A stretch of DNA of 37,207 nt, taken from the IMG/VR virus record IMGVR_UViG_3300045988_171829, one strand, 5' to 3'. The notes beneath the pieces were generated by a model. The model was given only the letters and a program-made list of their open reading frames with translations, was not told the origin of the DNA and made no database searches. Made by a program: the position numbers and the translations under genes. The DNA comes from a virus. Positions within the stretch are counted from its first letter, which is position 1, and every line of letters begins with the position of its first letter. Shown here piece after piece: positions 1 through 37,207 of this stretch.

Positions 1-99
1 CTTTTTTTTGTATGCAATATCCCCCCCTCACCTAAAAGTATAAAAAAGTTGTTTTGTCCTCCCTCTTATACCGTTCTCTCCTAGTCAAAAGTTTTTTGA
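1..99. repeat. 99-bp terminal segment identical to 37109-37207 (circular-assembly overlap or terminal redundancy)
   Basis: Direct comparison: CTTTTTTTTGTATGCAATATCCCCCCCTCACC...AGTTTTTTGA is present at both window ends. Confidence 0.95.
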
Positions 100-119
100 T
101 TTTTTTGACCCGGGGGTAT

Positions 120-443
120 CTACCATCTTTCTTCATTCAATGGAATTTTCTTTTTATATTTAAAATGTTTTTCAGGATGTAGTATATTATGGCATTCATT
201 GCATACAGCCATTAGATTGCTCTTGGTTAATGCTAACTCTGGATGCTTCTTAAGATGTTTTATATGATGAGCTGTAGTAGCTATACCAACCTCGCCCTTG
301 CTCTTGCATATCTGACACTCATTATTGGCTTCGTCCAATACTTCTCTTCTTAGCTTCTTCCATAAACCTGATACATAGAAAGCATGAATATTATTATCTC
401 TTATAAGCTTTGTTATCCAATTTACTAATTCTATTACATCCAT
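120..443 (-). CDS. HNH endonuclease, packaging-associated
   Basis: CQIC...HHIKH...N..AVCNECHNILH is an HNH/zinc-finger motif. It lies immediately upstream (in transcription order) of the cos-like region and TerS, as in HNH-dependent cos phages. Confidence 0.85.
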   Translation of the reverse strand: MDVIELVNWITKLIRDNNIHAFYVSGLWKKLRREVLDEANNECQICKSKGEVGIATTAHHIKHLKKHPELALTKSNLMAVCNECHNILHPEKHFKYKKKIPLNEERW

Positions 444-462
444 AAATTACTCCAAAATAAAA

Positions 463-486
463 TAAGACCAGCATTTGCTAGTCTTA
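463..486 (-). terminator. Intrinsic terminator of the glycine-zipper gene
   Basis: TAAGACCAGC-ATTT-GCTAGTCTTA hairpin (9/10 bp) overlaps the stop codon and is followed on the minus strand by TTTTATTTT. Confidence 0.5.
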
Positions 487-969
487 AAGATATATTGATT
501 CTTCTCTTGAACCCATATTTATTTTATTCCTTACATGAGATATAAGCTTATCCCATGAACCAATTGTTTCTGTAACTTCAAATGATAAAACTTTTGTTTC
601 ACCATCCCTTGATTTATAGTTAATAATCATATAATAGCTAGTCTTCTTCTGTTGTTTATTACCTACTCCAGACATTCCGCCTACTATAGCTCCTAAAGGT
701 CCTAATAATACTCCTCCTATAGCAGCTCTTCCAACTACACTTTTACTTTTCTCTATAATTTCTTTTTCTGTTGTGCAAGTTATTCCTGTTATTTGTTCAT
801 ATTTAAGATTAACTTCAGGTGTATTACTAAATTTCCCTTTAATAACTAACTTATCATTACTATCATCAGCTGTTATGTTCACTAATAATCCCTTTGTAAA
901 TCCTTCTAATCCATCTACAAAAGAAAAATTTGCAGATAAAGCCTTATTTTTTTTACTGAATAATCCCAT
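484..969 (-). CDS. Hypothetical protein with a central glycine-zipper hydrophobic segment (moron-like cassette)
   Basis: 161-aa ORF with GGAGG RBS 6 nt upstream. GRAAIGGVLLGPLGAIVGGMSGVG is embedded between two beta-rich soluble halves. It has its own upstream 190-nt intergenic region and its own terminator. Confidence 0.6.
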   Translation of the reverse strand: MGLFSKKNKALSANFSFVDGLEGFTKGLLVNITADDSNDKLVIKGKFSNTPEVNLKYEQITGITCTTEKEIIEKSKSVVGRAAIGGVLLGPLGAIVGGMSGVGNKQQKKTSYYMIINYKSRDGETKVLSFEVTETIGSWDKLISHVRNKINMGSREESIYL

Positions 970-1158
970 AAAATTCCTCCAAATATTTTATATCTCTAAA
1001 ATATCAAATATTTCAAGAATAATCAACTTAATTCATATTGTGTTAACTTTCTAAAACTCTATTAAATGCTTTTATTTTTCTTACTTTAAAGTACTTTCTA
1101 TTTTTATATAATTAACGTTACCTCAATATGTTTACTATTACTCTAAATAAAAAGATTT

Positions 1159-1701
1159 TTAGATCCTAAAATCTCTTCTTGCTTTATTCATTGTATCTTG
1201 TGTTATTCCAATATACTTTAAAGTAATACTTTCTTTAGAATGATTAAACATCTGCATTAAAGTTGCTATATCTCCAGTCTGTTTATAGTAATGAAAACCA
1301 AATGTTTTTCTTAATGTATGTGTTCCTAGGTTTTCTACTCCAAATCTTTCACCTATATTTTTCATGATCTTCCATGCTTGTTCTCTTCCTATAGGCTTAT
1401 TTATATTACTTTTTCTAAATAGATACTCTTCATCATCCATTTCTAAACAATACTCTTTATATACTGTTCTTAATATTGGACTAATCTCTATTATATTTCT
1501 TTTTTCAGTTTTCTTTTCTCTAATATCGATGTACTTCTTATTTTTAACATCTTTAACTTTAAGTTTTAAAATATCTGATATTCTTAACCCTGTATATGTC
1601 CCAGTCATTACTAAAGCGTAATTTCTCATATTTTCTCTTTTTAAAGTGGCTTGAATATCATGAAATACATCTGCATCTCTGATGGGTTCAACAAAATTCA
1701 T
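1159..1701 (-). CDS. Short tyrosine recombinase (catalytic domain only, 180 aa)
   Basis: Arg in TGLRISD, HTLRKTF (H-x-x-R), NHS...TLKYIGI (His and Tyr nucleophile). There is no N-terminal core-binding domain. Confidence 0.8.
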   Translation of the reverse strand: MNFVEPIRDADVFHDIQATLKRENMRNYALVMTGTYTGLRISDILKLKVKDVKNKKYIDIREKKTEKRNIIEISPILRTVYKEYCLEMDDEEYLFRKSNINKPIGREQAWKIMKNIGERFGVENLGTHTLRKTFGFHYYKQTGDIATLMQMFNHSKESITLKYIGITQDTMNKARRDFRI

Positions 1702-1862
1702 TGCCTCACCTGCCTTATAGCTCCACCAGTTCTTCTATAAGAACTATGTCTCATTAACTCCTCACAATCTCTTTCAGTAAGCTTTTCTTTAGAGTGTTTT
1801 TTAGGTTTAAGCTTACTATAAGTATCTGGCTGAGTCCTTTTTACTATATCTTTTATTTTCAC
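1698..1862 (-). CDS. Small hypothetical protein coupled to the short recombinase (ATGA overlap)
   Basis: The track ORF starts at a TTG (1913) inside a hairpin. The in-frame GTG at 1862 follows GAAGGTGAGAG. The 4-nt stop/start overlap with the downstream gene suggests coupling. Confidence 0.4.
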   Translation of the reverse strand: MKIKDIVKRTQPDTYSKLKPKKHSKEKLTERDCEELMRHSSYRRTGGAIRQVRQ

Positions 1863-1889
1863 ACTCTCACCTTCTTCTTTACAAAAATA

Positions 1890-1920
1890 AAAGCACTTAA
1901 GAATTACTCTCAAGTGCTTT
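1890..1920 (-). terminator. Hairpin between the ArpU-like gene and the downstream late-proximal genes (possible terminator/attenuator)
   Basis: AAAGCACTT (1890-1898) pairs with AAGTGCTTT (1912-1920) around a 13-nt loop. T-rich tracts flank it on both strands. Confidence 0.35.
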
Positions 1921-2019
1921 TTTTATTGAAAGGGGATTTTTATTTAATTTTACATTTATAACATCTTACATTTATTGTATTATAAGTTCTTTCTGATTTC
2001 CACTTTTTTGTTTTGTTTT

Positions 2020-2041
2020 TGTCTTTATTTTGTCTTTATTT
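2020..2041. repeat. Tandem 11-bp repeat TGTCTTTATTT x2 just downstream of the ArpU-like gene
   Basis: Exact tandem copies at 2020-2030 and 2031-2041. A second pair, TTACATTTAT, lies at 1950-1959 and 1966-1975. Confidence 0.8.
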
Positions 2042-2051
2042 TTTCTTTTTT

Positions 2052-2432
2052 TTACAAATACCCCAAAGAAATTGCAATTTTTCTTAATGAATCATTCTTA
2101 ATCTTATAAAATTTTGCCTTACTCATGCACATATTAAAGATTATTTGCTGATTGGTATAAGTATTTCTAAAATAACATTCTTCAACTATTTCTTTCTCTG
2201 TTATATCTAATAATTCTAAAGCTCTTGTAATTTTATCAACTTTCTTTTTATTGTATTCCTCATCAATTACACAACTCTCAACAAAACTCCCTTTCATTGT
2301 ACTAGGATGCTTAACATCTTTAACAATTTCATAATTAGTAGGATAACCAAGTCCTCCAGCATCTACTGCAATTAATAAAAATGGATATTCTCTTAAATCA
2401 TTTTCTACTCTCTTTTTTATGTTTATGTTCAT
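2052..2432 (-). CDS. ArpU/RinA-family phage late transcriptional regulator (sigma region-4-like)
   Basis: 126 aa. N-terminal LREYPFL motif and C-terminal HTH (SKAKFYKIKNDSLRKIAISLGYL). Positioned at the end of the early operon before the packaging genes. Confidence 0.7.
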   Translation of the reverse strand: MNINIKKRVENDLREYPFLLIAVDAGGLGYPTNYEIVKDVKHPSTMKGSFVESCVIDEEYNKKKVDKITRALELLDITEKEIVEECYFRNTYTNQQIIFNMCMSKAKFYKIKNDSLRKIAISLGYL

Positions 2433-2548
2433 TTCATCACCTCATGTTTTTTTGATATTTTTACACATATAATCAACTGTAAAATTGTTATTATTATATC
2501 TACTATAAAGAATATTAATATCAACTTGTCCATTCTCTATCCTTTCTT

Positions 2549-3610
2549 TTATGACACTAATTTTCTATATGAATATTCAACATCTGTTTGTGCTACTTTT
2601 GCATATACACGTAATGTAAGACCAACATCATTATGACCTAAAATTTGCTGGATTACCTCTGGTTTCATACCGCTTCTTAAAGCAAATGTTGCAAAAGTAT
2701 GCCTTAGTGTATGTGGAGTGATTCTCATTTCTATATTGGCCATTTTCTGCATCTTATCCACTATAACTTGATAACCTCTATTATTTAATTTCTTATATAG
2801 CTCTGTATTGATTGATTTTTTCTTTGGTGCCTTTGAAGAACAAAATAAATATTCGCTGATTATTCCTTGCTCCTCACGTTCTCTAAGATAATTAAGTATT
2901 GACCTTTTACATCTTTCTGTAAAATATACTCTTCTTTCCTTATTTCCCTTTCCTATAACTAATAAAGTCTTATGTGTCATATCTAAATCGCTTACCTTAA
3001 CATTACCAACTTCAGCTACTCTACAACCAGTTGATAAGAAAAATTCTAATATTGCTCTATCTCTTCTACTAAGCATACAATCTCTTAACATTTCAACTTG
3101 TTCCTCATTAAGTGGCTTTTTCTCTCTTTTAGGTTCCTTAACTGGCTTTATTGAAGAACATGGATTCTTAATTATAAATTCTTCATTTTGAAGCCATGCA
3201 AAGAATAATTTAATAGGTGTCATAAATGTGTTCATTCCAGCAGCACCCTTGGTACTACTTTCTGCATACATGAACATTTTAATGTCAGCACTTGTAATCA
3301 TAGATACTGGCTTATTGAAGAATTTGCATAATTTTCTTAAGTTATAGCTATAATTCTTTAAAGTAGCTACTGATAAACCTTCAAGCTTTTTAGTCGCTAG
3401 GAAATAGTTTACCTTATCCTCAAGATCACTTGTCACTAATGCTGTTTCTTTTGTAGTAACCTCATACCCATATAAAACTTCTTCTACTAATCTTTTTATT
3501 TCTAGTTGTCTTGGTAGGTTAACCTCTAGCTCTGGAAACTCCATTGTTAATTTACCTATTAATTTTACAGTTACTTCTTCGTTGCAATTTCTATAATTTA
3601 AGTTCTCCAT
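2549..3610 (-). CDS. XerC/XerD-like tyrosine recombinase (full length, 353 aa)
   Basis: N-terminal SAM-like core-binding region. GCRVAEV (Arg), HTLRHTFAT, LGHNDVGLTLRVYAKV (His, Tyr). Confidence 0.85.
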   Translation of the reverse strand: MENLNYRNCNEEVTVKLIGKLTMEFPELEVNLPRQLEIKRLVEEVLYGYEVTTKETALVTSDLEDKVNYFLATKKLEGLSVATLKNYSYNLRKLCKFFNKPVSMITSADIKMFMYAESSTKGAAGMNTFMTPIKLFFAWLQNEEFIIKNPCSSIKPVKEPKREKKPLNEEQVEMLRDCMLSRRDRAILEFFLSTGCRVAEVGNVKVSDLDMTHKTLLVIGKGNKERRVYFTERCKRSILNYLREREEQGIISEYLFCSSKAPKKKSINTELYKKLNNRGYQVIVDKMQKMANIEMRITPHTLRHTFATFALRSGMKPEVIQQILGHNDVGLTLRVYAKVAQTDVEYSYRKLVS

Positions 3611-3711
3611 GTTCTTCTCCTCCTTATTAATTAATTGAAATCGATTTTCTTATGAGAATAGAAGTATGTAATTATAATTAAATTTACTCCTATTCTCTAT
3701 TTATTTTTGAA

Positions 3712-3897
3712 TTATTCATTATCCAAATTCACTAACTCACGAGCATTTCTTACATTTCTTTTTTCTAGCTTTCTTTTATAGGCATTGGTTCCGTAATATT
3801 TTATTGTTCTTACTTCAACCCCTAAATCCTTTGCTATTTCATATATTGTACCTGTAGAAAGCATCTGTTCCCCCTTATATAAAGCATATATCCCCAT
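3712..3897 (-). CDS. Small HTH-type protein (61 aa)
   Basis: AGGAGG RBS. STGTIYEIAKDLGVEVRTIKYY resembles a helix-turn-helix. Confidence 0.55.
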   Translation of the reverse strand: MGIYALYKGEQMLSTGTIYEIAKDLGVEVRTIKYYGTNAYKRKLEKRNVRNARELVNLDNE

Positions 3898-3909
3898 AAC
3901 AACCTCCTA

Positions 3910-3928
3910 TTTTTGAATTATTCACTAC
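3910..3928. repeat. 19-bp motif TTTTTGAATTATTCACTAC, copy 2
   Basis: Exact copy of 4150-4168, spaced exactly 240 bp. A 15-nt partial copy lies at 3704-3718 and a degenerate one near 4726-4740. Confidence 0.9.
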
Positions 3929-4116
3929 TTTTTATAAATAGAGCTTATTAAATCCATCTTTTGAAATTCTAATAAATGTTTACCACATAAGCACCTTTTA
4001 GTATCTATTGCAGGTATATAAATATCTGCTACTGCTTTCTTATAACACTTCTTACTGTTACATATCCCTAAAAATCTTTTTATATTTGCAGTTAATCTTA
4101 TATATAAATTTTTCAT
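3925..4116 (-). CDS. Small Cys-rich protein (63 aa)
   Basis: AAGGAGAGG RBS. Cys residues at CNSKKC...CLCGKH suggest a zinc-ribbon-like fold. Confidence 0.5.
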   Translation of the reverse strand: MKNLYIRLTANIKRFLGICNSKKCYKKAVADIYIPAIDTKRCLCGKHLLEFQKMDLISSIYKK

Positions 4117-4149
4117 TTAAACCTCTCCTTTATTTGTAACAAAATCTTC

Positions 4150-4168
4150 TTTTTGAATTATTCACTAC
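4150..4168. repeat. 19-bp motif TTTTTGAATTATTCACTAC, copy 3
   Basis: Exact copy of 3910-3928. Confidence 0.9.
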
Positions 4169-4194
4169 CACTAATTTAAAAAATACGAATTATT

Positions 4195-4347
4195 TTACTC
4201 AATCAAATAATCACTTTTGCCATTAGTGTAGGTATTCCTAAGAACAAGTAAATCTAAATCTTCTTTGCCTTCTTCATAATCAATAATTCCTATAGTTTTT
4301 TCACCGTCTAACTCTTCTAATTTCTTTATTAAATCTTTTATTTTCAT
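4195..4347 (-). CDS. Small hypothetical protein (50 aa, below track cutoff)
   Basis: Hand translation: MKIKDLIKKLEELDGEKTIGIIDYEEGKEDLDLLVLRNTYTNGKSDYLIE. AGGAAG RBS overlaps the stop of the upstream small ORF. Confidence 0.45.
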   Translation of the reverse strand: MKIKDLIKKLEELDGEKTIGIIDYEEGKEDLDLLVLRNTYTNGKSDYLIE

Positions 4348-4355
4348 TAATCTTC

Positions 4356-4517
4356 CTACACTTCAAATTCATTTTCTTTTATACAATTAGGACAAATATC
4401 CCAGCTTTGAAAATAACACTCTTTGCAAGTATCTATATCGTTGCAAAAATCTAATCCATTACTATGATGTTCTAACATTATCTCAAATGCTTTTAATAAT
4501 ATTTCTTTATTATTCAC
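4356..4517 (-). CDS. Small Cys-rich protein (53 aa, GTG start, below track cutoff)
   Basis: GGAGG lies 8 nt before the GTG. Translation: VNNKEILLKAFEIMLEHHSNGLDFCNDIDTCKECYFQSWDICPNCIKENEFEV. Confidence 0.4.
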   Translation of the reverse strand: MNNKEILLKAFEIMLEHHSNGLDFCNDIDTCKECYFQSWDICPNCIKENEFEV

Positions 4518-4736
4518 GCTTCAAACCTCCTAAAATACGAACTTCGCTTGTACTTTTTCTATTTGGTACCAACATTAATGTCTATCGCAATAAGAACAAT
4601 TAACTAAGTATATTTAATAATAAATCGAATTTAAAATTACATCTTTTTATATACCAATCTTGATTTTGTAATAACTTCTTAATTTTATCCCTATTTATTT
4701 CGATTCACTCCTTCACAATATAATCAAATTATTCAC

Positions 4737-5210
4737 TTACTCTCCTATTGCTTTATAAAATTCACTTGCTTTAATTTCTTTAAACCCTTTTGGGTTAGTA
4801 AAATCAAATTCAGATTCATAAGTGCAGTAAATAGTATCACCAACATTAAATAATCTTGACCAACTTCTACCATAAGCATTAAAGTAAGTTCCAACAAAAG
4901 GTTTGTGCAATATTTTAATATTATTATCACTAACAAATTTAATCCATCTTTTAGCTATATCACTATTTAATTTAAATTGTCTTAATCCATTTTCTAATTG
5001 TTTATTTAATACTTTATTAAAAGATTCTAAGTCTTCATCAGTAGGAATTATATATATTTTTTCAGCATTAACATGATATTCATTTGCTGTTATTCCTTCT
5101 TGTTTCATAAACTTTTTTACAAACTCATTAACTTCTTTTCTATTATTTACATATCCTAAATATTCTTTGTTTAAATCAGATTCTTCAGTTACTATATAAA
5201 ACTTCTCCAT
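4737..5210 (-). CDS. Hypothetical early protein (157 aa)
   Basis: Long ORF with AGGAGTGA RBS. No motif recognised. Confidence 0.6.
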   Translation of the reverse strand: MEKFYIVTEESDLNKEYLGYVNNRKEVNEFVKKFMKQEGITANEYHVNAEKIYIIPTDEDLESFNKVLNKQLENGLRQFKLNSDIAKRWIKFVSDNNIKILHKPFVGTYFNAYGRSWSRLFNVGDTIYCTYESEFDFTNPKGFKEIKASEFYKAIGE

Positions 5211-5235
5211 AAAATCACTCCTAATTTCATTATTC

Positions 5236-6162
5236 TTATGCTTTAAATCCTTCTATTAAATTAACATTTAATCTAGTAAGCTTCTTTTGAATAGCATGTT
5301 TACTTCTATCTAATTCAAGTGCTAATTCATTAATAGTTTTAATATCCTTATATTTAAATAGATACTTCTCTTCTGCTATGCTCCAAGGTTTATTCCTTGA
5401 GTTACATTTTTCTTTATAATTCAATAAATCAATTCTTTCCTCTATAATATCTTCATTTTTCTTTAAAATTTTTGAAATTTGCTTTTTAGAATATCCATTA
5501 TTATATAACTCTATAAACTCTTTATTTTCCTTACTGCTCCAAACTACTTCATTTATTTTTTTCTCACGTTTTGGTATTGGTCTATATGGAATGCCTAACT
5601 TAGATATCTTTTTTAAAATAGCTTCTTCTGTTCTGTTGAATTCTTGTGATAGCTCTTTACATGTATATCTATAACTTTTTAACTTAGCTAATAATAACTT
5701 TTCTTCTTCTATTGTCCATAATTTATTCTTATTAAGTTTTTTAAGATCTGTTTTATCATGTTTTCTTTTTTCCTTAACCCATTTTGGTTCTAATCCTAAA
5801 CTATTTTCTTCAAAATTTCTAAAGTTTAAAATTTCTTGATTTTCTTTAGCCCACTTCCAAAATTCATTAATATCTACAACTCTAAAACTTCTATTATTTA
5901 CTTTCTTTCTCTGAATAGGACACCCATATTTGGTGAATTGTTTAATCATCCATGTATACGAGCTATACCCTAAATTTTTAATAATTAAATTTATAGTTAC
6001 TTTTCCACCAGAATATAAATGTTGATCTAAACCTATTCTTTTAGCTTTTACCTTTATTCCACCAACTGGTCTTTTTAATTCTTTCGCTATTCCAGGAATA
6101 CTTACAACTCCCCATTTATCTTCTAAAAATTCTAATTCTTCGTTACTCCATCTTCTCCCCAT
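5236..6162 (-). CDS. DNA-binding protein with four Myb/SANT-like repeats
   Basis: Four W-x-x-E-E...L repeats: RRWSNEELEFL, KLWTIEEEKLL, VVWSSKENKEF, KPWSIAEEKYL. Each is followed by an HTH-like segment ending in K(K/R)(I/L)..L(G/N). Confidence 0.6.
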   Translation of the reverse strand: MGRRWSNEELEFLEDKWGVVSIPGIAKELKRPVGGIKVKAKRIGLDQHLYSGGKVTINLIIKNLGYSSYTWMIKQFTKYGCPIQRKKVNNRSFRVVDINEFWKWAKENQEILNFRNFEENSLGLEPKWVKEKRKHDKTDLKKLNKNKLWTIEEEKLLLAKLKSYRYTCKELSQEFNRTEEAILKKISKLGIPYRPIPKREKKINEVVWSSKENKEFIELYNNGYSKKQISKILKKNEDIIEERIDLLNYKEKCNSRNKPWSIAEEKYLFKYKDIKTINELALELDRSKHAIQKKLTRLNVNLIEGFKA

Positions 6163-6219
6163 CTTTACACCTCCTACAACTCAGTAGTTGCATAAAAGCA
6201 ACTACTGATATCCTAATTA

Positions 6220-6633
6220 TTAAAATGGCATATCCCCATCATCTACTGGAGTCATATCTCCAAATCCCATTTCTGAATTATCTGCTGATTGGCTCCATGT
6301 TCCTGCATTATCTGAATTACTACTATTGCTATTACCTATAAATTCAAATCCATCTAATACAACATCAGTGGTATATCTTTTTTCTCCTGAATTACTTTCA
6401 TATGAACCAGTTCTAATGCTTCCAGTAACAGCTACTTGTCTACCTTTTAAAACATATTGAGCTATAGTTTCTCCTATCTTCCCAAATGCTACACAATTAA
6501 TGAAATCTGCTTCATCTTTCTTAAATGCTCTTTGTACTGCTAATGTAAATCTGCATACTGCAGTTCCTGTTCCTGGTGCATATCTTAATTCTGGACTTTT
6601 AGTTGTTCTTCCAATAAGTGTTACTTTATTCAT
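6220..6633 (-). CDS. ssb: Single-stranded DNA-binding protein
   Basis: OB-fold N-terminus MNKVTLIGRTTKSPELRY. Gly/Ser/Asn-rich linker and acidic tail DDGDMPF. Confidence 0.95.
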   Translation of the reverse strand: MNKVTLIGRTTKSPELRYAPGTGTAVCRFTLAVQRAFKKDEADFINCVAFGKIGETIAQYVLKGRQVAVTGSIRTGSYESNSGEKRYTTDVVLDGFEFIGNSNSSNSDNAGTWSQSADNSEMGFGDMTPVDDGDMPF

Positions 6634-6754
6634 TTTTATCTCCTCTTTTCTTGCTTAATAATTTTGCTACTTTATTAATAGCTTCTGTAACAGGTAACCC
6701 TTTAAAATAATAATATTCTGTTAAGTTGCAAAAATCTTTTTCAATAGTTCCCAT
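6626..6754 (-). CDS. Small hypothetical protein (42 aa) coupled between flanking genes
   Basis: TAATG overlap with the upstream gene stop, and its own stop overlaps the ssb ATG. Translation: MGTIEKDFCNLTEYYYFKGLPVTEAINKVAKLLSKKRGDKNE. Confidence 0.4.
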   Translation of the reverse strand: MGTIEKDFCNLTEYYYFKGLPVTEAINKVAKLLSKKRGDKNE

Positions 6755-7092
6755 TACTCCAATATCCTTTTCACTAATTTTTTTCTTACTCTTGGCTTTT
6801 TAGTTTTAAGTAATATTCTTATCAAATGCCACTTTTCTTTGCCAGCAACTGATGTATAAACATAATATTTTTCAATTTTATTTAATCTTTTTAATCCTGA
6901 AATATTTTTTCTTGAATCTAAATCAATATTGGCTAGTTCTACTGCATCAATAAACTTTTCTTCAACATCTTCAACTTCTGGATCATCAAATGGTACTGAA
7001 ATATTTGATTCAAATACAAACTCTTGATTTTGAGTACCTTTAAACTTAAATTTGATTCTCTCTACAACATTGTTAATCATTTTTACTAACAT
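6754..7092 (-). CDS. Hypothetical early protein (112 aa)
   Basis: ORF in operon context. No motif recognised. Confidence 0.55.
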   Translation of the reverse strand: MLVKMINNVVERIKFKFKGTQNQEFVFESNISVPFDDPEVEDVEEKFIDAVELANIDLDSRKNISGLKRLNKIEKYYVYTSVAGKEKWHLIRILLKTKKPRVRKKLVKRILE

Positions 7093-7438
7093 TCTCCCTA
7101 ACCCTCATTTCAATAAACTTTTTGCACTTCCATTGTCTCTCATTTATCAATTTATGGTTATGCTTCCAAAGTTGAAGCTTAAGATCTATTCCTTCCTTTG
7201 CTAACATCATTAATCCAGTTATACATATTTGAATTACATCTAATAGTTCTTGAGCTAATAGGATCCTATGCTTTTTAACCTTTAATCTGTCATTTTTATA
7301 AACTCTAACTTTTTCTATTTCCAATTCACTTTCTTTTACTTCCTGTAACAATAAATTTCTAAACTCTATTAAAGTTAAATCTTTATTGTCTAATCCAAGT
7401 TTCTCTGATTTATCTAATAAATACATCTTTAAATCCAT
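7073..7438 (-). CDS. Possible MazG-like nucleotide pyrophosphohydrolase
   Basis: All-helical 121 aa with an E-x-x-E (EVKESELE) ... E-x-x-D (QELLDV) pattern typical of the MazG/dimeric dUTPase-like fold. Confidence 0.4.
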   Translation of the reverse strand: MDLKMYLLDKSEKLGLDNKDLTLIEFRNLLLQEVKESELEIEKVRVYKNDRLKVKKHRILLAQELLDVIQICITGLMMLAKEGIDLKLQLWKHNHKLINERQWKCKKFIEMRVRENVSKND

Positions 7439-7442
7439 AACC

Positions 7443-8249
7443 TTACCCTCTCAATCTATAATTATTTTCTTTTCCTCTAACTTCAACAATGAAACCTTTT
7501 GACATTTCATAAATTCTACTTCCAATAGCTTCATCAAAACTTAACATTTCTTCAACTAAATATTCTGTGCTGCATATAATAGGCAATTTATTAATATACC
7601 TATGATTTATTATTTCAAACATTATATTAATATCAGTTTCATTCACTTTACCTTTGAATAAATCATCTATTAAAAGTATTTCTGCCATCTGGTACTTACT
7701 AACTAAATTCTTATAATACTCTTTATCTAAAATATTTTGTTTTAACGTAGTAATAACACTTCTATATGGCATGTACACAACTTTTTTACTATCCTTTTTT
7801 ATAAAGTTATTAGCTAATGCTATACTAAGATGTGTCTTGCCTGTTCCTGGTTGTCCACAAAGTAATATTGAATTATGCTTAGTTTTTTCTATCTCTTTAA
7901 ATCTTAAATAGTAATTAGTAGTAGCTCCCTTCATATTCTTAGTTAAAAAATTCCAAGGTTCATAAGTTTTAAATGTTTTATCTAAATCATCTGTTTTTAA
8001 CCCTGATGCTTCCCATTGCTCTTTTACTTTTATAATTTCATAACACTTACACCTTTCTACGACTTTCCCATTACTATCTAAAATCCATGTAGTATCTTTG
8101 CATTTATCGCAATTATATAAGTTCTTCTGCCCTTCTTCTGTCGTCCTCGCTAAGTTCATATTCTTTGGGTTCTGTATCGACATTGAAGATTTTCTTATCC
8201 TTTCCAGAACCCCATCTATTACCGAATTTCCCGTTACTATACTGTCCAT
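7443..8249 (-). CDS. DnaC/DnaI-like helicase loader ATPase
   Basis: Walker A GQPGTGKTHL, Walker B LLIDDL, N-terminal Cys cluster CDKCKD...CKCY as in DnaI. The ATG at 8249 has an AAGGAAGGG RBS but overlaps the upstream gene by 137 nt. Internal Met codons at 8183 and 8159 are alternative starts. Confidence 0.85.
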   Translation of the reverse strand: MDSIVTGNSVIDGVLERIRKSSMSIQNPKNMNLARTTEEGQKNLYNCDKCKDTTWILDSNGKVVERCKCYEIIKVKEQWEASGLKTDDLDKTFKTYEPWNFLTKNMKGATTNYYLRFKEIEKTKHNSILLCGQPGTGKTHLSIALANNFIKKDSKKVVYMPYRSVITTLKQNILDKEYYKNLVSKYQMAEILLIDDLFKGKVNETDINIMFEIINHRYINKLPIICSTEYLVEEMLSFDEAIGSRIYEMSKGFIVEVRGKENNYRLRG

Positions 8250-9039
8250 TACCTATCCCTTCCTTATTTATATAATTTCCTTCTAGTACTTTTATAAAAT
8301 TATTTGGCTTTATAAACCAATCAAATGTAATAATCCATCCTCTATCATTTTGTCCTTTTAAAAAATTTGAATTATTTATACTTTCTATTGTCTCAATTAT
8401 TTTTTCAATTCCAAATTCATTAATTCTAGACTTTAATAACTTATATCTATTACTTTTTTGTTTTATAGTAACCACTTTAGATAAATTTAATTTATTCCAT
8501 GCTTCAATTACTAGTAGTAATTTATTACTACTTAATATATCTTTAGATATATTATCTTCTTCTATTTCTTTATCTTCTTCTATTTCTTTATCTTCTTCTA
8601 GAGCAACGACGTCGGACGATTCTTCTAACGATTCATCAGACGATTTTATTAGTAATTTTTGACGTGCCCTTCTTTCTTTTTGATATAATCTATCTCTCTC
8701 TTTTCTTTTTTCATAAGCATCTAAAGTTTGATGTTTGCTCCAATTAGGAATTGTTATAACATTATCTATTAACTCTATCATTCCAAAATCATTAAATGTT
8801 TTTAATGCAAACCTAACAGTATTAATTTCCTTTCTAAATATAGTAGCTAACATTTCTTCAGTATATGGAATTCTATCATTCATTAAGAAAACACCACTAT
8901 TATTATTTTTACCTGCTAAACATAATAACTTGAACCAAATCACTATTATTGAATCTGATCCTGGTAAACTTTCAATTAAAAGCATCTTTTCATCATCAAA
9001 TATATCTGTAACTATTTTTATCCACTTTACGGCTCCCAT
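8113..9039 (-). CDS. Phage replisome organizer (DnaD-like)
   Basis: N-terminus WIKIVTDIFDDEKM...FKLLCLAGK and C-terminal WFIKPNNFIKVLEGNY are typical of Firmicute phage replisome organizers. Confidence 0.8.
   Translation of the reverse strand: MGAVKWIKIVTDIFDDEKMLLIESLPGSDSIIVIWFKLLCLAGKNNNSGVFLMNDRIPYTEEMLATIFRKEINTVRFALKTFNDFGMIELIDNVITIPNWSKHQTLDAYEKRKERDRLYQKERRARQKLLIKSSDESLEESSDVVALEEDKEIEEDKEIEEDNISKDILSSNKLLLVIEAWNKLNLSKVVTIKQKSNRYKLLKSRINEFGIEKIIETIESINNSNFLKGQNDRGWIITFDWFIKPNNFIKVLEGNYINKEGIGNGQYSNGKFGNRWGSGKDKKIFNVDTEPKEYELSEDDRRRAEELI
8554..8600. repeat. 18-bp tandem repeat ATCTTCTTCTATTTCTTT x2.6 inside the organizer gene
   Basis: Units at 8554-8571 and 8572-8589, partial unit at 8590-8600 (encodes EEDKEI repeats). 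A GC-richer stretch with the palindrome CGACGTCG (8606-8613) and GACGATT repeats follows. Confidence 0.85.
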
Positions 9040-9124
9040 TTTTCTTACCTCTCTGTTATAATAAAAATGAATCTTTTTATTTGGACCTACCCTTAGTTTG
9101 GTCGCTGGGGTATGTCCTTATTTT

Positions 9125-9454
9125 TTATCTTCTAAAATTCCATAAAACTTTTGTATGGATGTTATAAAAAACAAACGACTCTGGCGTAGCTCTTTCAACT
9201 AAAAAATCTCTTGGATTTAATCCTTCATTCGTTAAAAATTGTTTTTGTTCTCTAGTTAACTTTTGCAACTTCTTCATATCTAATCTCCTAACTACATTTG
9301 CTGTATTATTAACAACATTTAAAATTTTATTATCTGTATATTTAACTCCTATATGTTTCCCAAACTCAATATCATCTCTAACTATTTCAAGTAATAGTTC
9401 ATACTCTTGATGTGTAAGCTCTTCATGTAATTCAATTAATTTAGCAAATAACAT
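9125..9454 (-). CDS. Hypothetical early protein (109 aa)
   Basis: ORF with AGGGAGGG RBS. No motif recognised. Confidence 0.55.
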   Translation of the reverse strand: MLFAKLIELHEELTHQEYELLLEIVRDDIEFGKHIGVKYTDNKILNVVNNTANVVRRLDMKKLQKLTREQKQFLTNEGLNPRDFLVERATPESFVFYNIHTKVLWNFRR

Positions 9455-9455
9455 A

Positions 9456-9617
9456 TTATTTACCCTCCCTAATTTCTATTTGTCTCAACTCATCCTTTAA
9501 ATGCTTGATATGAGAACTATAAATCTTTTTTAATTCTTTTGAACGATTAGCATCATGTTTATAATTTTCAAGTTTTTTTATTCTTTCTTTAAGCAACTCT
9601 TTTCTTTCTTTTCTCAA
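9456..9617 (-). CDS. Possible small coiled-coil protein (TTG start, 53 aa)
   Basis: GGGGG lies 8 nt before the TTG. Translation LRKERKELLKERIKKLENYKHD...IEIREGK. Its stop overlaps the RBS of the next gene. Non-ATG start, so uncertain. Confidence 0.3.
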   Translation of the reverse strand: MRKERKELLKERIKKLENYKHDANRSKELKKIYSSHIKHLKDELRQIEIREGK

Positions 9618-9768
9618 TATTGTCACCCCCTTTCAATTTTGAAAATGAATATAAAAATCTAACTATTCCACCTAATATTGATAAAACTATAAATATAAAC
9701 CCAACACTTATTAATAGAATTGTTGGAACTACAAGTATAAAAAACCCCCACCAATTAAAACCTTCCAT
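9589..9768 (-). CDS. Small membrane protein (59 aa, below track cutoff)
   Basis: TAGGAGG RBS. Translation: MEGFNWWGFFILVVPTILLISVGFIFIVLSILGGIVRFLYSFSKLKGGDNIEKRKKRVA. Long hydrophobic stretch with a basic tail. Confidence 0.5.
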   Translation of the reverse strand: MEGFNWWGFFILVVPTILLISVGFIFIVLSILGGIVRFLYSFSKLKGGDNIEKRKKRVA

Positions 9769-9776
9769 AAATCCTC

Positions 9777-10499
9777 CTAAACTACATAACCTTCATCCTG
9801 TTGATTTAATAAGTAAATATCGTTTATTAAGTAAATTGGTGCTTTATATTTAGCAACTATCTCATGGGCCATATTAAGCTGACTTCTCTTAATAGCTTCA
9901 TATCTACTTACTCCAAACTCTCTTCTAAGTTGTTGCTGAATATCTGAATACACCTTACATCTAATTGATCTATTCTTATATGCTGGTGAACCTTTACCAC
10001 CTAATATCTCAACACCTTTTCTTTTAACTGCAGCTTGAATTTCCTTACATTCTACATTGAAAAGTGGCATCCCATCTTTTAGTTCCTTAACTTCAACTGC
10101 TAATTGTTGTTGCTTATGATCCAGAGCAAATATAGCTTGTACTTCTTTACTTAAATGTGAATATGGATTTTTAATAGTTTGTTCCATCTTATTAAATGCT
10201 TCTATATATTTAAGTTTCCATTGAAGTGCCTTGCTGCCTGTAAACCCCATTACTAATAAACTAAATCCATCTCTTGTAATTAAATATTCTGGGTACATTT
10301 TCCCTCTATTTTCAAATTGACTTTCTATAAACATAGATTTCACAGCCGAATTTTCGTCCACCAAATTTCTTATAGATTCTAAGATGTGTTTATGCATCTT
10401 CTCAAAATCTTCTGCAACTTGTCTACTAGTTACAACTAGCTCTCCATCATTATTTCTAGTAATTACGACATCCTTATGCATATGTTTTGTATTATTCAT
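9777..10499 (-). CDS. Rha-family phage regulatory protein / antirepressor-like (Rha N-domain + ORF6C-like C-domain)
   Basis: LVVTSRQVAEDFEKMHKHILESIRNL ... YLITRDGFSLLVMGFTG matches the Rha signature. Confidence 0.75.
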   Translation of the reverse strand: MNNTKHMHKDVVITRNNDGELVVTSRQVAEDFEKMHKHILESIRNLVDENSAVKSMFIESQFENRGKMYPEYLITRDGFSLLVMGFTGSKALQWKLKYIEAFNKMEQTIKNPYSHLSKEVQAIFALDHKQQQLAVEVKELKDGMPLFNVECKEIQAAVKRKGVEILGGKGSPAYKNRSIRCKVYSDIQQQLRREFGVSRYEAIKRSQLNMAHEIVAKYKAPIYLINDIYLLNQQDEGYVV

Positions 10500-10506
10500 T
10501 TTCTTT

Positions 10507-10725
10507 TCACTCCTTAATTAACAACTTAGGTATATCTAGTTTTAACTTTTTAGAAATTGTTTTTATTTTCCTTGCTCCAGGCAATCTCTTCCCTAACAAG
10601 TATGTAGTTAATGAACTTCTAGGGATTCCTAAAAACTCTGAAAACTCTTGTTGGGTCATTCCTTTGGTAAGTCTTTCGTATTCTAGTAATTTAGCTAATT
10701 TTTTTGTTTTTTCTTCTCTTGTCAT
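10507..10725 (-). CDS. Cro-like XRE-family HTH regulator
   Basis: MTQQEFSEFLGIPRSSLTTYLLG is an XRE HTH. The ATG at 10725 follows AAGGAG by 6 nt, whereas the track start at 10758 is a TTG. Divergent from the cI-like gene. Confidence 0.8.
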   Translation of the reverse strand: MTREEKTKKLAKLLEYERLTKGMTQQEFSEFLGIPRSSLTTYLLGKRLPGARKIKTISKKLKLDIPKLLIKE

Positions 10726-10783
10726 TTTTAACTCCTTTGATTTCATTTTGAATTTCAAGCAATTTAATTATTATATCTATCAT
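10691..10783 (-). CDS. Possible 30-codon leader micro-ORF overlapping the cro-like start
   Basis: GTGAGGTGA RBS, ATG at 10783. MIDIIIKLLEIQNEIKGVKNDKRRKNKKIS shares DIIIKLLxIQ with the micro-ORF at 11391-11474, including a synonymous Leu codon change. Confidence 0.3.
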   Translation of the reverse strand: MIDIIIKLLEIQNEIKGVKNDKRRKNKKIS

Positions 10784-10807
10784 GTTTATCACCTCACTTA
10801 CAAATTC

Positions 10808-10840
10808 ATTTTAACACATACGGACAAATTCGGACAAATT
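10808..10840 (-). promoter_or_regulatory. Early (PR-like) promoter with tandem CGGACAAATT operator-like repeats
   Basis: The minus strand reads TGTTAAAAT, i.e. TG-n-TAAAAT, an extended -10 (10816-10808). TTGTCC lies 18 nt upstream. CGGACAAATT x2 (10821-10840) covers the -35 and spacer. Confidence 0.5.
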
Positions 10841-10961
10841 GTTTATTTTTTATTTGTTTAAATTATACTTGTTTTTCTCTTAATTTCTCTATTTTTCTTT
10901 TTATATCTATATTATTCAAATTAAGTATTAAATCACATTTGTTCGTGTTTGTTTAAAAATG

Positions 10962-10990
10962 TTTACTTTTAGAACCACTTATGTTATTAT
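10962..10990 (+). promoter_or_regulatory. Candidate promoter of the cI-like gene
   Basis: TTTACT (10962-10967) - 17 nt - TATTAT (10985-10990). An inverted operator-like copy CATTTGTTCG (10936-10945) lies just upstream. Confidence 0.45.
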
Positions 10991-11011
10991 TAATATGAAA
11001 GTAGAAGTGTT

Positions 11012-11377
11012 ATGACATTAGGATTTTTTTTAAAAAAAGATAGGGAAGATAAATGCTTAACTCAAGAAGAATATAGTAAAGCTATTGGAATAAGTCGAAG
11101 TACTTTAGCTTCATTAGAAACTGGGAGTAGAATGCCATCAAAATCTAACGCAAAAAAATTAGTTGAGTACTTCCAAAAACCTCTTTCTGAATTGATAGGA
11201 GAAGAAAAAATTTCTAAATTATCTAGTTTAGAAACTACAAACCTATTAATAGATTCTCTTATAAATAATGAACAAATAACAAATGAAAATATTGATGATA
11301 AAATAAAATCATTGATTTGGGAAAGTTTAAATCTTGAAATTCAGTTAAAATTAAAAATTAAGAATCAAAACAAATAA
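11012..11377 (+). CDS. cI-like XRE-family repressor (no S24 peptidase domain)
   Basis: LTQEEYSKAIGISRSTLASLETG is an XRE HTH. 121 aa, divergent from the cro-like gene. No Ala-Gly/Ser-Lys autocleavage module is visible. Confidence 0.75.
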   Translation: MTLGFFLKKDREDKCLTQEEYSKAIGISRSTLASLETGSRMPSKSNAKKLVEYFQKPLSELIGEEKISKLSSLETTNLLIDSLINNEQITNENIDDKIKSLIWESLNLEIQLKLKIKNQNK

Positions 11378-11410
11378 AAAGAGATCTAAATTATTTAGAT
11401 CTCTTTTTAT
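11376..11410. terminator. Bidirectional intrinsic terminator
   Basis: GAGATCTAAA-TTA-TTTAGATCTC (10-bp perfect stem) flanked by A5 and T5. Confidence 0.75.
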
Positions 11411-11474
11411 TTTTACAATTTAATTGAATTTTTAACAATTTAATTATTATATCATCAATATCTTTTTCTTTCAT
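11391..11474 (-). CDS. 27-codon micro-ORF downstream of a LexA-box promoter, convergent with the cI-like gene
   Basis: AAAGGGGA - 7 nt - ATG. Translation MKEKDIDDIIIKLLKIQLNCKNKKRSK. The stop lies inside the terminator hairpin. Confidence 0.4.
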   Translation of the reverse strand: MKEKDIDDIIIKLLKIQLNCKNKKRSK

Positions 11475-11503
11475 ACAAGCATCCCCTTTTGTTTATAATA
11501 AAA

Positions 11504-11532
11504 ATTATATATCGCCTCGAACATCTGTTCAA
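11504..11532 (-). promoter_or_regulatory. Near-consensus sigma-A promoter overlapped by a LexA (Cheo) box
   Basis: Minus strand TTGAAC (11532-11527) - 17 nt - TATAAT (11509-11504). Plus strand CGAACATCTGTTCA (11518-11531) matches CGAACATATGTTCG at 12/14. Confidence 0.65.
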
Positions 11533-11564
11533 GTTCTTTTCACATTTTTATTATACCCCAAAAA

Positions 11565-11585
11565 AATATTCCTGACAGGAATATT
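11565..11585. promoter_or_regulatory. Perfect 21-bp palindrome AATATTCCTG-A-CAGGAATATT (operator-like)
   Basis: 10-nt arms around a single central base, read directly. Located between the LexA-box promoter and the second XRE gene. Confidence 0.5.
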
Positions 11586-11740
11586 TCGACAAAATTTTTA
11601 CATTTGTAGTAATTGAATGTAATTTATAAATTATATTGTTTATTTATTCAATTTAAATAAAATATTTCTTATAACTTGTTTTTATTTAATAGAATTATGT
11701 CGTTTTAAGTCGGAAATTTGTTAAAAATCAGAGGTTTTAT

Positions 11741-11935
11741 ATGATAAAACAGGCACGATTTACTAAAAAAATTTCACAAAAAGAATTAGCTGAATATTTA
11801 AATGTTACTCAATCCTATATTTCTAAGATAGAAACCAGAAAGACTAAGTCGTTAACGGTTGATAAGATACTGTCTTTATCTTTAATATTAGATTTGGATC
11901 CTGTAGAAGTTTTTAAGTTTATCGCTGAACTATAG
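11741..11935 (+). CDS. XRE-family HTH protein (64 aa)
   Basis: ISQKELAEYLNVTQSYISKIETRK is an XRE HTH. GAGG RBS. Confidence 0.75.
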   Translation: MIKQARFTKKISQKELAEYLNVTQSYISKIETRKTKSLTVDKILSLSLILDLDPVEVFKFIAEL

Positions 11936-11942
11936 AATTGTT

Positions 11943-11957
11943 GTTTCACAATGAAAC
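11943..11957. promoter_or_regulatory. 15-bp palindrome GTTTCA-CAA-TGAAAC (operator-like), with a half-conserved second copy 30 bp downstream
   Basis: Perfect 6-bp arms. The related GTTTCATAATGCAAT lies at 11973-11987. TATAAT at 12015-12020 precedes the next XRE gene. Confidence 0.45.
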
Positions 11958-12038
11958 TTTTATATATTAATTGTTTCATAATGCAATATTATAAACTTTA
12001 ACTTACCTATAGCCTATAATATTCTTTGGAGGGATATT

Positions 12039-12332
12039 ATGAATATAGGTGAGATTATAGCAGAATTAAGAATGGATAAAGATATTAATCAAGAAGATCT
12101 TGCAGCTATACTTAATATTTCTAGATCAACTTTAGCTAATTGGGAAGCTGGTAATAGAAGAATTGATATAGAAACATTAGTTGTTATAGCAGATTATTTT
12201 GGTGTTAGTTGCGATTATCTTTTAGGAAGAACAAAACATAAATATAATTTTGCATTAGAAAATAAAAACAATATAGATGCCGTTATGGATATATATGAAT
12301 CTTTAAGAAAATATAAAATAGAAAGAGAATGA
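12039..12332 (+). CDS. XRE-family HTH protein (97 aa)
   Basis: INQEDLAAILNISRSTLANWEAGNRR is an XRE HTH. GGAGGG RBS. Confidence 0.8.
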   Translation: MNIGEIIAELRMDKDINQEDLAAILNISRSTLANWEAGNRRIDIETLVVIADYFGVSCDYLLGRTKHKYNFALENKNNIDAVMDIYESLRKYKIERE

Positions 12333-12336
12333 AGTG

Positions 12337-12367
12337 TATCTTAGAAATAATAAGATATGCTTTTTTT
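12337..12367 (+). terminator. Weak AT-rich hairpin + T7 after the third XRE gene
   Basis: TATCTTA-GAAATAA-TAAGATA, then TGC and TTTTTTT. Confidence 0.35.
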
Positions 12368-12457
12368 GTGGATAAAAAATAGTTGGTTAATTTTTTTGTT
12401 GATAACTTTTGGAAAATGCATTACAATATTGACTATAAAATAAATTTTTGTGAATAA
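12367..12457. promoter_or_regulatory. Three co-oriented DnaA boxes upstream of rep (candidate plasmid oriV)
   Basis: TGTGGATAA (12367-12375) is the perfect complement of TTATCCACA. TGTTGATAA (12397-12405) and TGTGAATAA (12449-12457) each have one mismatch. All three are preceded by T-runs. Confidence 0.6.
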
Positions 12458-12475
12458 AAGAAGAAAATAGATATG

Positions 12476-12547
12476 AAAAAAACTCTTTAAGTTGTCTGCA
12501 ACCAAACTTTCAACTTAAAGAGCCCCACCAAAAAGGTCTTTCACTTT
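12476..12547 (-). ncRNA. Predicted ~70-nt countertranscript (ctRNA) antisense to the rep leader
   Basis: Minus-strand TTGACT (12583-12578) - 18 nt - TATAAT (12559-12554). A 12-bp perfect hairpin (12483-12494/12511-12522) is followed by T7 only on the minus strand. Ends are estimated. Confidence 0.4.
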
Positions 12548-12642
12548 GTATTAATTATATATTATTAATCATAATTTAGTCAAGTGTTAAGACCTCTTTG
12601 GGGAACATTTTTTATATGTTTTTCTCAAGGAGGTATTTTTTT

Positions 12643-13866
12643 ATGGCAACAAACGTTAAAGCAGATTCAACAGTAATTAAAAGGGTAATTAAGGAAGCTA
12701 AATATGCTCAAATTGATAATGACTTAATAAACAATAGAGAATTATCATTTAAAGCTCTTGGTATTATGACTTATATATTATCTAAACCAGATGATTGGCA
12801 AATATATATATCAGATTTATGTAGAGATAAAGATGGTGAAAAAAGTGTAAGAGCTGGCCTAAATGAATTAAAAGATAAAAAGTATATTCAAAGATATAGA
12901 GTTTATGACATGGACACTGGTAAAGTTCATCACTGGGAAACTTTAGTTTCTGAAACTCCATTCGAAGATTCTGAAATAATTTCTTCAGTTAAAGAAAAAT
13001 ATTTTAAAGATTCAGAAGGTAAAATTATTAATAAAAAAATTAAAATAAAATCTTTTGAAAGAAGTGTTCCAATCGTTATAGAAAGAGAAGTTACACTACT
13101 TTCCCAAAAGGGTAAAATAGAAAATAAAAATAAAAATTTTCTACTTTCCCAAAACGTACAAGTAGAAAACCTACAAGTAGAAAACGCAGGACAACAAATA
13201 CTAAATTCTTTTACTAACACTAATTCTTTCACCAACACTGATATTAGTAATAATAGTAAGGGAGATAAATCTCCACAAGCTATTCGCTTTGAAGCTATTA
13301 TTGGTAAAACTTTAGGCAAAACAACTTTACCTAAATTTGAAGAACATATTAAAAACTTTAATGATGATCTAATTGAATCTATTTTGGTATATGCAGAAGA
13401 AACACATGCTAGGACTTATCAATGGTTTGAAGATAGGATTAATGAATGTATGAGAAAAGGGGTTGTTACAGGGGAACAATTCACTGCTGATGTTAATGCC
13501 TATAGAGAAAAACAAAGACAAGCTAAAAACAGAGCATTAAAAGAAAAAGATGAAAATAAAAATTTAGATAATGCAATTGAAGCAGCACAAGAAAGAGAGC
13601 TTAATGAAAGTATAAATAAAGGGATAGATATATCTTCTGGTGTTGAAATTGAAGAAGTAAAAGAAGTTATTAAAGAGTTTGTCAGTGATAGTGTATTTAA
13701 GGCATGGATAGCCCCTAATAAGTTTTTAAATGTTAATGATAGAATTGTAATGGCGTGTGTAAATAGGTTTAGTAAGGACGTAATAGAGAGAAGATACTAT
13801 AGTGAAATATGCACTGCATTAAAATCAAGTGGATTTGATAAAGAGTTTTTGTTAAGTGTGGATTAA
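12643..13866 (+). CDS. Plasmid-type replication initiator: wHTH + DnaD-like + DnaA-domain-I-like C-terminus
   Basis: The ATG at 12643 follows AAGGAGG (the track start at 12598 has no RBS). N-terminal winged-helix-like region (LSFKALGIMTYILSKPDDWQIY). Central DnaD-like region (LVYAEETHARTYQWFEDRI). The C-terminus VFKAWIAPNKFLNVNDRIVMACVNRFSKDVIERRYYSEI parallels DnaA domain I (SFETWMK...[22 protein letters not shown]). Confidence 0.7.
   Translation: MATNVKADSTVIKRVIKEAKYAQIDNDLINNRELSFKALGIMTYILSKPDDWQIYISDLCRDKDGEKSVRAGLNELKDKKYIQRYRVYDMDTGKVHHWETLVSETPFEDSEIISSVKEKYFKDSEGKIINKKIKIKSFERSVPIVIEREVTLLSQKGKIENKNKNFLLSQNVQVENLQVENAGQQILNSFTNTNSFTNTDISNNSKGDKSPQAIRFEAIIGKTLGKTTLPKFEEHIKNFNDDLIESILVYAEETHARTYQWFEDRINECMRKGVVTGEQFTADVNAYREKQRQAKNRALKEKDENKNLDNAIEAAQERELNESINKGIDISSGVEIEEVKEVIKEFVSDSVFKAWIAPNKFLNVNDRIVMACVNRFSKDVIERRYYSEICTALKSSGFDKEFLLSVD
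13096..13239. repeat. Cluster of three direct-repeat pairs inside rep (iteron-like)
   Basis: CTACTTTCCCAAAA at 13096-13109 and 13141-13154. TACAAGTAGAAAAC at 13157-13170 and 13172-13185. An 18-bp tandem AATTCTTT(T/C)AC(T/C)AACACT at 13204-13221 and 13222-13239. Confidence 0.8.
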
Positions 13867-13990
13867 TGTAAGCAAGTATAATAAACAATGCATAAAGCAT
13901 CAATTAACTATATATAAACAATATATGAACTAAAAATATAGATAAAGGATTGAAAATATAAAAAATAGTTGATTTATTGTTTAAATATGA

Positions 13991-14044
13991 TTGACATATA
14001 GTTAAGTAAAGAGTATTATATAAATATAAAGTTGATATATCAAC
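13991..14044 (+). promoter_or_regulatory. par promoter plus 14-bp palindrome (candidate ParR operator / parC core)
   Basis: TTGACA (13991-13996) - 17 nt - TATTAT (14014-14019). GTTGATATATCAAC at 14031-14044. Further GTTGAT/CAACAA half-sites at 13969 and 14041-14058. Confidence 0.55.
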
Positions 14045-14078
14045 AATATACCAACAAGTATTAAATGGAGGGGTAATT

Positions 14079-15008
14079 ATGAAGAAAAATTTAGCTGAAA
14101 TCCAAGTTATAGGACTAGATATCGGAAGGGGATATACAAAAGGATACAGTGAAGTAAATGGTATTTCTAAGCAATGTCTATTTAAGTCTATTATAGGTGA
14201 AGGAAGGAATATTGATTTTTCAGAGCAGGAATCACCAATAATGATAGAATTTGAAGGTGAGGATTGGTTTGTAGGATTACTTGCTGAAAAAGAAAGTCAA
14301 ACAATTGTGAGGAATAGTAAAGATAGTAAAATTAGCAGAGCAGTAAGAGTATTAATGGCAGCAGCGCTTAGTGAATTAGCTGTTGAAGAAAATGTAAAAA
14401 TAATGTTAGGAGTTCCTTATAAATCTTATAGAAAACTAGTATTAAATGAAGTAATTGAACAATATAAAGGAAAAACTATTCAAGTAAAAGATAAAATAAA
14501 TGGTGGCTTTAAAAGGATTAATATTGTAGATATAAGTATTTTTAGGGAAGGTGATGCAGCATTATATTGGCAATTAAGAAATAACCCTAATAATAATAAG
14601 CCTGTAGCATTAGCTAATATAGGATTTAGAACGACTGAATTATCATACTTTGACAAAGGTTTGATATTTAATGATAAGAAAAGTGATACTATAGAGTTTG
14701 GTAATCGTAGCATTATGAATAATGTTAAGGATAAATTATTAGAACAAAACATAATAAAAGATGTAAATGAGATTGATACAAGCACAGATTATGGTGAGCT
14801 TAAAAAGAAAGCTTATGCAATTGCAAGTGAAAATATAGAACAACAAATTGAAGATAAATGGATTAATTTAGATCAAAGTGAAATTGATATTTATATATCT
14901 GGAGGAACATCTTTAAATATGTCATTTGATGGAATATTTAAGAGAGTAGATGATCCACAAATGGCAACTGCAAAAGGGCTTTGGTTAGCTGGTTCTAGAC
15001 TATTTTAG
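14079..15008 (+). CDS. parM: ParM/Alp-family actin-like plasmid segregation ATPase
   Basis: N-terminal phosphate-1 motif IGLDIGRGYTKG, later ISGGTS, 309 aa. Followed immediately by a small RHH gene. Confidence 0.75.
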   Translation: MKKNLAEIQVIGLDIGRGYTKGYSEVNGISKQCLFKSIIGEGRNIDFSEQESPIMIEFEGEDWFVGLLAEKESQTIVRNSKDSKISRAVRVLMAAALSELAVEENVKIMLGVPYKSYRKLVLNEVIEQYKGKTIQVKDKINGGFKRINIVDISIFREGDAALYWQLRNNPNNNKPVALANIGFRTTELSYFDKGLIFNDKKSDTIEFGNRSIMNNVKDKLLEQNIIKDVNEIDTSTDYGELKKKAYAIASENIEQQIEDKWINLDQSEIDIYISGGTSLNMSFDGIFKRVDDPQMATAKGLWLAGSRLF

Positions 15009-15022
15009 TAGGAGTGATTTTG

Positions 15023-15277
15023 ATGAAAAAGACAACTAGTTTTCACTTAGAAGAAGATATATTAGAAGAAATTGAAAGTTACCAAAAAAAATACAATTTG
15101 AGTAGTAGAAATGTAGCTTTGGAAAGAATGTTATTGGAAAGAAGAACTATTATGACATTTCCTATAATGAATATAGCAAATAAATCCAATAATGATATAG
15201 TTGTAAATGATAATAAAAAAGAAGAAGATTTTATTTCTAAAAGTATGAAAAATACAATTATTTCTATGCCTGATTAA
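15023..15277 (+). CDS. parR: ParR-like ribbon-helix-helix centromere-binding adaptor
   Basis: The ATG at 15023 lies 8 nt after AGGAG (the track start at 15014 is a GTG). TSFHLEEDILEEIESYQKKYNLSSRNVALERMLLE fits a beta-alpha-alpha RHH pattern. Confidence 0.6.
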   Translation: MKKTTSFHLEEDILEEIESYQKKYNLSSRNVALERMLLERRTIMTFPIMNIANKSNNDIVVNDNKKEEDFISKSMKNTIISMPD

Positions 15278-15321
15278 AATTATTTTTGAATAGAAAAATA
15301 TATATTGGCAATAATAAAAAA

Positions 15322-15353
15322 AGAAAGGATAAACTTATTTAAGTATCCTTTCT
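15322..15353. terminator. Bidirectional terminator between convergent parR and the membrane-protein gene
   Basis: AGAAAGGATA (15322-15331) pairs with TATCCTTTCT (15344-15353). A-run upstream and T-rich sequence downstream. Confidence 0.65.
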
Positions 15354-15361
15354 AAAGAGTT

Positions 15362-15829
15362 TTAATTTAAAAGGTTTGTGATTGCACTTATATGCTCACT
15401 TGTTAAAGATGAAGACTTTAAATAGTGATAAATAGCATGGAAGTCATTCGCAAACTTTTTATTTTCTTCTCCTTCTAAATTACTTTCTAAAAAATTTCTA
15501 ATAGCTAAAACTTTACTTCTACTTAATTGTTTGTTTTCTAGTTTAGATCTTATTAATTCTTTTAGAAATAGAAGTTGTATTTCTTTATCAGACTTAGAAA
15601 AATTTAATGATATATTTTCATTTTTTATTTTATAGTTGTTTTTCTTTTCTTTTAGCTGATTTATGTAGTATAGTTCTGGCTTCATATGATTGCATGATAT
15701 TACTTCTTCTGCTGTATATTTTTTATAGGGAATATGTTTTCTAATACCTGTCCTGATTAGAGTAGGTAACATTAATATAACTGCTTTTATTAGCAGAGCT
15801 CCTATAAAGATGGTTAATAAGTTTGTCAT
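15362..15829 (-). CDS. Hypothetical N-terminally membrane-anchored protein (155 aa)
   Basis: LLTIFIGALLIKAVILMLPTLI is a transmembrane segment, followed by a helical Lys/Glu-rich domain. AGGAGTGA RBS. Confidence 0.6.
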   Translation of the reverse strand: MTNLLTIFIGALLIKAVILMLPTLIRTGIRKHIPYKKYTAEEVISCNHMKPELYYINQLKEKKNNYKIKNENISLNFSKSDKEIQLLFLKELIRSKLENKQLSRSKVLAIRNFLESNLEGEENKKFANDFHAIYHYLKSSSLTSEHISAITNLLN

Positions 15830-16108
15830 TTTATCATCACTCCTGTTTTTTTAAATTTCTTCTACCCTTACGGGATAATGCTCCTCCTTTCATACCTCAT
15901 GGTCGTGCCAATCGGTGAGCCTTTTGGCCCTTCTTCTATAGATTTACTAATAATGTTTTGTATAAATTTCATGGATGTTTTGTATAGGTGTTGTCTTTAG
16001 AGTTGAAGTTTTATATTATAATATATGCTTTTTTATTTGATTTAGTACAAGATATTGTATGTAAAAATATTACCCAACAAACTTATAGCTGTGAAGAAGT
16101 AATAGCCT

Positions 16109-16140
16109 AAAAGAAAACCCCCAATAAAAGATATTGAGGG
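16109..16140 (-). terminator. Intrinsic terminator of the FtsK-like/replication-relaxation operon
   Basis: CCCCCAATA (16118-16126) pairs with TATTGAGGG (16132-16140), 8/9 bp. Followed on the minus strand by TTTTCTTTT. Confidence 0.55.
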
Positions 16141-16146
16141 CGTGAG

Positions 16147-16728
16147 TTATGAGAATAAGTGAGTTGATAGATTATCATAATTTAAATCAGTATAGATGAT
16201 CTCGAAGTTCTTACTATTGTATCTTACACCAGGAGTTGGACGAGCAACTATTAGGATGGGAAATGTTCCCTCGCATTTAACTTCTAGTTCTTTATCTCTA
16301 TAAAGTTTTTCGTATAGCTGGAATTTAGTATTTTCCGTATAATGAGTATAATCAACTTCTAAAATAGTAAAATATTTATAACCATCTTTTTTGAATATTA
16401 CAAATGCATCAGCTCTTATTATTCCTTTAAGGTATTTTGGTTGCATTTTAACTTCTACTATTTCACAATCATTAGCTGCTAAAAATTTTAAGTAATCTAA
16501 TGTTATTAAATCATGGTCGCTTATCTTTTTATCTAATATAAAGACTTTTTCTTTACTATAGTTAGATTTATAACTTTTTACTAATCCCATTTTATTTTCA
16601 AGGTCAGATAATCTCCTTCTTGCATTTTCGTACGATTTATTAAAAAATAAATATTGAGCTTGTTTTATAGTTATTCCTCTATATTGTTCTATGTGTTTTA
16701 ATATTAGCTTATCTCTTTGCATTAACAT
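16147..16728 (-). CDS. Replication-relaxation-family-like protein (wHTH + possible nuclease-like C-domain)
   Basis: N-terminal LILKHIEQYRGITIKQAQYLFF...RRRLSDLE is winged-helix-like. The C-terminal ADAFV...ILEVDY pattern is nuclease-like. 7-nt overlap with the upstream ATPase gene. Confidence 0.55.
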   Translation of the reverse strand: MLMQRDKLILKHIEQYRGITIKQAQYLFFNKSYENARRRLSDLENKMGLVKSYKSNYSKEKVFILDKKISDHDLITLDYLKFLAANDCEIVEVKMQPKYLKGIIRADAFVIFKKDGYKYFTILEVDYTHYTENTKFQLYEKLYRDKELEVKCEGTFPILIVARPTPGVRYNSKNFEIIYTDLNYDNLSTHLFS

Positions 16729-18020
16729 TTAACTCTACCTTTCCTTTCATTTCTTTTACTTTCTTTTCTTTCATTCTTAGTTTCCTTTTCTGTTGCAGCT
16801 TCTAAGAAAATTACTTTATTTTTATCTAGATCTATTGGTGTGTGAGTAAACTTAACTTCTTCTACTTCTAATTTTTTTATTTTTTGTTGTGGTTTATGTG
16901 GTTTATTTGGAACTATAATTTCTTTTACATACTTTTGTAGTATTTCATAGTTTTCATCCATTGAAGGGACTTTCACCATATCTAGCCCTTGTGAACCAAA
17001 AATTAAACATTCTCTTTCTTTAAGCTTAACTGCACCTGAATCTTCTATTATATTTTCACTATCTCTTTTAGAACGCTGTCTTAATGTTATACAGCACATT
17101 TGTGATTTGACCTCACTATCAATATTTGCGACAGTACTTCTTTGGGTAACACTAAGGAAATGTACTCCTGCAGCTCTACCAGCTTTAACAATAGTTAATA
17201 TATTCGTCCAACATTTATTTTTTAATTGTTTAATTTCTTCATTATCGCTTTCTTTTGCTATAAAGAATGATATTTCTTCTATTACAAAGTAAATTCTTTT
17301 TAATTTATTTTTGTTATTTTTATTGTAATGACTTAAATTTTTATAGCCTTGTGAATTAAACTTGCGGCATCTTTCATCAACTTTTTTAGCTACTTTTTCT
17401 AGCATTATGCTTACTTCTTCTAAGGTATTACCAACAAACTTTACAGGTTTGCAATTAGAAAATTGACCTATTTCTCCTTTAATAATTTGACTTATATATA
17501 AATCTATACTGTTAGAATTGTTATATATCAAATTTGTTAATATTGAAGATAATAAGAATGTTTTCCCTGTTCCTGTCATTCCCCCTATAAGTATGTGTGG
17601 ATCCTTTTCTATATCTATAAAAAAATTTTTTTCACTAAAATTTTTACCTATAAAAATTAAATTGTTTGGTGATTTTACTGGAATAAAATCATAATTTTTT
17701 AATTCCTCATTTATTACTTCTATTTTAATTAAATCTGTGAATCTTATATCTTCTATTGTTATAATTCCTCTTAAGGAGCTTTCTAGGGAATCAATATGTT
17801 TTTCTAAATCTTTATAACTTTTACCTGCTGGAGATTTAACTGTTAATTCCACTCCATTTTTTATTGGCTTATTTTTTATAATTTTAAAATTAAGCTTTAA
17901 GTTGGCCATTGTTTTATTCCATCTGTAAGCAGTTATGTTTAATCTGTTTAATAAATAACTACTACCTTCTTTTGCTAAAATAACCCCACCAGTTATTAGG
18001 GATAAGCTAATTAAATCCAT
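16722..18020 (-). CDS. FtsK/SpoIIIE/TraB-type DNA translocase-like ATPase with N-terminal membrane anchor
   Basis: Hydrophobic N-terminus LISLSLITGGVILA. Walker A GGMTGTGKTFLL, Walker B YFVIEEISF. FtsK signature GRAAGVHFLSVTQRST...DSENII. Basic C-terminal tail. Confidence 0.8.
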   Translation of the reverse strand: MDLISLSLITGGVILAKEGSSYLLNRLNITAYRWNKTMANLKLNFKIIKNKPIKNGVELTVKSPAGKSYKDLEKHIDSLESSLRGIITIEDIRFTDLIKIEVINEELKNYDFIPVKSPNNLIFIGKNFSEKNFFIDIEKDPHILIGGMTGTGKTFLLSSILTNLIYNNSNSIDLYISQIIKGEIGQFSNCKPVKFVGNTLEEVSIMLEKVAKKVDERCRKFNSQGYKNLSHYNKNNKNKLKRIYFVIEEISFFIAKESDNEEIKQLKNKCWTNILTIVKAGRAAGVHFLSVTQRSTVANIDSEVKSQMCCITLRQRSKRDSENIIEDSGAVKLKERECLIFGSQGLDMVKVPSMDENYEILQKYVKEIIVPNKPHKPQQKIKKLEVEEVKFTHTPIDLDKNKVIFLEAATEKETKNERKESKRNERKGRVKC

Positions 18021-18115
18021 AAATACAACCTCTTAAAAAATATTTCATACTACATTTTATGCTACAGTTTAAAAATAATTACAGTTGGGAAAAATAAAAT
18101 TTGAGGTGATAATTT

Positions 18116-18523
18116 ATGATGGGTAGAACTCATATGGCTATTGGAGTTGCTGTAGCACTTCCAGTAATTAAATATTTAGATTTATCTTATGTTTCTATGG
18201 CTGGAGCTATTGTAGGTTCTGTGGCACCAGATTGGGATTTATATTTAGGAATAAAACATAGAACAATAACACATAGTTTATTGTTTTTATTAATAAGTAG
18301 TGTTTTAGTTGGAGTATTTAATATAGATATGGCTATATTGTGGTTTATAGCTTATGCACTACACCTTATTTCAGATAGTTTTACAAAGATGGGTGTACCT
18401 TTCTTTTATCCATTTGTTAAAAAAAAGTATGGAGCAAAGCTTATTTATGCTTCTGGAGCTGAAGATCTATTTATTTTATTAGTTGCCATCTATATAATTT
18501 CAGAAATGATAAAAATTAAATAA
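18116..18523 (+). CDS. YdjM/DUF457-like membrane-bound metal-dependent hydrolase
   Basis: GRTHMAIG...APDWD...HRTITHS...HLISDSFTKMGVPFFYPF with multiple transmembrane segments. Confidence 0.65.
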   Translation: MMGRTHMAIGVAVALPVIKYLDLSYVSMAGAIVGSVAPDWDLYLGIKHRTITHSLLFLLISSVLVGVFNIDMAILWFIAYALHLISDSFTKMGVPFFYPFVKKKYGAKLIYASGAEDLFILLVAIYIISEMIKIK

Positions 18524-18541
18524 ATTTAGTATTTAAAATAT

Positions 18542-18582
18542 AAAACTGCGTATTTTATCCTAAAAAACTGCGTGATTTATCC
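18542..18582. repeat. Two 19-nt direct repeats AAAACTGCGT(AT/GA)TTTATCC, with an inverted AAAACTGCG copy at 18670-18678
   Basis: 18542-18560 and 18564-18582 (17/19 identical, 22-bp period). CGCAGTTTT at 18670-18678. GAATTG also recurs at 18583 and 18663. Confidence 0.8.
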
Positions 18583-18710
18583 GAATTGCTATTAAATTAT
18601 AATGTTTGTTACTATTAAAGCTAGTAAACAAGCCATTCTTATAAAAAACTTCGCTTTTTCAGAATTGTGCGCAGTTTTATTTTTGCTTTAATAAATTAAT
18701 TATTAAACGT

Positions 18711-18751
18711 AAAAAAAATAAAAAAGGCTAGAGAATTTAATCTCTAGCCTT
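18711..18751 (-). terminator. Intrinsic terminator of the late/lysis operon
   Basis: AAGGCTAGAGA (18724-18734) pairs with TCTCTAGCCTT (18741-18751). A long T-run follows on the minus strand. Confidence 0.8.
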
Positions 18752-18756
18752 AATAA

Positions 18757-19644
18757 TTATAAATTTAATAATTTTCTCCAAGTATTTTGACCAACAATCC
18801 CATCTACTGAAAGTCCTCTAGTCTTTTGAAATTCTCTTACAGCAGAATGAGTTCCACTTCCAAAGATTCCATCTACGCCATTAGTAGAATATCCAAGCTT
18901 AACTAATTTCTCTTGAAGTAACTTAGTTATATTACCACTTGCACCTTTTCTCATAAGTGGGCACCCAGCTAATGTTGCTGGTCCAGCTATTCCATCAACA
19001 TTTTGTTTTGAAAATCCTTGGTTATTACATTCCTGTTGTAATCTTCTTACCCAATCATCACCTTTAATTGTTGCAGTAGATTGAGTTTGAGATGTAGATG
19101 ATGTATTTGTATCTACTGCTGGAGAACTAGATATATGATTATCTAATGCATCTACTATAGCCTTTGCAATTGCTTTATATCCAACTTGAAGATACTTATT
19201 TGCATCTTCTGTATCTACAAAACAAACTTCTATAAGCATAGATTTAGCTATAGTCTTTCTAATTACATAAAGTCCTGTACCAGCTTTAACACCTCTATTA
19301 TTAAATCCTAATGCAGCTATATTATTACAAACATCAATAGCATCTTGGTATTGTCTACCTTCATAAGTATAAACTTCTACACCTTTACCACCACCAGCAT
19401 TGAAGTGAATTGCAATAAACCAGTCTAAATCTTCTCTATTAGCTTGTTGTACTACTAAAGATAAACTTTCTGATGTAGTAGGAGCATAATCTACAGTGCA
19501 ATTATAAATTGTATTTCCTCTTTCCTTTAATAATCTTCTTACTTCTTCTCCAACTAATCTAGTATGTTCTCCTTCTTTTATAATTCCCACTGCTCCTGTT
19601 CCAGCTCCACTTAATGTATGTCCATCATTTACTCCGATTTTCAT
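18757..19644 (-). CDS. Endolysin: N-acetylmuramoyl-L-alanine amidase (Amidase_3-like) + two PG_binding_1-like repeats
   Basis: MKIGVNDGHT...IAIHFNAG...VCFVD fits the amidase. C-terminal DGIAGPATL and DGIFGSGTHSAVREFQ...DGIVGQNTW repeats. Confidence 0.9.
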   Translation of the reverse strand: MKIGVNDGHTLSGAGTGAVGIIKEGEHTRLVGEEVRRLLKERGNTIYNCTVDYAPTTSESLSLVVQQANREDLDWFIAIHFNAGGGKGVEVYTYEGRQYQDAIDVCNNIAALGFNNRGVKAGTGLYVIRKTIAKSMLIEVCFVDTEDANKYLQVGYKAIAKAIVDALDNHISSSPAVDTNTSSTSQTQSTATIKGDDWVRRLQQECNNQGFSKQNVDGIAGPATLAGCPLMRKGASGNITKLLQEKLVKLGYSTNGVDGIFGSGTHSAVREFQKTRGLSVDGIVGQNTWRKLLNL

Positions 19645-19696
19645 TTTTACATTCCTTCTTTCTTTAATATATTTTTATAAATTAAAAGAACAGGAT

Positions 19697-20122
19697 CTAC
19701 TCCTGCTCTTTACTTAACTCTTTCTTTTCTCCATCTTTAAGTTGTACTAATGCATCTTTTAATTTCTCTGGTATAGGTAATCCTAATCCAGCACAATTTT
19801 CTAATAAACTAATACCTTCGTTAGCTATGTAGAAATAGCATATAAGTGTCCTAAATACCCATGTTCCAGTATTTAATAGCCTATCTAGTAATACTGCTAC
19901 TATTAAAACAATAAATATAACTGTTTTCCTCGCTATACCTTTAAGTCCTATATCGGAGCTAACTTCTTTATTTATCCATGCTCTTAATACTCCAGTTGCA
20001 TAATCTAGTGCCATAAAGCACACAAGAACAATAAGAGCAGTGTCCCATGTACCGAATAACCAAGTTACTCCCGTTCCTATTGCTGCTACAATAATTTTAA
20101 AATAGTTTAATAAGTTTTCCAT
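19697..20122 (-). CDS. Holin (phage holin family 4-like)
   Basis: 141 aa with 3-4 transmembrane segments and a charged C-tail. Immediately upstream of the endolysin. Confidence 0.8.
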   Translation of the reverse strand: MENLLNYFKIIVAAIGTGVTWLFGTWDTALIVLVCFMALDYATGVLRAWINKEVSSDIGLKGIARKTVIFIVLIVAVLLDRLLNTGTWVFRTLICYFYIANEGISLLENCAGLGLPIPEKLKDALVQLKDGEKKELSKEQE

Positions 20123-20285
20123 TTTACACCTTCCTTTTATTTTTTGTATTAAAAAAGAAGCTAGATTTTACTCTAACTTCTTACTTTATTTGTTTATTTT
20201 AAGTTTTTAATGCAATACAAACGTGCAGTATTGCATTGGATTTGAAGTCTTTATTTGCGACGCCACTATCTCTCGTCTGCTTTTA

Positions 20286-20303
20286 AATTTTACGAACAAT
20301 ATT
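20286..20303. repeat. 18-bp exact repeat AATTTTACGAACAATATT, copy 1
   Basis: Identical to 20688-20705. A companion motif TATACTTGTTT lies at 20358-20368, 20649-20659 and also 10864-10874. Confidence 0.9.
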
Positions 20304-20409
20304 TATCCATAGCCTAGAACCTCGCAAACCTAGTATTTACAAGGGTTTGAGCGCATTTATACTTGTTTGTATTTCAAATTGCGCACTAAATTTAAGCATG
20401 AAAAAAGGA

Positions 20410-20589
20410 CTATAAAAGTCCCTTTTTCTTCTTTTCTTTATACTCTTCAAATTCCTTTTCTTCCTCAATGAATTCTTTCATTTTTGCTGCAACAAAAGGT
20501 GAAATTGAAACCCCTTTTTTAGAAGCATACTTTTTGAATTCTTCAAGTAGTTCAGGATCAAGAGTTATGTTTACCCTTTGAACTGCCAT
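20410..20589 (-). CDS. Orphan ribbon-helix-helix (CopG/antitoxin-like) protein, 59 aa (below track cutoff)
   Basis: GGAGG RBS. Translation: MAVQRVNITLDPELLEEFKKYASKKGVSISPFVAAKMKEFIEEEKEFEEYKEKKKKGLL. Confidence 0.6.
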   Translation of the reverse strand: MAVQRVNITLDPELLEEFKKYASKKGVSISPFVAAKMKEFIEEEKEFEEYKEKKKKGLL

Positions 20590-20687
20590 ATATGTACAAC
20601 CTCCAATTCAAGGAAAATTATACAATATTAAAAATAAACTGTCACTTTTATACTTGTTTATACACACTAATAAATATTTACACGTAT

Positions 20688-20705
20688 AATTTTACGAACA
20701 ATATT
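20688..20705. repeat. 18-bp exact repeat AATTTTACGAACAATATT, copy 2
   Basis: Identical to 20286-20303. Confidence 0.9.
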
Positions 20706-20718
20706 ATTCAATTATGCT

Positions 20719-23049
20719 CTAATAAGATATAAAGCTACCACTTAACCACAAGTTAAATGTCTTACCTGGAACATTCTCTCCTTTAATAGAGAAATTATTT
20801 CCATCTGAATTAGTTCCATTTAAAATTAAAGTTTTTCCTTGTCCATATACATTAGTAACTCTATTTTCTGTTCCAAAGCCACTAAAATAACCTATATTAG
20901 CACAAGTTAATCCATTAATACTAGCTGGTAAACCAATAACTAAATCACCTACTAAGTCACTCCCTAAAGTACCTTTTAATCTTATTTCAAAGTGACATAT
21001 ATTATTCGATAACCAATACTTACCTGTTTGTTCAGTATAAGTTACAGTACCTTGAGTAGTTGTCCCTGCTATTGTAGGTGTAAAAGTAGTATTTGTGATA
21101 ATTGAAGCTTTTTCTAATTTAATCCACTTATTATAGCCAGTTGCATATGCAACATAGATAGTTTTATTAGTTGAATCAATTACTGTATGACCAACACACA
21201 TAGCAGCAAAATCTGGAGCCTTACTATATTCAAACGGCATTTGATAAACTAAAGAATTTGAAGTTATGTTTTGACTTGGTAAAGCTTCTACAAATTGTGG
21301 ATTATAAACTTTAGTAAGTGCCAATCTATCTTTTTCCTCTGAATAAGATTCCATATTCTTTATAAATATAGTTGTGTAATTTCTATTAGGAGTAATATAT
21401 ACACCTAGTCTTAAATGCCTTTCAAAAGCTTCCTCAACTACAACAGAAACACTTACATATTTATCTGATTTACTATGTCTTAAGAAGTTATAATTAACTT
21501 TAGCAGTAGTAAATGTAGGTGTAGGTCCAAATGAAGATAATCTAAATTCACATTTAACGTGTGCTTGATAACCTTCTTTTTCATTATTAGTAGTAAACAT
21601 ATCAAACTCAATTCCAAAATCTTTAGATGTAGCATAATAATAATCAAGTTCAGCTATTTTAGCAAAATGACTATTATGAGTAGTTCCATCATTTACAACT
21701 CTAATTTCATTTTTTATTATTTCACCTTCATTATTAATTCTTAAGAATTTGCCATTTGAATCAGCTTGTCCAATATCAATTATGTTTTTATTTGCATTAA
21801 ATCCATCTCTAGCGTTAACTATATCCATTCCTTTATCTTTTGCATACTGAATTACTTCAAGCATATCAGCTACACCAGTATTGCCATCTTTAAAAGCATC
21901 ATAATGGCTATGTTGAACAAATACTAACCATAAATTATTTTCATAAGCGTAATCTATATCTGCTTTCATATCTTCTTTAGTTATAGCGACATCATTGTAA
22001 GTTTCACCTATACCATATCTTCTCCAAATTTTATAATTAGACATATAATCCATTTTGCCTAATCCTGTTACTGGATCTTCTACATTGTTTATAAATTTGT
22101 TTCCAGTAGCAAATAAATTATCATAATATTCTCTAGCAACTTTTTCTATTGTAGGATTTATACATCCGAAAGGTGCTATATAAATATCATCATCAAGATT
22201 ATGCTCAATTAATGCTTTCTTTGCTCTACCAAAGCTTTCGTGCATTTCATCTTCTGTTGAAGCTGTTGCATTTATATGGTTAGCACTATGTGAACATACT
22301 GTCCATCCTGCTTCTTTAAGTTCTTTTGCTTGTTCCCAAGTAATAAATACTTTTTCTTTTGAAATATTATCTGTTATTAATGGAGTTGTACAAGGTACTC
22401 CAGCAACTTTAAATATTTTTTCATAAAATACAGTATAATCAGTTAATTGACCATCATCAGTTATAAAAGTAACCATTGGTCTTGCTATAATTCCTGTATT
22501 AGCAGTTTTTTCAGTTAAAATACTTTTCATATTCATATTTTGTTCCAATTGTTCGTCAATTTTTTTTACTTTTGTAAGTAAATTGACTTCTCCATCTCTA
22601 GCTGCAGCTATTTCATTTTTATAATTATCATATTCATTAAGAGATGCTAGTCCATTTAAAAGTGCTGAAAATTCATTTGTTGATACAATAGCATTTTCAG
22701 AATTAATACTTTTCTTAACATCCATATAAAAGACATTAGTTGTTAATTTTTTATCCCCTTCAATAACCATTAATTCTAACTTTAAAAGCCCTGGTACTGC
22801 AAGCATTTGATTTGTAAGTTCAAGAGTACAATATCCTTTAACCCTGTCATTTATAATTAAATCATTAAAAACTTCTTTACCATCTGGTTTAGTTGCAAAA
22901 ACCTTCACACTTCTATTTTCTAGACTAAAAGGAATAGCTCCATCTAACAATTGAAAAAGCAAGAATCTACTTTGAGTATCTCCTTGTTTGGCTGTTAAAG
23001 TATCATATAGATTTCTATTTATATCTAACTTAACTATTTTCGTATTCAT
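20719..23049 (-). CDS. Receptor-binding/baseplate protein: BppU-like N-domain + CE4 polysaccharide-deacetylase-like domain + C-terminal fibre/lectin-like domain
   Basis: The ATG at 23049 lies 7 nt after GAGGAGG. N-terminus MNTKIVKLDINRN...GDTQSRFL. CE4 motifs ITDDG, HSANH and IAPFG. Confidence 0.75.
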   Translation of the reverse strand: MNTKIVKLDINRNLYDTLTAKQGDTQSRFLLFQLLDGAIPFSLENRSVKVFATKPDGKEVFNDLIINDRVKGYCTLELTNQMLAVPGLLKLELMVIEGDKKLTTNVFYMDVKKSINSENAIVSTNEFSALLNGLASLNEYDNYKNEIAAARDGEVNLLTKVKKIDEQLEQNMNMKSILTEKTANTGIIARPMVTFITDDGQLTDYTVFYEKIFKVAGVPCTTPLITDNISKEKVFITWEQAKELKEAGWTVCSHSANHINATASTEDEMHESFGRAKKALIEHNLDDDIYIAPFGCINPTIEKVAREYYDNLFATGNKFINNVEDPVTGLGKMDYMSNYKIWRRYGIGETYNDVAITKEDMKADIDYAYENNLWLVFVQHSHYDAFKDGNTGVADMLEVIQYAKDKGMDIVNARDGFNANKNIIDIGQADSNGKFLRINNEGEIIKNEIRVVNDGTTHNSHFAKIAELDYYYATSKDFGIEFDMFTTNNEKEGYQAHVKCEFRLSSFGPTPTFTTAKVNYNFLRHSKSDKYVSVSVVVEEAFERHLRLGVYITPNRNYTTIFIKNMESYSEEKDRLALTKVYNPQFVEALPSQNITSNSLVYQMPFEYSKAPDFAAMCVGHTVIDSTNKTIYVAYATGYNKWIKLEKASIITNTTFTPTIAGTTTQGTVTYTEQTGKYWLSNNICHFEIRLKGTLGSDLVGDLVIGLPASINGLTCANIGYFSGFGTENRVTNVYGQGKTLILNGTNSDGNNFSIKGENVPGKTFNLWLSGSFISY

Positions 23050-25465
23050 AATTAACCTCCTCACTTAAAGGTGCTTCTTCTGTTTTAAATTCTTTTCTTA
23101 AAAGTGAAATATCAATAGATATTTCAATATTCATTATCAACTCTCTATCTGTCTCTATTGTAAATCTAGCATCTTCTTCACTAGTTATTGAGTAATCCCC
23201 AAAACCTTTCTTAGCTACCCCTATTATTCTGTAATTACACCCTTTATACTTATTAGGGATATTTAATATTATTTTATTCCCTATACTTCTAATATCTTTA
23301 TAAATATATCTTATTGTATCTTCTTCGCAGGATTCTAAAGCTGTAACACTTGCAGCACTTCTACTATCTAAATTTGCATAATTATTAGTTAAATTTGAGT
23401 TTTGAATATTAATATTATGCAAAGTATATCCTTTAAAATTCCAATTCCCATAACTCTCAAATAAATCTCCTGTTCCAGATGGAGGTGATTCATGGATTTT
23501 TAATCTTGTTTTTAAAGCGGTTCCTGATTTATAACCAAATTCAAGTCCATTATCTCCATATATGCCTAAATAATTCCCTGATAAATTCATAAATTGATGG
23601 TCTATACCTGAACTTTTTATATTTAAGCTATTTTTTATAAATAATGGATCGTATATATACATCCCTGCATCAGAAAAAGGAAGCCCTGCAGATTCAGGCA
23701 CACCAACTGGTACGAAATAAGCGGCAGCTCTTATAGTTCCATCTTCTTTTTGATATCCTATTTGAATGTAATCACCATATCCAGATGTACATATACTAAC
23801 TCCATTTTGATTTCTATCTTTTGCAAATGATGTTGCTATTATTTTAGCTACTTCCTCCATACCATTGTTAGCTGAATTAGTTGTTACCTTAATACCGCCT
23901 TTATCAATGCTTATGCCTTCATTTCCATTTGTGTGAGATAGAATTAATTTCCCATCAATTAGCTTTAATACATCAGCAAAATTGAAAGTACCATCATCCA
24001 TGTTTATCCACGTTTTTTCATTCATGCTCATTAACAGTCCTGATTTAATTCTATCTGCTATCATACTTCCTGCAATTATCATATCAGCAACAAATCCTTT
24101 AGCTGTACCAAATGTTCTCCAATTCCAAGTCCCATCTGCATTTAATTCATCAGCTATCATAAATCCTTTAGTTCCAATTGCCATAGCTCCATATAAATCA
24201 CCTGGCACCTTACACTCAAATAAAATAGCAGTTCCATTATGTTTATCAGCACTATCTACCATTGCTCTCATATTATTATTTAATAAATTAATAGTGCCTT
24301 CTAAATAACTTGATAATAACCCATTTTCATTAAAGAAACTATCTAGTTTAGCCTGAGTATTTTTTATTATTAGTTGATTATCAGTTAAAGTCCCAAATTT
24401 ATTTCCAAATGTATAAGTAGTATTTAATGGATTTAAAAAATCAATGGCGATTTCTATTATTCTAAATCTTTCATCTACATTAAAAATCTTACATTTTATA
24501 GGGACTTCATCCCCTAAACTAAATTTATCATATTTAATGTCAATTTCATGCATATCAGCAATTTTCATTTTTAAACTTCTTCGTGGTTTAGATATTTCTT
24601 TAAGATATTCTTCACCTTTTCTTTTTAAATTACTAGCTATAGTTACATCATTCCATGTTTCTGTAGTTTCTATTAATCCATAAACTTTTGCTGCATCCTC
24701 ATTAATTAAGTAATCTTTATCATCATTAACTTCATTTATGGTTAATCTATTACCGACTTTACTTTCCTCGCTACCATCGGTTTTACTTGCCCCTAGTGGT
24801 ATTAATTTAGTGTAAATTCCAGTTGTATCACACTCAGTTTGATAATCAAGCATATTCTCTCCAAATACAATTTCTTGATTGCTAACTTTTCCTACGTTAA
24901 GTAAATAATCTAAATATTTTTTACCATCTATTTTTCTAAGCACAAAAAAACCACCTAATCTATTAGGTAGTCTATCTAATAATAAAGTTAATGTATTTTC
25001 ATAGTCTGCAGTTCTATACAGATTTGCAGTTACCGTTACATTCCCCAAATATATCTTTTTATAATCCTCAACTTGATTATTATGTTCATCTAAAATCTCC
25101 TTTAGAAAATCTTTAACTGAATAGTCATGCCATTCACGTGGCCTTATTGTTGTGTCATTTAAATATGCTAACTCTCCCTCAAATATTAATATTTTTGATA
25201 ATCCATTATTAAAACTATCACTTGGATTTATCATTCTTCCATAAAAAATCTCTATTCCATTGTGATCTTCTATCTTAATATGACTTACTAGTTCATAAAA
25301 TTCATTAAATGCTTTATTGGTCACTGGAACTTCTATAGTTACAGACGGCACTCCATTAAATCCAAATTTCCCTTTTGCTGATAATATTTTAGGTGCTTCT
25401 GGATCATTTGAAAAATGGTGAAGCAGTATTTCTTTATCATCATTAATTAATGTTATTTTATACAC
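23030..25465 (-). CDS. Tail-associated lysin-like / prophage-tail endopeptidase family protein (Tal)
   Basis: 811 aa directly after Dit. The N-terminal region is typical of siphovirus Tal. Call rests mainly on position. Confidence 0.7.
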   Translation of the reverse strand: MYKITLINDDKEILLHHFSNDPEAPKILSAKGKFGFNGVPSVTIEVPVTNKAFNEFYELVSHIKIEDHNGIEIFYGRMINPSDSFNNGLSKILIFEGELAYLNDTTIRPREWHDYSVKDFLKEILDEHNNQVEDYKKIYLGNVTVTANLYRTADYENTLTLLLDRLPNRLGGFFVLRKIDGKKYLDYLLNVGKVSNQEIVFGENMLDYQTECDTTGIYTKLIPLGASKTDGSEESKVGNRLTINEVNDDKDYLINEDAAKVYGLIETTETWNDVTIASNLKRKGEEYLKEISKPRRSLKMKIADMHEIDIKYDKFSLGDEVPIKCKIFNVDERFRIIEIAIDFLNPLNTTYTFGNKFGTLTDNQLIIKNTQAKLDSFFNENGLLSSYLEGTINLLNNNMRAMVDSADKHNGTAILFECKVPGDLYGAMAIGTKGFMIADELNADGTWNWRTFGTAKGFVADMIIAGSMIADRIKSGLLMSMNEKTWINMDDGTFNFADVLKLIDGKLILSHTNGNEGISIDKGGIKVTTNSANNGMEEVAKIIATSFAKDRNQNGVSICTSGYGDYIQIGYQKEDGTIRAAAYFVPVGVPESAGLPFSDAGMYIYDPLFIKNSLNIKSSGIDHQFMNLSGNYLGIYGDNGLEFGYKSGTALKTRLKIHESPPSGTGDLFESYGNWNFKGYTLHNINIQNSNLTNNYANLDSRSAASVTALESCEEDTIRYIYKDIRSIGNKIILNIPNKYKGCNYRIIGVAKKGFGDYSITSEEDARFTIETDRELIMNIEISIDISLLRKEFKTEEAPLSEEVNYEYENS

Positions 25466-25467
25466 TT

Positions 25468-26061
25468 TTATAATGCTCCCCTCTTATATATTATAGTCAT
25501 TTCAATTGGCCCATCTGTTATTAATTTTATTTCATTTATACCTTCATTAAATGAAATATCAAAAATTTTATTATCTCCCTTTATTAAAGAATAACTTTTA
25601 TTTTTATATTCTATATTGCATATATTAGAAACATTTATAGTAGGAGTTGATGGCATTAAAGAATTCATTAAATAAATTGATTCTCCTTTATTTAAAGTAA
25701 TTGTATGTTCAACTTCTTCCTCTATTCTCCAAGGATAACATGTAAAACTTATTTTTAACTTTCCTATTATACTAATTTCTTCCAAACTACTTATACTTTC
25801 AACCTTAGCCATAAAATATCCATCTACATCTGATAACTTAAGCTTAGAATATGTAGGTTTTAATAACCAACTTAATAATTTTGAATAAAGTTTATATAAA
25901 TACTCTCTATTCTTTCCTTCTATATTTATTTCCAAGTCTATGGGCCTATTATTAAATGTTAATCCATTTATAAAGCTATAATCAATTATATTAGATGAAA
26001 AAGGAACTTCCACAGTATATTTTTTTACTTCTGGAGTTCCAATAATTCGCTTAGTTATCAC
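25468..26061 (-). CDS. Distal tail protein (Dit)
   Basis: Lies between TMP and Tal. The frame stays open upstream to 26130 and encodes [12 protein letters not shown], so the true start is probably a non-canonical codon at 26118-26124. Confidence 0.65.
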   Translation of the reverse strand: MITKRIIGTPEVKKYTVEVPFSSNIIDYSFINGLTFNNRPIDLEINIEGKNREYLYKLYSKLLSWLLKPTYSKLKLSDVDGYFMAKVESISSLEEISIIGKLKISFTCYPWRIEEEVEHTITLNKGESIYLMNSLMPSTPTINVSNICNIEYKNKSYSLIKGDNKIFDISFNEGINEIKLITDGPIEMTIIYKRGAL

Positions 26062-26114
26062 TAAGCTATCTTCAAATATTTCATCTGAATTTATATCATT
26101 AAATTCTATCCAAC

Positions 26115-29100
26115 TTATAATAATAACCCCCTATCTTCTAATTGAGACCTAATCCCTAAAAATTTATTTGTGCTATTCGCTACAACTTCACCATCTAACA
26201 TAGTATAATTTTTAATTATAAATTGTTGTCCAGTTGCTTCTGGATTAATGTTATTTATTTTATTTGAATTATTTAAATTAGAAGAAAATGTTGTATTTAA
26301 TCCTCTTTCAAAATTACTAGGATTAAAATTTCTCCCCTCAGATATTATATTATTATTTAAATCACTTATTGTATCTAATACCGAATCAGAGTTTTCTTCT
26401 ATACCTACACCAATACCTTCAGCTATATATTTACCAACTTGATCTCTCATGACACGAGATGGTGAATGTATTCCTAATGCTTTTTTAGCACCATCTACAA
26501 TTCCACCAAAAAAACTGCTTACCTTATTTTTTAGCCAAGTTCCCATTCCTGTAATACCATTCCAAACACCTTTAACAATATCTGATCCTATCGATACCAT
26601 TTTACTTGGTAATTCTCTAACAGTATTAATAATATTGTTAACCATATTTCTTCCTGCTTCTTTAGCTTTATTACCTAAATCGGTTGCAAAGTTACTAGCT
26701 TTTTGAATTGTGTTAGATAACCATGTCCATATCTTGCTTGGCAATTGTTGAATCCAAGTTATTATATTGTTTATAAAATTACTACCAACTTCCACAGCTT
26801 TGGAATACATATCTTTTCCCCAGTTTACAACATTATTAAATGTGTTAACTAGCCATGTCCATATCTTACCTGGTAATTCACTAAAAAACTTAACTACATT
26901 TTCAATCCAAATAGGAACATTAGTAACTAAATAGTTCCATGTATCTACTCCCCATTGGATAATACTCCCTAATGCATATCCTAGTGCATATCCTATTTTA
27001 GCTGGTAATTCATTGAACCAATTAAATACATTTTCAATCCATTGAGGTATTGTATTTGTAAAAAAGTTAGATACATTATTGCCCCATTCTTCGAATTTAG
27101 CGAGTACATTTGCCCATAACTGGCCAAACCACTCAGGTATTCCTTGTAACCATGTAACTAATGAATTCCATGCGTTTGGTATTGTTTCAGTGAAAAATTT
27201 GCATATAGCTTCCCAACATGCTATACCAACATCTTTTATGTTATTCCATATTTCTATTACAGCATTTCTAAAATCCTCATTTGTAGTCCATAAAGCTATT
27301 ATTGCAGCTACTAACCCTGCTATTATTGAAATTATTAAACCTATTGGATTTGCATTCATTGCTGCATTCATAGCCCATTGTGCTATTGTTGCTCCCTCAT
27401 TTGCCAGCTTAAAAGCTTTTATAGCTCCTACTACACCATTAATAATAGATACAACATTCCAGGCTAATAATCCAGTTCCTATTCCAGCTATAGTTGAAAT
27501 TATAGTTGATGAATTATTAACTATGAATCCCACAAATTCACCTATTTTTTCAACTACTCCTCTTAAAATCTCTTTTATTTCTGGTCCATTTTCTTGTAAG
27601 TAAGATATAACATCTTCAACTACTGGTTTCAGCTCTTCTCCTAATGGTTCTATAACACTTACTTGCATTTCTCTTCCAAGTCCTGCAAGTGCCGAACCTA
27701 TATCATCATATTTTTGATTATTAATGTCTTCTAATGCTGTGCTAGTGGTAGATATTTGTCCTTGCATATCCATTAATGCTTTTACTCCATCTACACCTAA
27801 GTCTTCCCACATTGTACCGAACATTTCAACACCTAAAATATTTTGTTGAATAGGATCATCCATATTAAATAAAGCCGTAGTTACTTGTCCTAAAGCTTCT
27901 TTGGCAGCATCTCCTCCAGCCCCAAATTTTTCAGTAGTTTTATCTACATCCAAACCTAATTGCTTAAATGCATTATCTGCAGTTCCATCTTTAACTCTTA
28001 TTCCAAATTCCTTTACAGCATCACCAAGTTTATCTACACTAAAAGTTCCATTCTCAGCGCCATTTATAAGCATATTAAACATTTCTTCAGCACCAATACC
28101 TAACTGGTTGAAATGTACTGAATATTCATTTATTGTATCTAATAAATCTCCATTTTTATCTAGACCATTTTGAGCTCCTTGTACTATTAAGTTATATGCT
28201 TCATCTGATGATAACCCAAATTGATCCATTAACATTTTTGCTGAACGTGTAGATTCATTAACCTCAAATTCGAATGTATCTCTTAATAATATTGCCCTTT
28301 CAGTTGCAATTTGTAACTCATCCCCTGCAAGCTTAGTATTATTTTTTACTATAGCCATAGAACTTGCTACATCTTCTATACTTTCACCAAAATTATTAAC
28401 ATACACATTTTCCATTGCTTCATTTAATGAATCAAACTCTTCTTCTGCTGCACCAGTCTTTGTAATTAATGTATTAAATGCTTTATCAAAATCATTCGAT
28501 AGATTTAATGCATACGTTGCTCCTGCAACTCCAGCAGCACCTATTGCTAAAGCCCCTACTTTTAATTTATCAGCAACATCTTCAACACTACTTTTAAAAT
28601 CATCAAGTTCTTTTTTAGCATTCTGTACTTCTTCAGCATGTTGCTTCTGTGCTTTCTCTGCCTCCTCTAAGGCTTTTCTTTCTGCTTCTAAAGCTTCTTC
28701 CTGATCTCTTATACTCTTATTAAGTTTCTCAGCTTCTTCTTTTGCAACACCATTATTATCCCCAAATTCATCAAGATTTCGTGTTGCAACTTGCAATGCA
28801 CTTTTCATATTATTTAATTCATTTTCAGTTTTTATTATTTCTCTTTGAAATGCTCTATACTGCTCTTCTGCAATTTCGCCTCTTTCAAACTGAGCTTGAA
28901 CTTGTGCTTCTGCTGCTTTTAAAGCTTCTAATTTTTCAGATGTAGCACTTATAGAATCTGCTAATAAATTTTGTTTTTGCGCTAATAATTCAGTATTAGT
29001 TGGGTCTAATTTAAGGAGTTTTTCAACTTGCCTAAGTTCAACTTGTAATGATCTACTAGTTTTATTTACCGAGCTTAAACTTTTCTCTAAGGGCTCTGTA

Positions 29101-29144
29101 TTCCCACCAATATCAATAGTTATTCCTTTTAAACTTTTAGCCAT
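26115..29144 (-). CDS. Tape measure protein
   Basis: 1009 aa with an N-terminal coiled coil, central hydrophobic/Gly-rich segments, and repeated W-rich NxxxWxxxxP modules. Confidence 0.9.
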
Positions 29145-29147
29145 ATA

Positions 29148-29755
29148 TTATTCCTCCTTTCTACCAAACTTATCTCTAAGTCTTTTTCTTTCTGGTTTAG
29201 TTTGAGATATCCTCCAAGCATTATCTAAATATTCTTGACCTTTTTCAGTTTTATTAAATGTATAAATAAAGGCATCTCTTCTATATCTCAGATAATCTAT
29301 AATATCTAACTCTTCAACCTCTAGTATATTTAAACCCGTATATTCTGAAACTAAATGCTCCCAGTAAGTAGTTATTTCATATTTATGTCCCTCACTCTCC
29401 TCAAGTGGATAGTAAGGGAGTTCTAGTTTTTTGTTTGGTTGCTAATAAACTCCATATATGTTTTTAGAAAAATCATTATATCTTCAACATCTAATATGTC
29501 TTCTAATAACTCTTTTTCTATCTTTATATTTGCTTTATTTCTAGACATTACTTTTGCACACACCTCGTAAAGTGCATCTATTTCTTCTTCTCCATTTGAA
29601 CTACTATCAACACTTCTAGCCCATGAATCTATAGAAGTTATCTCGCTTAACAATTTTTTTGATGGATTACATATCATTATAGTAGTTTTATTTTCATCTC
29701 TAAGAGTAACAGTTAAGTATTGTTTTTTTATATTATTGAAGTTTAAGCTTGCCAT
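29148..29755 (-). CDS. Tail assembly chaperone GT-like product via programmed -1 frameshift
   Basis: After AAAAAAC, the -1 frame stays open for 92 codons (LELPYYPLEESEGHKYE...RDKFGRKEE). It stops at 29148-29150, 3 nt before the TMP ATG. Confidence 0.7.
29423..29755 (-). CDS. Tail assembly chaperone (G-like, frame 0 product)
   Basis: 110-aa acidic protein between the major tail gene and TMP. It ends just after the slippery heptamer. Confidence 0.75.
   Translation of the reverse strand: MASLNFNNIKKQYLTVTLRDENKTTIMICNPSKKLLSEITSIDSWARSVDSSSNGEEEIDALYEVCAKVMSRNKANIKIEKELLEDILDVEDIMIFLKTYMEFISNQTKN
29426..29432 (-). other. Slippery heptamer A-AAA-AAC
   Basis: The minus strand reads ACA AAA AAC TAG. 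This is the classic -1 slip site immediately before the frame-0 stop. Confidence 0.7.
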
Positions 29756-29776
29756 TTATTATCATCCTTTCAAACT

Positions 29777-29817
29777 AAAAGCTCTAAAAGAATTTCTTTT
29801 AATCTCTTAGAGCTTTT
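29777..29817 (-). terminator. Hairpin after the major tail gene (partial terminator)
   Basis: AAAAGCTCTAA (29777-29787) pairs with TTAGAGCTTTT (29807-29817). Confidence 0.5.
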
Positions 29818-29832
29818 TTATATTTATTAATT

Positions 29833-30363
29833 TTATTCTGAAATAGCCTCTTGATATTTTATAAGAGTTCCTTCATTATCTTGTGGCTGACACTTAAATT
29901 CAGCATCAATAACTGTTTCTTTATCTTTTGCAAATGCTAATGAAAATCCACTTTCATTCTTTCCAACTATAGTTACTCTTATATCCCCATCAACTTTATC
30001 TTTATGATGGAAGTGTATTAGATACTTTTTACCATTTGCATTTTTAATTCCACCAATCTTTACTGTTCTAGTACCGCCAGATTCTGTTACTCTACCAGTT
30101 TCACATAATACAGCTAATGTTTTTCCACAGAATGTTAATATCCCAGTTTTTAATGTTGCTTCTTCTTCTGTGATTATTGTTTTTTGAACAACTCCACTAT
30201 CATCTTTACAACTATAATAAGTTGGTTTATATTCTAATGTTGCTCCACCTTGTATATATCCTAATTTATTTTCAGGAGTTTCCAATACAGAATTTTCTGG
30301 AATTTCTCCTTCAAACTCCTTAACATATACATCTCCACTTCCTAAAACAATTTTATCATCCAT
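29833..30363 (-). CDS. Major tail protein (phi13-family-like)
   Basis: 176 aa. Position and N-terminus GSGDVYVKEF...LGYIQGGATLEYKP. Confidence 0.75.
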   Translation of the reverse strand: MDDKIVLGSGDVYVKEFEGEIPENSVLETPENKLGYIQGGATLEYKPTYYSCKDDSGVVQKTIITEEEATLKTGILTFCGKTLAVLCETGRVTESGGTRTVKIGGIKNANGKKYLIHFHHKDKVDGDIRVTIVGKNESGFSLAFAKDKETVIDAEFKCQPQDNEGTLIKYQEAISE

Positions 30364-30375
30364 TATTTTATCCTC

Positions 30376-30693
30376 CTATTTCTTTTCATATAAATTAAAA
30401 TCGTACACAGTTTGAAAGATTTTTTCACTATCAATCCACGTACGTTCTTTACTAAACTCTATAGAATTTTTAATTAATATTTCTTCAACTTCTTTTTCTT
30501 TTTCTCTATTTATCCTAGAATTATATAACTCAACTGTTATATCTCTTTTTAATAAGCATATTTTATTATCTGCTCCACTAAAATTTGAATTCTCTAAAAA
30601 GACTATATACGGAAGTGCTGGAGGTTTTAAAAAACAATTTTCCGCAACCTTTAGTCCAGTTTCCTCTAACATTGCTTTAACGTTTATTCGCAT
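30376..30693 (-). CDS. Putative tail-completion/tail-terminator protein
   Basis: Call by position only, between the gp10-like gene and the major tail gene. Confidence 0.4.
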   Translation of the reverse strand: MRINVKAMLEETGLKVAENCFLKPPALPYIVFLENSNFSGADNKICLLKRDITVELYNSRINREKEKEVEEILIKNSIEFSKERTWIDSEKIFQTVYDFNLYEKK

Positions 30694-31066
30694 TTTTAAT
30701 AACCTCCATTGATAACTCCTCCATTCTTTTTATTGCAAGCTCTTCGCCATATTTTATATGAGGATAAGCTTTAGCTCTGCCTCCTTGCCATAACGCATGG
30801 CCCTTTTCTAAAAGATGGGTTAATCTATGATTTCCATTTGCAACATACCATGTTTTAAATTTTTTATTTTTACTTTCATATACTTTTTTTACTCTAAAGG
30901 ATTTTACATAATCGCCAGTAATTTGATTGAATGTTATATGCTTTTTTATCTCGGTATTTGTCTCTTTTCCAACTGTATCAACAGCTTTTTTTATTCCTTC
31001 TGTTATTTCTTCTGAATAACTTGATAACTCTCTTGATAATACAGTAACAAACTCATCTACATTCAT
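30677..31066 (-). CDS. HK97 gp10-family head-tail joining protein
   Basis: 129 aa with TGDYVKSF and HLLEKGH motifs typical of the family. Confidence 0.65.
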   Translation of the reverse strand: MNVDEFVTVLSRELSSYSEEITEGIKKAVDTVGKETNTEIKKHITFNQITGDYVKSFRVKKVYESKNKKFKTWYVANGNHRLTHLLEKGHALWQGGRAKAYPHIKYGEELAIKRMEELSMEVIKNANKR

Positions 31067-31408
31067 TTATTTCACCTCAAACATTTCTAGTTGTTTAAGT
31101 GTCAGATCTAAAGATGGAGGATTGCTTTCAAATATTTCTTGTATTAGTTCAATTGAATATTTCCCTATTTCTCTTATTTCAACACAATCATGTATATTGA
31201 TTCCATTTACTTTAGGAATTCTTATTACAGCATTAACCTTTACTTGATTAGCTTTTGCTGTAAAAAATCTATTATATCCAAGAACTCTATTTTCAAACCC
31301 TAAAGAATTATATTTATACTCTTTATTCCCTTCTTCATCTTCACAATAAATATCACATATTCCATCTGAAAAACTTGTAAATTCTATATTGTTAAGTTTC
31401 AGTTTCAT
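31067..31408 (-). CDS. Head closure / head-tail adaptor protein
   Basis: Position and size (113 aa). Confidence 0.55.
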   Translation of the reverse strand: MKLKLNNIEFTSFSDGICDIYCEDEEGNKEYKYNSLGFENRVLGYNRFFTAKANQVKVNAVIRIPKVNGINIHDCVEIREIGKYSIELIQEIFESNPPSLDLTLKQLEMFEVK

Positions 31409-31694
31409 CTAAATCAACTCCCTTGGCCTGATATTCTAGATTTAAAGAAAGTAATTCCCCTCTAAAATTTATTTCAAATAGCTCAAGTGCTTGAGAATTT
31501 GCATATCTCACATAATCAAGTAACAAGGATTTTGGAGTATCTTCTTGAGTAAAATCTAAGGATGCCACACCTGCAACCTTTTGCAAATACGACATCCCTC
31601 TTTTTATCATTCCAGTTATATTCTTTTCAGTTCTTGCATCTACCCAAGTTATATTAAGATAAGCCTTCACATCTTCTAATAATTCATCAGGCAT
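31392..31694 (-). CDS. gp6-like head-tail connector protein
   Basis: LEDVKAYLNITWVDARTEKNITGMIKRG is the typical N-terminus. Lies directly after the capsid gene. Confidence 0.65.
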   Translation of the reverse strand: MPDELLEDVKAYLNITWVDARTEKNITGMIKRGMSYLQKVAGVASLDFTQEDTPKSLLLDYVRYANSQALELFEINFRGELLSLNLEYQAKGVDLDETET

Positions 31695-31706
31695 TTAACC
31701 ACCTCT

Positions 31707-32915
31707 TTATGCTTGCTCCTTAGTGTTTACAGTCCCCTTTACTGTAACAGGAATTGCAGCTGTTTCTAGCTCTGAAATATCTAATAATATAAATGCATTA
31801 TCATCTAATGCCCTTCCATTTCCATAAAGCTTATTTATATAAACTCTTTCATCATCTAAAAATTTGTATTCATCTGAGTACTCTATTTTACCACCGTTAG
31901 TTCCTGCTCCAATTCCCATAAAATATTTTTTAGGTAATCCAATTATAGCACTACCTTCATCTACCCCCGAACTTTGTATTACTGTAGTTGGGAATGGGAA
32001 TATGTTATTTTTATAACTTCCATCTGTAGCTTGTACAGTAGTAGCTGGCATTACCTTTGTGAAATAATCTTTTGGATTAACAATTAATACAACTGAATCT
32101 ACTGTTCTTGTTTTCTTTCCTGTTGCATCTACTGGATCTGTAGCTAAAATACTTAATAACTCTCCATATGTCTTTGGTGATAAATCTGTAATTTTTTTAG
32201 CAGCCTTTTTAGGATAAATCCCTCCACTAACGCTTACGTCGTCACTTACATCTCTATCCATTCCTATTGGTTCATCTTTACCTGTACCTGTTACAATTGC
32301 TTTTTCAAGAGCGTGTGCAATTGCTTCGCTTAATGTTACTCTAACATATGCATCAATCCATTCTGGCCCAACTGCTAACATATCCTTAGATATAGGCATA
32401 AATGCAGTTAATTTACATAATGTTAAATCTATTTTACCTATAGCGCCTTCTAACTCCTTACTTATAGCACTTCCTAAAGCCCCCCATTTAGCTAATTGAA
32501 TTCCTTTTTTATTTACTACGATCTTTGTTAATACTGTTGTGTTTTGAAAATTAATTATATTTAATAATGGATGTTCAGCTTTTATATCAGCAATTACATT
32601 ATCAATAATTGTTTCAGGAAATGCTACATCTATATTGGTAAACGCTTGTCTAACATTATCAGACTTCATAGCATCTATTATTCCTTGATAGAAGTTCATT
32701 TCTTTTTGAGTTAATTGATGTATCCCTCTTTTAGCTAAAATTTCTTTATCAGCAGTTTGTTGATATAATTTTACATCTTCTAATACACTTTGTTGCACAG
32801 ATTCGGCAAAATCAGTAAATGCTTGTGCTATTGCTCCTTCATCCTCTGATTGCATTGCCTTTGATAGATTTGCCATTAATTCTTGTCTTAATAAATCTTT
32901 ACTTTTCATTCCCAT
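31707..32915 (-). CDS. HK97-family major capsid protein
   Basis: 402 aa with an N-terminal delta-like coiled region. Follows the ClpP-like protease. Confidence 0.9.
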   Translation of the reverse strand: MGMKSKDLLRQELMANLSKAMQSEDEGAIAQAFTDFAESVQQSVLEDVKLYQQTADKEILAKRGIHQLTQKEMNFYQGIIDAMKSDNVRQAFTNIDVAFPETIIDNVIADIKAEHPLLNIINFQNTTVLTKIVVNKKGIQLAKWGALGSAISKELEGAIGKIDLTLCKLTAFMPISKDMLAVGPEWIDAYVRVTLSEAIAHALEKAIVTGTGKDEPIGMDRDVSDDVSVSGGIYPKKAAKKITDLSPKTYGELLSILATDPVDATGKKTRTVDSVVLIVNPKDYFTKVMPATTVQATDGSYKNNIFPFPTTVIQSSGVDEGSAIIGLPKKYFMGIGAGTNGGKIEYSDEYKFLDDERVYINKLYGNGRALDDNAFILLDISELETAAIPVTVKGTVNTKEQA

Positions 32916-32916
32916 T

Positions 32917-33711
32917 TTATTTACCTTCTTTCATTTTATTTTTAAATATCATTTTTAATTTATCAGCATTAGTTTTTTGTTTAGGTATTTCACCTTTATT
33001 AGGCTCTTTCGACTTTGAATCTTCTTTTAACATTTTCATCAAAGCTTTATTATACTTAACTTGTTGTTCAAAAGTTTTATTAACCTTTTGCATCATTTGC
33101 TTTGCTATCTCTAAATCAACGTTATCATCTATAATTTCATCACATAATCCATATTGATAGCATTCTTCTGCAGTTAACCAGCTTTCTCCATCTAATAATT
33201 CAATTAACTTTTCTTCTGTTAACTTACCATTAGATTTTTCAAGATAAGCTTTTCTATTACCCTCCATTATTTTATCTAAATCATCTGCTGACTTTCTTAA
33301 TTGTGACGCATTCCCACAGGCAGGCATCCACATATTATGAACCATTTGCATTGTATTACTATACATTTTTACTATGTCACATCCAGTAAGAATAAAAGAT
33401 GCTGCACTTGCTGCAAAACCATCTACTATACCTATAACCTTAGCGTTATGTCTTTTTAGTTGATTCCTAATAGACATTGCTTCATATACTGAACCACCAT
33501 AGCTGTTAACATACAAATTAATTTCTTTAACTTGTGAGTATCTTTCAAGTTCATTCTTAAAATGATTAGCACTAGTCTCACTTTCTATTGTTTCATCCCA
33601 CCACCAATCATAAGAATCACTTTCTATATCTCCGTATACATATAAATCAACTGAATCTAGATTGCTGGCCAACTGCTTAAATTCCCATATTTTTTTGCTC
33701 ATTATCCTCAC
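32917..33711 (-). CDS. ClpP-like (S14) head maturation protease
   Basis: VNSYGGSVYEAMSI...GFAASAASFIL...MVHNMW fits a Ser/His ClpP-type catalytic core. Confidence 0.9.
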   Translation of the reverse strand: MRIMSKKIWEFKQLASNLDSVDLYVYGDIESDSYDWWWDETIESETSANHFKNELERYSQVKEINLYVNSYGGSVYEAMSIRNQLKRHNAKVIGIVDGFAASAASFILTGCDIVKMYSNTMQMVHNMWMPACGNASQLRKSADDLDKIMEGNRKAYLEKSNGKLTEEKLIELLDGESWLTAEECYQYGLCDEIIDDNVDLEIAKQMMQKVNKTFEQQVKYNKALMKMLKEDSKSKEPNKGEIPKQKTNADKLKMIFKNKMKEGK

Positions 33712-34942
33712 CTCCTTTCAATTCTATTTGATTTATATCTGAATAATTTTTGGTTATCCAATGCTTTTCACTCCACTCTGTTCCTAATGGTACTTCCCCA
33801 ACTTTTTCTAATAATCCATCAATAGAATACATACCTGTTGATATAAGCTTATCTATTTTTTCTGCAACTGAGAAAATATCAATATGCTTAATACATGTAG
33901 TATCAATTTCCAATCTAGAACCCTTCAGAATAGCTTTTCCATACCTCTTTCTGTTAATTTCTTCATTTATCAAATCAACTATAGGATCAATACCAAATGT
34001 TAAAAAATTATTTGTTACTTTATCAACATCAGCTATATCTCCTCTCATTAATGCTGGTGGAATTTTAAAACCTTGCCCTACTCTATCAAAAATTTCTTTG
34101 ATAAGATTTTGTACATCTACCATATCACTTGTTGACTTCTTACTTCCTTCACCATTCTGTTCAGTATATTTAACTCCTTTAGGTATACTTAAAACAGCAT
34201 TTTCACTTTCAAAATACTTCTTGAATTTCCTTTCAAATAGTTCATCTACCTTTTTTTTCTGTTCTTCATCACCTTTTGCAATAGCATCTAATTCCGCAAT
34301 TCCTTTTCTTCCACCTGAACGTTTATATTTTCCTATGGCACTATCTAATAAATCTCTATATCCATTGTTTAGATTAGAAACTAAAGATCTTATATCTTTG
34401 TTACTATTTTTAAAATATAAAACTTCAGACATTTTAAATTTCCTATTAAACGTAAAATCTTTTCTAGTCACATTTTCAAATACATTATCAAACAATGCAT
34501 ATTCATTTTGATAAAAGCTATCTGCAATTATTAATTGATTATTAACTTCTACAATTAAAACTTCATTTCTATAAAGTAATTTGTAAATAAACTCCTGGAT
34601 AAACTCACTTGAATTTTGATTTTTATTAGGCTCTATATTCCACATGTAATATTCATCTTCTTTTACTTCCTTATTATCTAAATAAGTTTTAAATTCACAT
34701 TTTGATATACATCCAGCTATAAGATTAATCGCTACATTTATTGCAAACTCTTCTATTGCTAATTTAGTTGATTCCTCAGATATTTTTTCGATTAATCTAA
34801 CTTCATCTTTACCACCAAAAATACCCTTAATAAAATCTATTATTTTCAATCCCTCACCCCCTTTCAGGGTAAAATAAAAAGCCTTATAAATAGGCTTTGT
34901 AATTTTATCTATAATGTTCTTATTTTTAATAACTATATACAC
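33677..34942 (-). CDS. HK97-family portal protein
   Basis: Position and size. The start is uncertain: ATG at 34942, or TTG at 34849 preceded by AAAGGGGGTGAGGG. Confidence 0.85.
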   Translation of the reverse strand: MYIVIKNKNIIDKITKPIYKAFYFTLKGGEGLKIIDFIKGIFGGKDEVRLIEKISEESTKLAIEEFAINVAINLIAGCISKCEFKTYLDNKEVKEDEYYMWNIEPNKNQNSSEFIQEFIYKLLYRNEVLIVEVNNQLIIADSFYQNEYALFDNVFENVTRKDFTFNRKFKMSEVLYFKNSNKDIRSLVSNLNNGYRDLLDSAIGKYKRSGGRKGIAELDAIAKGDEEQKKKVDELFERKFKKYFESENAVLSIPKGVKYTEQNGEGSKKSTSDMVDVQNLIKEIFDRVGQGFKIPPALMRGDIADVDKVTNNFLTFGIDPIVDLINEEINRKRYGKAILKGSRLEIDTTCIKHIDIFSVAEKIDKLISTGMYSIDGLLEKVGEVPLGTEWSEKHWITKNYSDINQIELKGGEDNEQKNMGI

Positions 34943-36599
34943 CTAACTCAAAATCATTTATATCAAATGACTTTGAGCAATCCTCTAAATCATTTGAACC
35001 ACACATAGCTGCAACAAAAGCTTTAAATCCATCAGTTTTTCTACTTTTAGGTTCTATTTTCCCATAGGTCATATTTCCAGCTTGTGAAGTTATTAAACAA
35101 GTATTATTTGTATACCATCTCATTAATGGATTATCTCCAAAAATAATATTATGATTTGCAAATGCACTTGTTATCACTGGAGATATTAACATTTCATTTG
35201 ATGGTCTAACTAATCTAATATTGTTATTACCTTTTTTATCAGTATCAAAGCCTACTTCTCTCAACGCCTTTGCTAATAATGTATATCTATAGTTATCCAT
35301 CCACAATGTAGTTAAATTGTATTTTTTAGCTTTTTCAGCTAACCACAAAGCTGGAGTATCTGGTGGAACTTCTGGTCCAGGTACAAAAGTTAAATACCCT
35401 TGTTCCTCCCACTCCCTTAGAGGAGCCTTTATTCTTCCTAAATCATTACAACTTTCACAAACCCAGCTATGAGTTATCCATACAAATTTTTCTTTATACT
35501 TAAATAATAGACCTGCAGCAACAAAATCTGTTGTCTTTGCATAATCAATCCCAACTAAACAACTTCCTCCTTCTACATTAGGAATTTCTTGATTAGTCGC
35601 TAATATATTTTCCCATGATGTAACTTCTACATCTTTATTCCCCTTTGGTATATTCATTCTTTTAGTCATAAATGATGAATTACTTATAGGATCTTCTTTA
35701 TAATCTACATACTCTCTTTGTATTTGTTGTTGTAAATCTGGAAATCTATGCAAACTAGGATTAGGTTTATCCCACATTTTAGGATCATCTACTTCCTTTT
35801 CATCATCAAGTTTACATATAAATGGAAGTAACCCGTTATCTCTTGTAGCACCTTGTAATATCTGTTTGCTTCTTTCAATAAGCTTATCTAATGGACCTTC
35901 TCTAACATCCCCATTTGTAGTAATAATAGTTGTCCTTGGATTCTTCTTTTTACCAAGTCCAGTTTTAAAAACTTGAATAGTTTTATAGTCCTCATATTGA
36001 TGATATTCATCGAAATCAACCTTACCTTGTCTACCACCATCTTTAGTCTTTGCATTTGATGTTCTAAATCTTAATTCTGAACCACTTTTTTTATTTTTTA
36101 TTACTTCTTTATTCCAATAAAAATGTTTTTCTAATTTCTTCTTGTTAGCTTCAAGAACATCATAAACATCATTAAAAGATGTCATAGCTTGGTCTTCACT
36201 ATTCGCACAAATATCTATATGGTATTTATCAACTTTGTTATATTGAGATATTAAGCAAAAATCTTCAAATGCCAAGTAACCATTTTTACCTGCTCCCCTA
36301 CCTACTAATATGAATAGGTCTGGCCATCTTAATATACCTGGTTTAGAATAAGTACAATTATGCAGTGTAAAACAAAATACTTCCCATTCTAATAATTCAA
36401 ATGGAAAATATTTCTCTAAACTTAAATATCTTCTTAATTCTTCTTCATCTACAAATAGACTTTCTTCTTTAAAGCATTTCTCTACATAATCAATTAATTG
36501 TAATTGTTCCTTGCAAACTTCTATTGTCCCACTTCTAACCAATTCAATATAGTTTTGAATTTCTGGTATATGACTACAATTCATCATCATCATCCCCAT
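34926..36599 (-). CDS. Terminase large subunit
   Basis: 557 aa. Walker A-like VGRGAGKNG and a C-terminal RNaseH-like nuclease region. Confidence 0.9.
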
Positions 36600-37086
36600 T
36601 ATCTAATGGGCTTGGTTTTATTCCTAAATCACCTAATAGTTTAAGCATTTGGGCACTTGTTTTATTTAGTTCAGCTATGCTGTCATTCTTCTTTATACCT
36701 GTTTGTTTTCCATTACTCCATTCAACAGATACTCCACGCTCTTTTATATCTTGAATTAAATTATTTTTAATATTCCACAACTCCATATAATCATTAACAA
36801 GATCCTCAAAATGTTTTCCAAATGTTTTATTATTCTCTAATTGTGTCATTAAATCTTTTCTAATTTCTAAAAAAAGAGTATTTCCCATATACTGCATACT
36901 ATTTTTATTGCACCCATATTTTTGTATGCTTTCACGCTTCCAACCGTATCTTTGCTTCCAAGATTTAACCGTATTTATAGATACATTATATTTTGTAGAA
37001 ATATCTATATACTTCATCCCAAGATTATAGTCTTTTTCAGCACTTTGCCTTATTTTTAATCTTTCATTTTCATTCATATTCACCAC
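36574..37086 (-). CDS. Terminase small subunit (N-terminal HTH + P27-family-like C-domain)
   Basis: [21 protein letters not shown] is an HTH. The C-terminus DYMELWN...[10 protein letters not shown]...[11 protein letters not shown] resembles the P27 family. Confidence 0.8.
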
Positions 37087-37100
37087 CTCATTCCCCTAAT

Positions 37101-37126
37101 ATTGCATACTTTTTTTTGTATGCAAT
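37101..37126. repeat. 9-bp perfect inverted repeat ATTGCATAC-T8-GTATGCAAT just upstream of terS
   Basis: Read directly. It spans the start of the terminal overlap. Confidence 0.85.
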
Positions 37127-37207
37127 ATCCCCCCCTCACCTAAAAGTATAAAAAAGTTGTTTTGTCCTCCCTCTTATACCGTTCTCTCCTAGTCAAAAGT
37201 TTTTTGA
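37109..37207. repeat. Second copy of the 99-bp terminal segment (= 1-99)
   Basis: Identical sequence at both window ends. Confidence 0.95.

What the first reader, a model, noticed from the sequence alone, without database searches (positions are those of the whole stretch)
11391..11532. Near-consensus LexA box on a strong promoter driving a 27-codon micro-ORF convergent with the cI-like repressor gene
Seen: CGAACATCTGTTCA (11518-11531) matches the Firmicute LexA/DinR box CGAACATATGTTCG at 12/14, with both GAAC/GTTC arms intact. On the minus strand it overlaps TTGAAC (11532-11527) - 17 nt - TATAAT (11509-11504). Downstream lie AAAGGGGA - 7 nt - ATG (11474) and a 27-codon ORF (MKEKDIDDIIIKLLKIQLNCKNKKRSK) whose stop sits inside the bidirectional terminator shared with the cI-like gene. 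Knowledge: the 121-aa cI-like protein has only an XRE HTH and no S24 autocleavage module. Several phages (186 Tum, N15 AntC, Gifsy phages, GIL01) route SOS through LexA-controlled factors. Inference: this is the SOS input to the switch. It could be an unusually small antirepressor peptide, or a short convergent RNA that interferes with cI-like expression.
Basis: partly seen in the sequence, partly recalled or inferred. Interest (0 to 1): 0.8.

Follow-up and report, generated by a model that had tools for sequence, protein, structure and literature searches.

The report
SOS-controlled 27-codon antirepressor-like phage gene
A gut Clostridium-type phage-plasmid carries a tiny 27-codon gene behind a LexA (DNA-damage) operator next to its uncleavable repressor gene, most likely the peptide trigger that wakes the phage after DNA damage, as shown in 2025 for AimX in Bacillus phages.

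Summary
CGAACATCTGTTCA (11518-11531) overlaps the -35 of a minus-strand promoter (TTGAAC-17-TATAAT). That promoter drives an RBS and a 27-codon ORF (11474-11391) whose stop lies in the bidirectional terminator shared with the convergent 121-aa XRE-only repressor gene.

In about 128 kb of non-redundant related DNA, all seven strict GAAC-N4-GTTC dyads lie at this one position (0.005 expected per locus). The arms are conserved while the centre varies, and the dyad always sits on a near-consensus promoter: on the -35, abutting it, in the spacer, or over the start site. The ORF is kept in at least eight lineages, with RBS and ATG retained and pN/pS below 1.

The UV-inducible C. perfringens phage PhiS63 has the same unannotated module with a perfect CGAACATTTGTTCG box.

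The closest known system is AimX/AimC of Bacillus "extended arbitrium" phages: a 29-aa LexA-controlled peptide antirepressor convergent with a short HTH repressor. Here there is no aimR/aimP and no detectable homology.

Verdict: a real LexA-controlled micro-gene and a probable peptide antirepressor. It is a new variant of a known kind. The function is inferred, not shown.

The parts
11518..11531 (.). LexA (SOS) box CGAACATCTGTTCA, of the Firmicute type GAAC-N4-GTTC
   Evidence: It is the only such site in the window. The dyad is kept in place in relatives as CAAACATATGTTCA, TGAACATACGTTCA, CGAACATTTGTTCA, CGAACATTCGTTCA, AGAACATACGTTCT, AGAACGTACGTTCG and AGAACATATGTTCT, and as a perfect CGAACATTTGTTCG in C. 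perfringens phage PhiS63. All 7 strict sites in 128 kb of related DNA are at this locus. Clostridial LexA operators are GAACnnnnGTT[CT] (PMC4234289).
11504..11532 (-). Promoter P1: -35 TTGAAC (11532-11527), 17-nt spacer, -10 TATAAT (11509-11504). The predicted start is near 11496. The LexA box covers the -35 and part of the spacer.
   Evidence: scores it 10/12. The TATAAT is invariant and the 17-nt spacing is kept in alignment A1. Every lineage with a box except L050 has a 9-11/12 promoter overlapped or abutted by it.
11482..11489 (-). Ribosome-binding site AAAGGGGA, 7 nt before the ATG
   Evidence: The relatives keep a purine-rich RBS with a different sequence (GGAGAG, GGAGGAG, AAAGGGGAA, GGAAAGGGAA) 5-8 nt from a conserved ATG.
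11391..11474 (-). 27-codon micro-ORF MKEKDIDDIIIKLLKIQLNCKNKKRSK, the predicted peptide antirepressor
   Evidence: The frame is kept open in window, L012, L013-15, L016, L036/L053, L055, L051 and L050, with the core (D/N)I(D/N)xI(I/L)(I/L)(K/R)LL(K/E)IQ. pS exceeds pN in all pairs. Pooled pN/pS is 0.45 in frame against 0.60 and 1.50 out of frame. Gene callers annotate it in L050, L051, L053, L054 and L055. It is 48% charged with no membrane segment.
11372..11412 (.). Bidirectional intrinsic terminator (perfect 20-nt arms with A-run and T-run flanks), shared by the repressor gene and the micro-ORF. It contains the micro-ORF stop codon.
   Evidence: z = -4.5. In all 12 lineages examined the small ORF ends in or at such a hairpin, and the stem sequences are unrelated between lineages.
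11012..11377 (+). 121-aa XRE-family repressor (cI-like): HTH plus C-terminal helices, no cleavage domain. It is the proposed target of the peptide.
   Evidence: Pfam finds HTH_3, HTH_19 and HTH_31 only. The AF2 model has pLDDT 82.8 and is all-helical. Weak PDB matches include the phi106 AimC-AimX complex 9sf2. The peptide family co-occurs with this repressor family in 8 of 8 lineages at 54% identity or more.
10691..10783 (-). Paralogous 30-codon micro-ORF MIDIIIKLLEIQNEIKGVKNDKRRKNKKIS. It is the first ORF of the early lytic operon (RBS GTGAGGTG at 10797-10790) and overlaps the RBS and start of the Cro-like gene.
   Evidence: (30-nt repeat, 90% identical). An HMM built from the early copies retrieves all five box-driven copies (E 9e-6 to 7e-3) ahead of about 2100 other small ORFs. 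It is annotated as a gene in L001-L009 and in Dulem virus 30.
10507..10725 (-). 72-aa Cro-like XRE HTH gene, the second ORF of the early operon. It is followed by a Rha/ORF6C gene (9777-10499) and replication genes.
10808..10945 (.). Divergent switch region. The early promoter is TTGTCC-18-TAAAAT (10837-10808, minus strand), covered by tandem ATTTGTCCG repeats (10821-10839). An inverted third copy, ATTTGTTCG (10937-10945), lies near the cI promoter. These are the candidate cI operators.
   Evidence: The tandem repeats are conserved in L012-L016. No copy lies near P1.
11550..11590 (-). Second upstream promoter P2 (CTGTCA 11578-11573, 17 nt, TATAAT 11555-11550), embedded in the conserved palindrome AATATTCC-TGACA-GGAATATT (11565-11585) plus TTTCGAC. 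Its transcripts would read through the LexA box into the micro-ORF.
   Evidence: scores it 10/12. The stretch is invariant in A1. P2 is the only promoter for the small ORF in L051 and in L020, L027 and L031, which lack a box. The palindrome always precedes an HTH64 homologue, including PhiS63 gp27.

Best explanation
This is a self-contained SOS-inducible micro-gene of about 130 nt that provides the DNA-damage input to the lysis-lysogeny switch of a Clostridium-type phage-plasmid.

Proposed mechanism:
1. In the lysogen, host LexA binds GAAC-N4-GTTC over the -35 of promoter P1 and keeps it shut. It would also block read-through from the upstream promoter P2.
2. After DNA damage, RecA-stimulated LexA cleavage frees P1. 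A short mRNA is made, ending at the bidirectional terminator shared with the repressor gene.
3. The mRNA is translated into a 27-aa, highly charged amphipathic-helix peptide.
4. The peptide binds the 121-aa XRE repressor, which has no autocleavage domain. It probably binds the C-terminal helical oligomerisation region and so abolishes operator binding at the ATTTGTCCG repeats on the early promoter.
5. The first product of the derepressed early operon is a paralogue of the same peptide, translationally overlapping the Cro-like gene. This would reinforce and lock the decision.

Shown here:
- The box, promoter, RBS, ORF and terminator unit exists and is conserved.
- Selection acts at the peptide level.
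- The two copies are paralogues.
- The peptide family co-occurs with the repressor family.
- No cleavable repressor is encoded.

Inferred:
- LexA binding.
- Damage-inducible transcription.
- The peptide-repressor interaction and the feed-forward role of the second copy.
For: Box:
- It is unique in the window.
- All 7 strict GAAC-N4-GTTC sites in 128 kb of related DNA lie here. 10 of 12 representative loci have a dyad within 110 nt of the anchor, against 0.005 expected.
- The arms are conserved while the central 4 nt vary (ATCT, ATAT, GTAC, ATAC, ATTT, ATTC, TTGT). This is what a LexA site predicts.
- It matches the clostridial operators GAACnnnnGTT[CT] (PMC4234289).

Promoter linkage:
- The dyad lies on the -35 (7 loci), abuts it (3), lies in the spacer (L041) or lies over the start site (PhiS63), always on a 9-11/12 promoter on the ORF strand. 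This holds although the flanking DNA cannot be aligned between types.

Coding:
- RBS and ATG are kept with changed sequence.
- pS exceeds pN in 25 of 25 pairs. pN/pS is lowest in frame, and codon position 2 varies least.
- Gene callers annotate the ORF in five relatives.
- The paralogue is recovered by HMM.

Need for such a factor:
- The repressor is HTH-only, and no S24 or ImmA-type protein is encoded in the ORFs scanned.

Cognate pairing:
- Peptide family 1 occurs with repressor family 1 in 8 of 8 lineages at 54% identity or more.
- Unrelated repressors (L017, L020, PhiS63) carry unrelated small ORFs at the same place.

Precedent:
- AimX of phi106 is 29 aa, sits just downstream of a LexA site and is convergent with short HTH-only AimC. 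It was proven to act as a peptide rather than an antisense RNA, and it blocks AimC oligomerisation (bioRxiv 10.1101/2025.11.23.689978; PDB 9sf2 appears among the weak matches to this repressor).
- Sar of SPbeta and phi3T is likewise LexA-controlled (bioRxiv 10.1101/2025.11.27.690993).

Phenotype in a relative:
- PhiS63 has the same module with a perfect box and is UV-inducible (PMC3442830).
Against: - There is no experimental datum for this element, and its host is unknown. No relative was found in isolate genomes.
- The coding signal rests on few, short sequences, and the frame contrast is modest (0.45 against 0.60 for one alternative frame).
- No homology to AimX, or to AimC beyond the generic HTH, was found. 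The analogy is architectural.
- The idea that the peptide mimics the repressor's C-terminal helix failed statistical tests.
- Some relatives have the peptide without a box (L051) or only the early-operon copy (Dulem virus 30). LexA control is therefore not obligatory for the peptide's function.
- L050 has a box but no recognisable promoter.
- The two mRNAs share a complementary terminator, so an RNA-level contribution cannot be excluded.
Confidence: 0.55

Rival explanations
1. The product is an RNA, not a peptide. SOS-induced convergent transcription, or the short RNA's 3' hairpin that is complementary to the 3' end of the repressor mRNA, lowers repressor expression through polymerase collision, terminator interference or duplex-directed RNA decay. 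On this view the ORF is incidental.
For: The two genes converge and share a 41-nt palindromic terminator, so their 3' ends are complementary. This arrangement is kept in all 12 lineages.
Against: RBS, ATG and reading frame are conserved while the nucleotides change, and pN/pS is below 1 in frame. The paralogue at the early operon is similar at the protein level and lies on the same strand, so it is not complementary to anything relevant. There is no conserved RNA structure apart from the terminator and no Rfam match. A strong terminator should stop the transcript before it enters the repressor gene. For AimX, recoding and start-to-stop mutants excluded the RNA mechanism (same preprint).
Confidence: 0.12
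2. The peptide is real and SOS-induced but has another target. It might bind the Cro-like protein, HTH64 or HTH97, host LexA or RecA, or a replication or division factor, rather than the cI-like repressor.
For: No interaction data exist. The early-operon copy overlaps and may be translationally coupled to the Cro-like gene. In L024 and L041, box-driven small ORFs precede sigma-factor genes, not repressor genes. GIL01 gp7 is a small phage protein that targets LexA itself (PMC4551915).
Against: The peptide family co-segregates with the repressor family and not with the HTH64/Rep module, which is shared by elements carrying unrelated peptides. The position and orientation match the proven AimX-AimC pair. 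An HTH-only repressor needs some inactivator.
Confidence: 0.15
3. The dyad is an operator for a phage- or plasmid-encoded HTH protein (HTH64, HTH97 or cI), or it mainly regulates the plus-strand HTH64-Rep-ParM module. It is not a host LexA site controlling the micro-ORF.
For: The dyad lies only 8 nt from a weak plus-strand -35-like TTCACA. It sits 46-93 nt from the conserved HTH64-associated palindrome in all types. Four XRE proteins are encoded nearby.
Against: The sequence is the canonical Firmicute LexA box, perfect in PhiS63. Its distance to the anchor varies, while its overlap with the minus-strand promoter is constant. It occurs with three unrelated repressor families, and the L020 type keeps HTH64 and HTH97 but has no dyad. 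The candidate cI operators (ATTTGTCCG) and the HTH64-linked palindrome are different sequences.
Confidence: 0.08
4. The micro-ORF is an SOS-induced type I toxin or membrane peptide of the TisB/DinQ kind, carried by the prophage.
For: It is small, a LexA box lies upstream, and there is a convergent overlapping transcript.
Against: The peptides are 38-52% charged. In all family-1 members except L050 the longest uncharged run is 3-5 residues. The best 15-residue hydropathy is 1.2 or less, against 2.6 for TisB (the TisB sequence was taken from memory). The peptides cannot span a membrane.
Confidence: 0.02
5. This is a chance constellation of motifs in AT-rich intergenic DNA.
For: Within the window alone the box is only weakly improbable (13 of 100 shuffles), and promoter-like sites abound.
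Against: The whole unit is conserved and recurs across many lineages.
Confidence: 0.01

Closest known systems
AimX-AimC-AimL core of 'extended arbitrium' systems (Bacillus phages phi106, phiW23, Wbeta, BMBtp14; bioRxiv 10.1101/2025.11.23.689978; PDB 9sf2, 9iaq)
   Same: - A very small ORF (29 aa in phi106) lies just downstream of a LexA site.
- It is convergent with the 3' end of a short (80-140 aa) HTH repressor that has no autocleavage domain.
- A divergent cro-like gene heads an early operon with replication genes.
- The peptide, not the RNA, inactivates the repressor by occupying its C-terminal oligomerisation domain.
- The peptides are helical, poorly conserved and specific to their repressor.
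   Different: - There is no aimR/aimP upstream, so no peptide-signalling input.
- No sequence homology to AimX was found, and homology to AimC is limited to the generic HTH.
- The host is Clostridium-type, not Bacillus.
- A second, paralogous copy of the peptide gene heads the early operon.
- A second promoter lies under a conserved palindrome.
- The two ORFs share a terminator rather than overlapping by 30 bp.
Sar-SroF of SPbeta and phi3T (bioRxiv 10.1101/2025.11.27.690993)
   Same: A small antirepressor gene sits behind an SOS box. LexA cleavage triggers induction of a phage whose repressor is not RecA-cleavable. The repressor-antirepressor pairs are cognate.
   Different: SroF is an integrase-fold repressor bound as a monomer, and Sar is a dimeric DNA mimic. 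The gene arrangement is different, and there is no homology.
LexA-controlled antirepressors of Gram-negative phages: 186 Tum, N15 AntC (from memory) and Gifsy GfoA/GfhA (PMC3121763)
   Same: The logic is the same: host LexA represses a phage antirepressor gene, and the antirepressor inactivates a non-cleavable immunity repressor.
   Different: Those proteins are roughly 3-5 times larger. They use the CTGT-N8-ACAG box, have different gene positions, and show no homology.
SinI-SinR of Bacillus subtilis (PDB 1b0n)
   Same: An XRE HTH repressor with C-terminal helical oligomerisation hooks is antagonised by a small helical protein that replaces the partner subunit. SinR/SinI appears among the weak fold matches.
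   Different: SinI shares recognisable sequence with the SinR C-terminus. Here such mimicry was tested and not supported. SinI is not under LexA control.
MOR-CI of lactococcal phage TP901-1 (from memory)
   Same: The first gene of the early lytic operon encodes a small protein that counteracts the CI repressor. The early-operon copy at 10783-10691 occupies the same position.
   Different: MOR is 72 aa, is not LexA-controlled, and has no second SOS-driven copy. No homology was found (no Pfam or PHROG hit).
GIL01 gp7/LexA (PMC4551915) and P22 immI Mnt-Pant (from memory)
   Same: In GIL01, a plasmid-like Firmicute prophage uses host LexA and SOS boxes as the switch input through a small phage protein. 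In P22, the antirepressor promoter is held off by a dedicated second repressor, as the P2 palindrome and HTH64 may do here.
   Different: In GIL01, LexA directly represses the lytic promoter and gp7 is a LexA co-repressor, not an antirepressor. P22 Ant is large and is not controlled by LexA.

Membership tests
Firmicute LexA (DinR) operator / SOS-regulated promoter | A GAAC-N4-GTTC (or GTTT) dyad, consensus CGAACATATGTTCG | tested here: met
   CGAACATCTGTTCA is 12/14 with both arms intact. The relatives keep the arms and vary the centre. PhiS63 has CGAACATTTGTTCG. The motif definition comes from PMC4234289.
Firmicute LexA (DinR) operator / SOS-regulated promoter | The operator overlaps or abuts the core promoter of the regulated gene | tested here: met
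   The box covers the -35 TTGAAC of P1. In other lineages it is on the -35, abutting it, in the spacer, or over the start site.
Firmicute LexA (DinR) operator / SOS-regulated promoter | LexA binds the site, and transcription rises after DNA damage | not testable with these tools
   The only indirect evidence is that PhiS63, which has the same module, is UV-inducible (PMC3442830).
AimX-type peptide antirepressor (extended arbitrium) | A very small ORF convergent with the 3' end of a short HTH-only repressor, with a cro-like gene divergent from the repressor | tested here: met
   The 27-aa ORF at 11474-11391 converges on the 121-aa XRE gene at 11012-11377. The Cro-like gene at 10725-10507 is divergent.
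AimX-type peptide antirepressor (extended arbitrium) | A LexA site immediately upstream of the small ORF (phi106 family) | tested here: met
   The box lies 44-57 nt upstream of the ATG.
AimX-type peptide antirepressor (extended arbitrium) | Location downstream of aimR-aimP and control by AimR | tested here: not met
   Upstream of the micro-ORF there are only plus-strand HTH64, HTH97, Rep and ParM genes. No large minus-strand ORF lies there.
AimX-type peptide antirepressor (extended arbitrium) | Sequence or structural homology to AimX or AimC | tested here: not met
   The peptide profile finds nothing in the PDB, including the AimX chain. The repressor profile hits 9sf2 and 9iaq only through the HTH. 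Foldseek gives E = 1.2e-2 and TM 0.38.
AimX-type peptide antirepressor (extended arbitrium) | The peptide binds the repressor's C-terminal oligomerisation domain and abolishes DNA binding | not testable with these tools
   No complex prediction or experiment was available. The only support is that peptide and repressor families co-occur.
Lambda-type RecA-stimulated autocleaving repressor (S24) | A C-terminal Peptidase_S24 / LexA-like domain in the immunity repressor | tested here: not met
   Pfam finds HTH only. The AF2 model is all-helical. No S24 domain is found in the other ORFs scanned.
ImmR-ImmA type (protease antirepressor) | An ImmA/Peptidase_M78 gene adjacent to the XRE repressor | tested here: not met
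   No such domain is present in the neighbours or in the 30 ORFs scanned.
Classical Ant/Rha/BRO antirepressors | Homology to the Phage_pRha, ORF6C, AntA or KilAC domains | tested here: not met
   The micro-ORF has no Pfam or PHROG hit. A Rha/ORF6C protein is encoded at 9777-10499, but it lies inside the repressed early operon and has no box.
SinI-like antagonist (mimic of the repressor's own oligomerisation helices) | Significant sequence similarity between the antagonist and the repressor C-terminus | tested here: not met
   In the shuffle test, 71 of 2000 shuffles reach the observed score for the window, and the result is not significant in three relatives. The peptide HMM does not single out the repressors among 661 ORFs.
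SOS-induced type I toxin (TisB/DinQ-like) | A hydrophobic membrane-spanning peptide | tested here: not met
   The peptide is 48% charged, and its longest uncharged run is 5 residues.

The most novel reading that the evidence does not exclude
The two paralogous peptide genes form a two-stage latch that has not been described for any switch.

A stand-alone copy is guarded by two tandem promoters. One is under host LexA (P1). The other is under a conserved palindrome that is probably bound by the plasmid-module regulator HTH64 (P2). This copy fires the switch.

A second copy is the first cistron of the early operon and is translationally coupled to the Cro-like gene. It locks the switch by positive feedback.

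The element would therefore integrate DNA damage and plasmid-maintenance status. The immunity cassette (repressor, cognate peptide and SOS promoter) would be an exchangeable module that swaps next to a conserved backbone in gut Clostridia phage-plasmids and in integrating phages such as PhiS63.
Probability: 0.3. Interest if true: 0.7.

Novelty: new variant of a known kind. Interest (0 to 1): 0.55.

Why it matters
Many temperate phages of Clostridia, and of Firmicutes generally, have short XRE repressors without a cleavage domain, yet are induced by UV or mitomycin C. How the SOS signal reaches them is mostly unknown.

This locus suggests that the mechanism shown in 2025 for Bacillus arbitrium phages also operates without arbitrium in Clostridium-type gut phage-plasmids. 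In that mechanism a LexA-guarded peptide of fewer than 30 residues disables the repressor.

The same module is present, unannotated, in the cultured UV-inducible C. perfringens phage PhiS63. That gives a tractable system in which to test the idea.

The finding also shows that the decisive regulatory gene of such phages can go unannotated and be undetectable by homology search. Among 1.8 billion representative proteins the family has only 2 real relatives. It can still be found by a simple rule: a LexA box on a strong promoter, then an RBS and a micro-ORF, then the repressor's own terminator.

The paralogous early-operon copy would add a feed-forward element not reported for AimX.

Practical relevance includes predicting antibiotic-triggered prophage induction in the gut, and engineering clostridial phages.

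Tried and rejected
1. Peptide as a mimic of the repressor's C-terminal helix (NIDDxI..L / LEIQ.K.K). The pairwise shuffle test was weak (71 of 2000 shuffles reach the score for the window, not significant in relatives). The peptide HMM does not rank the repressors first among 661 ORFs. The mimicry idea is not supported.

2. In the second, unrelated module type (L017, L020, L025), my impression that the box-driven ORF resembles the first early-operon ORF was not supported by reciprocal HMM searches. The paralogue claim is therefore restricted to the window's family.

3. The 30-nt repeat (10748-10777 and 11424-11453) as operator DNA. This is rejected because relatives change the nucleotides at synonymous positions and keep no dyad there. 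The likely cI operators are the ATTTGTCCG repeats elsewhere.

4. Host identification failed:
   - The repressor alignment and the DNA anchor found nothing genuine in 185,579 species genomes.
   - There is no close DNA relative in the phage or plasmid collections.
   - Rep and ParM gave only remote hits or none.
   - The Clostridium assignment rests on 27-30% GC, the best nucleotide hits of the Rha gene to Clostridium phages, and the PhiS63 homology.

5. The search for homologous proteins refuses queries under 40 aa. The representative-library search with the 30-aa paralogue gave only two real relatives.

6. Rfam found no family in 10300-12700.

7. Homology to AimC or AimX goes no further than the HTH.

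8. PhiS63's repressor has no close relative among cultured phages, so only one cultured example is known.

9. The metagenome and genome hits L026, L029, L035, L037, L039 and L044-L047 to the anchor pattern are chance matches in GC-rich or unrelated DNA.
Full report
**1. The observation**

- CGAACATCTGTTCA lies at 11518-11531. It is the only match to CGAACATATGTTCG with up to 3 mismatches in the 37.2-kb window, and the only exact GAAC-N4-GTTC.
- On the minus strand, TTGAAC (11532-11527), a 17-nt spacer and TATAAT (11509-11504) form a 10/12 promoter.
- AAAGGGGA (11489-11482) precedes the ATG at 11474 by 7 nt.
- The ORF encodes MKEKDIDDIIIKLLKIQLNCKNKKRSK. No alternative in-frame start lies upstream.
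- Its stop codon (11393-11391) sits at the centre of a perfect inverted repeat with 20-nt arms (11372-11412), flanked by an A-run and a T-run. This is a bidirectional terminator shared with the convergent 121-aa gene. The short RNA folds with z = -4.5, entirely because of this hairpin.

Taken alone the box is only mildly improbable. It is expected 0.14 times, and 13 of 100 shuffles contain one. Promoter-like hexamers are frequent in this 27% GC DNA. The case therefore has to rest on comparison with relatives.

**2. Context**

The window is a phage-plasmid-like element.
- All lytic genes are on the minus strand. The late genes run from 37086 down to 15362: terminase, structural genes, holin, amidase.
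- The early operon runs from 10783 downward. It contains a micro-ORF, a 72-aa Cro-like HTH, a Rha/ORF6C protein, a replisome organiser, a DnaC-like loader, SSB, two tyrosine recombinases and an HNH protein.
- A plus-strand island holds the 121-aa XRE repressor (11012-11377), two further small XRE proteins (64 and 97 aa), a DnaD/DnaA_N-type Rep, an actin-like ParM and an RHH protein.
- No S24 or ImmA-type protein is encoded in the ORFs scanned.
- The repressor's AF2 model (pLDDT 82.8) is an HTH followed by C-terminal helices.

Identical or near-identical elements occur in many human-gut metagenomes. No close relative exists in the annotated phage or plasmid collections or in species-representative genomes. 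A GC content of 27-30% and the best hits of individual genes point to Clostridium sensu stricto-like hosts.

**3. Comparative test of the box and promoter**

Relatives were gathered in five ways:
- by exact-protein look-up;
- by repressor similarity in viral contigs;
- by an invariant intergenic DNA anchor, AATATTCC-N5-GGAAT-N-TTTCGAC, in viral and metagenome contigs;
- by repressor homologues in the large protein database;
- by tblastn against cultured phages.

In relatives whose intergenic DNA is 67-71% identical, the dyad is retained in place as CAAACATATGTTCA, CAAACGTACGTTTG (a symmetrical change) and TGAACATACGTTCA. The -10 is invariant and the 17-nt spacer is kept.

The dyad also recurs in mosaic relatives where the DNA between the anchor and the small ORF cannot be aligned:
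- CGAACATTTGTTCA and CGAACATTCGTTCA (L017, L025);
- AGAACATACGTTCT and AGAACGTACGTTCG (L036/L053, L055);
- AGAACATATGTTCT (L024);
- CAAACATACGTTTG (L041);
- AGAACTTGTGTTCC (L050).

In 128 kb of non-redundant related DNA, all seven strict GAAC-N4-GTTC sites lie within 110 nt of the anchor. Ten of 12 representative loci have a dyad there, against a background expectation of 0.005. The arms are conserved while the four central bases vary. That is the signature of a LexA site, and it matches the clostridial operators GAACnnnnGTT[CT] (PMC4234289).

A systematic promoter table shows the dyad always placed where it would block RNA polymerase at a 9-11/12 sigma-A promoter on the small-ORF strand:
- on the -35 (seven loci);
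- abutting the -35 (L036, L055, L024);
- inside the spacer (L041);
- over the start site (PhiS63).

L050 is the exception, with no recognisable promoter.

**4. Is the micro-ORF a gene?**

The frame is open, with a conserved ATG and a purine-rich RBS of varying sequence, in eight lineages:
- window: MKEKDIDDIIIKLLKIQLNCKNKKRSK
- L012: MNETNIDEIIIKLLKIQMNCKNKNELEKK
- L013-15: ...EKKSLR
- L016: MKKKDINEIILRLLEIQSKLMKQS
- L036/L053: MGNKNIDKILIKLLEIQEKCKLKRERDLN
- L055: MGNKNTDEILIKLLKIQEKCKTKKERDLKQ
- L051: a 43-aa form
- L050: a 44-aa form ending ...SIILSLLEIQEQIKKEM

Synonymous differences exceed non-synonymous ones in all 25 pairwise comparisons. Pooled pN/pS is 0.45 in frame against 0.60 and 1.50 in the shifted frames. 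Codon position 2 varies least. The signal is modest because the sequences are short, but it points the right way. Independent gene callers annotate the ORF in five relatives.

The only conserved RNA structure is the terminator. Its stem sequence differs completely between lineages, while the ORF always ends in or at it. Rfam has no match. The peptides are 38-52% charged amphipathic helices and cannot span a membrane.

**5.

The first ORF of the early operon (10783-10691, RBS GTGAGGTG) encodes MIDIIIKLLEIQNEIKGVKNDKRRKNKKIS. It overlaps the RBS and start of the Cro-like gene. The same arrangement is found in L012-L016, L036, L051 and L055, and in the annotated Dulem virus 30.

An HMM built only from the early copies retrieves all five box-driven copies (E = 9e-6 to 7e-3) ahead of about 2100 other small ORFs, where the next best score is 0.65. 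In-frame pN/pS for the early copies is 0.29, against 0.84-0.87 out of frame.

**6. Modularity**

The peptide family travels with the repressor family. It does not travel with the neighbouring HTH64/Rep/ParM backbone.
- All eight lineages with a repressor at least 54% identical carry the IIKLLEIQ-type peptide.
- Elements with the same backbone anchor but unrelated XRE-only repressors (L017/L025 and L020/L027) carry unrelated 39-45-aa ORFs at the same place.
- L024 and L041 place a box promoter and a small ORF in front of sigma-factor genes.

A second minus-strand promoter, P2 (CTGTCA-17-TATAAT), is embedded in the anchor palindrome. It is conserved in most types and is the only promoter for the small ORF in the box-less L051 and L020 types. 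The palindrome always precedes an HTH64 homologue. So in the window the micro-gene probably has two tandem promoters, P2 (under the palindrome) and P1 (under LexA). This part is inference.

The candidate cI operators (ATTTGTCCG twice on the early promoter, and one inverted copy near the cI promoter) are confined to the cI/Cro divergent region.

**7. A cultured example**

C. perfringens phage PhiS63 has a 120-aa repressor 34% identical over 92% of the length. Downstream of that gene the record has no annotated feature. The sequence shows:
- a perfect CGAACATTTGTTCG, the only dyad in 5.3 kb;
- TTGCAA-17-TATAAT just upstream of it;
- an RBS (GGGGGA);
- a 27-aa ORF, MSEEFLELLKTLERELNKINKNKKEDD, whose stop lies in the repressor's terminator hairpin;
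- an anchor-like palindrome followed by gp27. gp27 is 45% identical to HTH64 across the HTH.

PhiS63 was obtained by UV induction, and its description does not mention LexA or SOS (PMC3442830).

**8. What is known**

A November 2025 preprint (10.1101/2025.11.23.689978) shows that aimX in most arbitrium phages encodes a small antirepressor.
- In phi106 it is a 29-aa ORF just downstream of a LexA site.
- It is convergent with aimC and overlaps its end by 30 bp. AimC is an 80-140-aa HTH repressor without a cleavage domain.
- Recoding and start-to-stop mutants showed that the peptide acts, not the antisense RNA.
- AimX binds the C-terminal oligomerisation domain of AimC.

A companion preprint shows that the LexA-controlled Sar inactivates SroF in SPbeta and phi3T.

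The present locus has the AimX/AimC/AimL geometry and the LexA site, but no aimR/aimP. The phi106 AimC-AimX complex (9sf2) is the second-best PDB match to this repressor by both sequence and fold, but only weakly and through the generic HTH. The peptide profile matches nothing.

So this locus works like AimX, but it is not a demonstrable member of that family.

**9. Conclusion**

The most likely mechanism is a LexA-guarded micro-gene whose 27-aa peptide inactivates the XRE-only repressor, reinforced by a paralogous peptide encoded at the head of the early operon.

My confidence by step:
- The dyad is a functional LexA operator for P1: about 0.85.
- The peptide is the active product: about 0.75.
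- Its target is the cI-like repressor: about 0.55-0.6.

The main rivals are an RNA or convergent-transcription effect, a different peptide target, and a non-LexA binder of the dyad. A membrane toxin and chance are effectively excluded.

The kind of system is known, so novelty is moderate. The new aspects are:
- occurrence outside arbitrium and outside Bacillus;
- the duplicated peptide gene;
- the dual-promoter arrangement;
- the exchangeable immunity cassette;
- a testable explanation for UV induction of PhiS63.

Noticed in passing
window 10691-10783 (-): A 30-codon paralogue of the micro-ORF (MIDIIIKLLEIQNEIKGVKNDKRRKNKKIS) is the first cistron of the early lytic operon. It overlaps the RBS and start of the Cro-like gene. 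It is conserved in all close relatives and is annotated as hypothetical in Dulem virus 30.
   Followed up: yes
window 11550-11590: An invariant palindrome, AATATTCC-TGACA-GGAATATT followed by TTTCGAC, carries a second minus-strand promoter (CTGTCA-17-TATAAT). It always precedes an HTH64 homologue. It is probably an operator through which a second repressor controls the micro-gene and/or the plasmid module, comparable to P22 Mnt-Pant.
   Followed up: partly
window 10821-10839 and 10937-10945: Tandem ATTTGTCCG repeats cover the -35 of the early promoter, and one inverted ATTTGTTCG copy lies near the cI promoter. These are the candidate cI operators and are conserved in L012-L016.
   Followed up: partly
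L049 (Clostridium phage PhiS63, NC_017978.1), locus 2845-3060: An unannotated 27-aa ORF (MSEEFLELLKTLERELNKINKNKKEDD) sits behind a perfect LexA box, CGAACATTTGTTCG, and converges on repressor gp25. It is a candidate explanation for the UV inducibility of this cultured phage.
   Followed up: yes
L056 2840-2960 (ENA ERZ783916 NODE_74): This is a rearranged variant. A 47-nt deletion plus inversion of the 63-nt segment between two TTAATTAA palindromes fuses the repressor C-terminus to the micro-ORF core (...SLEILIKLLEIQEKCKLKRERDLN*) and truncates the micro-ORF. It could be a real inversion or an assembly artefact in a contig with 5x coverage.
   Followed up: partly
L024 345-560 and L041 2718-2900: LexA-box promoters (a perfect GAACATATGTTC abutting TTGAAA-17-TGTATAAT in L024, and a box inside the spacer in L041) drive small ORFs followed by sigma-70-family genes, plus an anti-sigma-like gene in L041. 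The same HTH64 backbone is present. From memory, this recalls the UV-inducible uviA sigma factor of C. perfringens pIP404.
   Followed up: partly
window 18116-18523 (+): A YdjM-family inner-membrane protein gene sits on the opposite strand inside the late-gene block and looks like a moron. From memory, YdjM is a LexA-regulon member in E. coli. No LexA box lies near it here.
   Followed up: no
window 12361-12459: Three iteron-like direct repeats (TTTTTGTGGATAAAA, TTTTTGTTGATAA and TTTTTGTGAATAAAA) lie upstream of the Rep gene. Relatives swap the DnaD/DnaA_N-type Rep for Rep3 (L053) or for two small wHTH proteins (L001, L003), and PhiS63 has an integrase instead.
   Followed up: no
window 1159-1701 and 2549-3610 (-): Two tyrosine recombinase genes (180 and 353 aa) lie in the early operon of an element that also has Rep and ParM. 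They may act in plasmid dimer resolution, or they may indicate an integrative option.
   Followed up: no
window 9777-10499 (-): A Rha/ORF6C 'antirepressor'-family protein is encoded as the third gene of the cI-repressed early operon. It cannot be the primary SOS trigger, and its role alongside the micro-peptides is unexplained.
   Followed up: partly

Follow-up and report, generated by a model that had tools for sequence, protein, structure and literature searches.

A conserved module of an FtsK/TcpA-type motor and a MOBC-like nuclease partner on a Clostridium phage-plasmid, with a possible role in transfer of the element's own DNA

The window analyzed here, a stretch of 37,207 nucleotides, is a circular 37-kb Clostridium phage-plasmid (complete circular genome, 37.1 kb). 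Two ORFs on its minus strand, of 432 aa and 193 aa, were confirmed, and together with their surroundings they make up the following features:

15362-15829, minus strand: conserved third gene, coding for a 155-aa single-pass membrane protein (Kyte-Doolittle hydropathy; homologues)
15955-15987, minus strand: two direct copies of TTATACAAAAC, 22 nt apart, the one at 15955-15965 exact and the one at 15977-15987 with one mismatch
16117-16141, minus strand: intrinsic-terminator-like hairpin ending the two-gene transcript (10-pair stem, loop of 5, then TTTTCTTTT)
16147-16728, minus strand: 193-aa partner with winged helix and BamHI-like nuclease (predicted fold, conserved residues, divergent PF13814)
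16722-18020, minus strand: 432-aa FtsK/SpoIIIE/TcpA-type hexameric-motor ATPase (PF01580, phrog_1358 and TcpA matches)
18021-18115, unstranded: 95-bp control region from which the FtsK operon and ydjM diverge (from the sequence)
18116-18523, plus strand: YdjM-family membrane metal-dependent hydrolase, divergent from the FtsK gene (PF04307, E 1.1e-23)

An earlier note on this DNA had described a two-gene minus-strand operon with its own RBSs, a 7-nt overlap and a terminator, and all of these are present: the ORFs overlap in ATGTTAA, the RBS-like sequences of the two genes are AAGAGG and AAAGGAAAGG, and the hairpin runs from 16141 to 16117. Three terminator-like sites were seen in the region versus 1.0 expected. 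In the region 18021-18115 a promoter scan listed a sigma-70-like site for the ydjM side only, and no Spo0A box was found there. Rfam gave zero families in the window, with two chance-level matches around the operon, and at the DNA level 15300-18600 matched none of 50,697 phage records. In accordance with the note, the complete circular genome encodes a terminase and ParM/ParR and has no T4SS (VirB4- and Tcp-like genes were not found). It also encodes two tyrosine recombinases and separate replication genes, namely a Rep (422 aa, C-terminal DnaA_N match), DnaD-like and DnaC-like loaders and an SSB, while every ORF of more than 500 aa is a tail protein, the tape-measure protein or TerL. On this element, as on Wbeta and a C. 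botulinum prophage, the lysis genes lie on one side of the module and the lysogeny genes on the other.

The 432-aa protein is an FtsK/SpoIIIE motor which is nearest, in both sequence and fold, to TcpA, the coupling protein of pCW3 from C. perfringens (PDB 6O1W-6O1Z). Its match to PF01580 (E 5.7e-15, 55.8 bits, cut-off 24) places it in the FtsK/SpoIIIE family, and it matches phrog_1358 with E 1.7e-51. TcpA was its best PDB sequence match (6o1w-z, E 1.4e-15) and also the top Foldseek match of its AF2 model (E 1.4e-24, target-normalised TM 0.66-0.76), the FtsK motor being matched with E 6e-21. These matches are far above chance and support the earlier identification of the motor as an FtsK-type ATPase, and the motifs then pointed out, Walker A GGMTGTGKT, Walker B VIEE and GRAAGVHFLSVTQRS in the motor and ADAF...EVD in the partner, are all in the translations. 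The model (pLDDT 81.7) places the alpha/beta motor at roughly residues 45-365. Past residue ~365 follows a disordered tail, basic as described (18 K/R versus 11 D/E in the last 62 residues), which ends in a conserved K/R-K-G-x-I, G428 being invariant in 43 homologues. The hydrophobic N-terminal anchor of the earlier note fared less well: a hydrophobic helix exists, but it is weak (best 19-residue Kyte-Doolittle mean 1.17, not above internal segments of the ATPase core), modelled with pLDDT 49-59 and missing in some homologues.

With SpoIIIE/FtsK the motor shares the fold, the Walker motifs and the arginine-finger region, and its hosts sporulate; it lacks, however, their four-TM N-terminal domain, long linker and gamma domain, neither a gamma domain nor a polytopic N-terminal membrane domain being found by AF2 model or hydropathy. 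The NCBIfam FtsK model gave 30.7 bits against a cut-off of 1566, which sets the protein apart from FtsK/SpoIIIE proper, and the plasmid_TraB model ~22 bits (22.4) against 800. TcpA is likewise an FtsK-like alpha/beta motor without a gamma domain, and by sequence and fold it is the nearest relative of the soluble domain of the 432-aa protein, but the two are only about 20% identical. The N-terminal TM domains of TcpA, omitted from the 102-530 construct, have no convincing counterpart in the element's motor, and a cognate FA-type T4SS (Tcp locus) is absent from the element. The relaxase that goes with TcpA is the tyrosine-recombinase-like TcpM, whereas the partner here is PF13814-like.

The AF2 model of this partner (pLDDT 94.1, alpha-beta-beta-beta-alpha-beta topology) has an N-terminal winged helix at residues 1-65 and a PD-(D/E)XK, BamHI-like nuclease domain with conserved H72, D107, E124 and D126. 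Its assignment by profile is less direct. The element's own 193-aa protein did not match PF13814 at E<=0.1, while a 52%-identical orthologue did with 33.2 bits (cut-off 25.3), as did 46 of 122 partner-family members at E<=1e-3; Gemini gp68 reached 46.5 bits and the fusion protein P0093 39.4 bits. The placement in the PF13814 lineage therefore derives from orthologues and profiles and not from the protein's own score. When the partner family was compared by hhalign with a TraX-like family (comparator, the TraX homologue of pAM373), E was 1.1e-4 at a probability of 56%, and the H/D/E/(D,E) columns aligned: D107, E124 and D126 correspond to D152, E170 and E172, the third being D and not E. A PDB sequence search with the partner gave no match. 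Fold matches to solved structures were generic PD-(D/E)XK or winged-helix ones, all with E>=5.7e-3, including weak similarity of the nuclease domain to Can2 and the DdmD nuclease, and a cluster look-up of 10 distant family members returned metagenome proteins only. There is also a match to phrog_2190, "replication initiation protein" (E 8e-6), but the "replication" label of the partner comes from a family name and not from experiment.

MOBC relaxases have PF13814 as their signature domain (PMC5357655, PMC12857230), and in this family D-E-E coordinates metal and the fold is BamHI-like (PMC6736028). The features that define it, a winged helix joined to a PD-(D/E)XK domain with an acidic triad, are found in the partner by AF2 model and alignment. 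The partner thus appears to be a divergent offshoot of PF13814, to which MOBC relaxases such as pAD1 TraX and CloDF13 MobC belong, and because this is the MOBC signature domain it is itself the relaxase candidate on the element. The winged helix and nuclease of replication-relaxation lineage proposed earlier are in accordance with this, but the accompanying statement that no relaxase of a known family is present was wrong in spirit. TraX (pAD1/pAM373) and MobC (CloDF13) share with the partner the N-terminal winged helix, the BamHI-like PD-(D/E)XK domain and the aligned H, D and E-x-(E/D) columns. They differ from it in length (about 260 aa versus 193 aa) and in having D-E-E and not D-E-D, and the transfer-essential Tyr of pAD1 (Y181) has no clear match in the partner. 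Moreover, the partner's ATPase is of the FtsK/TcpA type, whereas MOBC relaxases of streptococcal IMEs go with the VirD4 type. In CloDF13, two atypical mobilization proteins, MobC being one of them, are reported to be involved in relaxation (Nunez & de la Cruz 2001).

The FtsK gene lies directly upstream of the partner gene in 23/23 loci, and about 12 natural FtsK-partner fusion proteins of 612-676 aa, in the order motor and then winged helix, were detected. This adjacency and these fusions suggest that the two proteins are functionally coupled. The two-gene unit of the earlier note holds as far as this coupling is concerned, but the unit is larger, as a conserved membrane protein and usually also the YdjM hydrolase accompany the pair. 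The 155-aa membrane protein has a strong N-terminal TM segment followed by a basic stretch (Kyte-Doolittle 19-residue mean 2.49), and its gene has its own promoter-like site. Homologues are present in all clostridial loci, phage LPCPA58 included, and the gene is downstream of the partner in 18 loci. It has no Pfam, NCBIfam or PADLOC family and may tether the module to the membrane. Among 4 relatives, the G+C-rich leader that precedes the gene showed no covariation. In Gemini the third gene codes for a pilin-like two-TM protein instead; gp69 of this phage was considered as a counterpart of the clostridial membrane protein and rejected, the two not being homologous. A ydjM gene lies no more than about 1.5 kb from the pair in about 15 loci, and its orientation varies.

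The spacer between the partner and membrane-protein genes carries a short DNA motif. In the loci scanned, exact copies of TTATACAAAAC were confined to this spacer and to the coding strand, and they recur even where the proteins of the loci share just 43-60% identity; CAAAAC was present in 8 of 10 independent spacers (shuffle mean 1.4, maximum 5); some loci carry a single copy. The repeats are a candidate binding site for the winged helix of the partner, or else they may serve the downstream membrane-protein gene as no more than an operator or promoter. The two copies might even be the -35 and -10 elements of a single promoter, a reading that the single-copy loci leave uncertain. TraX binds direct repeats distant from nic, and the element too has direct repeats, near the partner gene.

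In Streptomyces, TraB-clt conjugation of dsDNA is based on an FtsK-like pump, a winged-helix reader, short cis repeats and small membrane (Spd spreading) proteins. The module resembles this system in having an FtsK-like motor, a candidate winged-helix reader, cis repeats and a small membrane protein, and the fusions keep the motor-then-winged-helix order. The winged helix is in cis in TraB and in the about 12 fusions and in trans on the element, where a distinct protein, equipped with a nuclease domain that TraB lacks, would be the reader, and the hosts are unicellular.

The pair as such is not new, and the element's module belongs to an already annotated kind. The earlier note named no virus in which the combination had been characterized; it is annotated as "FtsK/SpoIIIE + replication-relaxation" in about 105 Bacillus/Geobacillus phage records, in Clostridium phages c-st, D-1873 and LPCPA58 and on about 144 plasmids. 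Mentions of the pair in the literature include a B. tropicus phage-plasmid, a plasmid prophage in which it forms an operon (PMC11526630) and a position adjoining segregation genes (PMC9658697). This analysis added the fusion proteins, the conserved third gene, the YdjM linkage and the TTATACAAAAC motif. The same two families, in the same order and with an overlapping junction, are found in phages and plasmids of Firmicutes (Andromedavirus gp67/gp68, Wbeta wp22/wp23, Gamma/Fah, Pagevirus, c-st, LPCPA58, RBClin15), and between the clostridial branch and the phage copies identity is only 22-38% for the motor and about 30-40% for the partner. The same note had also proposed Pfam searches, structure prediction of both proteins and a survey of co-occurrence; the Pfam result came out as expected for the motor and through orthologues only for the partner, the predictions gave a TcpA-like motor and a winged-helix nuclease, and the survey found the pair recurring in phages and plasmids.

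Homologues of the partner were found in 105 phage records (Bacillus 97, Geobacillus 6, Staphylococcus 2) and 4 of Clostridium, as well as on 124 plasmids of Bacillales and 20 of Clostridia. Named host genera are endospore-formers, with Staphylococcus (two phage records) the sole exception, and no Listeria, Streptococcus, Lactococcus or Enterococcus records matched in the collections searched. This pattern may come partly from BLAST sensitivity and gene flow among related phages. A scan of genome collections with a narrow alignment gave Clostridium loci only and is uninformative on taxonomic breadth. The pair is present in Andromedavirus phages, where the flanking 14 kb contain no integrase or repressor and the carriers are apparently non-temperate. 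It is also found on integrated prophages and integrase-linked islands, and near-identical copies of the module adjoin different Rep types.

From the folds, motifs, linkage, fusions, DNA motif and hosts we infer nicking, recruitment, membrane tethering and a destination, and tentatively propose that this three-to-four-gene module nicks and pumps the element's own DNA, most likely into the forespore. The partner's winged helix would bind a cognate site on the phage-plasmid, the best candidate being the TTATACAAAAC repeats just downstream of its gene, and its BamHI-like D-E-D active site would nick or cut there, as MOBC relaxases do at oriT. The FtsK/TcpA-type ATPase, covalently fused to the partner in some relatives, would be recruited to this site, form a hexamer and translocate DNA. 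The neighboring single-pass protein, perhaps aided by the short N-terminal helix of the motor, may position it at the membrane. In this way the module would serve as an element-specific SpoIIIE and carry a copy of the low-copy phage-plasmid or phage genome across the sporulation septum. The forespore is taken as the most likely destination because there is no T4SS, the carriers include apparently non-temperate Bacillus phages and the module is found almost only on elements of endospore-formers; the host range and the apparently non-temperate carriers lean towards it, the second alternative of the earlier note, over mobilization through a T4SS. Phages of spore-formers are reported to be enriched in spoIIIE homologues, and entrapment was proposed (PMC10294663). 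The fully specified form of this proposal, a sequence-addressed "private SpoIIIE" in which a nickase opens the TTATACAAAAC site and a tethered motor pumps a copy through the sporulation septum, is doubtful.

Several observations count against the forespore as destination. Integrated copies of the module speak against it because they would be pumped with the chromosome anyway. The motor has no polytopic N-terminal domain of the kind that targets SpoIIIE/FtsK to septa, and upstream of the FtsK gene 17 loci showed no Spo0A boxes and no shared motif. A closed circle, besides, would need threading through a completed septum. As to nick-and-pump itself, the PF13814 miss of the element's own partner and the modest probability of the TraX profile link can be set against it.

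Unlikely, though less so than the two readings that follow, is conjugative mobilization, the first alternative of the earlier note in a helper-dependent form. The partner would be a MOBC-type relaxase acting at a nearby oriT, and the motor, as the element's own coupling protein, would engage the T4SS supplied by a conjugative plasmid in the same cell (a Tcp-type one in Clostridium, for instance), so that the phage-plasmid spreads without capsids. The nearest characterized relatives of both proteins (TcpA; TraX/MobC) are conjugation proteins, the order of coupling protein and then relaxase gene is that of ICEs and IMEs (PMC5357655), and chromosomal copies of the module beside tyrosine integrases have an IME-like layout. 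For small C. perfringens plasmids that carry ftsK/spoIIIE genes, mobilizability has been proposed (PMC10210947), CloDF13 offers the reported precedent of a MOBC-family relaxase with a second atypical mobilization protein, and the Gemini gene after the pair has a weak T4SS_pilin match (E 0.013). However, conjugation makes little sense for the about 105 Bacillus/Geobacillus phage records, apparently non-temperate Andromedavirus included. The element is without a T4SS, its motor lacks N-terminal membrane domains of the kind excluded from the TcpA construct whose structure was solved (residues 102-530), and MOBC relaxases of streptococcal IMEs pair with VirD4 and never with TcpA (PMC5357655). All 20 of 20 clostridial plasmids were typed non-mobilizable, and one C. 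perfringens plasmid has the module in addition to its own MOBV relaxase and VirD4-type coupling protein.

It is quite improbable that the module is an accessory of replication or segregation, in which the partner nicks for rolling-circle or late replication or marks a site, and the motor clears, decatenates or resolves DNA at the closing septum as FtsK does with XerCD, the partner's winged helix standing in for the missing gamma domain. Such a role would fit the winged helix that follows the motor in the fusions, as gamma does in FtsK, the two tyrosine recombinases on the element and the position of the module next to ParM/ParR and Rep in the element and its relatives. The Fah FtsK gene is expressed as a delayed-early gene (PMC4113786), and annotation tradition (phrog_2190, "plasmid replication-relaxation" in phage records) points the same way, but this label goes back to a family name. 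Every element examined with identifiable replication genes has its own Rep or replisome besides the module, copies of the module that are nearly identical adjoin different Rep types, and a role of FtsK-Xer type needs neither a conserved nuclease site nor a dedicated membrane protein. The module as an essential replicon was rejected on the same separate Rep/replisome genes and swapping Rep types.

Least probable is an exclusion or defence function, in which a membrane-associated FtsK/HerA-type ATPase and a PD-(D/E)XK nuclease attack or expel incoming foreign DNA and protect the lysogen or infecting phage from competitors: HerA-nuclease complexes are among the fold matches (E about 1e-7), the motor matches SspH and mad8 models at about 1e-12, the nuclease domain has its weak likeness to Can2 and the DdmD nuclease, and the place between lysis and lysogeny modules is a frequent one for lysogen-expressed accessory genes, but the partner and the membrane protein match 0 of 5027 PADLOC models (PADLOC-DB v2), no single system of that database is matched by all components, the ATPase matches (SspH, mad8, HerA) reflect generic P-loop similarity, the motor is far nearer TcpA and FtsK than HerA, and a conserved motif on the element's own DNA beside the genes fits self-recognition better than recognition of foreign DNA. 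The PADLOC search, in which the third alternative of the earlier note was considered, gave no positive sign of a defence function.

A vague FtsK annotation is in this way turned into a testable model of a motor and a MOBC-like nuclease, occasionally fused, joined by a membrane protein and a conserved short DNA motif. A forespore route, if true, would explain the inheritance of low-copy phage-plasmids and phage genomes through spores and would matter for how stable toxin phages are and how phages persist. The "private SpoIIIE", if true, would mean that plasmids, phage-plasmids and even virulent phages of Bacillus/Clostridium secure a place in the spore by a capsid-independent intracellular DNA transfer built from conjugation parts; a T4SS route, if true, would give phage-plasmids a second, capsid-free way of spreading. 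FtsK/SpoIIIE-like genes are among the most often noted "odd" genes of Bacillus phage genomes and are also present on the C. botulinum C/D neurotoxin phage-plasmids.

The operon is real and well delimited, with both ORFs, their 7-nt overlap, RBS-like sequences and every motif quoted in the earlier note present in the window, and with a terminator formed by a 10-pair hairpin and a T-run (16141-16117). That note was right in its homology calls, an FtsK-type motor (432 aa) and a replication-relaxation-type partner (193 aa); the novelty it claimed was overstated, the pair being already widely annotated in phages and plasmids, for instance as an operon in a plasmid prophage of B. tropicus (PMC11526630). 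No experimental study of any module member was found in the literature. We conclude that the operon adds a new clostridial member to a phage/plasmid module that is widely annotated though uncharacterised; as a kind of system it is not new, and nothing here is categorically new. The first and last 99 nt of the window (1-99 and 37109-37207) are identical, which marks a circular assembly; the window is thus a complete circular genome of 37,108 unique bp, with no host flanks. The operon lies between its partition and lysis modules, and the surrounding layout is as follows:

1-10.8 kb, minus strand: early genes (HNH endonuclease, two tyrosine recombinases, SSB, DnaC-like and DnaD-like loaders, anti-repressor)
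11-15.3 kb, plus strand: XRE repressors, ParM, an RHH ParR and a Rep-like protein of 422 aa that matches DnaA_N at its C-terminal end
15362-15829: third gene of the module, downstream of the partner gene, encoding a conserved 155-aa single-pass membrane protein
18.7-37 kb: lysis, tail, capsid, portal and terminase genes

"Clostridium phage-plasmid" is a fair name for the element, because Clostridium sp. K13 (on a scaffold of 37.9 kb) and Clostridium sp. D53t1 both encode an identical partner protein.

The 432-aa protein passes PF01580 (55.8 bits) and matches PHROG 1358, "FtsK/SpoIIIE-like" (1.7e-51). Its closest solved structures are four entries of pCW3 TcpA (sequence 1.4e-15, fold 1.4e-24); in the fold ranking the FtsK motor comes second (6e-21) and EssC/EccC and HerA far behind. 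The AF2 model (pLDDT 81.7) is a confident alpha/beta motor with a long N-terminal helix of low confidence and a tail disordered from about residue 383, and the gamma domain is absent from the protein. The proposed hydrophobic N-terminal anchor does exist as a segment, but it is marginal, with a Kyte-Doolittle score of 1.17 over 19 residues, and some homologues are without it. At the end of the tail there is a conserved basic motif, K/R-K-G-x-I, with an invariant glycine.

The confident AF2 model of the partner (pLDDT 94.1) has a winged helix in residues 1-65 and, after it, a nuclease core of alpha-beta-beta-beta-alpha-beta topology. H72, D107, E124, D126, H129 and Y139 are invariant in 35 close homologues, the first three being also more than 90% conserved among 122 distant ones. 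The window's own partner misses PF13814; a C. perfringens orthologue, 52% identical, lies above its threshold, 46 of the 122 partner-family members match it at E<=1e-3, and gp68 of Bacillus phage Gemini gives a full-length match (46.5 bits). Profile-profile comparison aligned the family with the TraX-like family of pAM373 (E 1.1e-4, 56% probability), with H72/H102, D107/D152, E124/E170 and D126/E172 in the same columns. PF13814 is the domain of MOBC relaxases (pAD1 TraX and CloDF13 MobC), in which an N-terminal winged helix accompanies a BamHI-like D-E-E site (PMC5357655, PMC3424549, PMC12857230, PMC6736028). Its relatives in PF13814 and the TraX-like alignment make the partner a relaxase-like candidate, which contradicts the earlier statement that no relaxase of a known family is present.

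Motor and partner work as a unit, and the unit exceeds two genes. An FtsK-like gene lies directly upstream of the partner homologue in 23/23 loci, and a whole-library profile search returned 726 relatives; in about 12 of these (612-676 aa) an N-terminal FtsK is naturally fused to a C-terminal partner, and one such fusion is encoded in the C. massiliamazoniense chromosome. The third-gene membrane protein has homologues in plasmids, prophages and phage LPCPA58, and a gene for a YdjM-family membrane hydrolase is usually found within 1.5 kb of the pair. In Andromedavirus the product of the gene that follows the pair (Gemini 8655-9068) has two TM segments and a T4SS_pilin match below threshold (E 0.013). 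Lacking homology to the clostridial third gene, it was rejected as its counterpart.

Between the partner gene and the membrane-protein gene the spacer carries TTATACAAAAC, of which the window has two copies spaced 22 nt apart. Across the loci scanned, exact copies are confined to this spacer and to this one strand, including loci whose proteins share no more than 43-60% identity. CAAAAC is present in 8/10 independent spacers (shuffle mean 1.4), and several loci have locus-specific phased repeats of 11-12 nt in addition, placed upstream. The 5' leader of the membrane-protein gene (15835-15945, minus strand) has about 75 unusually G+C-rich nucleotides (GGGCCAAAAGGCTC..CCCGTAAGGG), kept in close relatives; a structured RNA is unsupported there, since the leader has no Rfam match and four sequences contain no compensatory changes.

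The question of what the module does is genuine and is now sharper. Its anatomy, the fusions, the membrane partner and the conserved motif on its own DNA together suggest a nick-and-pump device for self DNA, one that would nick and then pump the DNA of the element. Its two protein types are also those of Firmicute relaxase/coupling-protein pairs. CloDF13 relaxation and Streptomyces TraB-clt are the closest functional precedents; the former reportedly involves two atypical mobilization proteins, MobC being one of them. As the destination of the pumped DNA we tentatively favour the forespore, because the element lacks a T4SS, the module also occurs in phages that look non-temperate, and almost every host found forms endospores. 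Phages of spore-formers are reportedly enriched in spoIIIE homologues, for which spore entrapment has been put forward as a reason (PMC10294663). Upstream of the FtsK gene, 17 loci showed neither Spo0A boxes nor sporulation-type signals, so it is the distribution that suggests the forespore. The main rival, helper-dependent conjugative mobilisation, is doubtful; mobilisability has been proposed for small C. perfringens plasmids with ftsK genes (PMC10210947). Andromeda-like phages have the pair listed among genes for "plasmid replication and segregation" (PMC9658697). An accessory role in replication or segregation seems unlikely, given that separate replicons are always present. Defence or exclusion is quite improbable, as the partner has no PADLOC match and the motif is self-encoded.

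The forespore reading draws on the following distribution. More distant copies are present in group III neurotoxin phage-plasmids and phage c-st, in C. perfringens phage LPCPA58, in a serine-recombinase-linked prophage of C. botulinum (between its lysis and lysogeny modules) and in integrase-linked chromosomal elements. The partner family was found in 105 records of Bacillales phages (Bacillus 97, Geobacillus 6, Staphylococcus 2), among them Gamma, Fah, Wbeta, Andromedavirus and B. megaterium podophages, and in 124 plasmids of Bacillus, Priestia, Brevibacillus, Geobacillus and Cytobacillus; records of Listeria, Streptococcus, Lactococcus and Enterococcus had no match at the thresholds used. 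Further distant copies are situated on C. perfringens plasmids without annotated phage genes. One of these, the 31-kb CP197731.1 (4355-8117), combines the module with a MOBV (Mob_Pre) relaxase and a coupling protein of the VirD4/TraG type, hence two potential DNA-processing systems on a single replicon. One chromosomal element with the module (L029, 6998-8979) is integrated directly beside spo0A, the gene of the master sporulation regulator, which its integrase adjoins.

Related phage-plasmid contigs with near-identical module copies differ in Rep type. Their FtsK-partner-membrane protein-ParMR blocks adjoin Rep3_N/Rep3_C initiators in some contigs and a DnaA_N-match protein in others (L002, L003 and L005 versus L004 and window 12598-13866), which indicates that replicons were swapped recently in this group. 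The two tyrosine recombinases of the window (1159-1701 and 2549-3610, both minus strand) comprise one full-length protein of 353 aa with a SAM-like N-terminal domain and one 180-aa catalytic domain only; on a ParMR plasmid-like element they may serve multimer resolution rather than integration. A 781-aa BppU-type baseplate or tail protein (20719-23064, minus strand) contains a polysaccharide deacetylase domain (PF01522, E 6e-12) whose activity could be receptor-modifying. Across the circular junction the HNH endonuclease gene (120-443, minus strand) adjoins the terminase genes (small terminase 36574-37086), an arrangement typical of HNH-assisted cos packaging.
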